Origin: Candidatus Bathyarchaeia archaeon
GTDB taxonomy: Archaea; Thermoproteota; Bathyarchaeia; Bathyarchaeales; Bathyarchaeaceae
Length of the DNA: 53,579 bases
Direction of reading: 5' to 3'
Assembly (NCBI GenBank): GCA_046760805.1
Contig: JBHIEV010000003.1
Location: forward strand, 1-53,579
The notes beneath the pieces were generated by a model. It was not told the origin of the DNA. It searched no databases and worked only from the letters and a program-made list of their open reading frames with translations. A program made the translations under genes and the position numbers. The stretch's first letter is position 1. Each line of letters starts with the position of its first letter. Of the stretch, positions 1-53,579 are shown in pieces.

Positions 1-1189
1 GCATCGAAACAAACTGCAAGAAGCAGAATTAAGAACCGATCAAGAAACCACAGAACTCAAAAGATACCTTGCTTCGTTGGAGAGCCAGATGGCAAGCATA
101 AGAGGCGAACAGGAAGCTACCAAAATAGAAATGGATGCTTGCCAAAACCGTATCTCAAGCCTAAAAGCCGAGAACAAGTGTCCTCTATGTCTTCAAGCTC
201 TAACCGGGGACTACAAAGGAGGTCTCCTTGAGCGTCTTCATGAAGAGAACGTTGAACGTGAAAGAAGACTCGTAGAGCTTCAAAAGAACCTCGACGAATT
301 GGAGGGACTACACAGCATCGTCGACTTTGTCGCATCGAATCTGCAAGTACTTATCCCCAGAATCGAAGAGACAAAGCTTCGAATCTCCGAAGAACAAAAA
401 TCACTGGAAACCCTCTCAACAGAATTCGAAGAAACGCAAGAACAAGTGAAAGCCCTTCGAAACGAACTCGACATCACACGCTCTGAAATCACTAAATTCG
501 ATATAAGCGAACTAGAGTCTGTACGGAAACTCCGGGACAAAGCCTTCGAAAGATACTCCACAACAAAGTCTGAACTGGAGACGCTAAAAAGCAGAAAAAG
601 AGATGCCACATCAAGAATGGATAGTCTAAAAGAACGTCTAGAAAATGCGCTGAAGAAAGTAGAACGGATGGAGACAATCAAAAGGCTGCTCGGGGTCATC
701 GATGACATAAGAGGTGCCTACAGAAGTATCCAGCCAAGACTCCGAAGCGAATTTGTCGCCTACTTAGAACGAATGGTTCAACAGGTCTTGGACGACCTCG
801 TCGGAGCAGAGGGACCTCTGCTGACCGTGGACATCGACGACACCTACACCCCCTCTATGAAGAGTGAGGAGGGCTACGAACGGGATGTTCCAAACCTCTC
901 AGGGGGAGAGCGAACCCTTCTCGCATTCGCATATCGCTTAGGCCTCGGACAACTCATTATGCAATCGAGAACTGGACATGGACTGTACTTGCTACTGCTA
1001 GACGAACCTACAGAGAGCCTCGGCAGAGAAGACGGTTCCATCCATCGACTAGCCGAGGCGATCTCAAAATCAAAAGCCATCGAACAAATAATCGCCGTAA
1101 CCCACAGCGAGGTTTTCGCAGAAAAGGCGGAACACGTCATACGCCTGCAGAAAGAAGCTGGCGTTAGCAGCGTGTCTATGGAAAGGTAA
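1..1189 (+). CDS. rad50: Rad50/SbcC-like SMC ATPase, C-terminal part (5' end outside window)
   Basis: CPLC zinc-hook inside coiled coil, LSGGE signature, LLLLDEPT Walker B, VTH H-loop. Confidence 0.85.
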   Translation, partial: HRNKLQEAELRTDQETTELKRYLASLESQMASIRGEQEATKIEMDACQNRISSLKAENKCPLCLQALTGDYKGGLLERLHEENVERERRLVELQKNLDELEGLHSIVDFVASNLQVLIPRIEETKLRISEEQKSLETLSTEFEETQEQVKALRNELDITRSEITKFDISELESVRKLRDKAFERYSTTKSELETLKSRKRDATSRMDSLKERLENALKKVERMETIKRLLGVIDDIRGAYRSIQPRLRSEFVAYLERMVQQVLDDLVGAEGPLLTVDIDDTYTPSMKSEEGYERDVPNLSGGERTLLAFAYRLGLGQLIMQSRTGHGLYLLLLDEPTESLGREDGSIHRLAEAISKSKAIEQIIAVTHSEVFAEKAEHVIRLQKEAGVSSVSMER

Positions 1190-1196
1190 CCAGCTG

Positions 1197-1475
1197 CTAG
1201 TCCTCTTCTTCGTCTTCCTCTTTCTCTTCCGGAGTCTTTTGTATCGCTGGCAGAGGCGGAGGTGTAGAGGCCATAGCCCAGCCAATCCACGCTACGATGA
1301 AAAGAAAGCTGTAGACGATGATCATGACTGGAACAATTAATGCCCAGTCGCTGATTGGTCTTCCAAGTACCGTTGCGTCTGGTAGAAAGAACCAAGAGAA
1401 AAGCCAAAAGAAGTATCCAATCATGGCGAGCACACTTACCGTGAACATGAGTATGCCAAGATTCTTATCGCGCAT
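1197..1475 (-). CDS. Small two-TM membrane protein with acidic tail
   Basis: Start re-set to ATG 1475 (MRDKNLG); two hydrophobic helices, WIGWAMASTPPP, E/D-rich end. Confidence 0.7.
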   Translation of the reverse strand: MRDKNLGILMFTVSVLAMIGYFFWLFSWFFLPDATVLGRPISDWALIVPVMIIVYSFLFIVAWIGWAMASTPPPLPAIQKTPEEKEEDEEED

Positions 1476-1660
1476 AGATAGCCTTCCCTCAAACAGGTTG
1501 GGGCATATGCAACTTAAAACTTTCGAGATGCCTTGTTGCGGAGCGCATGTGCGAGTTTGCTGCATTTCATAGAGAATCTAAACATTTAGAGCGTATGGAA
1601 CGGCGTTGTTGGAAAAATTATTTAAGTTCATATCTACGAATGGCTATGGAAGGGAATGCT

Positions 1661-2119
1661 ATGAGATCGGATTACATATTATATGTCTTCGCCGTCATAT
1701 GCTTCATTCTAGCAGTTGTTGTCTTCGCTGGCTATCCTCCCATGGGGGATATCAACTTAGTCGCCACAGCAGTCCTAGCCATCCTAGGCATGATCTTGGT
1801 AGGAGCAGGCTACCTCATTAGACCAGAGGAGACGACGTTAGCTCCGCCAACTCCACCAGCACCTAAGCCACCCCCAAAAATCTCGGCACCACCACAGATA
1901 CCACAGCCAAAGAAAGCGGTAACCTCACCCATCGATATCACAAAGATCAAGGGAATCGGCCCGAAGAGGGCGGAGCAGCTTAGAACACTGGGAATCAACA
2001 CAGCTCAAGATCTAGCTGAGACCACAGCAACTACGTTGGCGGCGAAGACAGAGCTCTCCCCAAAAATAACCAGCGGCTGGATCAGAGAGGCGAAGAGGCT
2101 CGTCAAGAAAGCCTCTTAA
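1661..2119 (+). CDS. Membrane-anchored helix-hairpin-helix (DUF4332-like) protein
   Basis: Start re-set to ATG 1661; two TM helices, Pro-rich linker, IKGIGPKRAEQL HhH motif. Confidence 0.75.
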   Translation: MRSDYILYVFAVICFILAVVVFAGYPPMGDINLVATAVLAILGMILVGAGYLIRPEETTLAPPTPPAPKPPPKISAPPQIPQPKKAVTSPIDITKIKGIGPKRAEQLRTLGINTAQDLAETTATTLAAKTELSPKITSGWIREAKRLVKKAS

Positions 2120-2239
2120 CATAAAACACTAACAGCATCCAGATTTTCTTACCGAACTACACCGTTTGTCAAATCATGAACAAAACCATCTTAAAACTCT
2201 TCATGGAAAAACGCTAAGGCAGTTTTGAGGGCATCTAAC

Positions 2240-2746
2240 ATGGAAACCAGCACAGAAATTGCAGAGATTCTTTTAGAGCCCAAGACCAGGCAGATCTTGG
2301 ACACTACTATCTGCAACGAACATTTACGCTTTGGGTGTATACGCTGCGCCACTTTCTGCTGCAAACTAGGCGGACCCAAAATCACCAAAAAGGATACCCA
2401 ACGAATAGAAAACGCTGGCTACGATGCCGAAGAGTTTGTTGATTTTTTCAAGGACAAATCCAACCATTCATCTCTATACCCTGGGTGTCTCAAAACCAAG
2501 CAAGACGGGTCATGCGTTTTCCTGAAATTCAACTCTGAAAAAGGCAACTACGAATGTTCTGTCTATAATTCTAGGCCAGCCCAATGTAGGCTTTTCCCCT
2601 TCGATTTTCAGAAGACAGACTCCAAATCCATCGTGCTGAACTTCATTCCTTGCTGTAGAGGCCTGAACAACCCCGATGGAGAATTGGTGAATGAAAGCTT
2701 CATTGCTAACTATCTGCTTGACGCTATTTTCGACTTGACTTTTTGA
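2240..2746 (+). CDS. YkgJ-family cysteine-cluster protein
   Basis: CIRCATFCC, CVFL, CSVYNSRPAQCRLFPF motifs. Confidence 0.85.
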   Translation: METSTEIAEILLEPKTRQILDTTICNEHLRFGCIRCATFCCKLGGPKITKKDTQRIENAGYDAEEFVDFFKDKSNHSSLYPGCLKTKQDGSCVFLKFNSEKGNYECSVYNSRPAQCRLFPFDFQKTDSKSIVLNFIPCCRGLNNPDGELVNESFIANYLLDAIFDLTF

Positions 2747-2775
2747 CATGCACTTACGCAGAGAAGGTGAGGAAT

Positions 2776-3498
2776 ATGAAGATTGACGTGAAAACTGTTT
2801 CTTTGATTGCCATATTCGCAGCCGTCGGAGTGGTTTGTGATGCTCTATTGACGCCTGCCTTATCAGCCGGGGTCTGGATCGGGTGGATCTTCATGATCAG
2901 TCCAATTGCGGGAATTGTCCTTGGGCCCTACAGCGGGTTTGTCTCCACTTTGATAGCAGTTATGATCGGGCACTCCCTTTTTCCAAGAGAGACAGTTTAC
3001 GAGTTTGTCTTCACGATAGGAGCACCCGTCGGCACTATGATGTCTGGATTTGCGTTTAGGGGACAGTTGAAGAGAGTCCTCGCCTACTACACCATTATGC
3101 TCGGAACATACTTCGCTACACCGGTGTCTAAGCATCTCGCAATATGGGGAATGTGGGATTGCTATGTTGCATATGCCATCCTCATAGTTCTGTGTGCCAT
3201 CTTGATCATCCGAGGACCGGATGAGGTTAGACAGGTGTCGCCATATGCCGTAAGCGCCTTTATTGGCCTTGAAGCAGATGTGCTCCTCAGGATTTTCATA
3301 TTGGTGCCCTGTCAAGGATACCGACTCTTCTTTGAGTGGACACCGGAAGTGCTAGCTGGTATATGGGCGGTTCCAGCACCCATAATCACGCCCTTCAAGG
3401 TGCTTCTGTCCACTTTCCTTGCAACGTTGATTGGCCCACAAATCATGCGCATATTAGCAGACTTCAAACTCTCTTTAGATTCGCATTTCAAACACTAG
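2776..3498 (+). CDS. ECF S-component-like membrane protein
   Basis: Multi-TM; IAIFAA and GIVLGPYSG motifs typical of S components; GGTGAGG RBS. Confidence 0.6.
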   Translation: MKIDVKTVSLIAIFAAVGVVCDALLTPALSAGVWIGWIFMISPIAGIVLGPYSGFVSTLIAVMIGHSLFPRETVYEFVFTIGAPVGTMMSGFAFRGQLKRVLAYYTIMLGTYFATPVSKHLAIWGMWDCYVAYAILIVLCAILIIRGPDEVRQVSPYAVSAFIGLEADVLLRIFILVPCQGYRLFFEWTPEVLAGIWAVPAPIITPFKVLLSTFLATLIGPQIMRILADFKLSLDSHFKH

Positions 3499-3545
3499 AC
3501 TACTATGAATGGGTACTCGGAATCTAATAGGTGTCTAAAGAATTG

Positions 3546-4778
3546 CTAAGTGATCATGTAGTCGCAGGAATTGAAGATTACTCCTGCTGTCTCACAGGCC
3601 TTCGGTAACAAGTAGTCCTTGTCTGGCCCCTCTATTACGAAAGAACAGAGCGGTTCACCTTCTTCTATAACAACTCCAGGAAAGGGAACATCCCTGATCC
3701 CTTCAAAGATGTTCAATTCAGGCACCATTAAACGCTGCGGAGCAAACAAGATGAATCGTGCCCAAAGAACTGAGGTTTTTTTATACATTGTTGGAAGGAC
3801 TCCCTGAACACATGCTTTTACATGGGCTTCTACAAGGTTCATTCCAAGAACTCGCTCAACACATTCTAGTGTTCCCTGAAATCGTGGGTTCACCTCAATA
3901 ACGTATGATATGCCTTCTTCGGAGAGTACAAAATCCACGCCGTTAGACCCCACCAGACCGAAGTGGTGAGTAATCTTCTTAACCATGCTTTCACATTTCT
4001 CTACGACTGTTTTGGGAGCTGAAAGAGGAACAATGTTCCCACAGTATCCGAAGGGCTCTCTTTGACCTAGCTCGTGCATTCCGATTAGCTGTATGTTCAA
4101 TGTCAGGGTGACATTTCCACTGATGGAGGAGATCAAAGACACGCTTGCGTGAGTCCCAGAGATGCATTCTTGAACCAAGACTTTTTCATCCATGAGAGAG
4201 ACTTCTCTAAGTGCTTGTTTCAATTCGCTAAGATTCGTGGCTTTTCTCACACCAGCGCCGCCAAATCCACTCCAAGGTTTGACAACAACTGGATATCCAA
4301 TGTCCTTGGCTTTCTTTCTGACCTCTTCAAGATCTTCCGCGACTGCCGTTTCAGGGTGAGGTATTCCCAGACGATCTAATTCATGGAAGAATTCCGCCTT
4401 GTCTCGGATTTTTTTGATGGTGTTGGGATGATTCCCTAGTATGGGAGCCAGATTGTTAAGTTCGAACAAGATGTTTGAGCAGTCGTCTAGACCAGACGAT
4501 AGTAAGACTGCGTCTATCTCATGCCTTCTTAGGAGGGCTCTTGTCAAGTGTAAAAGAGTTTCAGGGCTAAAATCTCTACTCAAGTACCCACATGTCTTCC
4601 CAGGCATCTGTTTAATGACCGACAGACTCTCTCGGCATACGCGCTTAAGATCTTGATCTCCAAAGTGGTCCACAGCGAAAACTTGATACCCCGCTTTTCT
4701 GGCGGAGGCAGCCAGCGAAACGCTGTCCAGACCTATCACTAAGAGACTGCGAAGATCAGGAATCTCAACTTCAGTCAA
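3546..4778 (-). CDS. ATP-grasp carboligase (COG2232-like)
   Basis: DHFGDQD N-terminus, VVVKP..GFGGAG, VQECISG, GSNGVDF, IEVNPRFQG. Confidence 0.8.
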   Translation of the reverse strand: MTEVEIPDLRSLLVIGLDSVSLAASARKAGYQVFAVDHFGDQDLKRVCRESLSVIKQMPGKTCGYLSRDFSPETLLHLTRALLRRHEIDAVLLSSGLDDCSNILFELNNLAPILGNHPNTIKKIRDKAEFFHELDRLGIPHPETAVAEDLEEVRKKAKDIGYPVVVKPWSGFGGAGVRKATNLSELKQALREVSLMDEKVLVQECISGTHASVSLISSISGNVTLTLNIQLIGMHELGQREPFGYCGNIVPLSAPKTVVEKCESMVKKITHHFGLVGSNGVDFVLSEEGISYVIEVNPRFQGTLECVERVLGMNLVEAHVKACVQGVLPTMYKKTSVLWARFILFAPQRLMVPELNIFEGIRDVPFPGVVIEEGEPLCSFVIEGPDKDYLLPKACETAGVIFNSCDYMIT

Positions 4779-4985
4779 CGACGAACCCTCACAACGCTTG
4801 AGGAACCAACTTAATTATCTTCGTATATTCACTAGATTTATGTATTCCAAAATTCATTGGGCAAATGTTTGTGTGAGAACATGGTGGACTGGCATGGAAA
4901 TTTCGAAGTTTTCTGGAAGGCAAGCTGTTGTAGTAGCCGGGATTAAGCTTTTGGCTCGTGAAAAGGAATATAGGGGATAGCAAGC

Positions 4986-5411
4986 GTGAAAATCCATAAA
5001 TCAAAGATCGGGAGAGTGGTCTTTGCTCGGCTTTCAGAGGGCGAGGACTTACTTGAAGCCATAACTCTCCGGTCAAAACAAGCCAAAATAGTCACAGCCT
5101 TCTTCATTCTCATCGGCGCGCTCAAAAAGGCAAGGCTTGGATTCTACCGTGAACAAGAGTACAAGCCCATAGAGATCTCTGAGCCTGTAGAGATAGCGTC
5201 CTGCATGGGGAACATCTCCGTCAAGGAAGGAGAACCAATCGTTCACGCTCACATATTAGTCTCAAACGAGAACGGCAAGGCTTTCGGTGGACATTTGCTG
5301 TCTGGCTGTATTGTTTCGGTGAATGCTGAGTTGGTTCTAGTTGAAGCCGCGGATTTAACTTTGCAGAGGGTTCTTGATGAAAAAACGAAACTGAATCTAT
5401 GGCATATGTAG
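4986..5411 (+). CDS. PPC/DUF296 domain protein
   Basis: EIASCMGNI, HAHI, GGHL motifs. Confidence 0.85.
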   Translation: MKIHKSKIGRVVFARLSEGEDLLEAITLRSKQAKIVTAFFILIGALKKARLGFYREQEYKPIEISEPVEIASCMGNISVKEGEPIVHAHILVSNENGKAFGGHLLSGCIVSVNAELVLVEAADLTLQRVLDEKTKLNLWHM

Positions 5412-5507
5412 AGCGATCTTCACTTTCTGATTTATTGATTTTGAATATTGATTTTCTCTTCATAACTGATTTTTACGCAAAATTAGCTGGCATTCTCAGG
5501 ATACAAA

Positions 5508-5645
5508 ATGAGTGCCGAACTTGACAGGATTCAACGAAAAATCGCTAAGCTAAAGAGAGATGCTGAGGAACTGCGACGGCTGAAGTTAGCTTGTGATGAT
5601 CTCAAGAAACTCCGCAAGTCGCTCGTTGAAACAAAATTCGATTAG
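5508..5645 (+). CDS. 45-aa coiled-coil microprotein (not in ORF track)
   Basis: Hand-translated MSAELDRIQRKIAKLKRDAEELRRLKLACDDLKKLRKSLVETKFD; AGGA upstream; fills intergenic gap. Confidence 0.5.
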   Translation: MSAELDRIQRKIAKLKRDAEELRRLKLACDDLKKLRKSLVETKFD

Positions 5646-5734
5646 CCTCGAAGAGTCCTTTCAAGACAACGAGAAAAGGACAACTTATAGATCGTACAAT
5701 TCTTTCAGAATTTATTTGAAGAAAAGATGAGACG

Positions 5735-6043
5735 TCAACTTTTAGCTAATCCAAGGAGGAGGCCAACGATGAAACTGCTCATTAGCAGTATGCTTGATGT
5801 AAGAGGCGTGATAATGAAGGGGCCGAGGGTGGCAGCAAATGTGGATGCTGTTTCGACCAGTGCATTGATGTCTAGATTGATGATTTTCAAATAGGCCAAG
5901 TAGGCAATCGAAAAGATGAAGACTCCAACAATCATCACAAGCCTGTAAATCTTCTTAACTGCGCACCCAACGAAGAAACCTCCTATACCACCCAGGCTCA
6001 CCGTAAAGATCGTCGGCAGGACAGAGGACAAAACTTCACTCAT
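5735..6043 (-). CDS. FUN14-family membrane protein
   Basis: Start re-set to ATG 6043; LGGIGGFFVGCAVKKI, YLAYLKIINLD, C-terminal FIVGLLLG. Confidence 0.75.
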   Translation of the reverse strand: MSEVLSSVLPTIFTVSLGGIGGFFVGCAVKKIYRLVMIVGVFIFSIAYLAYLKIINLDINALVETASTFAATLGPFIITPLTSSILLMSSFIVGLLLGLAKS

Positions 6044-6077
6044 ATTCACATCAACTCCCAAAGTGCAATTCAACATG

Positions 6078-6182
6078 TTATCGAGAAACAACAGCTCCGC
6101 AACTTCTGCAATAGTAGAAATTGCCCTCAACTTTCTTCTGTTTCTTCCTGTCGATCCTGCCTCTACAATTCGGACACTCCAT
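6078..6182 (-). CDS. 34-aa zinc-ribbon microprotein (not in ORF track)
   Basis: MECPNCRGRIDRKKQKKVEGNFYYCRSCGAVVSR; two CxxC knuckles; GGTGG RBS. Confidence 0.7.
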   Translation of the reverse strand: MECPNCRGRIDRKKQKKVEGNFYYCRSCGAVVSR

Positions 6183-6198
6183 CAACAATCCCACCTAG

Positions 6199-6429
6199 CT
6201 ACATCCTTCTAAAGAGTCTGTACTCCAACGGTTCATGATCAAAATTTTGACACCCCTCGCATCTCCTCATATCCATTTTCTCCCGTCGCAGAGCACAATA
6301 GACTCCATGAGATAATGAAAGAGCATGCCTACAGCCGTTGTAGCCAATCATTAAATCGCTTCTAATCTCTTTAATAACACGTTTCGTCGGTCTTTTCAAC
6401 TCTGGGAGAATGTTAATCTGATTAACCAT
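6199..6429 (-). CDS. Small Cys/His-containing hypothetical protein
   Basis: 76 aa; CRH..C..CEGC; co-oriented with the downstream microprotein and FUN14 gene. Confidence 0.55.
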   Translation of the reverse strand: MVNQINILPELKRPTKRVIKEIRSDLMIGYNGCRHALSLSHGVYCALRREKMDMRRCEGCQNFDHEPLEYRLFRRM

Positions 6430-6504
6430 TCAAACACCAGATGGGTATTTTGAGAAAACCCATTAGAAATAGGTTATGAATTTGCAATCAATATCCTAGG
6501 TTTT

Positions 6505-6535
6505 TTGCACATTGCGAATAACTTTCGCAAAGCAA
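6505..6535. terminator. Stem-loop just downstream of rps12
   Basis: TTGCGAA-TAACT-TTCGCAA with outer TTGC/GCAA; no U-tail on the minus strand, so function is uncertain. Confidence 0.3.
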
Positions 6536-6549
6536 GAACGTACCGATAG

Positions 6550-6990
6550 CTATCTTAACGGCTTCTCCTTCTTCCCAAGCACCAATTCTTTCAGGGAGAC
6601 CCCGTTGACCACGATAACCTTCCAACGAACTCCCGGGATATCTCCCATACTCCTCCCGCGAGAACCACCAATTCCTTCAACTATCACTTCATCGTGTTCG
6701 TCAACAACATTTAGGGCACCGTCGCCTGGCAGGAATGCGGTGACAAGCCTACCGTTCTTGATCAGCTGAGTTCTCACGCACTTTCGAATAGCGCTGTTAG
6801 GCTGTTTGCTCTCAACCCCAACCTTCTCCAGAACTATTCCGCGAGCCATGGGCGCTCCCTCAAGAGGGTCGGATTTAGCGTCAAGTCTAAGCATTCGACG
6901 TTTGTAGTAGATGTCGCTCCATCTGAACTTCTTCCGCTTCTCGCGCAATTGTCTTGCGGCGAACTCGCCTTTCGGCGACTTAGAGCCCAT
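6550..6990 (-). CDS. rps12: 30S ribosomal protein S12 (uS12)
   Basis: [20 protein letters not shown]. Confidence 0.98.
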
Positions 6991-7004
6991 GTTTTCTTCC
7001 TCTA

Positions 7005-7442
7005 TTATGTGATGCTGACGTGTTGTATTTGAAAATATCGTTTGGCCAAGAATCGGATTCTCTCAGCATTTCTTCCGTTTTTGCCTATGGCTACTCCTTT
7101 ATCTCTTGGATTGACGGCAACCACGGCTATGGTTTTTCCATCAGGGCGCTCAGTTATGCGAATTTCCTTCACCCGAGCAGGCTTCAAAGCATTTTTAATA
7201 AATTGAGCGGGATTCTCCGAGTGTTCAATTATTTCATGTCTCTTCCCAGTCATCTTTTCCAAGAGGCGGATGTTTTTGCCACCCCTCCCTATGGCCATTC
7301 CAACTTCACCCTTCTTCACGACGAAAATTATTCTGTTGAGATCTTCGTCGACTATGCAATCCTTGGCTATGGCACCCGTTACGCTTTCGAATAGGGCTAT
7401 GTACCGCATCTCTCGGCTCGTGAACATTATCCCGCTAGACAT
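7005..7442 (-). CDS. nusA: Archaeal NusA (two KH domains)
   Basis: AIGRGGKNI and [10 protein letters not shown] motifs; operon context. Confidence 0.95.
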
Positions 7443-7746
7443 CTGCTTCCTCCGCGAGTTTCAGTATATCTGAGTCCCCTGCTTCTCTTACAGCTAGCGC
7501 TGAGACCATGAAGGGTTTTCCACATGCCACACCCAAATCTATACTTGTTCCACTGAAAGTGACCAACGGGATATTAGAAAGCCTGCAATAGTATTCGATG
7601 TCCTTATGAACATTCTCTGGACAGTTGGCGGCTACGATTACAAGTTTAACCTTTCCTATCTTAGCGTTCTTTACGGTGTTTTTGGCTCCCAAAAAAGCCT
7701 TCCCAGTTCTCATGGTGGTGGCAATAGCCTTGTTGATGTCGATCAT
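7435..7746 (-). CDS. rpl30e: 50S ribosomal protein L30e
   Basis: LGVACGKPF, GDSDIL; operon context. Confidence 0.95.
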   Translation of the reverse strand: MIDINKAIATTMRTGKAFLGAKNTVKNAKIGKVKLVIVAANCPENVHKDIEYYCRLSNIPLVTFSGTSIDLGVACGKPFMVSALAVREAGDSDILKLAEEADV

Positions 7747-10700
7747 TCCGTGGCCTCTTTGGATACCGCTGACATGTAGAGGTCAACCAAACCTGTGCCT
7801 ATTGGTATCGACTGCCCTACTATAACGTTTTCTGTTACGCCACTTAGCAGGTCGCTTTCACCACTTATGGCAGCTTCGACGATGTTCGGGACTGTAATCT
7901 CGAAGGCAGCCCTTGCAAGAACACTCGCCTTCTCTCCGCTGATCCCATGCCTTCCTATCTGCCGCACCTCCCCGGTTGCGGTCATGATGTCGGAGACCAA
8001 CATAACATGCCTAACATCCACATCTAGTCCCTGTTCCTCGAGCACACCGAGGGCTTCCTTAACTATGAGGTTTCTAGCTGCTTCGACTCCAAGGGTTTCG
8101 GCGGTCTCATGTATATGATTAGTGAATGTCCGTTTCGGGTCCACACCACGAACTCCGAGAACTTTTGCCAGGTTTGAACCATCCGTTCTGATAACCCACT
8201 CCCTTCCTTCTTCGGTGACGAGAACCCTGCTGATTCCTGGCAAACCCCGGATATGGTACGTGGGGAGTTTGTCAAGGAGTTTTCTGGCATCCTTCGGCTT
8301 TTCTGGCTTGATGTTAAGTTGGTCCTTTTCGACTCGCAAAGTGCATTTCGGCAAGCGCAACTTCTTCTCAAGTTCATCTAACGAGATACCCCGATCCTCC
8401 ATCATAGTTAGGTCAAGTTTTACAACAACTTCGTCCTTTTCTGGGTCTATGTACATTGCCTTTGAAATGTCCTCCATGGTTGTATAAAGAATCTCTCGAG
8501 CGACTTCTGTGGCTTTCTTCTCGCTTTTCCTGTGCTCTGTGTCAAGGTAAACGTTCATAATTGGCGTGGAGGGTATCCTCCGAGCATCCACAATCTCTAT
8601 GAGGCGAGGCAGGCCGAGGGTTACGTTTTGTTCTCTTACCCCAGCGTAGTGAAAGGTTCGAAGGGTCATCTGAGTGCCCGGCTCGCCTATGGACTGCGCT
8701 GACACAATTCCCACAGCCTCTCCAGGCTCCACGAGAGAACGCCTATAGTTCTCTAAGGTTAAGGATATGGCTTCATCAACGCCTTCTTGGGTCAATTTGG
8801 CTTTGCTCAACTTTCTTTTTAATTCCTCAAAAAGAAGAGGTGTAAGCTCGTTTTTGACTTCCTCGACCCGCTTCTTGACGTATTCTTTGGATGCTGGTCG
8901 GCCTTCTCCTCGGGCAATCTTGATCTGTTCAATGAGTCTGTTGACATTCACCGCTTTTCCGTGATCACTTTTGGCTGGATCTACTCCATCATCGCCATAT
9001 CTAAATTGGATAATGTCGCCAACGGAGTTTCGAACCGTTCCATCATACTCGATGCGGAGGTGCTCTAAGGCGTTGATAAGACGCCTCTGCATATATCCAC
9101 TCTGCTGTGTACGTACTGCTGTGTCTACCAGTCCCTCCCGTCCACCCATGGCATGGAAGAAAAACTCAACAGGGTCCAGCCCTTCCCTGTAGCAAGAATA
9201 TACGAACCCTCTAGCCTTTGGGGTTGGGTCTCCCACCTCAAAGTGTGGCAGGGCTCGTTTGAGGTAGCCACGCATGATCCTCTTTCCTCGCACTGACTGC
9301 TGTCCAACACAAGCAGTCATTTGACCGATGTTCAGGCTGGATCCTCTTGCTCCTGTTCTAGTCATGATCATACCTGAATTTCCTATATCAAAATCTTGGT
9401 CTGCCGCTCTTCCAGCCTTATCCCTGGCAGTGGCCAGTTCGTTCATCACATAGATTTCAAAAGATTCGTCAAGAGTCTGACCCGGTAACCTTTGCAGTGT
9501 TCCATCTTTGGACTTCTTTATTAATTCCTGCACTCGTTCCTCAGAGTCTTGTATTGTCTTGTGTATTTTCTTCTCTACAGAACTGGATAATTCGAGTTCA
9601 TCAAAGGAGTAAGTGAAGCCGCGCATTGTCATGAACAGTTTAAGAAGCTGAGTGATTTGATTCAGGAATCTCCGTCCCGCAGAGGCGCCATAATCTTTTA
9701 TTATCTGGTGAAGGAGGCTCTCAGACTGCTCGGCTCCAATAGAGCTCCTATCTATCACACCCGACTTCAAAATGCCATCTTTGATGACCACATAGGCGTC
9801 GTATGTACACTCTTCACGGTCACAACGGGTACAACCACGACAAATGCTAGCCTTCAAGGCGTAGTTGAGGCCCTCTGGGATGAAGAGGCTGAATATCTGC
9901 TTTCCAGTCCAGAGCGGCTCAGGCTCTTTGATCTCAGGCTCAGGTAGGGCTCCATCATACTGTGCTGCAGCTAAGAGCCTGCAAACCTCCTCTCTACTGA
10001 GACGGCTAGACTTGCGGGTGAAAAGATATGCGGCTGTTATAAAGTCCCTAATTGCTCCAATGATCGGACCTCCAAACTTGGGTGAGAGAATCTGATCTTG
10101 GACCTGCATTAGGAGTCGCGCTTCCGTCTGTGCCTCCTCGCTTTGGGGAACGTGGAGATTCATCTCATCTCCGTCAAAATCGGCGTTGTATGGAGGACAG
10201 ACACAAAGGTGCAACCGGAACGTCTTGTGGGGCAATACTCGTACGTAATGTGCCATAATGGACATTCGGTGGAGGGACGGCTGCCTGTTGAAAATGGCGA
10301 TGTCTCCATCCCTAAGATGGCGTTCCATGATGAACCCGGGTTCTAAAGCCTCAGCTACCTTCTCTCGATCTACAACAAACTCGAGTCTAACACGTTTGCC
10401 ATCAGGTCTAACGACGTAGAGCGCACCAGGATACTTCTCAGGACCATTAATAACCAACTCCCGCATCTCTTCAATATTCCATTCCGTAACCTTTTCTGGC
10501 AATGAAAGCCTCATAGCGACATCCAGTGGGACTCCAACCTCGTTTATATCGAGATTTGGATCCGGAGAAATCACAGTGCGTGCTGAGAAATCAACTCTCT
10601 TTCCAGAAAGGTTGCTTCTAAATCTTCCCTCCTTTCCTTTCAGCCGCTGCGATAGGGTCTTCAGTGCTCTGCCAGAGCGGTGTCTAGCTGGGGGGATTCC

Positions 10701-11558
10701 TGAAGCCTGATTGTTAAAGTATGTGGTCACATGATATTGCAGGAGCTCTGATAGGTCCTGGATGATGAGTGTAGGGGCTCCTGCCTCCATGTTTTCCTTT
10801 AATCTCTGGTTGATACGTATTATGTCGACAAGTTTGTGGGTTAGATCATCTTCTGAGCGGATGCCGGACTCCAATGTTATGGAAGGTCTGACGTAGACTG
10901 GAGGAACAGGAAGAACCTGCAAGATCATCCATTCTGGGCGGGCGTTCTCTGGGTCAAAACCGAAGAGTTCAAGGTCCTCGTCAGGTATACGCTCAAGCCT
11001 TTCACGAGTTATGCTTGGGGTCAACCGCTGTGCGCCCTCCTCCATAATCTCGTGGAAAGTGGTCGGTTTTGCGAACTCTATCTTGTACTGTGGTGTACCA
11101 CAATGGGGACATTCTTTGATTCTCGCCCTTCGCAAAACGCCTTTGTAAACTCCGCTAGGCACAGTTCCTCTCAACTTGCGAATACGCTTGATTCTGGCTT
11201 TGAATTTGACTATCTGATCCGTGGATAATAATATCCGTCCACAGTTTCTGCAGGTGGACCTGAGAAGGTCGTAAATCATTTTTGTGAATTCTATGTGGAC
11301 GACTGGAACAGCCAGTTCGACATGACCGAAGTGTCCTGGGCATCGTATTGCGGTGTTGCCACAAGTTCTGCACCGCTGCCTTGGCTCTAGCGTTCCCAAC
11401 CTTCCATCCATGAGCCCCGATATTATAGGCGCCCCATCTTCATCGTAGGTGTCGGCTGTCTGTATCTCTGCCACTGATAATCTACGTACCTCTTGAGGGG
11501 ATACTATTCCAAACGTGATCTCATTAACCACTTTGCTGATAGTCTCTTCCATCGCCAC
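7743..11558 (-). CDS. rpoA: RNA polymerase largest subunit, fused A'+A''
   Basis: NADFDGDEMN catalytic motif, CPGHFGH, and A''-type QSIGEPGTQMTLRTFH in one 1271-aa ORF. Confidence 0.98.
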   Translation of the reverse strand: MAMEETISKVVNEITFGIVSPQEVRRLSVAEIQTADTYDEDGAPIISGLMDGRLGTLEPRQRCRTCGNTAIRCPGHFGHVELAVPVVHIEFTKMIYDLLRSTCRNCGRILLSTDQIVKFKARIKRIRKLRGTVPSGVYKGVLRRARIKECPHCGTPQYKIEFAKPTTFHEIMEEGAQRLTPSITRERLERIPDEDLELFGFDPENARPEWMILQVLPVPPVYVRPSITLESGIRSEDDLTHKLVDIIRINQRLKENMEAGAPTLIIQDLSELLQYHVTTYFNNQASGIPPARHRSGRALKTLSQRLKGKEGRFRSNLSGKRVDFSARTVISPDPNLDINEVGVPLDVAMRLSLPEKVTEWNIEEMRELVINGPEKYPGALYVVRPDGKRVRLEFVVDREKVAEALEPGFIMERHLRDGDIAIFNRQPSLHRMSIMAHYVRVLPHKTFRLHLCVCPPYNADFDGDEMNLHVPQSEEAQTEARLLMQVQDQILSPKFGGPIIGAIRDFITAAYLFTRKSSRLSREEVCRLLAAAQYDGALPEPEIKEPEPLWTGKQIFSLFIPEGLNYALKASICRGCTRCDREECTYDAYVVIKDGILKSGVIDRSSIGAEQSESLLHQIIKDYGASAGRRFLNQITQLLKLFMTMRGFTYSFDELELSSSVEKKIHKTIQDSEERVQELIKKSKDGTLQRLPGQTLDESFEIYVMNELATARDKAGRAADQDFDIGNSGMIMTRTGARGSSLNIGQMTACVGQQSVRGKRIMRGYLKRALPHFEVGDPTPKARGFVYSCYREGLDPVEFFFHAMGGREGLVDTAVRTQQSGYMQRRLINALEHLRIEYDGTVRNSVGDIIQFRYGDDGVDPAKSDHGKAVNVNRLIEQIKIARGEGRPASKEYVKKRVEEVKNELTPLLFEELKRKLSKAKLTQEGVDEAISLTLENYRRSLVEPGEAVGIVSAQSIGEPGTQMTLRTFHYAGVREQNVTLGLPRLIEIVDARRIPSTPIMNVYLDTEHRKSEKKATEVAREILYTTMEDISKAMYIDPEKDEVVVKLDLTMMEDRGISLDELEKKLRLPKCTLRVEKDQLNIKPEKPKDARKLLDKLPTYHIRGLPGISRVLVTEEGREWVIRTDGSNLAKVLGVRGVDPKRTFTNHIHETAETLGVEAARNLIVKEALGVLEEQGLDVDVRHVMLVSDIMTATGEVRQIGRHGISGEKASVLARAAFEITVPNIVEAAISGESDLLSGVTENVIVGQSIPIGTGLVDLYMSAVSKEATE

Positions 11559-11559
11559 T

Positions 11560-14500
11560 TTACGCTCTCTCCTTCAGTTTGAGCCGGGGTGCTATGCAGA
11601 GACTCATCATCTCTTGCAGAAGAAGTTTGAAGGCGTAGGAGACGGTTACGGGAGAAATCTCGGCTTTTTCTTCACAAAGTCGGCACACATACTTGCGTTG
11701 TTTGCTGTCATAAAAGGCGATGTAGCCACATCGCTCACACACGTAGAGAACATACTTGTCAGATTCCTCAAGCAATCGATCTCGCAAGAGCATAGCGGCG
11801 CCGTGTCCAATCAAGCAGTCTCTCTCCATCTCACCGAACCGCAGTCCACCGCCTCTCGCTCTTCCCTCAGTCGGTTGCCGCGTCAGCATCTGAACCTGTC
11901 CCCGTGCTCTGGCGTGAATCTTATCCGTTACCATGTGATGGAGCTTCTGGTAATACACCACGCCCATGAAAATATCCGCAACGAACTTCTCACCTGTAAT
12001 GCCATTGTAGAGGACATCTCGACCAGTGTGACTAAATCCCAGCTCTATCAATGCCCTTTTGACTTCTCGTGGATTTTCGCTTATGAAGGGTGTTCCGTCG
12101 GCTGCTCTTCCCCTTGCAGCTGCAACCTTTCCAGCCATGGATTCTAGGAACTGTCCAATGGTCATTCTTGAGGGAATAGCGTGGGGGTTGATTATGATGT
12201 CAGGAACGACGCCGTCTGTGCTGAAGGGCATGTCTTCTTGTGGTACGATCAATCCTATTACGCCTTTTTGACCGTGGCGGGAGGCGAATTTGTCACCTAA
12301 CTCGGGAAGACGTTGATCGCGCATCCTAACCTTCACGAGTTTGCTTCCCTCGCCAGTCTCTGTGATAAAGACATCGTCCACGACACCGGTTTCAGCCTGC
12401 CTCACATCAACGGAGGTGTCTCTCATCGTTGGGCCTTTCACCTCAAACTCTTTGTACTCCTCAAGGAAACGCGGTGGACTACTTCTTCCAATGAGAACAT
12501 CGCCGCCCAACGCCTCGGATTCCAAGCTGATTATCCCGTCGGGTTCGAGAAGACGGTAATATTGTTCACCTCGGTAACCTCGAATGCCTGGCTCTGGCGT
12601 GGCAAACTGGTCTCTCAGTCCGCCTAGATATTGGCGGCATTCTGCGTCATAGATTCGGTAGAATGTTGAACGGCTCAGCCCACGTTCGATAGAAGCTTTA
12701 TTGAAGACGAGGGCGTCTTCCATGTTGTATCCTTCAAATGATATGACGGCAACGACACAGTTTTGTCCAGAAGGTCTAAGATCGTATCCAACGATGTCCA
12801 TGGGCTTTGTCTTGACTAATGGTGTCTGCGGGTAGTGTAGAAGATGGGAACGGGAGTCAACGCGATATGGGAAGTTTGTGACGTACACTCCGAGGGCCTG
12901 TTTAACCATGGCTGCCTCGTAGGAGTTGCGTGGTGATTGGTTGTGTTCTGCATAGGGGATGATGGAGGCACATATTCCAAGCATTGTATATGATGCAATC
13001 TCTAGGTGGGTGTGCTTAGGTGTAACTTCTTCAGCCCTCAAGGCTACTAAAACGTTCTCTTCTTCCTCAGCGTCAACGTACTCAATGATTCCTCGCTTTA
13101 TGAAATCTTCCCAGGCCCATTCCCCAGAACGAAGCTTTTCAATATGCTCAGGCTGCAATTTTGGTGTGCCCTCTTCAACGACTATAAGAGGGCGACGTAC
13201 CCTTCCTTCATCACAATTAACATATACTTCCTCTTTCACTCCATAAATCTCTGAGAAATACGCAACATTGACTTCAGGAGAGATCTTACCACTTCTGCGC
13301 TTTTGCCTTAGTTCGGTGACTAGCTCCTGTGGTGATATGGAAAAACCGATCGAACAGCCGTCCACAAAGACTTTGGCGCCAGATACTCGGATGTTTTCGT
13401 TTGCCTCTTGAATTGGAATTACACCCATTCGATAAAGAGTTTGCGTCACCTTCTTTGGGTCAGCACTTACGGACATGCTGGCAGCAAGGGCAAGGTTCTT
13501 CACCAAGCCACAGTTGGACCCTTCAGGTGTCTCATTGGGACATAGCCTTCCCCAGTGGGTTGGGTGTAGGTCTCTCGCCTCAAAGTTTGGTTGGCTGCGG
13601 CTGAGAGGTGATTGCAGTCTTCGCAGGTGACTAAGCGTAGAGATCCGATTTGTCCTATCAAGGAGTTGAGTAACGCCGACTCGTCCACGCCTCCAGTTGC
13701 CCGTTGCTAGAGCGTGTTTAAGTCGATCCGAGATTATTCCTGGGCGGACAGCTGCAGATATCGTGATCGCAGACCTCTTAAGTCCCATCCTTTCAAGTTG
13801 ATATTTTATGTCTCGACACAGACTTCTGAAGGCGATCCTAAAGAGATCGGAGAGCAAAGGTCCAGCAAGTTTGAGGCGTTTGTTCTTGAAGTGGTCTTTG
13901 TCGTCGGGTGTTCGTCTTCCAAGCTTCAGTTCGATGACCCGGCAAGCCATCTCGCCTAGGAAGAAGGCTTTTTCCCCGCGTTTTTCTGTGTTACGCCCAA
14001 GGTGGGGGAGGAAATTTCTGTCGAGAAGGGTCTCAGCCCTTCTTCTTCGGTACTCCTCTACTTGACCGTGAGCCACGCGATTTCCGATGTACATTATGGC
14101 TTCCTCGACCGTGTCGAAGCCGCTGGCTTTTTCGAATGATGATTCAAGTTCGTTTTGCACAGCTTTCTCTGGAGAGACAACCTCAGCGATTTCCTTGTCC
14201 GATCCTAACCCTAGTGCGCGCATCAGGACAACAAAGGGTACCTCGGTTGGGACCCCTGGAATCGAAACGTAGATGGCGCCATCTCCTTTCATTCGTAACT
14301 GAATTCTGGCCCTGAAGCCGACCGTTGTTGAGAATATTTTTGCCTGATAGACAGGTTTTGCACCGTGTGTGTCAACGTCTACGAGGATGCGGTTTGGAGC
14401 AAGGTCTTCTAGTGCGACGATGACTCTTTCTGAACCATTCACGATAAAGTAGCCTGCTGGGTCGCTTGGGTCCTCTCCGTGTTCGATCAGTTCTTCTGGC

Positions 14501-14922
14501 GCTAGTTCGGAGAGGAAACAGAGTTTTGACTTCAGCATCACTGGAAAGTCTCCTATGAGAACCAGTTCTGTTTCGAGTTCTCTTCCGTCAATCACTGGTG
14601 TCATCTCCAGAGAGAGTGGTGCTGCGTATGTTAGGTTTCGGAATCGGGCTTCCATGGGATATATTTCGTGTTTTGTTCCGTCGACTTCTGTGATGTATGG
14701 GCCTGTGATCCTCGATTGGGGGTCTATTATCCAGATTTTGCCTAGTTTTATCTTGTATGGGCTTTCTGGGATTTCTATGTCGATCTCGCCGATCTCGTCT
14801 ATTACTTCCTGTAGCCCGTGGTCGATGAATTCGTTGTAGGAGTCGAGATGCTGCCTTACCAGTCCTTTTTCTTTGAAGAATGATTTCTGGAGAAGAAGTA
14901 GATCATCATGGGAGATTTCCAA
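11560..14922 (-). CDS. rpoB: RNA polymerase subunit B (unsplit)
   Basis: GDKFASRHGQKG, GGLRFGEMERD; start re-set to TTG ~14922 after GGAGGTG (exact start uncertain). Confidence 0.97.
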   Translation of the reverse strand: MEISHDDLLLLQKSFFKEKGLVRQHLDSYNEFIDHGLQEVIDEIGEIDIEIPESPYKIKLGKIWIIDPQSRITGPYITEVDGTKHEIYPMEARFRNLTYAAPLSLEMTPVIDGRELETELVLIGDFPVMLKSKLCFLSELAPEELIEHGEDPSDPAGYFIVNGSERVIVALEDLAPNRILVDVDTHGAKPVYQAKIFSTTVGFRARIQLRMKGDGAIYVSIPGVPTEVPFVVLMRALGLGSDKEIAEVVSPEKAVQNELESSFEKASGFDTVEEAIMYIGNRVAHGQVEEYRRRRAETLLDRNFLPHLGRNTEKRGEKAFFLGEMACRVIELKLGRRTPDDKDHFKNKRLKLAGPLLSDLFRIAFRSLCRDIKYQLERMGLKRSAITISAAVRPGIISDRLKHALATGNWRRGRVGVTQLLDRTNRISTLSHLRRLQSPLSRSQPNFEARDLHPTHWGRLCPNETPEGSNCGLVKNLALAASMSVSADPKKVTQTLYRMGVIPIQEANENIRVSGAKVFVDGCSIGFSISPQELVTELRQKRRSGKISPEVNVAYFSEIYGVKEEVYVNCDEGRVRRPLIVVEEGTPKLQPEHIEKLRSGEWAWEDFIKRGIIEYVDAEEEENVLVALRAEEVTPKHTHLEIASYTMLGICASIIPYAEHNQSPRNSYEAAMVKQALGVYVTNFPYRVDSRSHLLHYPQTPLVKTKPMDIVGYDLRPSGQNCVVAVISFEGYNMEDALVFNKASIERGLSRSTFYRIYDAECRQYLGGLRDQFATPEPGIRGYRGEQYYRLLEPDGIISLESEALGGDVLIGRSSPPRFLEEYKEFEVKGPTMRDTSVDVRQAETGVVDDVFITETGEGSKLVKVRMRDQRLPELGDKFASRHGQKGVIGLIVPQEDMPFSTDGVVPDIIINPHAIPSRMTIGQFLESMAGKVAAARGRAADGTPFISENPREVKRALIELGFSHTGRDVLYNGITGEKFVADIFMGVVYYQKLHHMVTDKIHARARGQVQMLTRQPTEGRARGGGLRFGEMERDCLIGHGAAMLLRDRLLEESDKYVLYVCERCGYIAFYDSKQRKYVCRLCEEKAEISPVTVSYAFKLLLQEMMSLCIAPRLKLKERA

Positions 14923-15111
14923 ATCAGTTGGCACCTCCAAAATCATCTTTGCCAACATAAACGTATCGGGGGAGTTTGGTGAATTTCCTCTTAATCGTGG
15001 GATCTTTCCTCCAATGGGTCGGTCATCCGACCCGAAAACGGGTCTCCTAATGTTGCTTCCCATTTATTTTTCTGGGAGCTAACATCGTAAACCCTGTCAC
15101 CTGCTAATAAA
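14923..15111 (-). promoter_or_regulatory. rpoB promoter and ~165-nt structured 5' leader
   Basis: AAGTAAAG-TTTATTAG BRE/TATA-like element (15104-15111); hairpins at 15049-15086, 15029-15044 and 15016-15033. Confidence 0.5.
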
Positions 15112-15219
15112 CTTTACTTATAGAGGTTCTAGTTGTCGTTTCTAAAGGCTCGGTTCCTCGCAAAGAAGAACAGATAAAGGTTGAAGCCCCATGAAGAATC
15201 CAAGAAGTGAATGAAGCAG

Positions 15220-15952
15220 ATGTGCCGAATGCCGGGAATAGTCAGCAGAAAGCCTATTCCTTCTAACTATCTAAGGGATTTTCTGGTTCTCGCCGAGACA
15301 GGAAAGGCGCCCAAGGGAAGGAAAGCTTGACACAAGGATGGGTGGGGCATCGTATACTACGATGTACGAAGATCTATGTATTTGGGTCGGCACCCTAAAA
15401 ATGCCATGAAAGATCAACGATATGAGGAGGCTTGTGAGAATCTGGATAAGTGGCAGGGTTCTGGGGTTCTATTGGCGCATCTTAGGAAACGTTCTGTTGG
15501 TTCGGCGACGTTGGAGAATACATCACCCTTTACAAGTGAGAACTGGTGTTTCGCGCATAACGGCACTATTAGGAATTTCTTCGTTGAAGTTGAGGGTGAG
15601 AGGCAGGATATGACTGATAGTGAACGGTTTTTCGGTCGTTGCTCCAAGAGAATGAGAGGACAAAGGGAGTAGTGGAAGAAACCATACTACAAGTGGTTCA
15701 AAGTGTTGTAAGCCCATACGAGTATTCTTCCCTAACGTTTCTCCTCTCGAATGGAGACAACATCTATGCCTACAGGGACATTCGGACAGAAAGATAGAAG
15801 ACTACTATACGTTAATGTACGCAAAAACTGACGATACAGCGATTTTCACTCAGGAACACCTCTGGAAAAAGAAGTGGGTGGATATTCCAAACAAGTGCCT
15901 GGTCAGCGTGAACAAAGAACTGATAATAAGGTCCACAAAACTCGCAAAATAG
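15220..15952 (+). pseudogene. Class II glutamine amidotransferase (YafJ/EgtC-like) pseudogene
   Basis: MCR start, HKDGWG, AHLRK, FAHNGTI, TDSERF; in-frame TGA at 15328 plus frameshifts near 15630 and 15795. Confidence 0.85.
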
Positions 15953-16008
15953 AAAACTTAAGTAAGAGTCCCTTTTCTTTTATGGAAATTGGCGCTCTGA
16001 GCCAACCA

Positions 16009-16116
16009 GCCCTGGTAGTATAGTCCGGTCACAGGGAGGCGATTTCTTCCAATGCCGGAATAGTATAAGCGGCTGTCGCCCGCTTGACCCGGGTTCGAAT
16101 CCCGGCCAGGGCGCCA
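16009..16116 (+). tRNA. tRNA-Asp(GTC) with ~30-nt D-loop intron (~16031-16060)
   Basis: Acceptor GCCCTGG/CCAGGGC+GCCA, arm AGCGG-CTGTCGC-CCGCT, TTCGAAT loop; BHB-like CCGG/CCGG helix with TCA and AAT bulges. Confidence 0.93.
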
Positions 16117-16184
16117 TCATCCTTCTCAAAGGCACACTGTGCTCCAAGGCAAGAGGATAGTGAAGACAGAATTTGGAGATTTTA

Positions 16185-16430
16185 GACACACGCAAGCTTT
16201 CTCGCGGGCGCTGTGTCCCACGCAACTAACACTCAACCTCACAGCAGAGCATAACGCTCCCCTCGGCCGAGCTCTCTCTAACGTGGGTTGGGATGGCGCC
16301 CGCGCCCACCGTGTCCCATGCTTGGGTAAACCCTCCGTCACAGGAAGATGAAGCATCAGCCTCTGTCGAGTCCGTCTGCATGAGCCTTTGCAAGGTCTCG
16401 GTGGGATTTCAGGCTAATCTCATCGCCACC
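16185..16430 (-). ncRNA. Unannotated ~250-nt structured RNA, possibly a multi-hairpin H/ACA guide
   Basis: GC-rich stems (GGTGG/CCACC, CTCATGC/GCATGGG, CGCGGGCGC/GCGCCCGCG, CCCACG/CGTGGG); G-U pairs favour minus strand; TATA-like TTTATC ~28 nt upstream; repeated TGGG-ACA-C. Confidence 0.6.
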
Positions 16431-16476
16431 ACTAAACTAAAGCGACCGGCAAGATAAACATTCCTTGATAACACCG

Positions 16477-18174
16477 TTATGCGGGCGGGCACCCCTCCAT
16501 GGTTCTTTCAAGATTGATCTCAAAAGCGCTAGTAGGTTTTTTGAGTTCGAAATTATTCAAGACTTGTGGGTGAATCTCACCGATAATGCCGATTTCTCTG
16601 TTTTTGAAGTTTACTTTTGCTGTTCTGCCTGGTATGAAACTCGCATGTGTGGTTTCTTTTATCTTCCATTGTTTTAGGCCTAGATTGAGGAACAATGCTT
16701 CTAGGCAGGACTTTATTTCCGTGAAACTAGCGTCAGGATGTGTCGTAACACAGGCAAGTTTGGCTATGCTCTGTGTCTTGGTTTCTGCTTTTTCGTCGAA
16801 CACAACAACATAGCCAACTTCAAATATTTTCTGCGGATATTCAACATGGGTGTTTTGGCGGAGAAACTCCATGAGGCAGGGCAAGAGCCAGTTCCGCAGG
16901 CAAGTAAAAGTTTCCATCTTGGGGTTGGCGATCTCCACAACCTTCTCCAATTTTTTGTTCATTTTTGTTTGCAAAGTTTCTGGGTTGGTCATTGTGAATG
17001 TTAGGATTTCTTGGAATCCCAAGCCTACCATAATCTCTCTAACGAGGTCGCAGAAACGCATCTGCGGAGGCACGCCACCTGTAGTCGGTAAGCGTTGCCA
17101 CCTCGGCTTGATCTTGTTGTATCCGTATGCTATGGCGATATCTTCAACAATGTCAACTGGATGCATAATGTCGATTCGATAGCACGGAATTTTCACGACA
17201 ATATATCCTTTCTGTGTTTTGCCTATTCCGTATCTGGCTTTCCTAAGTAGTTCAGCCGCCTCTTTCGGCGTGAGTTTGAAGCCTAACAGCTTTTCTACGT
17301 CCGCTAAGTCTATGCGCATTTTTTTCGTTTCAAGTTGTGGTGTTATAACGTCCTTTGATCCTTTATAGTAATAATGAATGGTTGCAGTGAAGATTTCTCC
17401 ACTTCGGTCTGCTAAGGATACAACAATCATGTTGAGTGTATTCATAACAGTTTCGTAAGAGGTTCCGGTTACCTCAATCAAAACATTGCGCGTATTCTCC
17501 GTTATTCTCCCAAGGTCGTTTGAGTTAATAATAGGCGGAAAAGAAAGCACATTATTTTTGGAGTCTGAAAGCAAGGGCCAGACAGCATGTGGGCGAACTA
17601 GGTCTCCATAGTCTATGCCTTTCGGATGTCTCTCGAGAATCTCTTTTAGAGTCATTTCTTCATCAAAACCTAAAGGTACAAAGCTAACCTGCTCGGGTTT
17701 TGCCACACCAAATCGAAGTGGGGGAAAAATCAAATCAAAATTGTAAAGCCCGATAGAAGTTCTTCTCCTATTCCTTCCATAAGTTTGGTCCAGCTTGTCT
17801 TGTAAACGCATGGCTCCACGAATCATTGGATCCGTAAATTTGATTCCTTTTAAAATTGCACAGCCAATGTAAGGTCGTATATTCTTCAACCTCGAATCCA
17901 CATAGATTTCTGCCTCAGAACTGCCAGCAATTGAATAATTCTTCAGTCCCTTTTCTAGGTTTAAGAATCCTCGAAGCGCCCTAGCGATTCCTTCCACGCT
18001 CCACAGGTCAGCACGATTGCTGTCCTTTACCTCAACGTGAATCTCCTCCTCGCCAAGGTATTTGATCTCGCCTTTCACGTAAGCCAGCAAGTCGTTGAGT
18101 TCTTCTATGTCTTCAGGAAGCTCCAATCCAAGCAATACTTCGAAATCTTTCCGTTCAACCTCGATGGTTGGCAT
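16477..18174 (-). CDS. pheT: Phenylalanine-tRNA ligase beta subunit
   Basis: NRADLWSVEG, SFPPIINS, YRIDIMHPVDIVEDIAIAYGY. Confidence 0.97.
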   Translation of the reverse strand: MPTIEVERKDFEVLLGLELPEDIEELNDLLAYVKGEIKYLGEEEIHVEVKDSNRADLWSVEGIARALRGFLNLEKGLKNYSIAGSSEAEIYVDSRLKNIRPYIGCAILKGIKFTDPMIRGAMRLQDKLDQTYGRNRRRTSIGLYNFDLIFPPLRFGVAKPEQVSFVPLGFDEEMTLKEILERHPKGIDYGDLVRPHAVWPLLSDSKNNVLSFPPIINSNDLGRITENTRNVLIEVTGTSYETVMNTLNMIVVSLADRSGEIFTATIHYYYKGSKDVITPQLETKKMRIDLADVEKLLGFKLTPKEAAELLRKARYGIGKTQKGYIVVKIPCYRIDIMHPVDIVEDIAIAYGYNKIKPRWQRLPTTGGVPPQMRFCDLVREIMVGLGFQEILTFTMTNPETLQTKMNKKLEKVVEIANPKMETFTCLRNWLLPCLMEFLRQNTHVEYPQKIFEVGYVVVFDEKAETKTQSIAKLACVTTHPDASFTEIKSCLEALFLNLGLKQWKIKETTHASFIPGRTAKVNFKNREIGIIGEIHPQVLNNFELKKPTSAFEINLERTMEGCPPA

Positions 18175-19680
18175 CTAGGTCAGCTCCTTGCGTCTTATCC
18201 AGTTCAAGTCTTGCGAGAACAAGTAGCGGATGTCGTCGATTCCAGCTTTCATCATGAACAAACGGTCAACGCCTAAACCCCAGGCTAAGACTGGCACTTT
18301 TATGCCCAGTGGAAGTGTTACTTCTGGACGGAAGATTCCTGAGCCCCCAAATTCTAACCATCCATAATCTTTTTTGTAGGCTACTAGCTCGACGCTTGGC
18401 TCTGTGAAAGGGAAATAGTCTGGTCTAAACTTCACCATGTCTGCACCCGCTATGTCTATGGCAAACCTTTCTAACACGCCTAGCAAGTCTCGCAGTGCCA
18501 AATCCTCACCAACCACTATGCCCTCAACTTGGTTGAACTCGGTTAGATGGGTTTTGTCAACCACATCAGGGCGATAGCAACGAGCTATAGCGAAGTACTT
18601 CCCTGGAATCTCCAAATCCTTGCTGAGTAAGGTTCGCACGCTCAAGGCTGTTCCATGTGCACGTAGTAGTAAGCGTTTTGTCTCACGGAGGGAGAAGCGA
18701 TATCTCCAGCCAGTAGAGCCGGTCTTCCAGCCTTTTTCGTGGGTTTTCCTTACATTTTCTACTATTGACTTATGGGCCTCAGCTTTTCCATACCTTGGTG
18801 ATTTTATGTAGTACACCCCGAAAATTTCTCGTGCTGGATGATCTTGTGGCGTGTACAGACTGTCAAAGTTGAAGAAAGATAACTCTACAGGTGGACCTAC
18901 CATTTCTTTGAAGCCTAAGGCAACTAATTTTTCTTTCAGTTTATCAAGGAACCAAGCGTAAGGATGTTTCTTTCCAGGCCACGTTATGGCAACTGGCGCC
19001 TTAATGTTATATTTTCGTAGCCTAACCTGACGCCATTTTCCAGAAACAATCAGTTCTGGGGTTAGCTGGCTGATCTCTTCAGCTACTTCTATTCCCTGTT
19101 TAACCAGCTCCCAGCCAGCATTGGTCAGCTCAAGCTCTCTCAGAGTCTTTTTGTCAATCTTCACAAGCCCTCGGCTTTTCAAGGTGGAAACAGCATCCTG
19201 CAATTCTTTGCCCAGATCCTCGACCATTTGTGGACCTTTTTCGTCTAGGAGCTGCAAGGCCTTCTCGTCCTTTCCAACCTCAGGCTTCTTCGAGAGTTTC
19301 AGAACATGCTTCTCCACAGTTGCCCAGCCCTTGCGCCTCAGCCATCCTAGGGCTATGGTTAAGAACTTTCTCTCCAAACCCGCCTTGCGGGTGGTTTCTT
19401 CGATTGTGGCTTCACCGCCCAGTTTAGCTACCGCTTCGGCCAGACGCCGTTCTGGAAGGCCTTTTCTTGCGTGATACTTTCCTTCTTTACTGAGTGTGGT
19501 TGTTGTGTGTTCCTCTTCGTGGATCTCTGCCAGCTTTTTTGTCTTGAGAGATAAGGCTGCTCGCATGACGGCGGCGTGAGCCAAGCCGCTGATCTTCATG
19601 ATTCCCTTGATGCTTCCTCTCCCACCAAGTTTTTCCAGAGCGAGCAAGGTCTTCTGCTCGTTTTCTCGAAGTTCACCCAT
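18175..19680 (-). CDS. pheS: Phenylalanine-tRNA ligase alpha subunit
   Basis: PQDHPARE, EFNQVEG, YFPFTEPS, AWGLGVDR. Confidence 0.97.
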   Translation of the reverse strand: MGELRENEQKTLLALEKLGGRGSIKGIMKISGLAHAAVMRAALSLKTKKLAEIHEEEHTTTTLSKEGKYHARKGLPERRLAEAVAKLGGEATIEETTRKAGLERKFLTIALGWLRRKGWATVEKHVLKLSKKPEVGKDEKALQLLDEKGPQMVEDLGKELQDAVSTLKSRGLVKIDKKTLRELELTNAGWELVKQGIEVAEEISQLTPELIVSGKWRQVRLRKYNIKAPVAITWPGKKHPYAWFLDKLKEKLVALGFKEMVGPPVELSFFNFDSLYTPQDHPAREIFGVYYIKSPRYGKAEAHKSIVENVRKTHEKGWKTGSTGWRYRFSLRETKRLLLRAHGTALSVRTLLSKDLEIPGKYFAIARCYRPDVVDKTHLTEFNQVEGIVVGEDLALRDLLGVLERFAIDIAGADMVKFRPDYFPFTEPSVELVAYKKDYGWLEFGGSGIFRPEVTLPLGIKVPVLAWGLGVDRLFMMKAGIDDIRYLFSQDLNWIRRKELT

Positions 19681-19882
19681 TCTTTTTTCCTCCAGAATCT
19701 GTGGGGTTTGGCTCTGTTATCGTATCTTGATGAGGTAAACTAGAGTCGTAGTATGACGCCTTTAAGAATTCTGGTGAAGTCTGCCTCCGGCTAATCAAAG
19801 TGGGGATCAGAATTGGAGTGATGGAAATTGGCGGGGCATCCCTTCATCGACATAAATGAGTAGAGGGTGAGATTATTTATGT
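19681..19882 (-). promoter_or_regulatory. pheS promoter and ~170-nt leader with a 20-codon uORF (19791-19853)
   Basis: AAAAAC-ATAAATA promoter-like element; uORF MSMKGCPANFHHSNSDPHFD; GGAGG RBS at 19689-19693. Confidence 0.4.
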
Positions 19883-19916
19883 TTTTTCCATGTGATAAGC
19901 TGTCTATGAATAGTAG

Positions 19917-21020
19917 CTAAGGGACTTGCAGTATCTCTTTGGCTTTGTCGACATATTTGCGTCGTCTTTGTCTGTGCTCTTTAACGAAGTTCAGCACGAT
20001 CTGTTTTGTTTGATCCTTATGTTCGCCGCACAAGAGTTCTCCACTTTTGCAGTCATGATATGCCTTGATGATTTTGTTGTCATCCTCTACAAACTGGTAC
20101 ATGCAGAGTTCATATATTGGACAGATTTCGGGGATTCCACCAAGTTTGCGTTGTTCTTTGATGGTGGGTCTCCCGCCAGTGAACGCTTCTGAAATCTTCT
20201 TTGCGATTCCAGCTGGCTTTTCGTTCAGGGTGAAGTAGCTCATCGGGTCTCGTTTGCTCATCTTCGGGGAACCGTCTAAGCCCTTCATGATCTTGTGGAG
20301 GGTTGAGGATGGAGGGACGAAGTTATATTTGCGTCGAAACCTGTTCGCAAGGTCTCTAGTGAACCGCATGTGGGGGTCCTGATCTACGCCTACCGGTACG
20401 ACTGTTGGCTTTGGGCCGTTGAAGTCTTTCAGTTGTGGCATGAGTATGTCTCCAGCTTGTATGAGGGCTGAGAGGTAGAGTCCGATGTGGCGTTCACCGT
20501 AGATGGCGGTCATGGTGGCTAGAGTTGCTCCTCTCCCGAAGATTATGGCTAGGTCCTTGACTCGCTCCTCTCTGGATTGCCGATAAATATAGCCTTTTTT
20601 AGGGTCGAATCCAAGAGCAAGCAGATCGGCAACATTTCCCACAGCGAATCTCTCACTCCTCTCGAAGGGAATCTTGTTGTCTTCGTAGGCTTCTACGTCT
20701 GCGATGCAATAGAAGGCAGTTGCTCCTTGCTTCTGAAAGTAGATGACCTCACGGGCGGTCATCAGGGTGCCTAGATGGAACTCCCCAGTTGGTTTTATGC
20801 CGCTCATGACAGCAAAATCTTCACGCTCTTTCATAGCGTCTAGAATAAGCTCGAAGTCTCTGTGCCCAAAGACCACGTTCCGTCTCATATACATGCTGGG
20901 TTTGGACATCTTATCGAGAAGAGGTTTGAAAGGTTCAATGCCGAACTCCTCATAAAGGTGCTCGTAGTCTTCAACAAGGGTCGTCCCGAAGGGATCGAGC
21001 AAAGTCTTCTTTTCAGACAA
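19917..21020 (-). CDS. trpS: Tryptophan-tRNA ligase
   Basis: SGIKPTGEFHLG (HIGH-like), VGVDQDPH, KMSK; TTG start with GGAGG. Confidence 0.96.
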   Translation of the reverse strand: MSEKKTLLDPFGTTLVEDYEHLYEEFGIEPFKPLLDKMSKPSMYMRRNVVFGHRDFELILDAMKEREDFAVMSGIKPTGEFHLGTLMTAREVIYFQKQGATAFYCIADVEAYEDNKIPFERSERFAVGNVADLLALGFDPKKGYIYRQSREERVKDLAIIFGRGATLATMTAIYGERHIGLYLSALIQAGDILMPQLKDFNGPKPTVVPVGVDQDPHMRFTRDLANRFRRKYNFVPPSSTLHKIMKGLDGSPKMSKRDPMSYFTLNEKPAGIAKKISEAFTGGRPTIKEQRKLGGIPEICPIYELCMYQFVEDDNKIIKAYHDCKSGELLCGEHKDQTKQIVLNFVKEHRQRRRKYVDKAKEILQVP

Positions 21021-21182
21021 ATCTCAGCATCCTCCATGGCGTGAAACTGGTTTCGGGGATATCGGCAGTTGCTTCAGATAAGATTTCCTAAGGGAAACTA
21101 CAGAAGTAGGCGATCCTAGTAGGGTTAAGGCCATCCCAACGGCTTTCACCTTCTGCAACGTAATTACAGGCACATACTTAAA
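21021..21182 (-). promoter_or_regulatory. trpS promoter and ~135-nt structured leader
   Basis: AAGAAAG-TTTAAGTA (21175-21182); GCAGAAG/CTTCTGT stem enclosing two hairpins, then TTTCC/GGAAA hairpin. Confidence 0.5.
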
Positions 21183-21266
21183 CTTTCTTCGAGGCTGCAT
21201 TTCTTGAGAAAGGGCTAATAAACGAGTCGTCGATTATAGGATGAACTAAAACGGAGGCGATACTAA

Positions 21267-21860
21267 TTGGAACCTAGAAAAATTAAGGTTGACCTGTCTT
21301 CTGCCTACAGACTGCTATATCCGAGACAAGTTGTACTCGTGACCTGTGCAGACAAAACGGGGAAGACGAACATCATAACTCTCGCATGGTCTATGCCCGT
21401 TTCTATTAACCCGACAATGGTCCTTGTGAGCATTGCTCCCAAAAGATATTCATACGAACTTATCGAGGAGACTGGGGAATTTGTTGTTAACATACCAACT
21501 ATGGACATGGTTAAAGAGACTCTACTCTGCGGGAGAAGGACAGGAAGAGAACACGACAAGTTCGAGGAAGCAGGCTTCACTCCTCTGCCAGCCAAGACCA
21601 TCAAGCCACAGATCATCAAAGAGTGTGTAGCACATCTTGAGTGCAGACTGCATCAGCAAATAACCACAGGAGACCACACACTTTTCATAGGCGATGTTCT
21701 AGCCGCATACGCCAATGAGGGAACTTTCGTCAAAAAATACGACTTACATAAGGTGAAACCCATCTATCACTTTGGAGGCGACGACTTCACAACTATCAGT
21801 CATGAAATAGTCACGCCTCGCCTTCGAAGACCTAGGTCTGCTTCGCAACGTGACAAATAA
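21267..21860 (+). CDS. Flavin reductase family protein
   Basis: NIITLAW, GEFVVNIP, HLECRL, GDHTLFIG. Confidence 0.92.
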   Translation: MEPRKIKVDLSSAYRLLYPRQVVLVTCADKTGKTNIITLAWSMPVSINPTMVLVSIAPKRYSYELIEETGEFVVNIPTMDMVKETLLCGRRTGREHDKFEEAGFTPLPAKTIKPQIIKECVAHLECRLHQQITTGDHTLFIGDVLAAYANEGTFVKKYDLHKVKPIYHFGGDDFTTISHEIVTPRLRRPRSASQRDK

Positions 21861-21893
21861 GATTACACATTGATGGATTGTGGGAGAGGGGAA

Positions 21894-22796
21894 ATGGCGC
21901 TTTCTGAAGGGGCTCTCCAAAAACACAAGCGAGCTGGAAGAATAGCTGCAGAGGTTCGGGAAGAGATGAGAAGGGTCGTCCGTGAAGGCATGTTGGTCAT
22001 TGATATATGTGAGAAGGTTGAAAACCTGATTCGAGAGAAGGGAGGCAAACCTGCCTTCCCCTGCAATGTCTCCGTCAACGAAATTGCTGCGCATTATAGT
22101 TCTCCACCCGAAGACAGACGAATTATTCCTGAAGGTTCGCTCGTCAAGATAGACGTAGGCGCTCATGTGGACGGCTATATAGCGGACACTGCCGTAACAG
22201 TCTGTTTTAACCCCGAATATAAGAGTCTCGTGCATACTGCAGAGGAGGCCCTTGAGAAGGCAGTCGAAGCGCTTCACCCAGGGTTGCTTACAGCGAAGTT
22301 CGGCTCCATGATTGAAGGAGCAGTCAAAGCCCGCGGGTTCAAGGTCGTATCAAATCTCACAGGGCATAAGATCGGACGATACTTGATCCACGCAGGGAAG
22401 TCTCTTCCCAACGTCTTTCACATATCCATGTCGAGAGTGAAGTTGGGTGAGATCTATGGAGTTGAACCTTTCGTGACCCTTGCAGATGCAGCTGGCAGGG
22501 TTGAGAACAGTCCAGAAGCATACATCTTCCGTTTTTTGAAGCGCAAGTCCCTAAGGAATCCCTATGCTAAACGAATGCTCAACTACATCCAAAAGAACTT
22601 CAGCAGTCTTCCCTTTACAGAGCGGTGGCTTCAGGACTCTGTACCACAAGAACACTATAGAACCGCTTTCTCGGAACTCCTTTCCTCGAAGACTCTGATG
22701 GCTTATCCCGTGTTTGTGGAGGAGAGTGGAAAACCAGTGGCGCAGGCAGAACATACAGTTTTAATAGTGGAAGACGGTTGCGTGGTGCTAACTTAA
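21894..22796 (+). CDS. map: Methionine aminopeptidase type II
   Basis: AFPCN, AAHY, KIDVGAHVDGYIADTA, NLTGH, AQAEHT; start re-set to ATG 21894. Confidence 0.96.
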   Translation: MALSEGALQKHKRAGRIAAEVREEMRRVVREGMLVIDICEKVENLIREKGGKPAFPCNVSVNEIAAHYSSPPEDRRIIPEGSLVKIDVGAHVDGYIADTAVTVCFNPEYKSLVHTAEEALEKAVEALHPGLLTAKFGSMIEGAVKARGFKVVSNLTGHKIGRYLIHAGKSLPNVFHISMSRVKLGEIYGVEPFVTLADAAGRVENSPEAYIFRFLKRKSLRNPYAKRMLNYIQKNFSSLPFTERWLQDSVPQEHYRTAFSELLSSKTLMAYPVFVEESGKPVAQAEHTVLIVEDGCVVLT

Positions 22797-23188
22797 CTAG
22801 TCTCTTTCTCTTCAGGCTCGCGATATATTGAGGCGATCATCATCTTCTCTTTGCATTTGGGGCAGTCATCAACATCTTCTTTGAAGATATAGTCTCCACG
22901 CTCAAACTCTCTGATGTTTTTGAAGCCGCATTTTGGACAGAGCATCGTCGTGGCTATCTGATATGGTCTGAAGATCAGTCTCTGAGTTTTTCTTCTCGTC
23001 TGTAAAAGCATGTATGCTGACAAGGCGAACCCTGAAAAACCTATTAGCAAAAGTACGCTTCCGTCTCTCCCGCCCACATACGCTTCAATTCCGTAGTAGA
23101 ACGCGACAGCTGACAAAGCAAGAAATATGACGACTATAGCGATGAGAAGTGAGGAGCCCCTTCTTGCTATATCCCCTTGTTCGTCCAT
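22793..23188 (-). CDS. Two-TM protein with C-terminal zinc ribbon
   Basis: Two TM helices then CPKC..FERGDYIFK..CPKC; co-oriented with DUF1512 gene. Confidence 0.75.
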   Translation of the reverse strand: MDEQGDIARRGSSLLIAIVVIFLALSAVAFYYGIEAYVGGRDGSVLLLIGFSGFALSAYMLLQTRRKTQRLIFRPYQIATTMLCPKCGFKNIREFERGDYIFKEDVDDCPKCKEKMMIASIYREPEEKETS

Positions 23189-23197
23189 CTGTATCAC

Positions 23198-24316
23198 CTA
23201 CTGCCCTATTCCTATGGTGTTTCCTATGCCAGCTATTATGACGGAGTCACCCTTCTTTGTTCTCTCCAGAAGCAGTCTTTTGATTCTTGCGATGGCGGTC
23301 TCCGCGGCCTCAAATATCTCCTTTCGCATGGGAGAGACAGCATCCCCTATATCCTCCTTAATAATGACGGCGTTAACTGGGATCTTGTACTTGAGCACTG
23401 CCTCCTCTACTTTGTATCTTTCTACCCCTGGCCCGCCGATCGCAACTCCAACTCCCTCAGCGACTTCTCCAGGCTTCTCTCCCTCAAGCTTTTGTGCGGC
23501 GTCTATTGCAATTATGGTGGAGATCTTCCCTTCCTTTTCTTCTATGATCTGTTTCATAGCCTCTCCTGGCTTGCCTACATTTCCGCCTGGGCCCTCTGCT
23601 TTCAGGATGTATGCTGTTCGGCCTTCTATCGGCACTTTGGCCATAACTATGTCTTTGGCGATTTTCCTTTTCTTGTGTTTGTTCATGAGTTTGGCGGCGA
23701 CTAGTGCGCCTGCTCCGTCGCCAATTGGTTGGCCATGTGTGAAGGCTCTCAGGGCGCTTGCGTAGGCCTTCGCCTCTCGCATTATTAAGGGTAGAATCAT
23801 CTGGATCTGCATGATGATGTAGAGGCTTAGGGTTTTTTTGCCTAACTCGTAGAAGTGTCTTATTACCTTGTAGATGATGTTCAAGGCAAGAGCGGCCTCA
23901 AGCGTGTTCTCTAGGTTTCTCGTCTGGCTTTCATCCGCTTGAGGAGCCATAAGCTTTACTTCATCTTTAAAACGGACATCCCGTACATCCAGTATGTGCT
24001 CTAGCTTCCAAACTACTCCCGAAGGATCCATGGTCTCAGGGGGGAAGGTTACATATTCCAAGAAGCGGTCGACCTGTTCGGTTGGATCGCTTTGAGGTTG
24101 TCCTATCTCCTTTATTGTTGATATGGCCATCTTTCGCCCTTCGTCTCTAATGAGTTTGAGGCGAAGCAGAGAATTCTGTACTTCCCTGAGCATGACCCAA
24201 AGCTGAAATCTTTGCCCATAGAACATGAAGACAACGAAGGAGAGGAGCCACACTATCTGAAGAATCCATCCGATAACACTGTCTCCTCCCAACTGAGAAA
24301 CTTGCGGAATCATCAT
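23198..24316 (-). CDS. DUF1512 family protein
   Basis: PIGDGAG, KAEGPGGNVG, IDAAQKLEGE, GIGNTIGIGQ; start re-set to ATG 24316 because the ORF-track extension runs through 5S rRNA. Confidence 0.85.
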   Translation of the reverse strand: MMIPQVSQLGGDSVIGWILQIVWLLSFVVFMFYGQRFQLWVMLREVQNSLLRLKLIRDEGRKMAISTIKEIGQPQSDPTEQVDRFLEYVTFPPETMDPSGVVWKLEHILDVRDVRFKDEVKLMAPQADESQTRNLENTLEAALALNIIYKVIRHFYELGKKTLSLYIIMQIQMILPLIMREAKAYASALRAFTHGQPIGDGAGALVAAKLMNKHKKRKIAKDIVMAKVPIEGRTAYILKAEGPGGNVGKPGEAMKQIIEEKEGKISTIIAIDAAQKLEGEKPGEVAEGVGVAIGGPGVERYKVEEAVLKYKIPVNAVIIKEDIGDAVSPMRKEIFEAAETAIARIKRLLLERTKKGDSVIIAGIGNTIGIGQ

Positions 24317-24394
24317 ATAATCCTCTTCTAGGAAATCACACCACACAGTTAGTAATAAGTTTTCAGTATTTCTGCTCTGTGAGTGGAGAAGTGA

Positions 24395-24515
24395 GGCTGC
24401 CAGCTTTCCCGGCTTCGCATGGCCGAAGACCACACTAACACCGGAAACGGAGCGCGGTTTAACTTCCGAGTTCGGAAAGGGTTCGGGTGGGTCCCGCGCC
24501 CTTTGGCCGGCAACC
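24395..24515 (-). rRNA. rrf: 5S rRNA (unlinked)
   Basis: 121 nt; terminal helix GGTTGCCGGC/GCTGGCAGCC; CCGAAC..CCGAACTCGGAAGTTAA, TAGT/GCGAA loop E. Confidence 0.96.
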
Positions 24516-24681
24516 ACAATAGTTTGCTGAAGCTTTATTCATTAAGTTTTCGCTTGATACTTACCGAAAGCATGTTTGGATCTCACCAACTCTTATTACA
24601 GAGCTAGACCTATGACTGCTGACACGCCCAAAACCAAGGCAAGAAACCTATATATCCTGAGCCTGTAAATCTTCCGTTAGA

Positions 24682-24876
24682 GGGGCCGTAGTCTAGCCAC
24701 GGCAAGTCAAACGACGAGCCGCTAGAAAGGGTATGACGACGGGCTCCAGAATGGAACTGACGGGTTTGCTGACCCAGCGGGAATGAAGAGCTTCTGGAGC
24801 GGTGAAGAAACCCGTAGGAGCAGATATGTGCTGTTCCGGGTAGAGGTCGTCGGTTCAAATCCGGCCGGCCCCACCA
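24682..24876 (+). tRNA. tRNA-Trp(CCA) with three introns (~24700-24727 D-loop, 24750-24809 at 37/38, 24816-24843 at 43/44)
   Basis: Acceptor GGGGCCG/CGGCCCC+ACCA; arm ACGGG-CTCCAG|A-CCCGT; TTCAAAT loop; removing the three segments gives a 79-nt cloverleaf. Confidence 0.9.
24750..24809 (+). ncRNA. Intron-encoded box C/D guide RNA for tRNA-Trp Cm34 and Cm39
   Basis: Guide ACGGGTTT-G-CTGA (D') and TTCTGGAGC-G-GTGA (D), C' ATGAAGA; the D+5 rule lands on C39 and C34. Confidence 0.8.
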
Positions 24877-24900
24877 AAAGTTTCGAAACAAATCCATACT

Positions 24901-25788
24901 TCACGTAAGCGATTGAATTATCTCTTTTGAAACTCTCAACCTTGCCGTCCTTTGTGGATCCACCATCTGGCTCACCTTTGCATCGCCAACAGCACTTGTG
25001 AGCATATAGGCTTCTTCGAAAGAGATTTTCAATACCTTTGATATTGTGCCCACCATATCCTCTACAGCTAATTTGACTGCGTCTTCAAGGTTTTCTCCGC
25101 TCGCTACAGTCATAAACGAGTCCTTTGTCTCGATAATCGGACGCCTTATCGGGAAAGCCTTTACCACATCAACTTTCACGGTAACAGTTGCCGCTATTTC
25201 GATACCGGTCCCACAAGCCTCACCGTCGCCCATGACTGCGTGTACATCCCCCATTGCAAGAAGTGCCCCGTTGACAAACACTGGAAGGTAGACCTTTGCG
25301 CCTGGGGCGATGTCTTTTGTGTCCATGTTTCCACCGTGGTCTCCTGGAGTTCCACATGGAATAGGATCCGCGGCGGGTGCAACTCCTATCACTCCAATCA
25401 TGGGTCTTATGGGCAGTGCAATGTATTCGGAGAATACTGCCTTGTTTCCTACTATCGGAACAATCTTTGTTGTGGGCAGAGTGACCTTATCTCCAAGTAT
25501 CCCGAGGCCTGGAACAGCTAGCATTATCCCTTTCTTGCCTATATTTATGTCCTCGATCTCAACGACTAGTGCATCGCCTGGACAGGCGGTTTTCACATAT
25601 ATGGGACCTGTTGCAGGATTAACCTTTGTAAAATCGATGCTCTTCATAGTGTCTCTCTCGCTCTTTATTTGGCCCCCAAGAGCATCAAGTGTGTCAAACA
25701 CTACCCTTTCACCAGAATCAACTTCAAGTACGGGGTTATTCTTTTTAGAAAATTCATAAATGACATGAGTATTGAAGATTTTTTTCAT
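24901..25788 (-). CDS. Acetamidase/formamidase family protein
   Basis: NPATGPIYV, HGGNMD, GDVHAVMGDGEACGTGIE. Confidence 0.92.
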   Translation of the reverse strand: MKKIFNTHVIYEFSKKNNPVLEVDSGERVVFDTLDALGGQIKSERDTMKSIDFTKVNPATGPIYVKTACPGDALVVEIEDINIGKKGIMLAVPGLGILGDKVTLPTTKIVPIVGNKAVFSEYIALPIRPMIGVIGVAPAADPIPCGTPGDHGGNMDTKDIAPGAKVYLPVFVNGALLAMGDVHAVMGDGEACGTGIEIAATVTVKVDVVKAFPIRRPIIETKDSFMTVASGENLEDAVKLAVEDMVGTISKVLKISFEEAYMLTSAVGDAKVSQMVDPQRTARLRVSKEIIQSLT

Positions 25789-25869
25789 ACGAAGCCGCCT
25801 GTCCTGAAAATTCTCATCAATGCTCGAGACCTATAGCATTTCTCACATAATTGTTAAGTTAGCCCCACT

Positions 25870-26970
25870 CTACTTGTATATCTTTACAGGTCTTCCAAGA
25901 ATCTCTTCATCAAGTCGAGTTAAGCCTAGTCCAGGCTTTTCTGGTGGGATGCGTCTGGAAGCTTCTAGTTCTGCTCCTCCCTCTGAGACCAGTTTGTCTT
26001 TGAGGAGGATGTCGGAATCAAGATCAGCGTATGCTATGTTTTTAACCGCAGCAGCCAGCTGCACTCCTGCGGTGATGCCTATGTTTGATTCTCCCATGCA
26101 ACCGATCATGCAGGGGACTTTGGCAGCCTCGGCGACACTTGCGATTTTCTTAGCTTTGTGTATTCCCCCGCTTTTCATCAGTTTGATGTTGATCAGGTCT
26201 ACGGCTTCTTCTCTTGCGAGGGTAAGGGCGTCTTCTGGGCTGTGAACGCTCTCGTCAGCCATCACAGGAATCGAAGTCTTTCTTCTTATCTCGGCTAAGC
26301 CTTTGATATCTTCTGCAAGTACGGGTTGCTCCGCAAACTCTATGTCAAATTGTTCAAGTTTCTTCAAGATTTCGATGGCTTGGCTCACGGTCCAGCCTTG
26401 ATTAGCGTCGATTCTTATAGCTACATCTGAGCCAATAGCTTCTCTTATCTCTCGCACTCTCTCGAAGTCTTCGTCTGGGTCAACCCCTACTTTCACTTTT
26501 AAAGCCTTGAACCCTTGTCGAACAGCCCTAACCGCGTCCTCAGCCATCTCCTCCGGCTTCTTGATGCTGAGTGTAAGGTCGGTCAGGACGGCTTCGCGGA
26601 AGCCTCCGAGCAGTTTGAAGAGGGGTGTCTCTGCTATTTTTCCCATTACGTCGTGTAGTGCTAGGTCTATGGCTGCCTTGGCACTTGGATTCTCTGCGAC
26701 TTTCTGATCCATTTCTTCAACGATTCGCTCAATTCTCAGGGGGTTCATTCCGATCAGGTGTGGGGCGATCTTGTCCAAGGCTTCTAAAACAGTCTGGGGA
26801 GTTTCGTGTGTCACTCTTTTAGACGGAGAAGATTCACTTATTCCCACGATTGAGTCAGTGATTACCTTTACTACTATGTTGTGGCTTTCGAAGCTTGTCG
26901 ATGGGGCAATTCTGAAAGGTTCATGATAGCGAAGCTTGACCGAGTAAGTCTCTATCTGCTGAATTCTCAA
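25870..26970 (-). CDS. Dipeptide (L-Ala-D/L-Glu-type) epimerase, enolase superfamily
   Basis: KVKVG, DANQGW, EQP, DES, NIKLMKSGG, GCMGES, DLD motif. Confidence 0.9.
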   Translation of the reverse strand: MRIQQIETYSVKLRYHEPFRIAPSTSFESHNIVVKVITDSIVGISESSPSKRVTHETPQTVLEALDKIAPHLIGMNPLRIERIVEEMDQKVAENPSAKAAIDLALHDVMGKIAETPLFKLLGGFREAVLTDLTLSIKKPEEMAEDAVRAVRQGFKALKVKVGVDPDEDFERVREIREAIGSDVAIRIDANQGWTVSQAIEILKKLEQFDIEFAEQPVLAEDIKGLAEIRRKTSIPVMADESVHSPEDALTLAREEAVDLINIKLMKSGGIHKAKKIASVAEAAKVPCMIGCMGESNIGITAGVQLAAAVKNIAYADLDSDILLKDKLVSEGGAELEASRRIPPEKPGLGLTRLDEEILGRPVKIYK

Positions 26971-27114
26971 TCATTAAACCTCATATAATCGTTGATTTGG
27001 GGTATGAAAAGATTATCCAAAAGACTTGCGCTTGAGATTTGGCTTGCCATCATGACTTCAATCAGGCTTGCATACGCCAGAGCCATCAACTGGCTCTGTT
27101 TTCAGGTTTGCCTC

Positions 27115-27243
27115 TTAGGGTTGAGTTGTGGTTGCTTCTCGTGCATCTTCTGCCATCGCTACGCCCAGTACACCTAGAAATGCGAGTGCTCCACAAGCCA
27201 GGGAAATAGCCATACTCGTAAAGATCGCTGATGTTACGCCCAT
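27115..27243 (-). CDS. Possible 42-aa single-TM peptide
   Basis: MGVTSAIFTSMAISLACGALAFLGVLGVAMAEDAREATTTQP; one hydrophobic helix. Confidence 0.35.
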   Translation of the reverse strand: MGVTSAIFTSMAISLACGALAFLGVLGVAMAEDAREATTTQP

Positions 27244-27296
27244 TTCAAACAAGACTGATTTAGTTCACATTCACCAAAATACGTTAACTTATGAGC

Positions 27297-27350
27297 AAGG
27301 CTTCCCTTTTCTGACGGAGTGATATCTCAATCGTGAAAAAGGAAGCCCTT
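27297..27350 (-). other. Long inverted repeat / hairpin
   Basis: GGCTTCCTTTTTC...GAAAAGGGAAGCC on the minus strand with inner ACG/CGT and GAG/CTC pairs. Confidence 0.45.
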
Positions 27351-27643
27351 TATGGAAAAAATCGTAATCGAAAAATGCGCGCTCAACGGGAGTGATCATA
27401 TTTGGATCCTAATAAAGGACCTATGTTGAAAACGAGCTTTTTTCCAAAAGTCGAGAAATTAGGCAAGCAGTTCAACGGTACAACCCAGATGCTCGGCAGC
27501 TATGTCTTGGCTGAGTGGGAGGACCTGGCTGAGATCGCCGCTGAAAAGGCGAGAGAGACCACTAGAAAATGTGAAGCCAAGATAAAGCAGAGGTGGATAA
27601 GGCTTCTCGTCTATCTGGATTCTTTGAAGGAAGAAAGTGTGAA

Positions 27644-27987
27644 CTATTCCTCAAAATCCTTCAGGATCTTATCGAACCAAGGTTTTAGATTGGGAATATC
27701 CTCTTTAATGGTCTTCCAGACTCTCCTTAGATCAACTCCAAAATATTCATGGATTAGTTTGTCTCTCATGCCAGCCATATCTCTCCAAGGTATCTGGGGA
27801 TAGCGTTTCCTCACAGAGTCTGGTATCTTTTTCACTGCCTCTCCAATAATTTCTATGGCTCTTATAACCGCGTAGATGGTCTTTCTATCCTTAACAAAAT
27901 CATCGTAGCCCATTTGGTCTATGAAGTCATGGCGTCAGTCATAGCTTGCGATACATCTTCTATGTAGTCCAAAAATTCCTTTTTCAT
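27644..27987 (-). pseudogene. HEPN/DUF86 (HepT-like) toxin, frameshifted
   Basis: ATG 27987 overlaps MNT stop; MKKEFLDYIED then frameshift near 27925; [14 protein letters not shown] (Rx4H). Confidence 0.85.
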
Positions 27988-28283
27988 ACCTTTACAACTT
28001 CTTCCAAGATGCGTTTACCAATCCTCGGCTTTAGGGTGCTTTTTTCAACCAAATCTACTTTAACCCCTAAGACATCACTCAGATAATTCTCCAATCCAAC
28101 AAATTCTAAAAGACTCAGAGCTGATGACTCTTCGAACTCAACCAAAACATCGAGGTCGCTTCCCTCTTTTTCTCTACCTCTTATGTAGGACCCGAAGATG
28201 CCGATACTTTTCACTTTGGATTTTTCTTTTAGCGTTGGCTTCAACTCTTCCAGTTTTTTCCTTATTTCATCTATTTTTTTCAT
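27984..28283 (-). CDS. Minimal nucleotidyltransferase antitoxin (MntA-like)
   Basis: IFGSYIRG..SDLDVLVEF, KVDLVE. Confidence 0.92.
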   Translation of the reverse strand: MKKIDEIRKKLEELKPTLKEKSKVKSIGIFGSYIRGREKEGSDLDVLVEFEESSALSLLEFVGLENYLSDVLGVKVDLVEKSTLKPRIGKRILEEVVKV

Positions 28284-28319
28284 ATGGCTATCTTCTCAGG
28301 CTTTTGATATCTTTGGCCT

Positions 28320-28622
28320 TCATATAATTGTTTTCTCAAACTCAAGCCTCTCTCTCATAAAATTCTCTGAGACTTGGAATTCCTCAGATAATACTGGAAT
28401 GGGGTCTGGGGAGTCCTTAACCCATTCCTCTTTCAAGATTCTGTTTAACTTCTCTTCGGGGATCAGGAGGTAAGCTGCGGATATTTCTCCTTCCATTTCT
28501 TTTCGCCAACTTGCATGCATCATTTTCGAAATCATCTCTTTCTTGATTTCTTCATTCGCCTTTTCAGCGCTTTCCTCAACCTGAGAAACGACGATAATGG
28601 CTTTCTTACCCATCATGATCAC
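28320..28622 (-). pseudogene. Probable chimeric remnant ending in an ImmA/IrrE-like C-terminus
   Basis: C-half AAYLLIPEE..LSEEFQVSENFMRERL resembles IrrE/DUF955 C-terminus; no HExxH. Confidence 0.45.
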
Positions 28623-28732
28623 CTCTCCTCAGTCTGAGCCTCAAATAAGAAAAGAAATCCGACGCCTACGAAGCTCTGATTGCCAAACCAGCTCCTTTCT
28701 TAGTGCAGGGTCTTTCGGGAAAGAAAGTGCTT

Positions 28733-28810
28733 TGGTGGGGCTGCCCGGATTCGAACCGGGGTCAAGAGAGCCCAAGTCTCCTAGCCTAGACCATGCTAGC
28801 CGACAGCCCC
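28733..28810 (-). tRNA. tRNA-Pro(TGG), intronless
   Basis: GGGGCTG/CAGCCCC+ACCA; GGAGA-CTTGGGC-TCTCT; TTCGAAT. Confidence 0.96.
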
Positions 28811-29053
28811 ATTTCAACTCATCAAATTAAAGAACGCTTGATTTAAATCATTTCTATCTCATATTGCCCTTTACGATCGCCACACAAGGAGTGAGGATAT
28901 TTCAATCTGCCAGTCTCCTCTCTGTAGAGCGCTGTTTCCGAAAAATACTGTTTTGAATATGGCTCGCCAATAGGCTCTACATGTGAACGGTATCTTTGCT
29001 TGCGTATATACTTTTTTCAACTTTCAATTACATTATGTTGGAGCTGGTCTGTG

Positions 29054-29674
29054 ATGAGAAAGTGTTCAAAGGTGGTCTATTGGCTAGGTGACCGTCTATA
29101 CCTGAACATAACGAACAGGTGCTCCAACGACTGCTATTTCTGCTTGAGGCGGTTCAAGAGTGGGGTTGGGGAGTTTGACCTGCAACTGCTGAGGGAACCC
29201 TCTTCGGAGGAGGTGATCAGGGAGTTGCAGGTGGTTTTGAGGAGGAAGCGTTGGAAGGAGGTTGTTTTCTGCGGTTTTGGGGAGCCCTTGCAGAGGCTTG
29301 ATTGTGTCGTGGAGGTTGCAGGGTGGTTGAGGAGGTTTTGGGGCGGGGTTGTTAGGGTTGACACTAATGGTCACGGATACTTGTTGAATGGAGGAAGGGA
29401 TGTGGTGGGCGAGTTGAGGGAGGCGGGTGTGCAGAGGGTCAGTGTGAGTTTGAATGCACATGATGAGGCGACGTACAAGGAGGTGTGCAGACCACAGTTT
29501 GAAGGTGCGTTTGATGGAATTTTAGAATTTGTTAGGAGGGCTAAGGGTGCGGGTTTGGAGACTGAGGTGACTGCCGTGAGAATTCCTGAAGCGGATATCA
29601 AGAGATTGAGGGAGATAGCGGAGAGGTTAGGAGTTGGATTTAGGGTGAGGGAGTATATACGTTGCTTCTGGTAG
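29054..29674 (+). CDS. TatD-associated radical SAM protein
   Basis: YLNITNRCSNDCYFC, EVVFCGFGEP, RVDTNGHG. Confidence 0.9.
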   Translation: MRKCSKVVYWLGDRLYLNITNRCSNDCYFCLRRFKSGVGEFDLQLLREPSSEEVIRELQVVLRRKRWKEVVFCGFGEPLQRLDCVVEVAGWLRRFWGGVVRVDTNGHGYLLNGGRDVVGELREAGVQRVSVSLNAHDEATYKEVCRPQFEGAFDGILEFVRRAKGAGLETEVTAVRIPEADIKRLREIAERLGVGFRVREYIRCFW

Positions 29675-29802
29675 GATGATGCATCCCTTAGAGGCTTGTT
29701 CAAGATTTTGAACAGTTTGTTCAAAAGTGTTGTATTATATCTCACGATTCCACTATTATATTCGATGAAGAAATGTTCACAACGAACTCGTCTATACAAA
29801 AG

Positions 29803-29958
29803 ATGTTTCGTTCGAGGATTTCTGAGAGGTCATGCGAGAAGTGTAAGGGAAAGATACATGGCTTGAACTTTCACTGTGGAAAGTGCGGTGAATGCTATTG
29901 TTTTACTTGTGGAAGCGTCTTGCGTAGGTGTCCGAAGTGTGGGGGCAGACTGGAGTAG
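29803..29958 (+). CDS. Small multi-Cys zinc-finger (RING-like) protein
   Basis: CEKC..HCGKC..CFTC..CPKC, four CxxC pairs in ~51 aa. Confidence 0.7.
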   Translation: MFRSRISERSCEKCKGKIHGLNFHCGKCGECYCFTCGSVLRRCPKCGGRLE

Positions 29959-29975
29959 AGGGAGGGGCTGGTGGA

Positions 29976-30557
29976 ATGGCAGTTAATGGAAAGAAGATGG
30001 GCTTGTACGCGGCTGCCGGGGTTCTTATAGCCTTCCTCATAATTACCTCCTTTGGAGTTTCAAGCTTGACAATGCCCAATCTGAGATTTCCAAGCTTAGC
30101 TCCTCCCTCTCTCCCTGAGACCGGCACCTTGGTCGTATTGTTGACTGACGCTCCCGTCGATCTGACTCATCTCAACGTGACGCTTGATAGTATTTCGGCT
30201 CACAGACAGGGTTACGGTAACGAGACTTGGGTGGATCTGGCTTTCGTTGAGAGTGTGTCGGAGGTGACCTTCGACTTGCTTGCGTTACGAGATGTGGCTA
30301 TGAATCTCTCTCTTACTGAGATTCCGCCAGGAAACTACACCATGATCAAGATGCACGTGAAGGCGGCCAATGCGACTGATGTAGAGGGCAACGTAACTGT
30401 TCTTGATGTGCCTAGTGAGCACATTAGGATCCTTGTGCACTTCGAGATTGTCGCCGGCGAGGACACTACTGTTCTCGTTGATATGCAAGCGGACTGGGTG
30501 GCGATCAGCCATAGCAAGAAGCTTAGGCCTGTGTTGAAGGCCACTGTGCTGCCTTAA
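29976..30557 (+). CDS. DUF4382-like exported/membrane-anchored protein
   Basis: N-terminal TM, GTLVVLLTDAP, FDLLAL, PGNYTMI, KLRPV. Confidence 0.8.
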   Translation: MAVNGKKMGLYAAAGVLIAFLIITSFGVSSLTMPNLRFPSLAPPSLPETGTLVVLLTDAPVDLTHLNVTLDSISAHRQGYGNETWVDLAFVESVSEVTFDLLALRDVAMNLSLTEIPPGNYTMIKMHVKAANATDVEGNVTVLDVPSEHIRILVHFEIVAGEDTTVLVDMQADWVAISHSKKLRPVLKATVLP

Positions 30558-30578
30558 CCATCCACTCTCTCTTTTTAG

Positions 30579-31022
30579 TTAGGGTTTCTGTTGCCATGCT
30601 CTTATGGTTTCGTACCATAGAATTGCGGTGGCTATTGTGGCTAGTATGAGGGCGTAGAGGCTGTAGAAGTTGATGGTTTTGAGTTGGGTTACGTAGAAGG
30701 TCAAGAGAGTTGTGAAGAGGGTTGCGTACAGAAGGTGGCGGGGGAGGATGTGTGTGCCGAGTCTTATGAATTGCTTGAGGATGCCGACATCGACGTGTCT
30801 TATTAGACGGTATTCCCCCCGTTTCTTTTCCACGAGTCCGATGGTTTCGAGTTTTTTAAGGTGATAGTCGGCTAAGGCGGGGCTTGAGAAGTCTAATGCT
30901 CTTTGAATCTGCCTTGGCCCCGTGGCGTTTTGGGGGTTGTTAAGGAGGTGCCAGTATACGCGTAGGGTGTTGCCTTTGAGCTGGCTGGCTATGAGTTCTT
31001 CGGTTGGTTGTTGGTCTTTCAT
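30579..31022 (-). CDS. Membrane-tethered wHTH transcription regulator
   Basis: GNTLRVYW..RQIQRALDFSSPALADYHLKKL followed by two TM helices. Confidence 0.8.
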   Translation of the reverse strand: MKDQQPTEELIASQLKGNTLRVYWHLLNNPQNATGPRQIQRALDFSSPALADYHLKKLETIGLVEKKRGEYRLIRHVDVGILKQFIRLGTHILPRHLLYATLFTTLLTFYVTQLKTINFYSLYALILATIATAILWYETIRAWQQKP

Positions 31023-31246
31023 CGCGGTGGTCTGCCTTCCGTAGAGGGGTTTGTCGTGGGTTGTAAAAAGTTGTATGAATGGTGTGTATGGATTTTGGGT
31101 TTGTTGTTGAGGATGTGTGCACCTGGGTTAGACCTAGGTCTTCCATAAGAGGCTATTAGGTCCTAAATAGGATTTGAAGTGGATGTAAGGCGAAGTTATA
31201 TTTTTGTCTTCTGAGAGTCTATCTGTTCTCCTCTGGGAAGGATAGT

Positions 31247-32509
31247 ATGCGAACTTCGAAGCTCTATACGTCTAGTGTGGTCATTCTCTCGTTGGCTTCG
31301 TTGGTGGAGAACTTAGCTCATGCCTTGCCTATATCTTATTTTCCGAGTTTTGTTCAGCTTTTGGGGGCGTCTGTTGCGTATATCGGGTTGTTCACTGCTG
31401 CTTTCACCGCGGCGAATGCGACTCTTTCCCAGAGGTTCGGCAGTTTATCGGACAGGATTGGTAGGAAAAAGCTGATTCAGGCTGGCATTCTCGCCGATGT
31501 TGCCTTGGGCACTTTGACTGGGCTCATCTGGGATTGGGCTCCCTTGTTGGTGATAAGGGTCTTGAATGGGGTGGCTACTGCGGCAGTGGCTGCTCCGTCT
31601 GAGGCTTCGTTGGTGGACCAGGTTCCTGAAGCTAGGAGGGGGGAAGCGTTGGGGTTCTATTTGACTTTAAGCATGGTCGGGTTTAATATGGGACCTGTCT
31701 TCGGAGGGGCTGTTCAATATCTGTGCAATGATGTGCTTGGAATTGGGCTTGAGTGGAGTTATAGAGTTCCTTTCTTTGTGGATTCCGTCCTCGCTTTGAT
31801 AGCGTTCTTTCTGGTGTGGTGGGGGGTTAAGGAGACGCGGGGAGAGGGTTCCACGTTTAAGAAAGTTGTTCGACAAGAAGGGGAGTTGGGGTTGAGTAAG
31901 AAGGTGATGTTTTCGCTTAGAATTCTCTACATCTCTTCGTTGGCAACCGGGTTTGCTGTCGGTTTCATCATTCCTATTAGTGTTCTGTATTTTGGGGATG
32001 TCTTTGGGGCGACGTCGCTTCAGATTGGCATAATACTGACTATGTCGGGTTTTGTTGGTTTGACCTGTAATCTTTATGCTGGGCGGCTCTCTGATAGAGT
32101 TGGTAGGAAACGTATCATAGCGTTAGGTGCTCTTCCTTCCAGATTGTCAAGCATGGCTTTTCCATTCGCTCCAGACCTTACCTCTGCGGCTGGGGTGACG
32201 CTTTTCCGGTCGTTCGGTCACAATGTGGCTATGCCAGCGTCTCGGGCTTTGAATGCTGACTTGATTCCTGAGAGGGTGAGAGGGAAGCTCTTTGGTAGAA
32301 TGGCAGCTTTTTTCAGTCTTGGCGCGATTCTGGGACCTGTTTTGTCGACGTGGATTTATGATGCTTACCGGTGGGAGGTTTTTGAGGTTCCATGGTTGGG
32401 CAATTTGATTGTGAGAGGGGCGGGTATTCCTTATTTTGTTAGTGCTGCCATCGGATTGTTTTCGTTGTTTCTTTTGCTTGTCTTCGTTGAAGAACCGAGA
32501 CAGACATAA
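31247..32509 (+). CDS. MFS transporter
   Basis: Two GxLSDRxGRK motifs; ~12 TM helices. Confidence 0.93.
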   Translation: MRTSKLYTSSVVILSLASLVENLAHALPISYFPSFVQLLGASVAYIGLFTAAFTAANATLSQRFGSLSDRIGRKKLIQAGILADVALGTLTGLIWDWAPLLVIRVLNGVATAAVAAPSEASLVDQVPEARRGEALGFYLTLSMVGFNMGPVFGGAVQYLCNDVLGIGLEWSYRVPFFVDSVLALIAFFLVWWGVKETRGEGSTFKKVVRQEGELGLSKKVMFSLRILYISSLATGFAVGFIIPISVLYFGDVFGATSLQIGIILTMSGFVGLTCNLYAGRLSDRVGRKRIIALGALPSRLSSMAFPFAPDLTSAAGVTLFRSFGHNVAMPASRALNADLIPERVRGKLFGRMAAFFSLGAILGPVLSTWIYDAYRWEVFEVPWLGNLIVRGAGIPYFVSAAIGLFSLFLLLVFVEEPRQT

Positions 32510-32584
32510 ATACTGTGAGGATTCTGGAGTTGAATGTTGGGAGAATGAAGGGATTTCCCCACAACCAAGACAACACGTGTTCTC

Positions 32585-33043
32585 CTAAACTTCTCTCCCG
32601 AATTCTCTGCTCTCAAGCCTATGCCTCTCCCCAAATCTTCTAAGGCTCTTATCAACGGTATAAAGCGGTAGTCTCATCCTCGTCCAAGGCGCCGCTATCA
32701 ACGCATCAAAAAGCCTCAAACATCCCCTCTCATCAACGAACAAATCCCTATCCTCATCCACAATTTTCAGAGCCAGAATAATATCTCCGAGCCTCAACTC
32801 ATACACCCTAACCTCTTCTTCAATCGGTATCGCCCGATAAAAAAGAGCTAGGCTCTGCAGTTTCTCTGAGCCTTTCTCAGGCGCCACATATTCCCCTGAA
32901 AAGGTCCGAAAAATGGGGTAGACGTTCTCCACAAGGGAAATCAGCGGAACAATCACAATCTTCTCGGCTCTAAGCCGCTCCATGAACCTGTGATACACCG
33001 AGCCTTCCAGAAACAAACCCCAAACCCCAGTGGTGTCAATCAA
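32585..33043 (-). CDS. PIN-domain (VapC-like) protein, start unclear
   Basis: (V)LIDTT, SLVEN, FDALIAA, LYTVDK acidic tetrad pattern. Confidence 0.7.
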   Translation of the reverse strand: MIDTTGVWGLFLEGSVYHRFMERLRAEKIVIVPLISLVENVYPIFRTFSGEYVAPEKGSEKLQSLALFYRAIPIEEEVRVYELRLGDIILALKIVDEDRDLFVDERGCLRLFDALIAAPWTRMRLPLYTVDKSLRRFGERHRLESREFGREV

Positions 33044-33153
33044 AACTCTCTCTCGCTTCTGCTTCTTACGATGAATTATTATTCCCTCAAAGCAAGATTT
33101 ATATGGTAACGTTTTTATGTATTGTGGTAACAGAATACTTAGACGTGGTCACA

Positions 33154-33414
33154 ATGTCTCTAGTCACTGTGTATGAAAAGGGAAAGATGGTGATCCCAGC
33201 CAAACTACGAAAGAAATACCAAATAAAAAAAGGAATGAAGATCCTAGTCGACGAAGACCCACTCCACGACCAAATAGTCCTCATCCCTATACCAGCAGAC
33301 GTAGATCCACTCGAACACTTTACCATCAAAGAAAAACTCTCCATAAAAGAACCAAAAGAAATTTCAGGCGAAAAAGAAGCCCAGGCAGACGCCTTAGGAA
33401 GAAAACGTGACTGA
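33154..33414 (+). CDS. AbrB/MazE-type antitoxin-like DNA-binding protein
   Basis: KGKMVIPAKLRKKYQIKKG; start re-set to ATG 33154. Confidence 0.85.
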   Translation: MSLVTVYEKGKMVIPAKLRKKYQIKKGMKILVDEDPLHDQIVLIPIPADVDPLEHFTIKEKLSIKEPKEISGEKEAQADALGRKRD

Positions 33415-33429
33415 AGAAGTTGTAATTCT

Positions 33430-34479
33430 TTAGACTATGGCGTAAGGATACGAATAGCCGCCTGGATGAAATTCGCCTTTGATGGCGATCTTCTCTCCAC
33501 ACTTTGGACAGTGCATATCCTTCGTTAGACGCCACTTCGCGATATCAAAGCTGAACCGCTTGATCACTAGCTCCCCACAACTAGGGCAATACGTGTTCTC
33601 ACCTCTGTGCCCAGGAACATTGCCCATATACACATACTTCAGCCCAACTTTCCTAGCCACCTCACAAGCCTGCTCAAGAGTTTTCACCGAAGTAGAAGCA
33701 ATGTCAGTCGTCTTATAGTTCGGATGGAACCGCAAGAGATGAAACACCGTATCCTTTCCCAAATTATCCCTAACCCAAACAGCCAACTCCCGAATCCTAT
33801 CCAAAGAATCCCCAATCTTAGGCACAACGAGATTAGTAATCTCCACATGAATCCCCTTCTTCTTCATCTCCTTCAAAGCTTCGTAGATCGGCTCTACTGA
33901 AGGAACGCCACAAAACTTCTTGTAAAACCCTGGTTCTCCTGCGCCCTTGAAGTCAACTGTTGCGGCGTCCAACACGGGCGCAATGGTCTTCACAGCCTCA
34001 GGGGTCATATACCCATTCGTAACAAAGGTGTTGAAGATTCCTTCTTTATGCGCTAGAACAGCTGTGTCATAAGCATATTCAAAAAAAATTGTCGGCTCCG
34101 TGTACGTGTAGCTTATCCCGTGACAACCATTCTCCTTCGCAGCCTCAACGGCCCTCTCCGGAGGAAAATCACTCCCCACAATCTCCTTCTCTTGGCTAAT
34201 CACCCAATTATCACAGAAACGACACCTGAAATTACACCCAACAGTCGCGATAGACATGACGGAAGCCCCAGGATGAAAATGCGAAAGAGGCTTCTTCCCA
34301 ATCGGATCAACACACGCCGAACAAGCCTTCCCATAGACGAGCGAGTAAAGCCTCCCACCCCCGTTCTTCCTAACCAAGCAGAAACCCACCTTCCCCTCAG
34401 GAATTAGACACAGCCTCCCGCAAAGATTACACTTCACCTTGTTTTCTGCCAGCTGCTCGTAGAGCATAGCCTCCCTCAA
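33430..34479 (-). CDS. amrS: AmmeMemoRadiSam system radical SAM enzyme
   Basis: CNLCGRLC..GFC, GCNFRCRFCDNW, YTYTEP, NTYCPSC..CPKC. Confidence 0.92.
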   Translation of the reverse strand: MREAMLYEQLAENKVKCNLCGRLCLIPEGKVGFCLVRKNGGGRLYSLVYGKACSACVDPIGKKPLSHFHPGASVMSIATVGCNFRCRFCDNWVISQEKEIVGSDFPPERAVEAAKENGCHGISYTYTEPTIFFEYAYDTAVLAHKEGIFNTFVTNGYMTPEAVKTIAPVLDAATVDFKGAGEPGFYKKFCGVPSVEPIYEALKEMKKKGIHVEITNLVVPKIGDSLDRIRELAVWVRDNLGKDTVFHLLRFHPNYKTTDIASTSVKTLEQACEVARKVGLKYVYMGNVPGHRGENTYCPSCGELVIKRFSFDIAKWRLTKDMHCPKCGEKIAIKGEFHPGGYSYPYAIV

Positions 34480-34482
34480 GCT

Positions 34483-34773
34483 CTATTCCTCCCTCTCCAA
34501 CCTAATCCCCTCACCATCAAACCTGATCGTTAAAGCCTTAGCTGCAGCCCTAAAACCCCTCCTAGACCCGTCCAACTCCACCAGCCTCGCCTCCCTAAGC
34601 TTGTCCAGATGGAACCACACAGTCATCCTCGCCTCGGAAGTCATCTCCTGCAGCTCAGAGACCGAAAGCCTCCTCGGGTAGACATTCACAAGCTCCTGAA
34701 GTATGCTAGCTCTGAGAGGCTGGCTTAGGGCTTCACATATCTTGTAACCGTTTAACTCCTTGTCTGATGGCAT
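34483..34773 (-). CDS. ArsR-family HTH regulator
   Basis: ALSQPLRASIL..VWFHLDKLREARLV. Confidence 0.85.
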   Translation of the reverse strand: MPSDKELNGYKICEALSQPLRASILQELVNVYPRRLSVSELQEMTSEARMTVWFHLDKLREARLVELDGSRRGFRAAAKALTIRFDGEGIRLEREE

Positions 34774-34774
34774 G

Positions 34775-34796
34775 TTATACTATTGTACTAGTATAA
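34775..34796. promoter_or_regulatory. Perfect 8-6-8 inverted repeat (putative ArsR operator)
   Basis: TTATACTA-ttgtac-TAGTATAA abutting the ArsR ATG. Confidence 0.65.
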
Positions 34797-34840
34797 AAGT
34801 ATAAATCTTGCGTTCGAAGAGAAAACGGAACGCTTAAATA

Positions 34841-34877
34841 TTACCAAACGGTAATCAACTTTGTTACCAAAAGGTAA
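34841..34877 (+). promoter_or_regulatory. Two TTACC-N4-GGTAA palindromes (putative repressor operators)
   Basis: TTACCaaacGGTAA 34841-34854 and TTACCaaaaGGTAA 34864-34877, directly after TATA-like CTTAAATA. Confidence 0.7.
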
Positions 34878-34891
34878 TAGAAGGGCTAGAA

Positions 34892-35305
34892 ATGACACTG
34901 AAACTTCAACTCGTAAAAAACAGCAAGATCCTCTTCGAGATACCCCTAACCATAGAAAGCTGGGCAAGAGACCGCCTAGAAGACGAACTTACAACCTTCG
35001 AAAGAGAGTTCGACAACTTCTCCAAACTCTTCCACGCACTAGCCCACGAAAACCGGCTACGCATGATGACAAGACTCCTCGAAGAAGACGACCAAACCCT
35101 AGGCTTCGCAGACTTCATGAAAGACCTTAGCCTAAACCCAAAAATAGTCTGGGAAAGCACAAAAAAACTACGCGAGGGCGGTCTCCTAACCAAATCCGAA
35201 GACGGTAAATACCGATTCTCAGACCTAGGACAAGCCGAATTTCTCATGGTCAGCCTAGCCCTCAGAAGACTACTCCAAACTCTAAGAGAACTCGAAGAAC
35301 TATAG
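34892..35305 (+). CDS. wHTH (ArsR-like) regulator heading an Hsp20 operon
   Basis: ALAHENRLRMM..NPKIVWESTKKLREGGLL..GKY. Confidence 0.8.
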   Translation: MTLKLQLVKNSKILFEIPLTIESWARDRLEDELTTFEREFDNFSKLFHALAHENRLRMMTRLLEEDDQTLGFADFMKDLSLNPKIVWESTKKLREGGLLTKSEDGKYRFSDLGQAEFLMVSLALRRLLQTLRELEEL

Positions 35306-35328
35306 AATAAGGAGGTGAAAACAACAAA

Positions 35329-35832
35329 ATGACATACTTTGACGACGTCTTCCGCGACATAGACGCCTACTACAAAAGACTTACAGAACGTATGTTCAGA
35401 CAGATGGAAGAGATAGACAAAGCCATTCAAAGCGGTAGACTACAGGGCGAATGGGACGTCAAGCCAATCAATAAACCAGGCGTCAGAGGCTACGTCGCCC
35501 ATGGAAGCTTTCAACTCGGGAAACCATTTACCATTCCAAAACACGCCCTAGACGAGCCCCGCGAACCCTTAACCGACACCTTCGAAGACAAAACACACGT
35601 AAAACTCTACATAGAACTACCAGGCGTCGAAAAAGACGAAATACAACTCAACATAACAGACACGCAAGCAGAGATCAAAGCCAAAAACTTCTACAAAACC
35701 ATCAACCTACCCAACAAGAACATAGAATTTGACAAGGCAAAAGCAAACTACAAGAACGGCGTCTTGGAGGTCCTGATTCCCAAGAAGAAAACCGTCGCTG
35801 AAGACGGAAAGAAGACTATAAAGATTGAGTAA
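35329..35832 (+). CDS. hsp20: Small heat-shock protein Hsp20
   Basis: EPLTDTFE, ELPGVEK, ANYKNGVLEV, C-terminal IKIE; AGGAGGTG RBS. Confidence 0.93.
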   Translation: MTYFDDVFRDIDAYYKRLTERMFRQMEEIDKAIQSGRLQGEWDVKPINKPGVRGYVAHGSFQLGKPFTIPKHALDEPREPLTDTFEDKTHVKLYIELPGVEKDEIQLNITDTQAEIKAKNFYKTINLPNKNIEFDKAKANYKNGVLEVLIPKKKTVAEDGKKTIKIE

Positions 35833-35836
35833 GGCT

Positions 35837-36552
35837 GTGCAAAGCGTGAAAAGCCAGATCTACAACGTAGACTACAACGATTACATCAGCCTCGTCGGCA
35901 CAGCCCACTTCACCAGACGCAGCCTCCAAGACGCCTACGAGGCCGTCAAACAGCTTCAGCCAAGCGACCTCGCCATCGAACTAGACTTGAGGCGATTCCA
36001 AATTCTAAACAGTACCTGCTCAACATGTCCAAGAAAAGCAACATGCACACACAAGTGCGAGTTCATAGTAGCAACTGAAGCCATCGGAAATGTCGACACC
36101 AATATCTGGCTCATCGATATGTCAGAGCCTAAGATAGGGCAAAGAATACGACGATTGATGGCTCCAGATGGACATGGCTTTCACGAATCCGTCTTCCCTT
36201 CGTCCCCAGAGAAGACGATGCGACTAGATTGTGGGAGCAGGGCTTCAAAGACGAGGTTCTCAACTCTTACGGAAGAAGGCTGGAGAGACTGCGCAGAAGA
36301 GCGCCTCATGTTTCGCGAGTACTGATCGACGAGCGCAATGCTCTAATGGCTGTGAGGCTGGCGTGGATAGCCTCCGAAAAGCTGAGGGAAGACGAGGAGC
36401 CTAAAGTATTGGCTCTTGTCGGAGCGGCGCACGTGGATGGAATAAAGAGTCTACTCAAGGAACCGCTCGATATTAAAGAAACCCTGCGAAGACTCAACCT
36501 GAACTTTACACCACCAACGCTCATCAGAAGAATCAGCGTTAATGATAACTAG
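35837..36552 (+). pseudogene. TraB/PrgY-family protein split by one frameshift
   Basis: LVGTAHF, AIELD, EF in the first frame; LIDERNALM, LVGAAHVDGI in the second; shift lies between ~36160 and 36230. Confidence 0.75.
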
Positions 36553-36723
36553 TCGAGATCTCTTATAAGTCTCTGTGCCCCAAACCATTGCTTTGGCTGC
36601 CCAACTATAAAATGCGTTCTCTCTGAGTATTATCTTCATTTCATTTTCTGGCTTGGAAGATACAGTTAAATTCATATGCTATTTTCAAAACTGGTAGAAC
36701 CAGTGTTGAAGGAGATTGTCATT

Positions 36724-37992
36724 ATGAGCAAAACATCCGAATTCTCCGGCTTCTACAAGTTGAGCCCCAAGGAGAGAGCACGTATTGTGAAGGAATTTGC
36801 AGGTCTAACGGACCAAGAAGTCAAACTTCTCCAGTCAACTGGCTCCTTGGACCTAGAACTGGCTGATCGGATGATTGAGAATGTTGTGGGAGCAATCCCC
36901 ATACCTTTGGGAATCGCGGTAAACTTTCTGATTAACGGAAGGGACTATCTGATTCCCATGGCGATTGACGAGCCGTCTGTTGTGGCTGCAGCCAGCTACG
37001 CGGCTAAGATGGCGCGATCGAAAGGCGGGTTCTTCACAAGCAGCACAGAACCCATCATGATAGGGCAGATCCAAGCCGTGGACATAGACGATCCATATGG
37101 GGCGAAGATGGCTATCTTGGCTGCAAAGGACAAGATCATTGAGGAGGCGAACGAGCAAGATCCAATGCTCGTTTCGGTTGGTGGTGGCGCCAAGGATTTG
37201 GACGTGAAGGTTATAGAAGCAGATTCTGGACCGATGGTCATCACAGAGTTGCATGTGGACTGCAGGGATGCTATGGGTGCAAATGCCGTAAATACTATGG
37301 CGGAGGCTGTCGCCCCGCTGATTGAGAGAATAACGCAGGGCCGAGTCTACCTCAGAATAATCTCAAACCTAGCCACGAAGAGGCTTGCGCGGGCTTGGAC
37401 CATTGTGGCAAAGGAGGATGTTGGCGGAGAGGAGGTTGTAGACGGCATCGTAGAAGCGTACAACTTCGCAGCTGCAGACCCATACAGAGCCGCAACTCAC
37501 AACAAGGGCATACTTAACGGCATAATCGCAGTCGTAATAGCCACGTGTAACGATCACCGTGCTGTGGAGGCGGGAGCACACGCTTACGCAGCAAGAACAG
37601 GTAAATATAGCCCACTCACGGTTTGGGAGAAGAACAAGGACGGAGACTTAGTGGGCTCTCTTGAGTTGCCTATGGCAGTTGGCACAATAGGCGGAGCTAC
37701 AAAAGTGCACCCAATAGCCAAAATAGCGCTGAAGATTCTCGGGGTAAAAACCGCCAACGAACTGGCCGAAGTTATGACTGCTGTTGGGCTGGCTCAAAAT
37801 CTCGGCGCAATAAGGGCACTTGCACACGAAGGCATACAGAAGGGTCACATGTCACTTCACGCCAGAAACCTTGCGATTATGGCTGGGGCATCAGGAGAAC
37901 TAGTAGACTTCGTAGTTGAGAGAATGGTCAAAGAACGTAAAGTGAGGTTTGACAGAGCGAGGGAATTGATTGAAGAGTACCAAAAAAAGTGA
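36724..37992 (+). CDS. mvaA: HMG-CoA reductase, class II
   Basis: MIENVVG, DEPSVVAA, DAMGANAVN, RAATHNKG, EGIQKGHMSLH. Confidence 0.95.
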   Translation: MSKTSEFSGFYKLSPKERARIVKEFAGLTDQEVKLLQSTGSLDLELADRMIENVVGAIPIPLGIAVNFLINGRDYLIPMAIDEPSVVAAASYAAKMARSKGGFFTSSTEPIMIGQIQAVDIDDPYGAKMAILAAKDKIIEEANEQDPMLVSVGGGAKDLDVKVIEADSGPMVITELHVDCRDAMGANAVNTMAEAVAPLIERITQGRVYLRIISNLATKRLARAWTIVAKEDVGGEEVVDGIVEAYNFAAADPYRAATHNKGILNGIIAVVIATCNDHRAVEAGAHAYAARTGKYSPLTVWEKNKDGDLVGSLELPMAVGTIGGATKVHPIAKIALKILGVKTANELAEVMTAVGLAQNLGAIRALAHEGIQKGHMSLHARNLAIMAGASGELVDFVVERMVKERKVRFDRARELIEEYQKK

Positions 37993-38024
37993 GCCCTTAA
38001 CAGTCTCGTTAGGTAATCCTTAGT

Positions 38025-38912
38025 TCACTCATTTGTTCTTTGCTCCTCTTTCTCTGTCGCGGTCTCCCACGGAAGATTCTCCACTTTCAAACCCAGTCTG
38101 GATGTCAAGAGGCGAATAAGTAGAAAGGTGAGCGCCGTAATGGCTGCCCATGTCAGACCTTCAATCCCAAAAGCAACTTCAGAATTCAATTTTTTATAAT
38201 CAAACTCAAATGCGTATGCAAAGGCTTGCGTGTCTACAAGAGCATGCAGGAAAATCGGACCTGTCAATACACCGGTGCGATAAAAGAGATAGCCCAATAT
38301 ACACCCACTTACGAAGACGCCCAAGAGATGGAAAGACATCATCGAAACATCATATCTCCAAATGAATACATCTATTGGAATATGTGACAGGGCGAAGAGC
38401 AACGAAGTGAAGATTATGGAAAATCGAGGGCCAAAGTGTTCCAGCAGACGTGTTTGAAAGTATCCCCTATCTTGTATCTCTTCAGATGGACCAACAACCA
38501 AGATGAAAGTCAAAGGCATCAAGAATATTGAGATTGGGGCTAGGTTTTCAGGATTAAGGGTGAATGTTGGACTAACTCCCAACGGAACGAGGAGAATGTA
38601 TGCTAGGCAAGCATATGCAATACTCTCGAAGAGTGAAAGAAAGATTCCAAATGAAGCATTTCTGGTAAACTTCTCTCTTGACAACCCTATTGAGCACATT
38701 CTTCTTTTCTCAACATAACGAACGATCAAGAGTATTGGTAGCAACCCTAGCAAAGGTTGAAAAAGAATCTGTGTTACAAAGAACATCCCGTGATCCATAT
38801 CGCCATCACGAATGATCAAACTCACCGACCATAACCGATAGATGGTCCAAATCCCTGTTAGCAATAGAAATACCCAAAAGACCTTCAAGAGAGCTCGCTG
38901 CCTCGCACTCAA
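38025..38912 (-). CDS. CPBP (CAAX/Abi) intramembrane metalloprotease
   Basis: EEIQDRG, FALSH, HALVD; TTG start after GGAGGT. Confidence 0.88.
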   Translation of the reverse strand: MSARQRALLKVFWVFLLLTGIWTIYRLWSVSLIIRDGDMDHGMFFVTQILFQPLLGLLPILLIVRYVEKRRMCSIGLSREKFTRNASFGIFLSLFESIAYACLAYILLVPLGVSPTFTLNPENLAPISIFLMPLTFILVVGPSEEIQDRGYFQTRLLEHFGPRFSIIFTSLLFALSHIPIDVFIWRYDVSMMSFHLLGVFVSGCILGYLFYRTGVLTGPIFLHALVDTQAFAYAFEFDYKKLNSEVAFGIEGLTWAAITALTFLLIRLLTSRLGLKVENLPWETATEKEEQRTNE

Positions 38913-39065
38913 GCGATTTACCTCCAAGGTTTTGGGACTATAACCGAATTGGAAGTTTATCTTTTTCGACTCGTCCCTTAAAGTAAGGAAGAAACCCCAG
39001 CAAGTTTTCTGTGACAATAGTTATAATTCCGTCTATGGCACATTCTTCTTTAACGTGAACCCGCA

Positions 39066-39935
39066 ATGTTAGTGATACCCGGACCAGCATCCCAAGAACT
39101 AGGCCACAAGATTGCGAACATACTGAAAGCAAGGACTGTACCCATAGAGTTTAAGCGCTTCCCTGATGGAGAGTCCCGCATCCGCTTCACCGAAAGTATA
39201 GAAGGCAAGGATGTTGTAATCGTTCAGACAACCAGCCCACCCCAGAATGAAAATCTGATGCAGCTCTTCCTCATGGCGGATAATGCGAAAGACTTGAACG
39301 CCAAAAGCATCACAGCCGTCGTTCCATATTTCGCATACGCAAGACAGGACAAACGCTTCAGACAGGGAGAACCCTTCAGTGTAAAGACCATAGTAACCCT
39401 TCTTGAAGCATGCGGTGTAAGTAGAATAATTACCGTTAATTCTCACAACCCAAAGATTCTCAAGACTTTCAAGATCCGCGTCGACGACCTATCAGCCATC
39501 AGGCTCCTAGCGGAGTACTTCAGCAAGCAGGGCGTCAACGAGGCGTTCTCTTTGTCCCTTGGCAAGAAGGCGGTTGATATGGCGATGGAAGCAGACAGTA
39601 TCTTAGGAGGCGGATACGGATACATATCGACTCAGAGGGACAGGATAAGCGGAGAGGTGACGATTGAAGAGAAGACCTTGCCCGTAAAGAACCGAGATGT
39701 GGTAGTGTTTGACGACATAATCAGTAGCGGCGGAACAATGGTTAAGGCTGTTGAATGGGTTAGGAAGCAAGGTGCTCGAAGAGTCTACGCAGCATGCGTA
39801 CATCCCCTTCTCATCGGAGATGCAAAAGAGAGGATTCTAGAAGGAGGTGCCGACGGCATTATTGGAACCGACTGTGTTCCCAGCCCTTTTGGTGTGGTCT
39901 CGGTTGCTCCGTTGATTGCTGGGGCGCTAGCCTAA
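39066..39935 (+). CDS. prs: Ribose-phosphate pyrophosphokinase
   Basis: FPDGE, PYFAYARQDKRF, DDIISSGGT. Confidence 0.95.
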   Translation: MLVIPGPASQELGHKIANILKARTVPIEFKRFPDGESRIRFTESIEGKDVVIVQTTSPPQNENLMQLFLMADNAKDLNAKSITAVVPYFAYARQDKRFRQGEPFSVKTIVTLLEACGVSRIITVNSHNPKILKTFKIRVDDLSAIRLLAEYFSKQGVNEAFSLSLGKKAVDMAMEADSILGGGYGYISTQRDRISGEVTIEEKTLPVKNRDVVVFDDIISSGGTMVKAVEWVRKQGARRVYAACVHPLLIGDAKERILEGGADGIIGTDCVPSPFGVVSVAPLIAGALA

Positions 39936-39946
39936 GAGGATTAGAT

Positions 39947-40984
39947 GTGGCTAGACTCTTCTTTTTGCTCTCGGGCGAACATCCGACTCTACCCACTTCT
40001 GAGTTAAGAGCAGTTCTGGAGGCTGAGGGCTACAAGTATGGAATTCTGAAGAGCTTGGCTCAGGTTCTGCAGGTTAGAGCCAACATTGAGAGCATAGAGG
40101 CTGTCAAATCTAGGTCAGCAATGACCAAGATCTGTGGTTTGGAGATATTCAGTTGCGATGCCACTATCCCTAGCATCCTAGAAAATGCTCAGTCAACTTC
40201 TTTAGAAGGCTTTGTTGAAGAAGATGAGAGCTTCGCTGTTCGGGTGCGAAGGATAGGAGGAACCGCCTCCAACATTTCCAGATTAGGGCTTGAGCGGAGG
40301 CTTGGAAAGGTTATTCTGAACAAAGCTAAGGGTACAGAAGTAAACTTGACTGCCCCCAAAAGAACCTTTTTTGGAGTATTGACCGAGGAAAGGTTCGTCT
40401 TCGGATTGAAGATGGCAGAAATCTCCCCAAAGCCCTTCATTAGGAGGAACCCTCAGAAAAGACCTTTCTTCCACCCCTCCGCCATGCCAGCCAAACTCGC
40501 TAGGTGCATGGTCAATCTGGCTCGACCTAGGGCGGGCGATTTGGTCCTCGACCCCTTCTGCGGAACTGCGAGCATGCTTGTGGAGGCTGGGCTTATTGGG
40601 TGTCGTTTAATGGGTTTGGATGTACAGCCTCACATGGTTAGGGGAAGCCTGAAAAATCTGCTCCACTATGGACTGAAACCTGATGGGATGGTTGTCGCGG
40701 ACGCTCGTCACCTTCCAATCACGAAAACCGACTGTGTGGTCACGGACCCTCCTTATGGCAGATCCGCGACTACGTTGGGACAGACCACGCGGCAACTCGT
40801 CGAGAAAGCCCTATTATCGGTAGATGGAAGGCTTGCCAGAGGGCGGTGTATATGCATGGCGTCTCCAGAATCGATAAGGATAGGCGAGATCGGTGAGGAG
40901 CTAGGCTTTAAACACGTAGAGTCCCATTATATCTACGTGCACAGAAGCCTGACACGAGAGATAGCTGTCTTCGAGGGGACCTGA
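39947..40984 (+). CDS. trm11: tRNA (guanine10-N2) methyltransferase, THUMP + MTase
   Basis: LSGEHP, LARCMVNL, DPFCGT, TDPPYG; GTG start 39947. Confidence 0.88.
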   Translation: MARLFFLLSGEHPTLPTSELRAVLEAEGYKYGILKSLAQVLQVRANIESIEAVKSRSAMTKICGLEIFSCDATIPSILENAQSTSLEGFVEEDESFAVRVRRIGGTASNISRLGLERRLGKVILNKAKGTEVNLTAPKRTFFGVLTEERFVFGLKMAEISPKPFIRRNPQKRPFFHPSAMPAKLARCMVNLARPRAGDLVLDPFCGTASMLVEAGLIGCRLMGLDVQPHMVRGSLKNLLHYGLKPDGMVVADARHLPITKTDCVVTDPPYGRSATTLGQTTRQLVEKALLSVDGRLARGRCICMASPESIRIGEIGEELGFKHVESHYIYVHRSLTREIAVFEGT

Positions 40985-40985
40985 A

Positions 40986-41909
40986 GTGAGCATGAGTGTC
41001 ATCTTCCTAGGAACCGCCGCAAGCATCCCGACACCTCAGCGAGGCCTTCCAGCCATCGCTATTCGAAGAAAAGGAGAGCTCATTCTCTTTGACTGTGGAG
41101 AGGGGACACAACGCCAAATGATTCAAGCCAGTGTAGGTTTCCATAGGAAGACGAAGGTCTTTGTAACCCATATGCACGGAGACCACCTTCTAGGCTTGCC
41201 TGGGCTTTTCCAAACGATGTCGCTGCTCGACAGAGAGAGAAAGCTTGAGATATACGGGCCTCCTGGAATCAAAGCCTTCGTTGAGGCGATCAAGCAGACA
41301 GTTCAATTCACCCTTACCTTCCCTATAGACGTACATGAGATAGAGGATACGGGGTTGGTGTGTGAGGAGAAGGAGTACGAGGTCCACGCCATCTGGTCCG
41401 ACCATGTGATTCCAAACATCGCCTACGCACTGGTAGAGAAGCCTAGACCAGGAAGGTTCTATCCAGAGAAGGCGAAGGCACTCGGACTACCAGAGGGCCC
41501 ATTATGGTCAAGGCTTCAACGTGGCTCATCCGTGGAGCTTCCTAACGGGCGAGTTGTTAAGCCAGAGGACGTAATGGGACCCCAGCGCCCAGGAAGAAAG
41601 ATCGCCTACACAGGGGATACTAGACCAACGAAGAGTCTAGTGAAACTCGCCGAGAATGCAGACTTATTGATCCACGAGGCGACATTCGACGACGAGTTGG
41701 TAGAGAAGGCGTGTGAGGATGGGCATTCAACAGCAAGTCAGGCAGCAGAGACCGCAAAGAAGGCTAAGGCAAAAAGGCTGGTTCTGATCCATGTTAGCTC
41801 ACGATACAAGGAATCTGATCTTTTGCTTGAACAGGCGAGGAAGACTTTTCCTAACGTGGATGTGGCTGAGGACTTCATGAAGATTGATCTTCCATTGTCG
41901 GATGGTTAG
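40986..41909 (+). CDS. rnz: Ribonuclease Z
   Basis: DCGEGTQ, THMHGDH, GP exosite, YTGDT, HEAT, HST. Confidence 0.96.
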   Translation: MSMSVIFLGTAASIPTPQRGLPAIAIRRKGELILFDCGEGTQRQMIQASVGFHRKTKVFVTHMHGDHLLGLPGLFQTMSLLDRERKLEIYGPPGIKAFVEAIKQTVQFTLTFPIDVHEIEDTGLVCEEKEYEVHAIWSDHVIPNIAYALVEKPRPGRFYPEKAKALGLPEGPLWSRLQRGSSVELPNGRVVKPEDVMGPQRPGRKIAYTGDTRPTKSLVKLAENADLLIHEATFDDELVEKACEDGHSTASQAAETAKKAKAKRLVLIHVSSRYKESDLLLEQARKTFPNVDVAEDFMKIDLPLSDG

Positions 41910-42688
41910 GCGCAGAGTCTCTGCAGAGTTTGAAGGCTCTCCTTCACATGTTCGACAGACTCCAGCATGACAACCCTGTCGTATCCGACTTCCTTTATCA
42001 TCTTTGCCGTGCCCTCCCAGTCTATGTTCCCATATCCTATTCCGAGATGGGAATCATGCGTTCCGTCGTTGTCGCTGGCGTGCACGTGAATGATTTTATC
42101 AGAGAGCTGTGTGATGAACTTTTGTATTTGATTGTTCAGGTTTGCGTGGCCGATGTCGAGGGTTAACGCCACATCGTCTTCAAGCTCATCGTAGAAACGT
42201 GTGAATTCTCCGACGCTCTTCATAAGGAACGGATACGGTTCCGGAACGTTCTCAATTGCTATCTCAACATCAAATTTTCTGGCAAATCTTAACAGGGCTC
42301 TCACAGATTCCAGATTGAGTTGCCAATCTTTTCCTGGATAAAAGGAACTAACACCAGTCTTCAGGCCGGGGTGAAAGACCCATAGTTGGCAGTCAAGCTG
42401 ATGGGCATGGACAATGGATTTCTTCTGCAGTTTCAAGATTGTCTTCCGTAGATCTGGGTTTGGAGCGGCTATGTTGATGTCTGCGAAGGGTGAGTGAAGG
42501 GTTAGTTTGAGGCCTTTTGATTCAGCGACTTCCTTCAGCGCCTCTATTCGATGACTTTCGAGTCTGTGTAGTCCTTCGTCAAGAAGCTCAATGTGGCGTA
42601 CGTCAATTTTTTGCAGTCTTTTCATGAGAAATTTGAAAGGTTCACCGAGACAGAACAGCATAGACAGGCCAATTTCTACTTTAGTCAT
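41906..42688 (-). CDS. Sugar phosphate isomerase/epimerase (AP endonuclease 2 TIM barrel)
   Basis: HSPFADIN, FHPG, IENV, LDIGH, HASDN..DSHL. Confidence 0.85.
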   Translation of the reverse strand: MTKVEIGLSMLFCLGEPFKFLMKRLQKIDVRHIELLDEGLHRLESHRIEALKEVAESKGLKLTLHSPFADINIAAPNPDLRKTILKLQKKSIVHAHQLDCQLWVFHPGLKTGVSSFYPGKDWQLNLESVRALLRFARKFDVEIAIENVPEPYPFLMKSVGEFTRFYDELEDDVALTLDIGHANLNNQIQKFITQLSDKIIHVHASDNDGTHDSHLGIGYGNIDWEGTAKMIKEVGYDRVVMLESVEHVKESLQTLQRLCA

Positions 42689-42712
42689 GGACACCCCAGC
42701 CAAACCTAATTA

Positions 42713-43117
42713 CTACTTGGTCGTCCTCGGGGCCAGCCACTCGATGATTTCTCGTGGCTCATCGCAGCTAATTCTAACTCTAATCGGTCCTAGCGGTGAC
42801 TCTCCCGTGGGCTTTGAGAATGAGATGTGTCCAGCGTAGGCAACCTGCTTGTTCAAGTAGAAGGTTATCGATTTTCCACTCAATCCTTCAAATAACACGC
42901 CCCGAGCTGCATCACGAATCCTTTCTCTGCGAAGCACATTGTAGAACTTTGTAAGACCATCTCTGCCTTTAGCTTGGGCGATAAGTAGACTTCCCCGTTT
43001 TTGTGGTTTAACCTCCAGTTCCATGCTTCCAAAGATATTCTCTACAGCTCTCTTCACCTTCTCCAGATCCTCTGTGGGGTTGACATCAACCCCTATCTCA
43101 ACCTCTATCTCATTCAC
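42713..43117 (-). CDS. UPF0201/DUF54 putative RNA-binding protein
   Basis: PTEDLEKV, IRDAAR, LNKQVA, ESPLGPI, WLAP. Confidence 0.88.
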   Translation of the reverse strand: MNEIEVEIGVDVNPTEDLEKVKRAVENIFGSMELEVKPQKRGSLLIAQAKGRDGLTKFYNVLRRERIRDAARGVLFEGLSGKSITFYLNKQVAYAGHISFSKPTGESPLGPIRVRISCDEPREIIEWLAPRTTK

Positions 43118-43673
43118 CCTTTATCACATCCTCCAAAACTCTACGCACTTCCCTTCTCAGCTCAGACTTCGACCCCTCGTTTACAATCATGTGATCTGCT
43201 CTTGCTATAACACTTCCTAGACCAACGCCAAGTTCTCGTGAATCACGCTCCATAAAGGCTTCCCAGTTCTCCGGATCGTCACTTCTTCTCCTTCGAAATA
43301 AGCGTTTGAATCTCGTTTCGGGCGAGGAGTGAATGGCGATCAAAGAGAAGTTTGGAAAGTGCCTTTTGAACTCCTCTACTTCATGCAGACTTCGAATTCC
43401 ATCAACAATGACAGCTTTCGCCTTTGTATTCTTGATCTTAAGGACACAGCGTTTTGCCACCGCGGCAGGTCCCTCTTCTTCCCGGAGTTTGAGCATTAGT
43501 ATGCCGAGGTTTTCTGGCGTTGGCTTAAGTCCTCGTCTCTTAGCCTCTTCTCTTATCTCATCGCCCATCACAACCGCTGGATAGCCCATGTCCTCAACCA
43601 TCCTTCTAATTGTCGCCTTTCCAGCGCCGGGCATACCAGCCACGCCGATAACAATCTTTTCCTTCATCGCCAC
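43110..43673 (-). CDS. UPF0200 P-loop kinase (dephospho-CoA kinase-like)
   Basis: GMPGAGK, MGDEIR, VDGIRS, RRRSDD, RDSREL. Confidence 0.88.
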   Translation of the reverse strand: MAMKEKIVIGVAGMPGAGKATIRRMVEDMGYPAVVMGDEIREEAKRRGLKPTPENLGILMLKLREEEGPAAVAKRCVLKIKNTKAKAVIVDGIRSLHEVEEFKRHFPNFSLIAIHSSPETRFKRLFRRRRSDDPENWEAFMERDSRELGVGLGSVIARADHMIVNEGSKSELRREVRRVLEDVIKGE

Positions 43674-43768
43674 GCTGTTCCTCCACCCTGCAATCGGTAT
43701 CGTATAACGTTTCGGCTAAAGTTATTATAAATGGCGTGGTATTGAAGGGTTAGGCAAGAGGTGCTGGT

Positions 43769-44332
43769 ATGTCAGAGATGATTCGTAGCTTCATCGCCTT
43801 TGACATAAATAACAAGTCAGTTCTCAGAAAACTATCAGAAGCTCAAGAAAAACTCGTTAATACAGGAGCAGATTTGAAGCTGATGAATCCACAAAACATC
43901 CACATAACCATGCGGTTCCTCGGAAATATATCTCCCACCATGATTGACGCAATTCACGAAGAGATGGAAAAGGTTGCCTTCACCCCCCTGGATGTTGAAC
44001 TCAAAGGCCTAGGCGTCTTCCCAAACATGAAGTATCTCCGGGTTGTATGGGCTGGAATCCAAAAAGGAGCAGACGAGCTTAGAAGGATCTTTGAGCAGCT
44101 GGAGCCCGGCCTACGTAGGCTTGGCTTCAGACCAGACCCGAAGGGATTCAGTCCCCACCTGACCATCGCTCGGGTGAGAACAGGACGCAACAAGGCTGAA
44201 CTCATCCGATGCGTCGAAGAACTTGCAGACTACGAGTTTGGCGTCATGAGAGCAGACTGCTTGAGGCTTAAGAAGAGTGTGTTGACTCCAAAGGGGCCTA
44301 TCTACTCAACCCTAAAAGAGGTGTGCCACTAA
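43769..44332 (+). CDS. thpR: RNA 2',3'-cyclic phosphodiesterase (2H family)
   Basis: HITMRFLG and PHLTIAR HxT motifs; GPIY. Confidence 0.95.
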   Translation: MSEMIRSFIAFDINNKSVLRKLSEAQEKLVNTGADLKLMNPQNIHITMRFLGNISPTMIDAIHEEMEKVAFTPLDVELKGLGVFPNMKYLRVVWAGIQKGADELRRIFEQLEPGLRRLGFRPDPKGFSPHLTIARVRTGRNKAELIRCVEELADYEFGVMRADCLRLKKSVLTPKGPIYSTLKEVCH

Positions 44333-44366
44333 ACCCTCGTAGAATGGAATCCTCGGTGACCCTTTC

Positions 44367-45785
44367 ATGTCTCCAACCCTAGAAGAAGTCTGTGCAGAGG
44401 TCTCGAAGAGAATCACCCCGAGCAGTGAAGAGAGAAGGCGTATCCTTGAGTTGGCTGAAGGGTTGAAGGAGAAGGTGATGAAGGCGGCAGAGGAGGAGGG
44501 AATAAGGCCACGGGTTAAAGTGGAGGGCTCGGTCGCAAAGGACACATGGCTCAGTGAAGAACCAGACATCGACATCTTCATGCGCTTGCCAACAACCATT
44601 CCACGCAAAGAATTTGGAACAACATGTCTAAAAATCGCCAGAAAAGCCACAGAAGGCTTCAAACAGGTCGAGAGGTTCGCAGAGCATCCATACCTCGAGT
44701 CAAAAGTTGATAATACAAGAGTGAACATCGTCCCGTGCTATCAGGTTGAGCGAGGAGCGTGGATCAGCGCTACAGACAGAACACCCTTCCACACAGACTA
44801 CGTGAAAGCCCGCATAAACAAGGATATTTGCAGGGAAGTGAGGCTCTTGAAGAGATTCATGAAAGGCGTTGGCGTTTATGGGGCTGAGATAAAAGTTGGA
44901 GGCTTCAGCGGGTATCTCTGCGAGCTTCTCGTGCTGAACTACGGCTACTTTCCCAAAGTCTTAGAATCATTCGCAGACTGGAAAGGAAGAAGAATCATAG
45001 ATTACGAAGGCTTCTATAAGTGTAAAGAAGAAGATGTGGAAAGGATTTTTGAAGAGTCACTAGTTATCGTGGACCCTGTTGACAGAGGAAGAAACGTAGC
45101 AGCTGCAGTGAGAGAAGAGAGACTGAGTGAGTTTGTCGTCGCAGCGCGAGAGTTTTTGAAAAATCCTCACTTTAGATTCTTTTATCCGCCAGAGACCGTG
45201 TCCCTCAGCAGGAAAGAGCTTGTCAATGCGCTGGAAACTCGAGGATCAGCCATAGTCCTTGTGAAGTTTGGGAAGGTGAATGCTGTCCCAGATGTCTTGT
45301 GGGGACAGCTCTACAAATCAGAAAGATCGCTACATGGAACGATTCAACGGCACGAGTTCAATGTCATTCGCGACTCTGTCTGGAGCGATGAAGAGAACCT
45401 CAACGTGCTCATCTTTGAGCTAGAAAAACGCTCCTTGTCCCCAATAGAGAAGCATTTGGGACCACCCATTAAAAAGAGAGAGGAATGCGAAAGATTCCTG
45501 CAAAAGCATCTAGGAGCAACACACACGGTTTCTGGACCACGAGTAGAAAAAGGTCGCTGGGTAGTGGAGATAAAACGGGAATACCAAGATGTGGTCAATC
45601 TGCTGACTGAAAAGCTGAGAGACGGCGGGAGGAGCAGTGGGGTAGCCAATCTAATCTCCCAAGCCATCTCTGAAGATTTCGAGATTCTGGTGAATGAAGA
45701 TATTCAAGAACTATATTCATCCAATCCTCAATTCGCAAGATTCCTAACCGACTATCTCAAAGGAAGACCTAGATGGCTCCAGTGA
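44367..45785 (+). CDS. cca: Class I CCA-adding enzyme
   Basis: GSVAKDTWL..DIDIF, AEHPY, DRTPFH, GFSGYLCELL, DPVD..RNVAAA. Confidence 0.96.
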   Translation: MSPTLEEVCAEVSKRITPSSEERRRILELAEGLKEKVMKAAEEEGIRPRVKVEGSVAKDTWLSEEPDIDIFMRLPTTIPRKEFGTTCLKIARKATEGFKQVERFAEHPYLESKVDNTRVNIVPCYQVERGAWISATDRTPFHTDYVKARINKDICREVRLLKRFMKGVGVYGAEIKVGGFSGYLCELLVLNYGYFPKVLESFADWKGRRIIDYEGFYKCKEEDVERIFEESLVIVDPVDRGRNVAAAVREERLSEFVVAAREFLKNPHFRFFYPPETVSLSRKELVNALETRGSAIVLVKFGKVNAVPDVLWGQLYKSERSLHGTIQRHEFNVIRDSVWSDEENLNVLIFELEKRSLSPIEKHLGPPIKKREECERFLQKHLGATHTVSGPRVEKGRWVVEIKREYQDVVNLLTEKLRDGGRSSGVANLISQAISEDFEILVNEDIQELYSSNPQFARFLTDYLKGRPRWLQ

Positions 45786-45809
45786 ACGCACCCATTTTGC
45801 AAAGCTTGT

Positions 45810-46253
45810 TTATCCGAGCTCCATCTCGAGTTGAAAAGACTCTTTCACTAAGCCATGCTCTTTATACAGCTCGATTGCCGGCTTATTTTCGAATTCAGTT
45901 ACCACGTGAATTTCCAGGACTCCCTTGTCCTTCGCACTCGTTATTATCTTCTCAAGAAGCCTATTTCCAACGCCCTTTCTTCTGTGCTTAGACACAACGT
46001 AGAGGTTCTGTATGAAGCTTAGTTTCGCTCCGTGGGTAAAGTCGTGTATGATCCATTGATCGATGAAGCCGACTATCTCGTCGTCTAGCTCAGCCACTAG
46101 TAGCTCGTAATCTCGATGTTTCAGAGCTTTCGTTAGGATTTCCAGCCGTTCCTCACTCATAGCCTCTTCGGGCATGAACTCTTCAGCAAGCGTCAATAAC
46201 ATAGGAATATCCCCTTCCTCCGCTCGTCTAACTCTAAGGCTACTCAAGATCAT
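45810..46253 (-). CDS. GNAT acetyltransferase
   Basis: LYV..HRRKGVG, NKPAIELY. Confidence 0.9.
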   Translation of the reverse strand: MILSSLRVRRAEEGDIPMLLTLAEEFMPEEAMSEERLEILTKALKHRDYELLVAELDDEIVGFIDQWIIHDFTHGAKLSFIQNLYVVSKHRRKGVGNRLLEKIITSAKDKGVLEIHVVTEFENKPAIELYKEHGLVKESFQLEMELG

Positions 46254-46316
46254 CCCACTAAGCTCTTGATCTTCTATCTGCCCTCTTATGTGCGGCGCTT
46301 AGTAGTATGCCATAAA

Positions 46317-46799
46317 TCAGTTCTTTAGCACATAACCTTCTCTGTCTATCTCTTTTCTTCGGATTCTAGTGGTGGAGATTGGGATGTGATTCTCTGCGGG
46401 AACCATCTCGATAACTACTATACCTAGAGGCTGCAACCCTTTGGCCCTTCTCTTTTTGTTGATTTCGTGGGCTGTAGATTCTGTCTCTCTACTTACAACG
46501 ATGGCCTCAACACACCCCCCTGACAGAGTAACTCCATAAGGATCGTGCAAGGTAACGACCTCTGCTCTATCTGAAAACCCATGCTTCGCCAAGAATGTCT
46601 TTAAGTCGTCTAATCGCTCCTTGTAGCTTGCAACTTCATGCGGCTTCCTCAACTCTCTCGCAAACTCATCAGAGGACAGACCAATCAGAACACGCTCTCC
46701 AACCTCAAAAGCTTTCATCAACAAAGCCTGATGCCCCCTATGAAACTCATCGAAGGTCCCGCCAACAGCCACTGTCCCAAACTTTCTCATCTTCGTCAC
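46317..46799 (-). CDS. coaD: Phosphopantetheine adenylyltransferase (archaeal type)
   Basis: VGGTFDEFHRGH, DPYG, VVSRET, ISTTRIR. Confidence 0.92.
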   Translation of the reverse strand: MTKMRKFGTVAVGGTFDEFHRGHQALLMKAFEVGERVLIGLSSDEFARELRKPHEVASYKERLDDLKTFLAKHGFSDRAEVVTLHDPYGVTLSGGCVEAIVVSRETESTAHEINKKRRAKGLQPLGIVVIEMVPAENHIPISTTRIRRKEIDREGYVLKN

Positions 46800-46882
46800 T
46801 TGAAGAGCTTCAGGTTAAGCATAGTGAAGTCATTTGATTAGTTAAAGTTTCGATGCTGGTCTTTTTCTACATTGATCTCTGA

Positions 46883-47704
46883 TCAAATGAATCTCTTCAC
46901 GTAAAATAAAGCGCCTAGAACCGATAAGACAGCCCCACTAAGGTAGAACATTGTTTGAATAAGGACATGTGTAACCTCCCCAAAAGTTGTAAATATGTAT
47001 TCACCAACGGCAGTGTATGATGTTGCTAACCCCATAAGCACCATAATTAACCCCGGGATTAACATAGCTAGACTAAACGTCACCTTCGGCAGTTCTTGTT
47101 TTAAGCTGTGTGTTCTTACATGCTCTGGCACAACGGAAGGAACGGCTACTGCTACAGCACGTATCAATGGTGGCGTGATCACCAGAACAAACGGAAGCAT
47201 CGTGATGAACCACCAAATTGTGAGACCTATTGAGAGAAAAGTCAGAGTTGACGGATTAAATTCCAGTGCACTAGCATAAAGCAGCTTAAAGCAAAAGACG
47301 TACAAAAAGGCAACGATGAGGTTAGCAACTGTAAGCGTTATGTTGGAAGCCAGAATGAACCTTTTCCAAGTAAATTTCTTCTTAACTATGTAGCCGAATA
47401 GATAGAAACCTATGAAGTTCCCTGGCACCGCCGCGATCAAACTTCCAGGGTAAAGGTATCCATGCTTTACAGAATCCGCTATTAATGTACCTAGGGCAGC
47501 GCCAATTCCAGCGGGCATCGGACCGAAAATGATTGCGAAAAATGCCGGTATAAAAACCGCAGGTCTGAACTGACCAAAACCCCACGGAGAAGGTATATAT
47601 GCCGTTAAATAAGAACCCACGGCGTAGAGACCTGCACATAGAGCCATTGCTACGCTCAAAAGGGATAGTGGGTGTTGCTTCTTATTCGCTGGTTCGCCAC
47701 TCAT
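46883..47704 (-). CDS. ECF S-component-like membrane protein
   Basis: Multi-TM; GQFRPAV..FGPMPAGIGAALGTLIAD. Confidence 0.65.
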   Translation of the reverse strand: MSGEPANKKQHPLSLLSVAMALCAGLYAVGSYLTAYIPSPWGFGQFRPAVFIPAFFAIIFGPMPAGIGAALGTLIADSVKHGYLYPGSLIAAVPGNFIGFYLFGYIVKKKFTWKRFILASNITLTVANLIVAFLYVFCFKLLYASALEFNPSTLTFLSIGLTIWWFITMLPFVLVITPPLIRAVAVAVPSVVPEHVRTHSLKQELPKVTFSLAMLIPGLIMVLMGLATSYTAVGEYIFTTFGEVTHVLIQTMFYLSGAVLSVLGALFYVKRFI

Positions 47705-47847
47705 TTTTGTCCTCAACGCTCGTGACTATTATTGTTAAATAAGGATTTTGTATGAATTGTCTAAACCCATACAGACTTGAAAATCAGAGATTTTCCGCCA
47801 TTTTCCCTTTAAGTGTCTGTTTGGAAGGAAATCGCTGTGATGCTTGT

Positions 47848-48411
47848 CTATTTCTCTTTGGCGATCATTACTTCTGTGGCTTTGATGACTGCTTCTACGT
47901 TGTCTCCCGTTCTTATGTTGAGCTCCTCAACAGCCTCTCTTGATATTAGAGCGGTTATCACCGTAGGTGTGCTTATCTCTATCTTGACCTTCGAAGCAAC
48001 TTTCCCCTTCTCTACCTCCCTAACGATGCCGCCTAGCCGATTTCTGGCACTTATCTTCAATCCAACCGCCTCCCAATGCTCCTCATCAACCAGAATCTCA
48101 CCAACATAACCCTCAACCCTCCTATACTCCCTCAACACGCTCTCGCCGTGCTCCGTTAGCCTCGCTCCGCCCCCTCCTGTCGTTCCCCCTTTAAAGGTCT
48201 CCACGACGGGTTCTTGCAGAGCCTTTTGCATCTTGTCGAGATAGTTCCACACATATCGATACGACATCCCCACCTTTCTAGCAGCCTTGGAAATCGAACC
48301 TTCCTCTCTTATGGCTTCTAGAATGTCGGCACCACCCTTGCCAAGAATCGGCTCCCCCTTGTATTCGAGCCAGACTTTGCACGAGGGCTTATGTTTTTCA
48401 TCAGTGAGCAT
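47848..48411 (-). CDS. modE: ModE-like regulator (wHTH + TOBE)
   Basis: GSISKAARKVGMSYRYVW, GGGARLT, ISARN, VIKATEV. Confidence 0.9.
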   Translation of the reverse strand: MLTDEKHKPSCKVWLEYKGEPILGKGGADILEAIREEGSISKAARKVGMSYRYVWNYLDKMQKALQEPVVETFKGGTTGGGGARLTEHGESVLREYRRVEGYVGEILVDEEHWEAVGLKISARNRLGGIVREVEKGKVASKVKIEISTPTVITALISREAVEELNIRTGDNVEAVIKATEVMIAKEK

Positions 48412-48456
48412 TTTCCGAATAAGATTAGAACCGTTATGCATATAAGGATGCTTGAG

Positions 48457-48480
48457 CGATATGAATAGCTAAACATAACG
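48457..48480. promoter_or_regulatory. ModE-box-like palindrome
   Basis: CGATATG-N10-CATAACG between divergent modE and tupA; extra half-site CCGTTATG at 48431-48438. Confidence 0.7.
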
Positions 48481-48490
48481 GGCTCTCAAA

Positions 48491-49468
48491 ATGCAAAAGA
48501 ACATCACAACCTGGGTAATTGCCCTGGTCCTCGTCGCTGTCGTTTCCATCGCCGGAACTGTCTATTATGTTGGAGGCGGTCCAAAGAGAAAACTAGTGGT
48601 TTCCACCACCACCAGCCTCTATGACACTGCACTACTCGAAACCATCGAAGATCGGTTCGAAGCAAAATATTCCATAGACCTATATTTCATATCAGTTGGA
48701 ACAGGTTTGGCGATAACCCATGCCCAGAGAGGAGACGCTGACATGATCCTAGTGCACGCACCATCACAGGAACTATCCTTTCTTGAAGGAGGGTATGGAA
48801 CCTGCAGAAAAATCGTCGCATACAACTTCTTCGCCATAGTAGGGCCAGAAGAAGATCCCGCAAAAATCAAAGGTTTGCCACCCACCCAAGCCTTGTCGAA
48901 GATCGTGGAAACTGCAAGGAGCCGACGCGCAACATGGGTTTCAAGGGGAGACGATTCGGGAACCCATGCCAAAGAGAAAGCTTTGTGGACCGCCGCTGGC
49001 TTCAATTGGACCCTTGTACGAGAAGAGGAGTGGTACGTGGAAGCTGGCACTGGAATGGGAAAGACGCTGCAGGTCGCAGACAATCTTGACGCCTACACCT
49101 TAGCAGACATGGGTACCTACCTCAAATACCACAAAGATGGAATAGTCCTCCTGAAAACCCTGATAACTCAAGGAGAAGAACTGCTCAACGTCTATAGCGC
49201 CATCGCAGGCAATTCAACAAGACACCCCTACATAAACTTTGACGACGCCATCACTTTCATAAAATTCCTCATATCAGAAGAAGGACAGGAAATAATCGCA
49301 AACTTCGGCAAAGGCGTGTACGGTCGAAGTCTCTTCTATCCAGCAGTCAATCTTCTAAAAGAGAACACAGACTCGACAATGGTTCAGTGGATAAAAAGCT
49401 ATGCTTTCTTCGACGGACACGAATGCCCTCCAGAATATTGGAGTAATCATCCTGAGCTCTACACTTAA
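48491..49468 (+). CDS. tupA: Tungstate ABC transporter substrate-binding protein
   Basis: TTTS motif, VGTG, VHAP, SRGDDSGTH, GMG. Confidence 0.93.
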   Translation: MQKNITTWVIALVLVAVVSIAGTVYYVGGGPKRKLVVSTTTSLYDTALLETIEDRFEAKYSIDLYFISVGTGLAITHAQRGDADMILVHAPSQELSFLEGGYGTCRKIVAYNFFAIVGPEEDPAKIKGLPPTQALSKIVETARSRRATWVSRGDDSGTHAKEKALWTAAGFNWTLVREEEWYVEAGTGMGKTLQVADNLDAYTLADMGTYLKYHKDGIVLLKTLITQGEELLNVYSAIAGNSTRHPYINFDDAITFIKFLISEEGQEIIANFGKGVYGRSLFYPAVNLLKENTDSTMVQWIKSYAFFDGHECPPEYWSNHPELYT

Positions 49469-49485
49469 TAGGGTGATCTTGAACT

Positions 49486-50139
49486 TTGTGGGAATTTCTC
49501 GAGGAGCCAATACTTCAGGTAACATTTAGGTCCCTCCAAATATCTGGAACGGCCACACTGCTCTCTGCCTTGTGGGGTCTCCCATTAGGCATAGCTATCG
49601 GCACAAAAACCTTTGCTGGAAAACAATTGGTAAGAGGGGTATTCAACGCTTTACTTGGATTACCAACTGTGGCTCTAGGGCTAATTCTATACCTTCTTTT
49701 CTCCAAATCTGGGGCTCTAGGTTTTTTACAACTCTTTCCAAGTCCCCAAGCCATAATAATAGGCCAAGCGATTCTTGTGACTCCAATAATAGTTAGCTTA
49801 ACGATCAGCGCCGTGGAATCTGTAGAGCCCGAAATAAAAGACTTGGCAAAGACTTTGGGAGCCTCCGACACTGAGGCTTCTGTTGCTGTTTTGAGAGAGT
49901 CTACGAGAGGAGTTGTGTTGGCCATCATAACGAGTTTTAACAGAGCCATAGCTGAACTAGGAGTTGCTCTCGCCGTTGGCGCAAACATTCGGGGAAGGAC
50001 CCAAGTGCTAACAACAGTCATCGCTATGGAAGTTACCAGAGGAAACATAGAATACAGCATTCAACTGACGATGATACTGCTGGCAATAGTTTTCTCCATT
50101 ACCATACTCACAAATGTACTCGGGAAACGGACAAGATGA
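49486..50139 (+). CDS. tupB: Tungstate ABC transporter permease
   Basis: LPTVALGL, RAIAELG, GANIRGRTQVLTT. Confidence 0.9.
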   Translation: MWEFLEEPILQVTFRSLQISGTATLLSALWGLPLGIAIGTKTFAGKQLVRGVFNALLGLPTVALGLILYLLFSKSGALGFLQLFPSPQAIIIGQAILVTPIIVSLTISAVESVEPEIKDLAKTLGASDTEASVAVLRESTRGVVLAIITSFNRAIAELGVALAVGANIRGRTQVLTTVIAMEVTRGNIEYSIQLTMILLAIVFSITILTNVLGKRTR

Positions 50140-51197
50140 AATCGCTAATCAAACTTAAAAACATCACAAAACGTTATGGAGAAATAACTGCTCTAGCCGG
50201 CGTGAGCTTAGAGGTCGCAGAACAAGAAGTCTTTACGGTTCTGGGTCCAAACGGTTCGGGAAAGACAACAATGCTTAGAATAATGGCTTCCATCGACGAG
50301 CCAACCAGCGGAGAAGTGTTCTTCGATGGCCAGAAAATCAACAACGGCAACAAAAATCAAACTAGAAAGAGAAGCACTATGGTTTTCCAGAGAACAACCC
50401 TCTTCAACACTACAGTCTATAAAAACATTGCCTACGGACTCAAGCTGAGAGGCTACTCCAAAATACAAACAGAAAAGAAAATTAAAGAAGCCCTAAGTCT
50501 AGTAAAACTTGCGGGATATGAGAAGCGCCCTGCAAAGAAACTTTCTGGCGGAGAACAACAGAGAGTTGCTCTAGCTAGAGCTCTCGCACTGGATACAAAG
50601 CTTCTGCTCCTAGATGAACCCACAGCAAATCTAGACCCGAAAAACGTTTCTATCGTCGAAGAAACAATCTCCCGCGTCAATCGTGAATTCAACACAACAA
50701 TAGTGATGGCTACACATAACCTGTTTCAGGCGGAAACCCTAACCAATAGGGTCGCTCTTCTCCTTGGAGGTAGGATAGCACAGATAGGTGCGCCCCAAGA
50801 GATCTTTAGAGGATCATCAACAAACCTAGCAAGTTTTGCAAGGCTCGAAAATGTTTTTTATGGCAACTCAAAAATTCTTCGAGAAGGGACCTCAGTCATA
50901 GAGGTCGACGACGGAATAGAGATAGAAGCTGCCATGAAGAAATCTGGAAAGGTCACGGTCTTTGTGAGACCTGAAGATATAATTCTTTCAAAGAAACTTC
51001 TGCCCTCGAGCGCGAGGAATGGGTTCAAAGGAAAGATCGTTGAAATCTCGGATTTAGGATCGGTGGTGAGAATGAAGGTTGACACTGGCAAGAATTTCGT
51101 CGTACAAATCACTAAGCGGTCTTTCCTCGAGATGAAACTCAACGTTGGCTCTGTGGTTTTCCTCACGTTCAAGGCGTCGTCTGTCTGCGTGGTATGA
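50136..51197 (+). CDS. tupC: Tungstate ABC transporter ATPase with TOBE domain
   Basis: GPNGSGKT, LSGGE, LLDEPT, C-terminal FKAS. Confidence 0.9.
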   Translation: MKSLIKLKNITKRYGEITALAGVSLEVAEQEVFTVLGPNGSGKTTMLRIMASIDEPTSGEVFFDGQKINNGNKNQTRKRSTMVFQRTTLFNTTVYKNIAYGLKLRGYSKIQTEKKIKEALSLVKLAGYEKRPAKKLSGGEQQRVALARALALDTKLLLLDEPTANLDPKNVSIVEETISRVNREFNTTIVMATHNLFQAETLTNRVALLLGGRIAQIGAPQEIFRGSSTNLASFARLENVFYGNSKILREGTSVIEVDDGIEIEAAMKKSGKVTVFVRPEDIILSKKLLPSSARNGFKGKIVEISDLGSVVRMKVDTGKNFVVQITKRSFLEMKLNVGSVVFLTFKASSVCVV

Positions 51198-51220
51198 TTG
51201 ACCGGCGTCCATACATCCAA

Positions 51221-51442
51221 TTATTTCCCAGATTTCTCTTCCTTGAGCTCATAGAGAATCACGAGCGCTTCGCCTGAAGGTATACCCAGTCTGACGGCTA
51301 GGTCGCTGGGGGTGATGTTTGGCTGCTCGTGGAGAACAACGTCTCTAACGTAAGCCTTGTGATGGGGATACATGATCATTCCATGGACTGTCTCTACAAG
51401 AATGGACCATAGGGGATTCTTTACATAGTCCTGCAGGCTCAT
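51221..51442 (-). CDS. Small hypothetical protein (HTH-like C-terminus)
   Basis: 73 aa; ITPSDLAVRLGIPSGEALVIL; AAGGAG RBS. Confidence 0.7.
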   Translation of the reverse strand: MSLQDYVKNPLWSILVETVHGMIMYPHHKAYVRDVVLHEQPNITPSDLAVRLGIPSGEALVILYELKEEKSGK

Positions 51443-51575
51443 ACTCCTTCAAGACTTATTCGTATTTTCTGTGTAAATTAGTTTGCCGTGCATCACATGG
51501 GCTGTTCTATGAAAGACTTGAAGTTTGCATTGAAGAAGAAAATGAGGAGTATTTTACATCCTTGTAAGAGTTCTA

Positions 51576-52124
51576 CTATCTAGTAGATAGACTCGCCAAC
51601 TCGTCACGTCGAACCTTAACAGTGTCATAAACCCTTTTGCGAAGCTTCTCTCCAGACAACTGCATTCTACGGATCATACCGATCATTTCAGCCAATCCGG
51701 AGTCGCCTAATTCCTGAAGCCAAGACTCGAAATCCCCGCGAAGCATGTGAAACTCGATGGACTTCGGGTTGATTTCCTGAATCTTTTCGCAGAAGTCTGC
51801 GAGGCTATTTGCGTAAACGCCCATGTATTTGCCAATCTCTGTGTAGAAGTGGAAAGCCTTCTCCACGGGCAACTCTCGTAAGATGTATGATGCCTTTTTC
51901 TTATCCACTTTTGGCAGTCCTATGGCTTCTCTCCCAGACTCGGTTATAGCGTAGCAGTCCTTCTTGGGTGTAGAGACATATCCTGCTTTTCCAAGCCAGA
52001 GCAGATGCATAGTCGACGAGGAAACACTTAACCCAGTCTCTCTCGCTATGTCCTGAAGCTTCACAGGTTCTCCAGCGCCTGACAATACCTTCAGGATCTT
52101 CTTCTTATCTTGACTTATACTCAT
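51576..52124 (-). CDS. wHTH + DUF5752-like domain protein
   Basis: N-terminal HTH; AFHFY..ANSL..SIEFH..GDFESW. Confidence 0.8.
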   Translation of the reverse strand: MSISQDKKKILKVLSGAGEPVKLQDIARETGLSVSSSTMHLLWLGKAGYVSTPKKDCYAITESGREAIGLPKVDKKKASYILRELPVEKAFHFYTEIGKYMGVYANSLADFCEKIQEINPKSIEFHMLRGDFESWLQELGDSGLAEMIGMIRRMQLSGEKLRKRVYDTVKVRRDELASLSTR

Positions 52125-52308
52125 CGTGACATTCGCCTCCTAGAGACGTACATTGCTGTTATGTTTAAAAGCTTTTTCAGTGTTTTCGTCACTTACATGA
52201 AACATTCGAATAGAATTTTTCGAAAAGATTACTGTTTCCAACTTTCTTTGACTATTTTGATGATAATAGGCGAAAAATGTTGATTCCCATAGGGGAGATC
52301 TACGCCTG

Positions 52309-52800
52309 CTAGGGTGCATCCGCCTCAAAATGGCCATGAGAAAGCCTTGGCTTCGCTAGATACCATGCCACAAAACACCCTGCGACTCCAACCGTCACAT
52401 CTATTGCCCCGTCGATATTGGGCAGGGTTATTGGAAAGCTGAAGAAAGGTTCAGGCGTGGACCCGAAAAGAGGGAATACGAATCGTTCGCTCAACTCCCA
52501 CAACAAACCTCCGACTAGGATAAATCCCAGTAATCTGATCATCAAATCTCCTCGTCGTGAGTTCTTCTTCCCAAGCCTTTTGATCAGCAACGCATCCATG
52601 GCCAACGCGTTAGCGGTCTTGCTTGCTACTTCGGATAGGACAAACCCAAACAGAAAATGTTCAAGTGTATCAAGTTCTGGTACAATTTGGTGCAATAATA
52701 GGAAGTCCAGAAAAACCACGGATAAAAGTAAAAAGCCTAGTGAAACCAATTTCTTGTCTAGCAAAACCCCTCTGACTATTTTTGAAATATTCTCGCTCAT
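52309..52800 (-). CDS. Membrane protein (VanZ/DUF2238-like)
   Basis: DTLEHFLFG, LWELSE, DGAID in TM context. Confidence 0.6.
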   Translation of the reverse strand: MSENISKIVRGVLLDKKLVSLGFLLLSVVFLDFLLLHQIVPELDTLEHFLFGFVLSEVASKTANALAMDALLIKRLGKKNSRRGDLMIRLLGFILVGGLLWELSERFVFPLFGSTPEPFFSFPITLPNIDGAIDVTVGVAGCFVAWYLAKPRLSHGHFEADAP

Positions 52801-53006
52801 ATTTACTCACAATTAGAGGGTTTACTTGGTATGAAAAGCTTTTGAATGTGCTTGCCTTTGTCAGATTTTGAGCGCAGTCGTTGCCTTTGAATCCTAGGTG
52901 TTCTTCGCTGGTTGGGCAATTGGCCTGGCATCCTTTATCAAGCAAACACTCAAAAGCTTTAATTCATTTGTTTTAGTAACATAGATTGAATGTGATAGGT
53001 GGTCAA

Positions 53007-53264
53007 ATGGCTGAGCAGCCTCGCAGAAGAAGGGCGCGTCATGACATACTCATGAAAATTCTGAAGACTGCCAAAGGTGGCACGAAAAAGACAAATATAA
53101 TGTTTAAAGCTAGGTTGAGCTTCTCTCAGCTGGAGAAGTATCTAGAAGCTCTTAACGAGGGGGGTTTCATAACTGAGAAGTCCGGCGTATGGACGACAAC
53201 CGAGAAGGGGCTTCACGTTATTGAGGCTTGCGAGATCTGTCTCCATCTCACGAAGGGAGTCTAG
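53007..53264 (+). CDS. Archaeal winged-helix regulator (HTH_45-like)
   Basis: RRARHDILMKIL..KTNIMFKARLS..TTEKG. Confidence 0.85.
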   Translation: MAEQPRRRRARHDILMKILKTAKGGTKKTNIMFKARLSFSQLEKYLEALNEGGFITEKSGVWTTTEKGLHVIEACEICLHLTKGV

Positions 53265-53358
53265 TAAAAGAAGAAAAAACTAAGCCATGAAATTGGGTAC
53301 TGAAGAGCGTCTGGCCTGCTTCATCAGGCTTATTTGCGGGTGTTTCTCCCCTTCGGTG

Positions 53359-53574
53359 TCAGCGCTTCTTCTGCTGTGTAGTGGTGGAAGCCCGAGTTCT
53401 ACTTTTCAGAATCTCAATCTCTTTTCTTAGGTTCATCATCTCGAAGAAGAGAAAGATGTTTCCGTGTCTCATGAACTGTTCCACCTTTTGGGTGGCGGTC
53501 TCTCTATTGATTCCGTCACCGACTCTGTCAACCATCTCTTTCAAAATCTCTTCTTTTTTGCTCAACATTTTCAC
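53359..53574 (-). CDS. Small hypothetical protein
   Basis: 71-aa ORF at window edge; no recognisable motif. Confidence 0.5.
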   Translation of the reverse strand: MKMLSKKEEILKEMVDRVGDGINRETATQKVEQFMRHGNIFLFFEMMNLRKEIEILKSRTRASTTTQQKKR

Positions 53575-53579
53575 AAAGA

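Follow-up and report, generated by a model that had tools for sequence, protein, structure and literature searches.

A Conserved RNA Gene Downstream of pheS-pheT in Bathyarchaeia, Probably a Two-Hairpin Box H/ACA Guide

Results

The Locus and Its Signals

The DNA analyzed here (the window, 53,579 nt in all) carries a noncoding RNA gene of approximately 240 nt, which lies on the minus strand at about 16433-16195, 3′ of pheS-pheT, and has a TATA box of its own (Table 1). Its downstream neighbors, identified with Rfam and Pfam, are a tRNA gene on the opposite strand and rpoB. The genome to which the window belongs (assembly G000) amounts to 1.56 Mb in 149 contigs, with a G+C content of 46.7%; no 16S or 23S gene was found in this assembly.

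The original prediction, made from the letters of the window, placed a TATA-like TTTATC roughly 28 nt before a GGUGG. The element is indeed 28 nt ahead of GGUGG (16430-16426), where the RNA reads GGUGGCGAUGA and then continues GC-rich to about 16195, and every one of the 19 homologues for which upstream sequence exists shows a T-TAT box in the same column (judged by eye). Given the usual archaeal spacing of about 25 nt, transcription would start at approximately 16433-16430. At the other end of the gene, TTTTAAG follows about 8 nt past helix B (described below) in 10 of 20 copies, again by eye. The copy in the window (16185-16211, minus strand) is without the T-run found after helix B in many homologues, and it contains a local hairpin, CGCGAG/CUUGCG, that is chosen by a single-sequence fold and would compete with the 3′ strand of helix B.

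Table 1. Coordinates of the RNA gene's features and of the adjacent genes, numbered from the first letter of the window
Feature	Position	Strand	Evidence or remark
pheS	18175-19680	-	Same strand as the RNA, upstream of it; Pfam
pheT	16477-18174	-	Same strand as the RNA, upstream of it; Pfam
Promoter	16453..16466	-	TATA box TTTATC 16458-16453, purine-rich BRE-like stretch before it
5′ K-loop-like hairpin	16411..16427	-	In the window GGC, GA, loop, UA, GCC; pocketless
Clamp helix A, 5′ strand CCCACCG	16399..16405	-	Pairs with 16311-16305
Small variable hairpin	16385..16395	-	Between helix A and hairpin 1
H/ACA hairpin 1	16312..16384	-	RNAalifold, covariation
Hairpin 1, P1	16384-16378 with 16321-16315	-	98.6% of cells paired, 3 pairs changed on both sides
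Hairpin 1, 5′ pocket strand AGACGG	16377-16372	-	
Hairpin 1, P2	16371-16368 with 16333-16330	-	
Hairpin 1, K-turn	GA 16363-16362; UGA 16340-16338	-	
Hairpin 1, apical stem	16361-16343	-	
Hairpin 1, 3′ pocket strand UUACCCAA	16329-16322	-	
Hairpin 1, ACA box	16314-16312	-	
Clamp helix A, 3′ strand CGGUGGG	16305..16311	-	Directly after the ACA box, directly before helix B
Clamp helix B, 5′ strand CGCGGGCGC	16296..16304	-	Pairs with 16211-16203
H/ACA hairpin 2	16212..16287	-	Enclosed by helix B
Hairpin 2, P1	16287-16281 with 16223-16217	-	97.1% of cells paired
Hairpin 2, 5′ pocket strand UAGAGAGAG	16280-16272	-	
Hairpin 2, P2	16271-16265 with 16238-16232	-	90.7% of cells paired
Hairpin 2, K-turn	GA 16264-16263; UGA 16241-16239	-	
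Hairpin 2, apical stem	16262-16244	-	
Hairpin 2, 3′ pocket strand UGUUAGUU	16231-16224	-	
Hairpin 2, ANA/ACA box ACACA	16216-16212	-	
Clamp helix B, 3′ strand GCGCCCGCG	16203..16211	-	RNAalifold, covariation
3′ tail	16190..16202	-	RNA end uncertain in the window

Conservation and Distribution

The gene encodes a real, strongly conserved, structured RNA. BLAST with a 331-base query found a homologue, mostly single-copy, in 34 of 41 relatives sampled from the family and order; among the high-quality genomes in the same search the count was 20 of 21, with 68-85% identity over about 230 bases. Over an even sample of the class, 116 of 301 genomes had a match. One relative (G297) carries two copies, at C1:521575-521804 and 1415656-1415821, the second consisting of the 3′ two-thirds only. 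A covariance model built from 20 sequences (R1) matched 56 of the 151 genomes in a phylum-wide sample, made up of 20/20 from the class and 36/131 from elsewhere. Some families were matched throughout (14/15, 8/8), and in each of two families of this sample none of 13 genomes had a match. In other classes the matches to R1 cover the 3′ hairpin and its clamp helix, and a weaker hairpin often lies just upstream. The original prediction suggested collecting homologues downstream of pheT; pheT is directly upstream in 41 of 63 loci, three of them from another class, and was not found alongside the remaining 22, some of which are truncated. An exact-pattern scan with a 16-base GC-rich motif listed mostly high-GC bacteria; among the matches listed, three Candidatus Bathyarchaeota records and a fourth locus carry the RNA, as judged by BLAST.

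The same comparison bears on strand and on coding potential. At the same loci the covariance model scores 142-176 bits in the forward orientation versus roughly 17-21 bits in reverse, and the structure contains a G-U pair, G82-U133, in 20 of 20 sequences; both agree with the minus strand that had been favored from G-U pairs. The original prediction saw no credible open reading frame, and the frames that exist do not persist: a 76-aa minus-strand frame overlapping the region is interrupted by at least one stop in 19/19 homologues. We therefore set aside a coding function, the minus-strand frames being broken in homologues and none of them conserved.

Two Hairpins Enclosed by Clamp Helices

Folding of the single sequence is not significant (z = -1.64 for the minus strand, -0.95 for the plus strand), and so the evidence for structure rests on the comparison of homologues. 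RNAalifold, applied to an alignment of 20 sequences, independently yields two hairpins and two helices that we call clamp helices, in agreement with a structure drawn by hand; the GC-rich helices noted at the outset are thus real and covarying. In the hand-drawn structure 94.2% of 1155 cells are paired and 18 of 58 pairs have changed on both sides, compared with 35-47% paired in slid controls and with no shuffle as good in 500. A 55-row alignment gives 92.1% of cells paired, 50 of 58 pairs changed on both sides, and again 0/500 shuffles as good, figures to be read with the fact that the rows are model matches from 50 loci, all preselected by BLAST or pattern scan, that the alignment is fitted to the model, and that it includes three weak reverse-strand rows and several partial ones.

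Each of the two hairpins, together with its ACA box, is enclosed by one covarying clamp helix. Helix A is paired in 100% of cells (20 sequences), with 7/7 pairs changed on both sides in the 55 rows; helix B is paired in 96.3% of cells, with 8/8 pairs so changed, and in homologues from other classes its sequence is fully rewritten with pairing kept. Because the 3′ strand of helix A abuts the 5′ strand of helix B without a gap, the two helices could stack on one central strand. The small hairpin between helix A and hairpin 1 is variable (84% of cells paired) and is deleted in one homologue, L017. RNAalifold also offers an alternative for the lower part of the upper stem of hairpin 2 (A192-U240 and neighboring pairs); this alternative is without covariation and breaks the rule that a K-turn lies 9-10 nt from the base of its stem, and for these reasons C194-G236 was retained.

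H/ACA Anatomy of the Hairpins

The original prediction read the RNA as a multi-hairpin H/ACA pseudouridylation guide, and both hairpins fit the structural definition of an archaeal box H/ACA sRNA. Above a lower stem of 7 bp, each one opens into a pocket of two strands and continues as an upper stem that holds a K-turn and, past it, a covarying apical stem; in the K-turn as drawn, a 5′-strand GA lies opposite C-NRU-GA in the 3′ strand. All 20 sequences carry the same GA, UGA, and ACA letters, except for one G that is kept in 18 of them, and in hairpin 2 the UGA and a GAGAGAG do not vary either. Among the single-stranded parts of the RNA, conservation is highest in the pocket strands. At the foot of each hairpin a UGGG leads into ACA, as had been seen (16321-16312 and 16223-16212). 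The ACA directly after hairpin 1 is invariant, and an A-N-A stands directly after hairpin 2 in 19 of 20 sequences by eye, the exception being L013; the latter box is ACACA in most copies and ACAGG in a distant group.

The spacing of these elements is also that of archaeal guides. From the box to the top of the pocket there are 15 nt in both hairpins, or 16 nt in copies with a 1-nt insertion, and the K-turn of hairpin 1 is 10 nt from the base of P2, that of hairpin 2 being 9 nt from it. The rules for archaeal H/ACA RNAs, as given in the text excerpted from PMC7075261, are an n+15 spacing and a K-turn 9-10 nt from the P2 base, and both hairpins conform to the two of them. K-turns and pockets had at first been judged imperfect. 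For the K-turns that judgment does not stand, since they are good once correctly drawn; pairing in the pockets is indeed imperfect, leaving five target bases unpaired. One further feature counts against reading the RNA as a guide, which is that the ACA box of hairpin 1 runs directly into helix A.

Genes for Nop10, Gar1, and two proteins of the L7Ae family are present in the genome, as is a piece of the Cbf5 gene where a contig ends. One of the L7Ae-family genes is in the window (7462-7737, minus strand, 78 bits), about 9 kb from the RNA; the second, a better match, is on contig C1.

The 5′ Domain

Upstream of helix A, 35 of 66 homologues have the motif GC-GA-loop-GA-GC, a short hairpin with two potential sheared G.A pairs. 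A GA..UA variant occurs in the window and in one homologue, and the UA in the window counts against the guide reading; the motif is absent from the other 29 homologues, which belong mostly to other orders. GAUGA, within GCGAUGA, is invariant or nearly so in the 20 sequences. We regard this K-loop-like hairpin as a putative, lineage-specific extra site for L7Ae. Two features that had been proposed from the window fared poorly in comparison. The GAUGA was thought to form a C/D-like pair with a CUGA, yet that CUGA is found only in the copy in the window, and the conserved partner is instead the GAGC that closes the short hairpin; a box C/D sRNA was accordingly rejected, since GCGAUGA is conserved but no CUGA box D is. 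A 7-bp pseudoknot, UUAGCCU/AGGCUGA, is paired in 50% of cells versus 47.7% in a slid control, and 113 of 500 shuffles do as well.

Predicted Targets in 23S rRNA

Because the window's genome is without a 23S gene, 23S and 16S genes were taken from relatives, and each relative's own guide was paired with its own rRNA. A strict search, allowing the canonical two-base (UN) unpaired target, returned matches at the level of noise only. In a relaxed search the target could have two to six unpaired bases including a U, and the guide up to three unpaired bases at the top of the pocket. Here the top site for hairpin 1, the 5′ hairpin, is the peptidyl-transferase (PTC) loop in all three genomes (CUGGGU[UUAGA]CCGUC in G015, CUGGGU[UUAGA]CCGUCG in G022, and UGGGU[UUAGA]CCGUC in G317), and the top site for hairpin 2, the 3′ hairpin, is helix 69, UAAC[UCUGA]CUCUCU.., in four of five (G015, G022, G441, and G336). 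These are the two regions that the original prediction had named as possible targets. In G317, whose 3′ pocket is a variant (UGAUAGGUUA), helix 69 is not the top site under the pairing model; only a second register, GGUUAC with GUAACU, fits it, against the spacing rule.

The predicted pairing at both sites is bipartite. Five bases are left unpaired (UUAGA and UCUGA) where the canonical number is two, a departure that counts against the guide reading. Scores are modestly above those of shuffled guides: the observed score was reached by 12/400 and 1/400 shuffles for hairpin 1 and by 112/400 and 9/400 for hairpin 2. The scores being no more than modestly unusual, the argument leans on the recurrence of the same two sites at the top across genomes, both sites being known H/ACA targets. 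The guide of G022 shows extended pairing, nine bases with CUCUCUUAA and six with CCGUCG. Many copies contain a tandem GUUA-GUUA, which offers a possible second register on GUAAC; at least one register is intact in every copy looked at, and either may be the one used.

Mapping onto an annotated E. coli 23S gene gives positions one base below the conventional numbering, because the annotated copy is 2903 nt long. In conventional numbering we take the PTC site to be C2579-U2584 / U2585-A2589 / C2590-C2594 and the helix 69 site to be U1911-C1914 / U1915-A1919 / C1920-U1926. Counting from the ACA of hairpin 1, position 14 of the guide is a U opposite U2585, so that U2586 comes at position 15. The corresponding position 14 in hairpin 2 is a G paired with C1914; U1915 then falls at position 15, and U1917 two bases farther on. 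The Haloferax positions 2605, 1940, and 1942, discussed below, are presumably E. coli 2586, 1915, and 1917.

In two homologues from another class, L217 (G441) and L226 (G336), the pocket strands differ in the hairpin that precedes the helix 69 guide, and the best 23S site of this hairpin is near 136-150; in G441 this site has the canonical two-base UA, UGGGUUAA[UA]GCCC. The different strands and site suggest that the partner hairpin has been exchanged or retargeted between classes.

Discussion

Relation to Known RNAs

The double-hairpin H/ACA guide is a known kind of RNA, and this one lies outside the catalogued families. The Rfam comparison proposed in the original prediction found no family at the site at gathering thresholds. 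With E values up to 10 the only relevant match is the last hairpin of HgcG (RF00064) at 16217-16288, with 12.0 bits and E = 0.6. When 331 bases of homologue L018 were scanned, the HgcG alignment extended across the entire RNA (16.3 bits, E = 0.014), its last hairpin falling on hairpin 2. HgcG is the only H/ACA match of the RNA in Rfam, and 16.3 bits against a gathering score of 77 means that, by Rfam's rule, the RNA is not a member. The last hairpin of the HgcG model aligns with hairpin 2 here, including the GUUA pocket strand and the ACA box. HgcG comprises Pab40 of Pyrococcus, Pf7, and Afu4 of Archaeoglobus, also multi-hairpin archaeal H/ACA sRNAs; as the excerpted text has it, Pab40 possesses three guide motifs, the third of which targets U2016 in stem-loop 69, and the others target 2588 and 1932 in P. 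abyssi numbering (PMC2377435). The RNA described here differs in having two guide motifs rather than three, and the portion of that report compared describes no clamp helices for Pab40 (PMC2377435).

The closest functional parallel is sR-h45 of Haloferax. According to the excerpts compared, it is a double stem-loop whose 5′ loop directs Psi2605, in a canonical stem-loop with UN unpaired, and whose 3′ loop directs Psi1940/1942, leaving UNUN unpaired; its loops are 56 nt apart, and the spacer may form a pseudoknot (PMC7075261). On that comparison, the two RNAs share two hairpins with the same order of targets, predicted ones in the present case (the domain V GGGUUUAG loop for the 5′ hairpin, helix 69 for the 3′), a K-turn in each upper stem, an ANA/ACA box behind each hairpin, and more than two unpaired target bases at helix 69 (PMC7075261). 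In silico, the 5′ hairpin would pair with the domain V UUU site and the 3′ hairpin with the region of two helix 69 uridines, a likeness at the level of predicted targets. The differences are that two clamp helices enclose the Bathyarchaeial hairpins in place of the 56-nt spacer, and that the 5′ hairpin's target has five unpaired bases here and the canonical UN in sR-h45 (PMC7075261). These comparisons lead us to predict that the RNA works like sR-h45 and shares its type of helix 69 hairpin with Pab40. What is new is an uncatalogued family, with clamp helices that are undescribed in the texts compared and with atypical pockets.

Nearer in phylogeny, the six H/ACA RNAs of Sulfolobus islandicus, from the same phylum-level archaeal group and with the same protein machinery, are all single hairpins in the excerpted account, four of the six without a lower stem and ACA, and none is reported there for helix 69 (PMC11077068). 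A limited literature search found no paper on H/ACA or K-turn RNAs of Bathyarchaeota or Thaumarchaeota, and PMC4652768 makes no mention of these groups.

What the RNA Probably Does

Taking conservation, structure, motifs, spacing, complementarity, and the presence of the protein genes together, we consider it likely that the gene encodes a two-hairpin box H/ACA guide sRNA of about 240 nt, expressed from its own promoter, for helix 69 and the peptidyl-transferase loop of 23S rRNA. Such an sRNA would be transcribed from the minus-strand promoter, and, by analogy with characterized archaeal H/ACA RNPs, the K-turn of each hairpin would be the site for L7Ae, and its lower stem and ACA/ANA box the site for Cbf5-Nop10-Gar1, with a bipartite pocket presented to 23S rRNA. 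The 5′ hairpin would pair with CUGGGU and CCGUC on either side of the PTC loop and direct modification of E. coli U2586 (or U2585), 15 nt from the ACA; the 3′ hairpin would pair with UAAC and CUCUCU(U), which flank the helix 69 loop, and place U1915 15 nt from the ANA, with U1917 two bases on. Binding by Cbf5 and L7Ae, catalysis, and the exact uridines modified are thus predicted by analogy. The two clamp helices, sharing one central strand, would enclose each hairpin with its ACA box, and the K-loop-like hairpin at the 5′ end would be a lineage-specific extra.

We offer one elaboration that is, in our own estimate, unlikely. The clamp helices may form a rod that fixes two H/ACA RNPs and a third L7Ae site rigidly with respect to one another, and the 5-nt loops may let each pocket act on two uridines (1915 and 1917, 2585 and 2586) or hold both sites during 50S assembly. 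If so, the clamped rod would be a machine for coordinated two-site modification and assembly, as opposed to two independent guides on a string.

Other Readings of the Locus

Some eukaryotic H/ACA snoRNAs act in processing, and an H/ACA-type RNP in Bathyarchaeia might similarly modify nothing, its role being instead to chaperone rRNA folding by holding on to helix 69 and the PTC loop during 50S assembly. We judge this distinctly unlikely. The unpaired target loops are oversized at 5 nt each, and the strand-sharing clamp helices join both pockets in one particle, two points in its favor; on the other side, H/ACA RNPs are reported to modify targets with four unpaired bases, in both pockets the residue exactly 15 nt from the box is a uridine known to be modified in other archaea (PMC7075261), and nothing in our data argues against catalysis. 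The uridines at position 15 tell equally against a structured RNA of a new class that only resembles H/ACA, for instance an L7Ae-binding scaffold or regulator whose complementarity to rRNA arose by chance; neither account explains why known modified positions should stand there in both pockets. The original prediction had kept a new class in reserve, and the lack of an Rfam match at threshold, pairing scores only modestly above those of shuffled guides, and three K-turn-like motifs would all suit it. We nevertheless find it quite improbable, for the pocket strands are the most conserved unpaired parts of the RNA, the top rRNA sites (3/3 and 4/5 genomes) are those of a known archaeal double-hairpin RNA, and the spacing rules hold in both hairpins; with the H/ACA definition satisfied, the fallback is not needed.

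Two further readings concern the gene's identity rather than its action. The frequency with which pheT lies directly upstream (41/63 loci, three in another class) might mean that the conserved sequence belongs to the pheS-pheT operon, as its 3′ UTR or a cis-regulatory element, and is not a separate gene. A conserved TATA box stands between the pheT stop and the RNA, however, 22 of the 63 loci have no pheT found alongside (some of these loci being truncated), and H/ACA anatomy accounts for the conserved parts, so that we hold this reading to be very improbable. A divergent RNase P RNA came under consideration since RF00373 has no significant match in the window's genome (best E 0.37), and we think the chance of it vanishingly small: with the E limit relaxed to 10 the region still matches no RNase P family, and in four of five relatives a canonical RNase P RNA (198-219 bits) is encoded next to the 23S gene while this RNA occupies another locus, which refutes the identity. 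As 16S, 23S, and RNase P RNA are missing from the assembly together, the rRNA operon probably failed to assemble and took the RNase P RNA with it. The gene is also not that of the SRP RNA, which is elsewhere in the genome (contig C28, 168.8 bits).

Significance

The reading as a two-hairpin guide, then, is the one we carry forward. Pseudouridines of helix 69 and the peptidyl-transferase loop are among the most conserved of rRNA modifications, and we know of no archaeal guides for them outside a few cultured euryarchaea and the Sulfolobales. Bathyarchaeia are a large class, mostly uncultured, and the locus gives them a specific candidate guide along with its predicted targets; portions of the RNA are also found in other branches of the phylum. 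The covariance model could join the libraries of RNA families, which would allow the gene to be annotated in hundreds of genomes. With its clamp helices and five-base unpaired loops, the RNA is also a test case for how far H/ACA RNPs tolerate pockets that depart from the textbook.

Other RNA Genes in the Window and in Relatives

Several RNA genes came to light beside the one described. The tRNA gene downstream of it (16014-16107, plus strand) carries a 35-nt insertion in the region of the D-arm, probably a non-canonical intron; it scores 29.8 bits, just above the Rfam threshold, and was missed by ARAGORN. Its anticodon loop, read by eye as CUGUCGC, would make it tRNA-Asp(GUC). The window also has an isolated 5S rRNA gene (24395-24514, minus strand, 68.5 bits); neither a 16S nor a 23S gene is near it. 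The distance between the RNase P RNA and 23S genes in relatives is 0.3-2 kb, as in G022 (C1:898601-898893 and 899197-902261) and G015 (C44:48401-48703 and 50653-53723). The 16S match in G015 (L031, C7:2523-4206) spans 1684 bases, compared with 1478 in the model, which suggests an insertion or intron.
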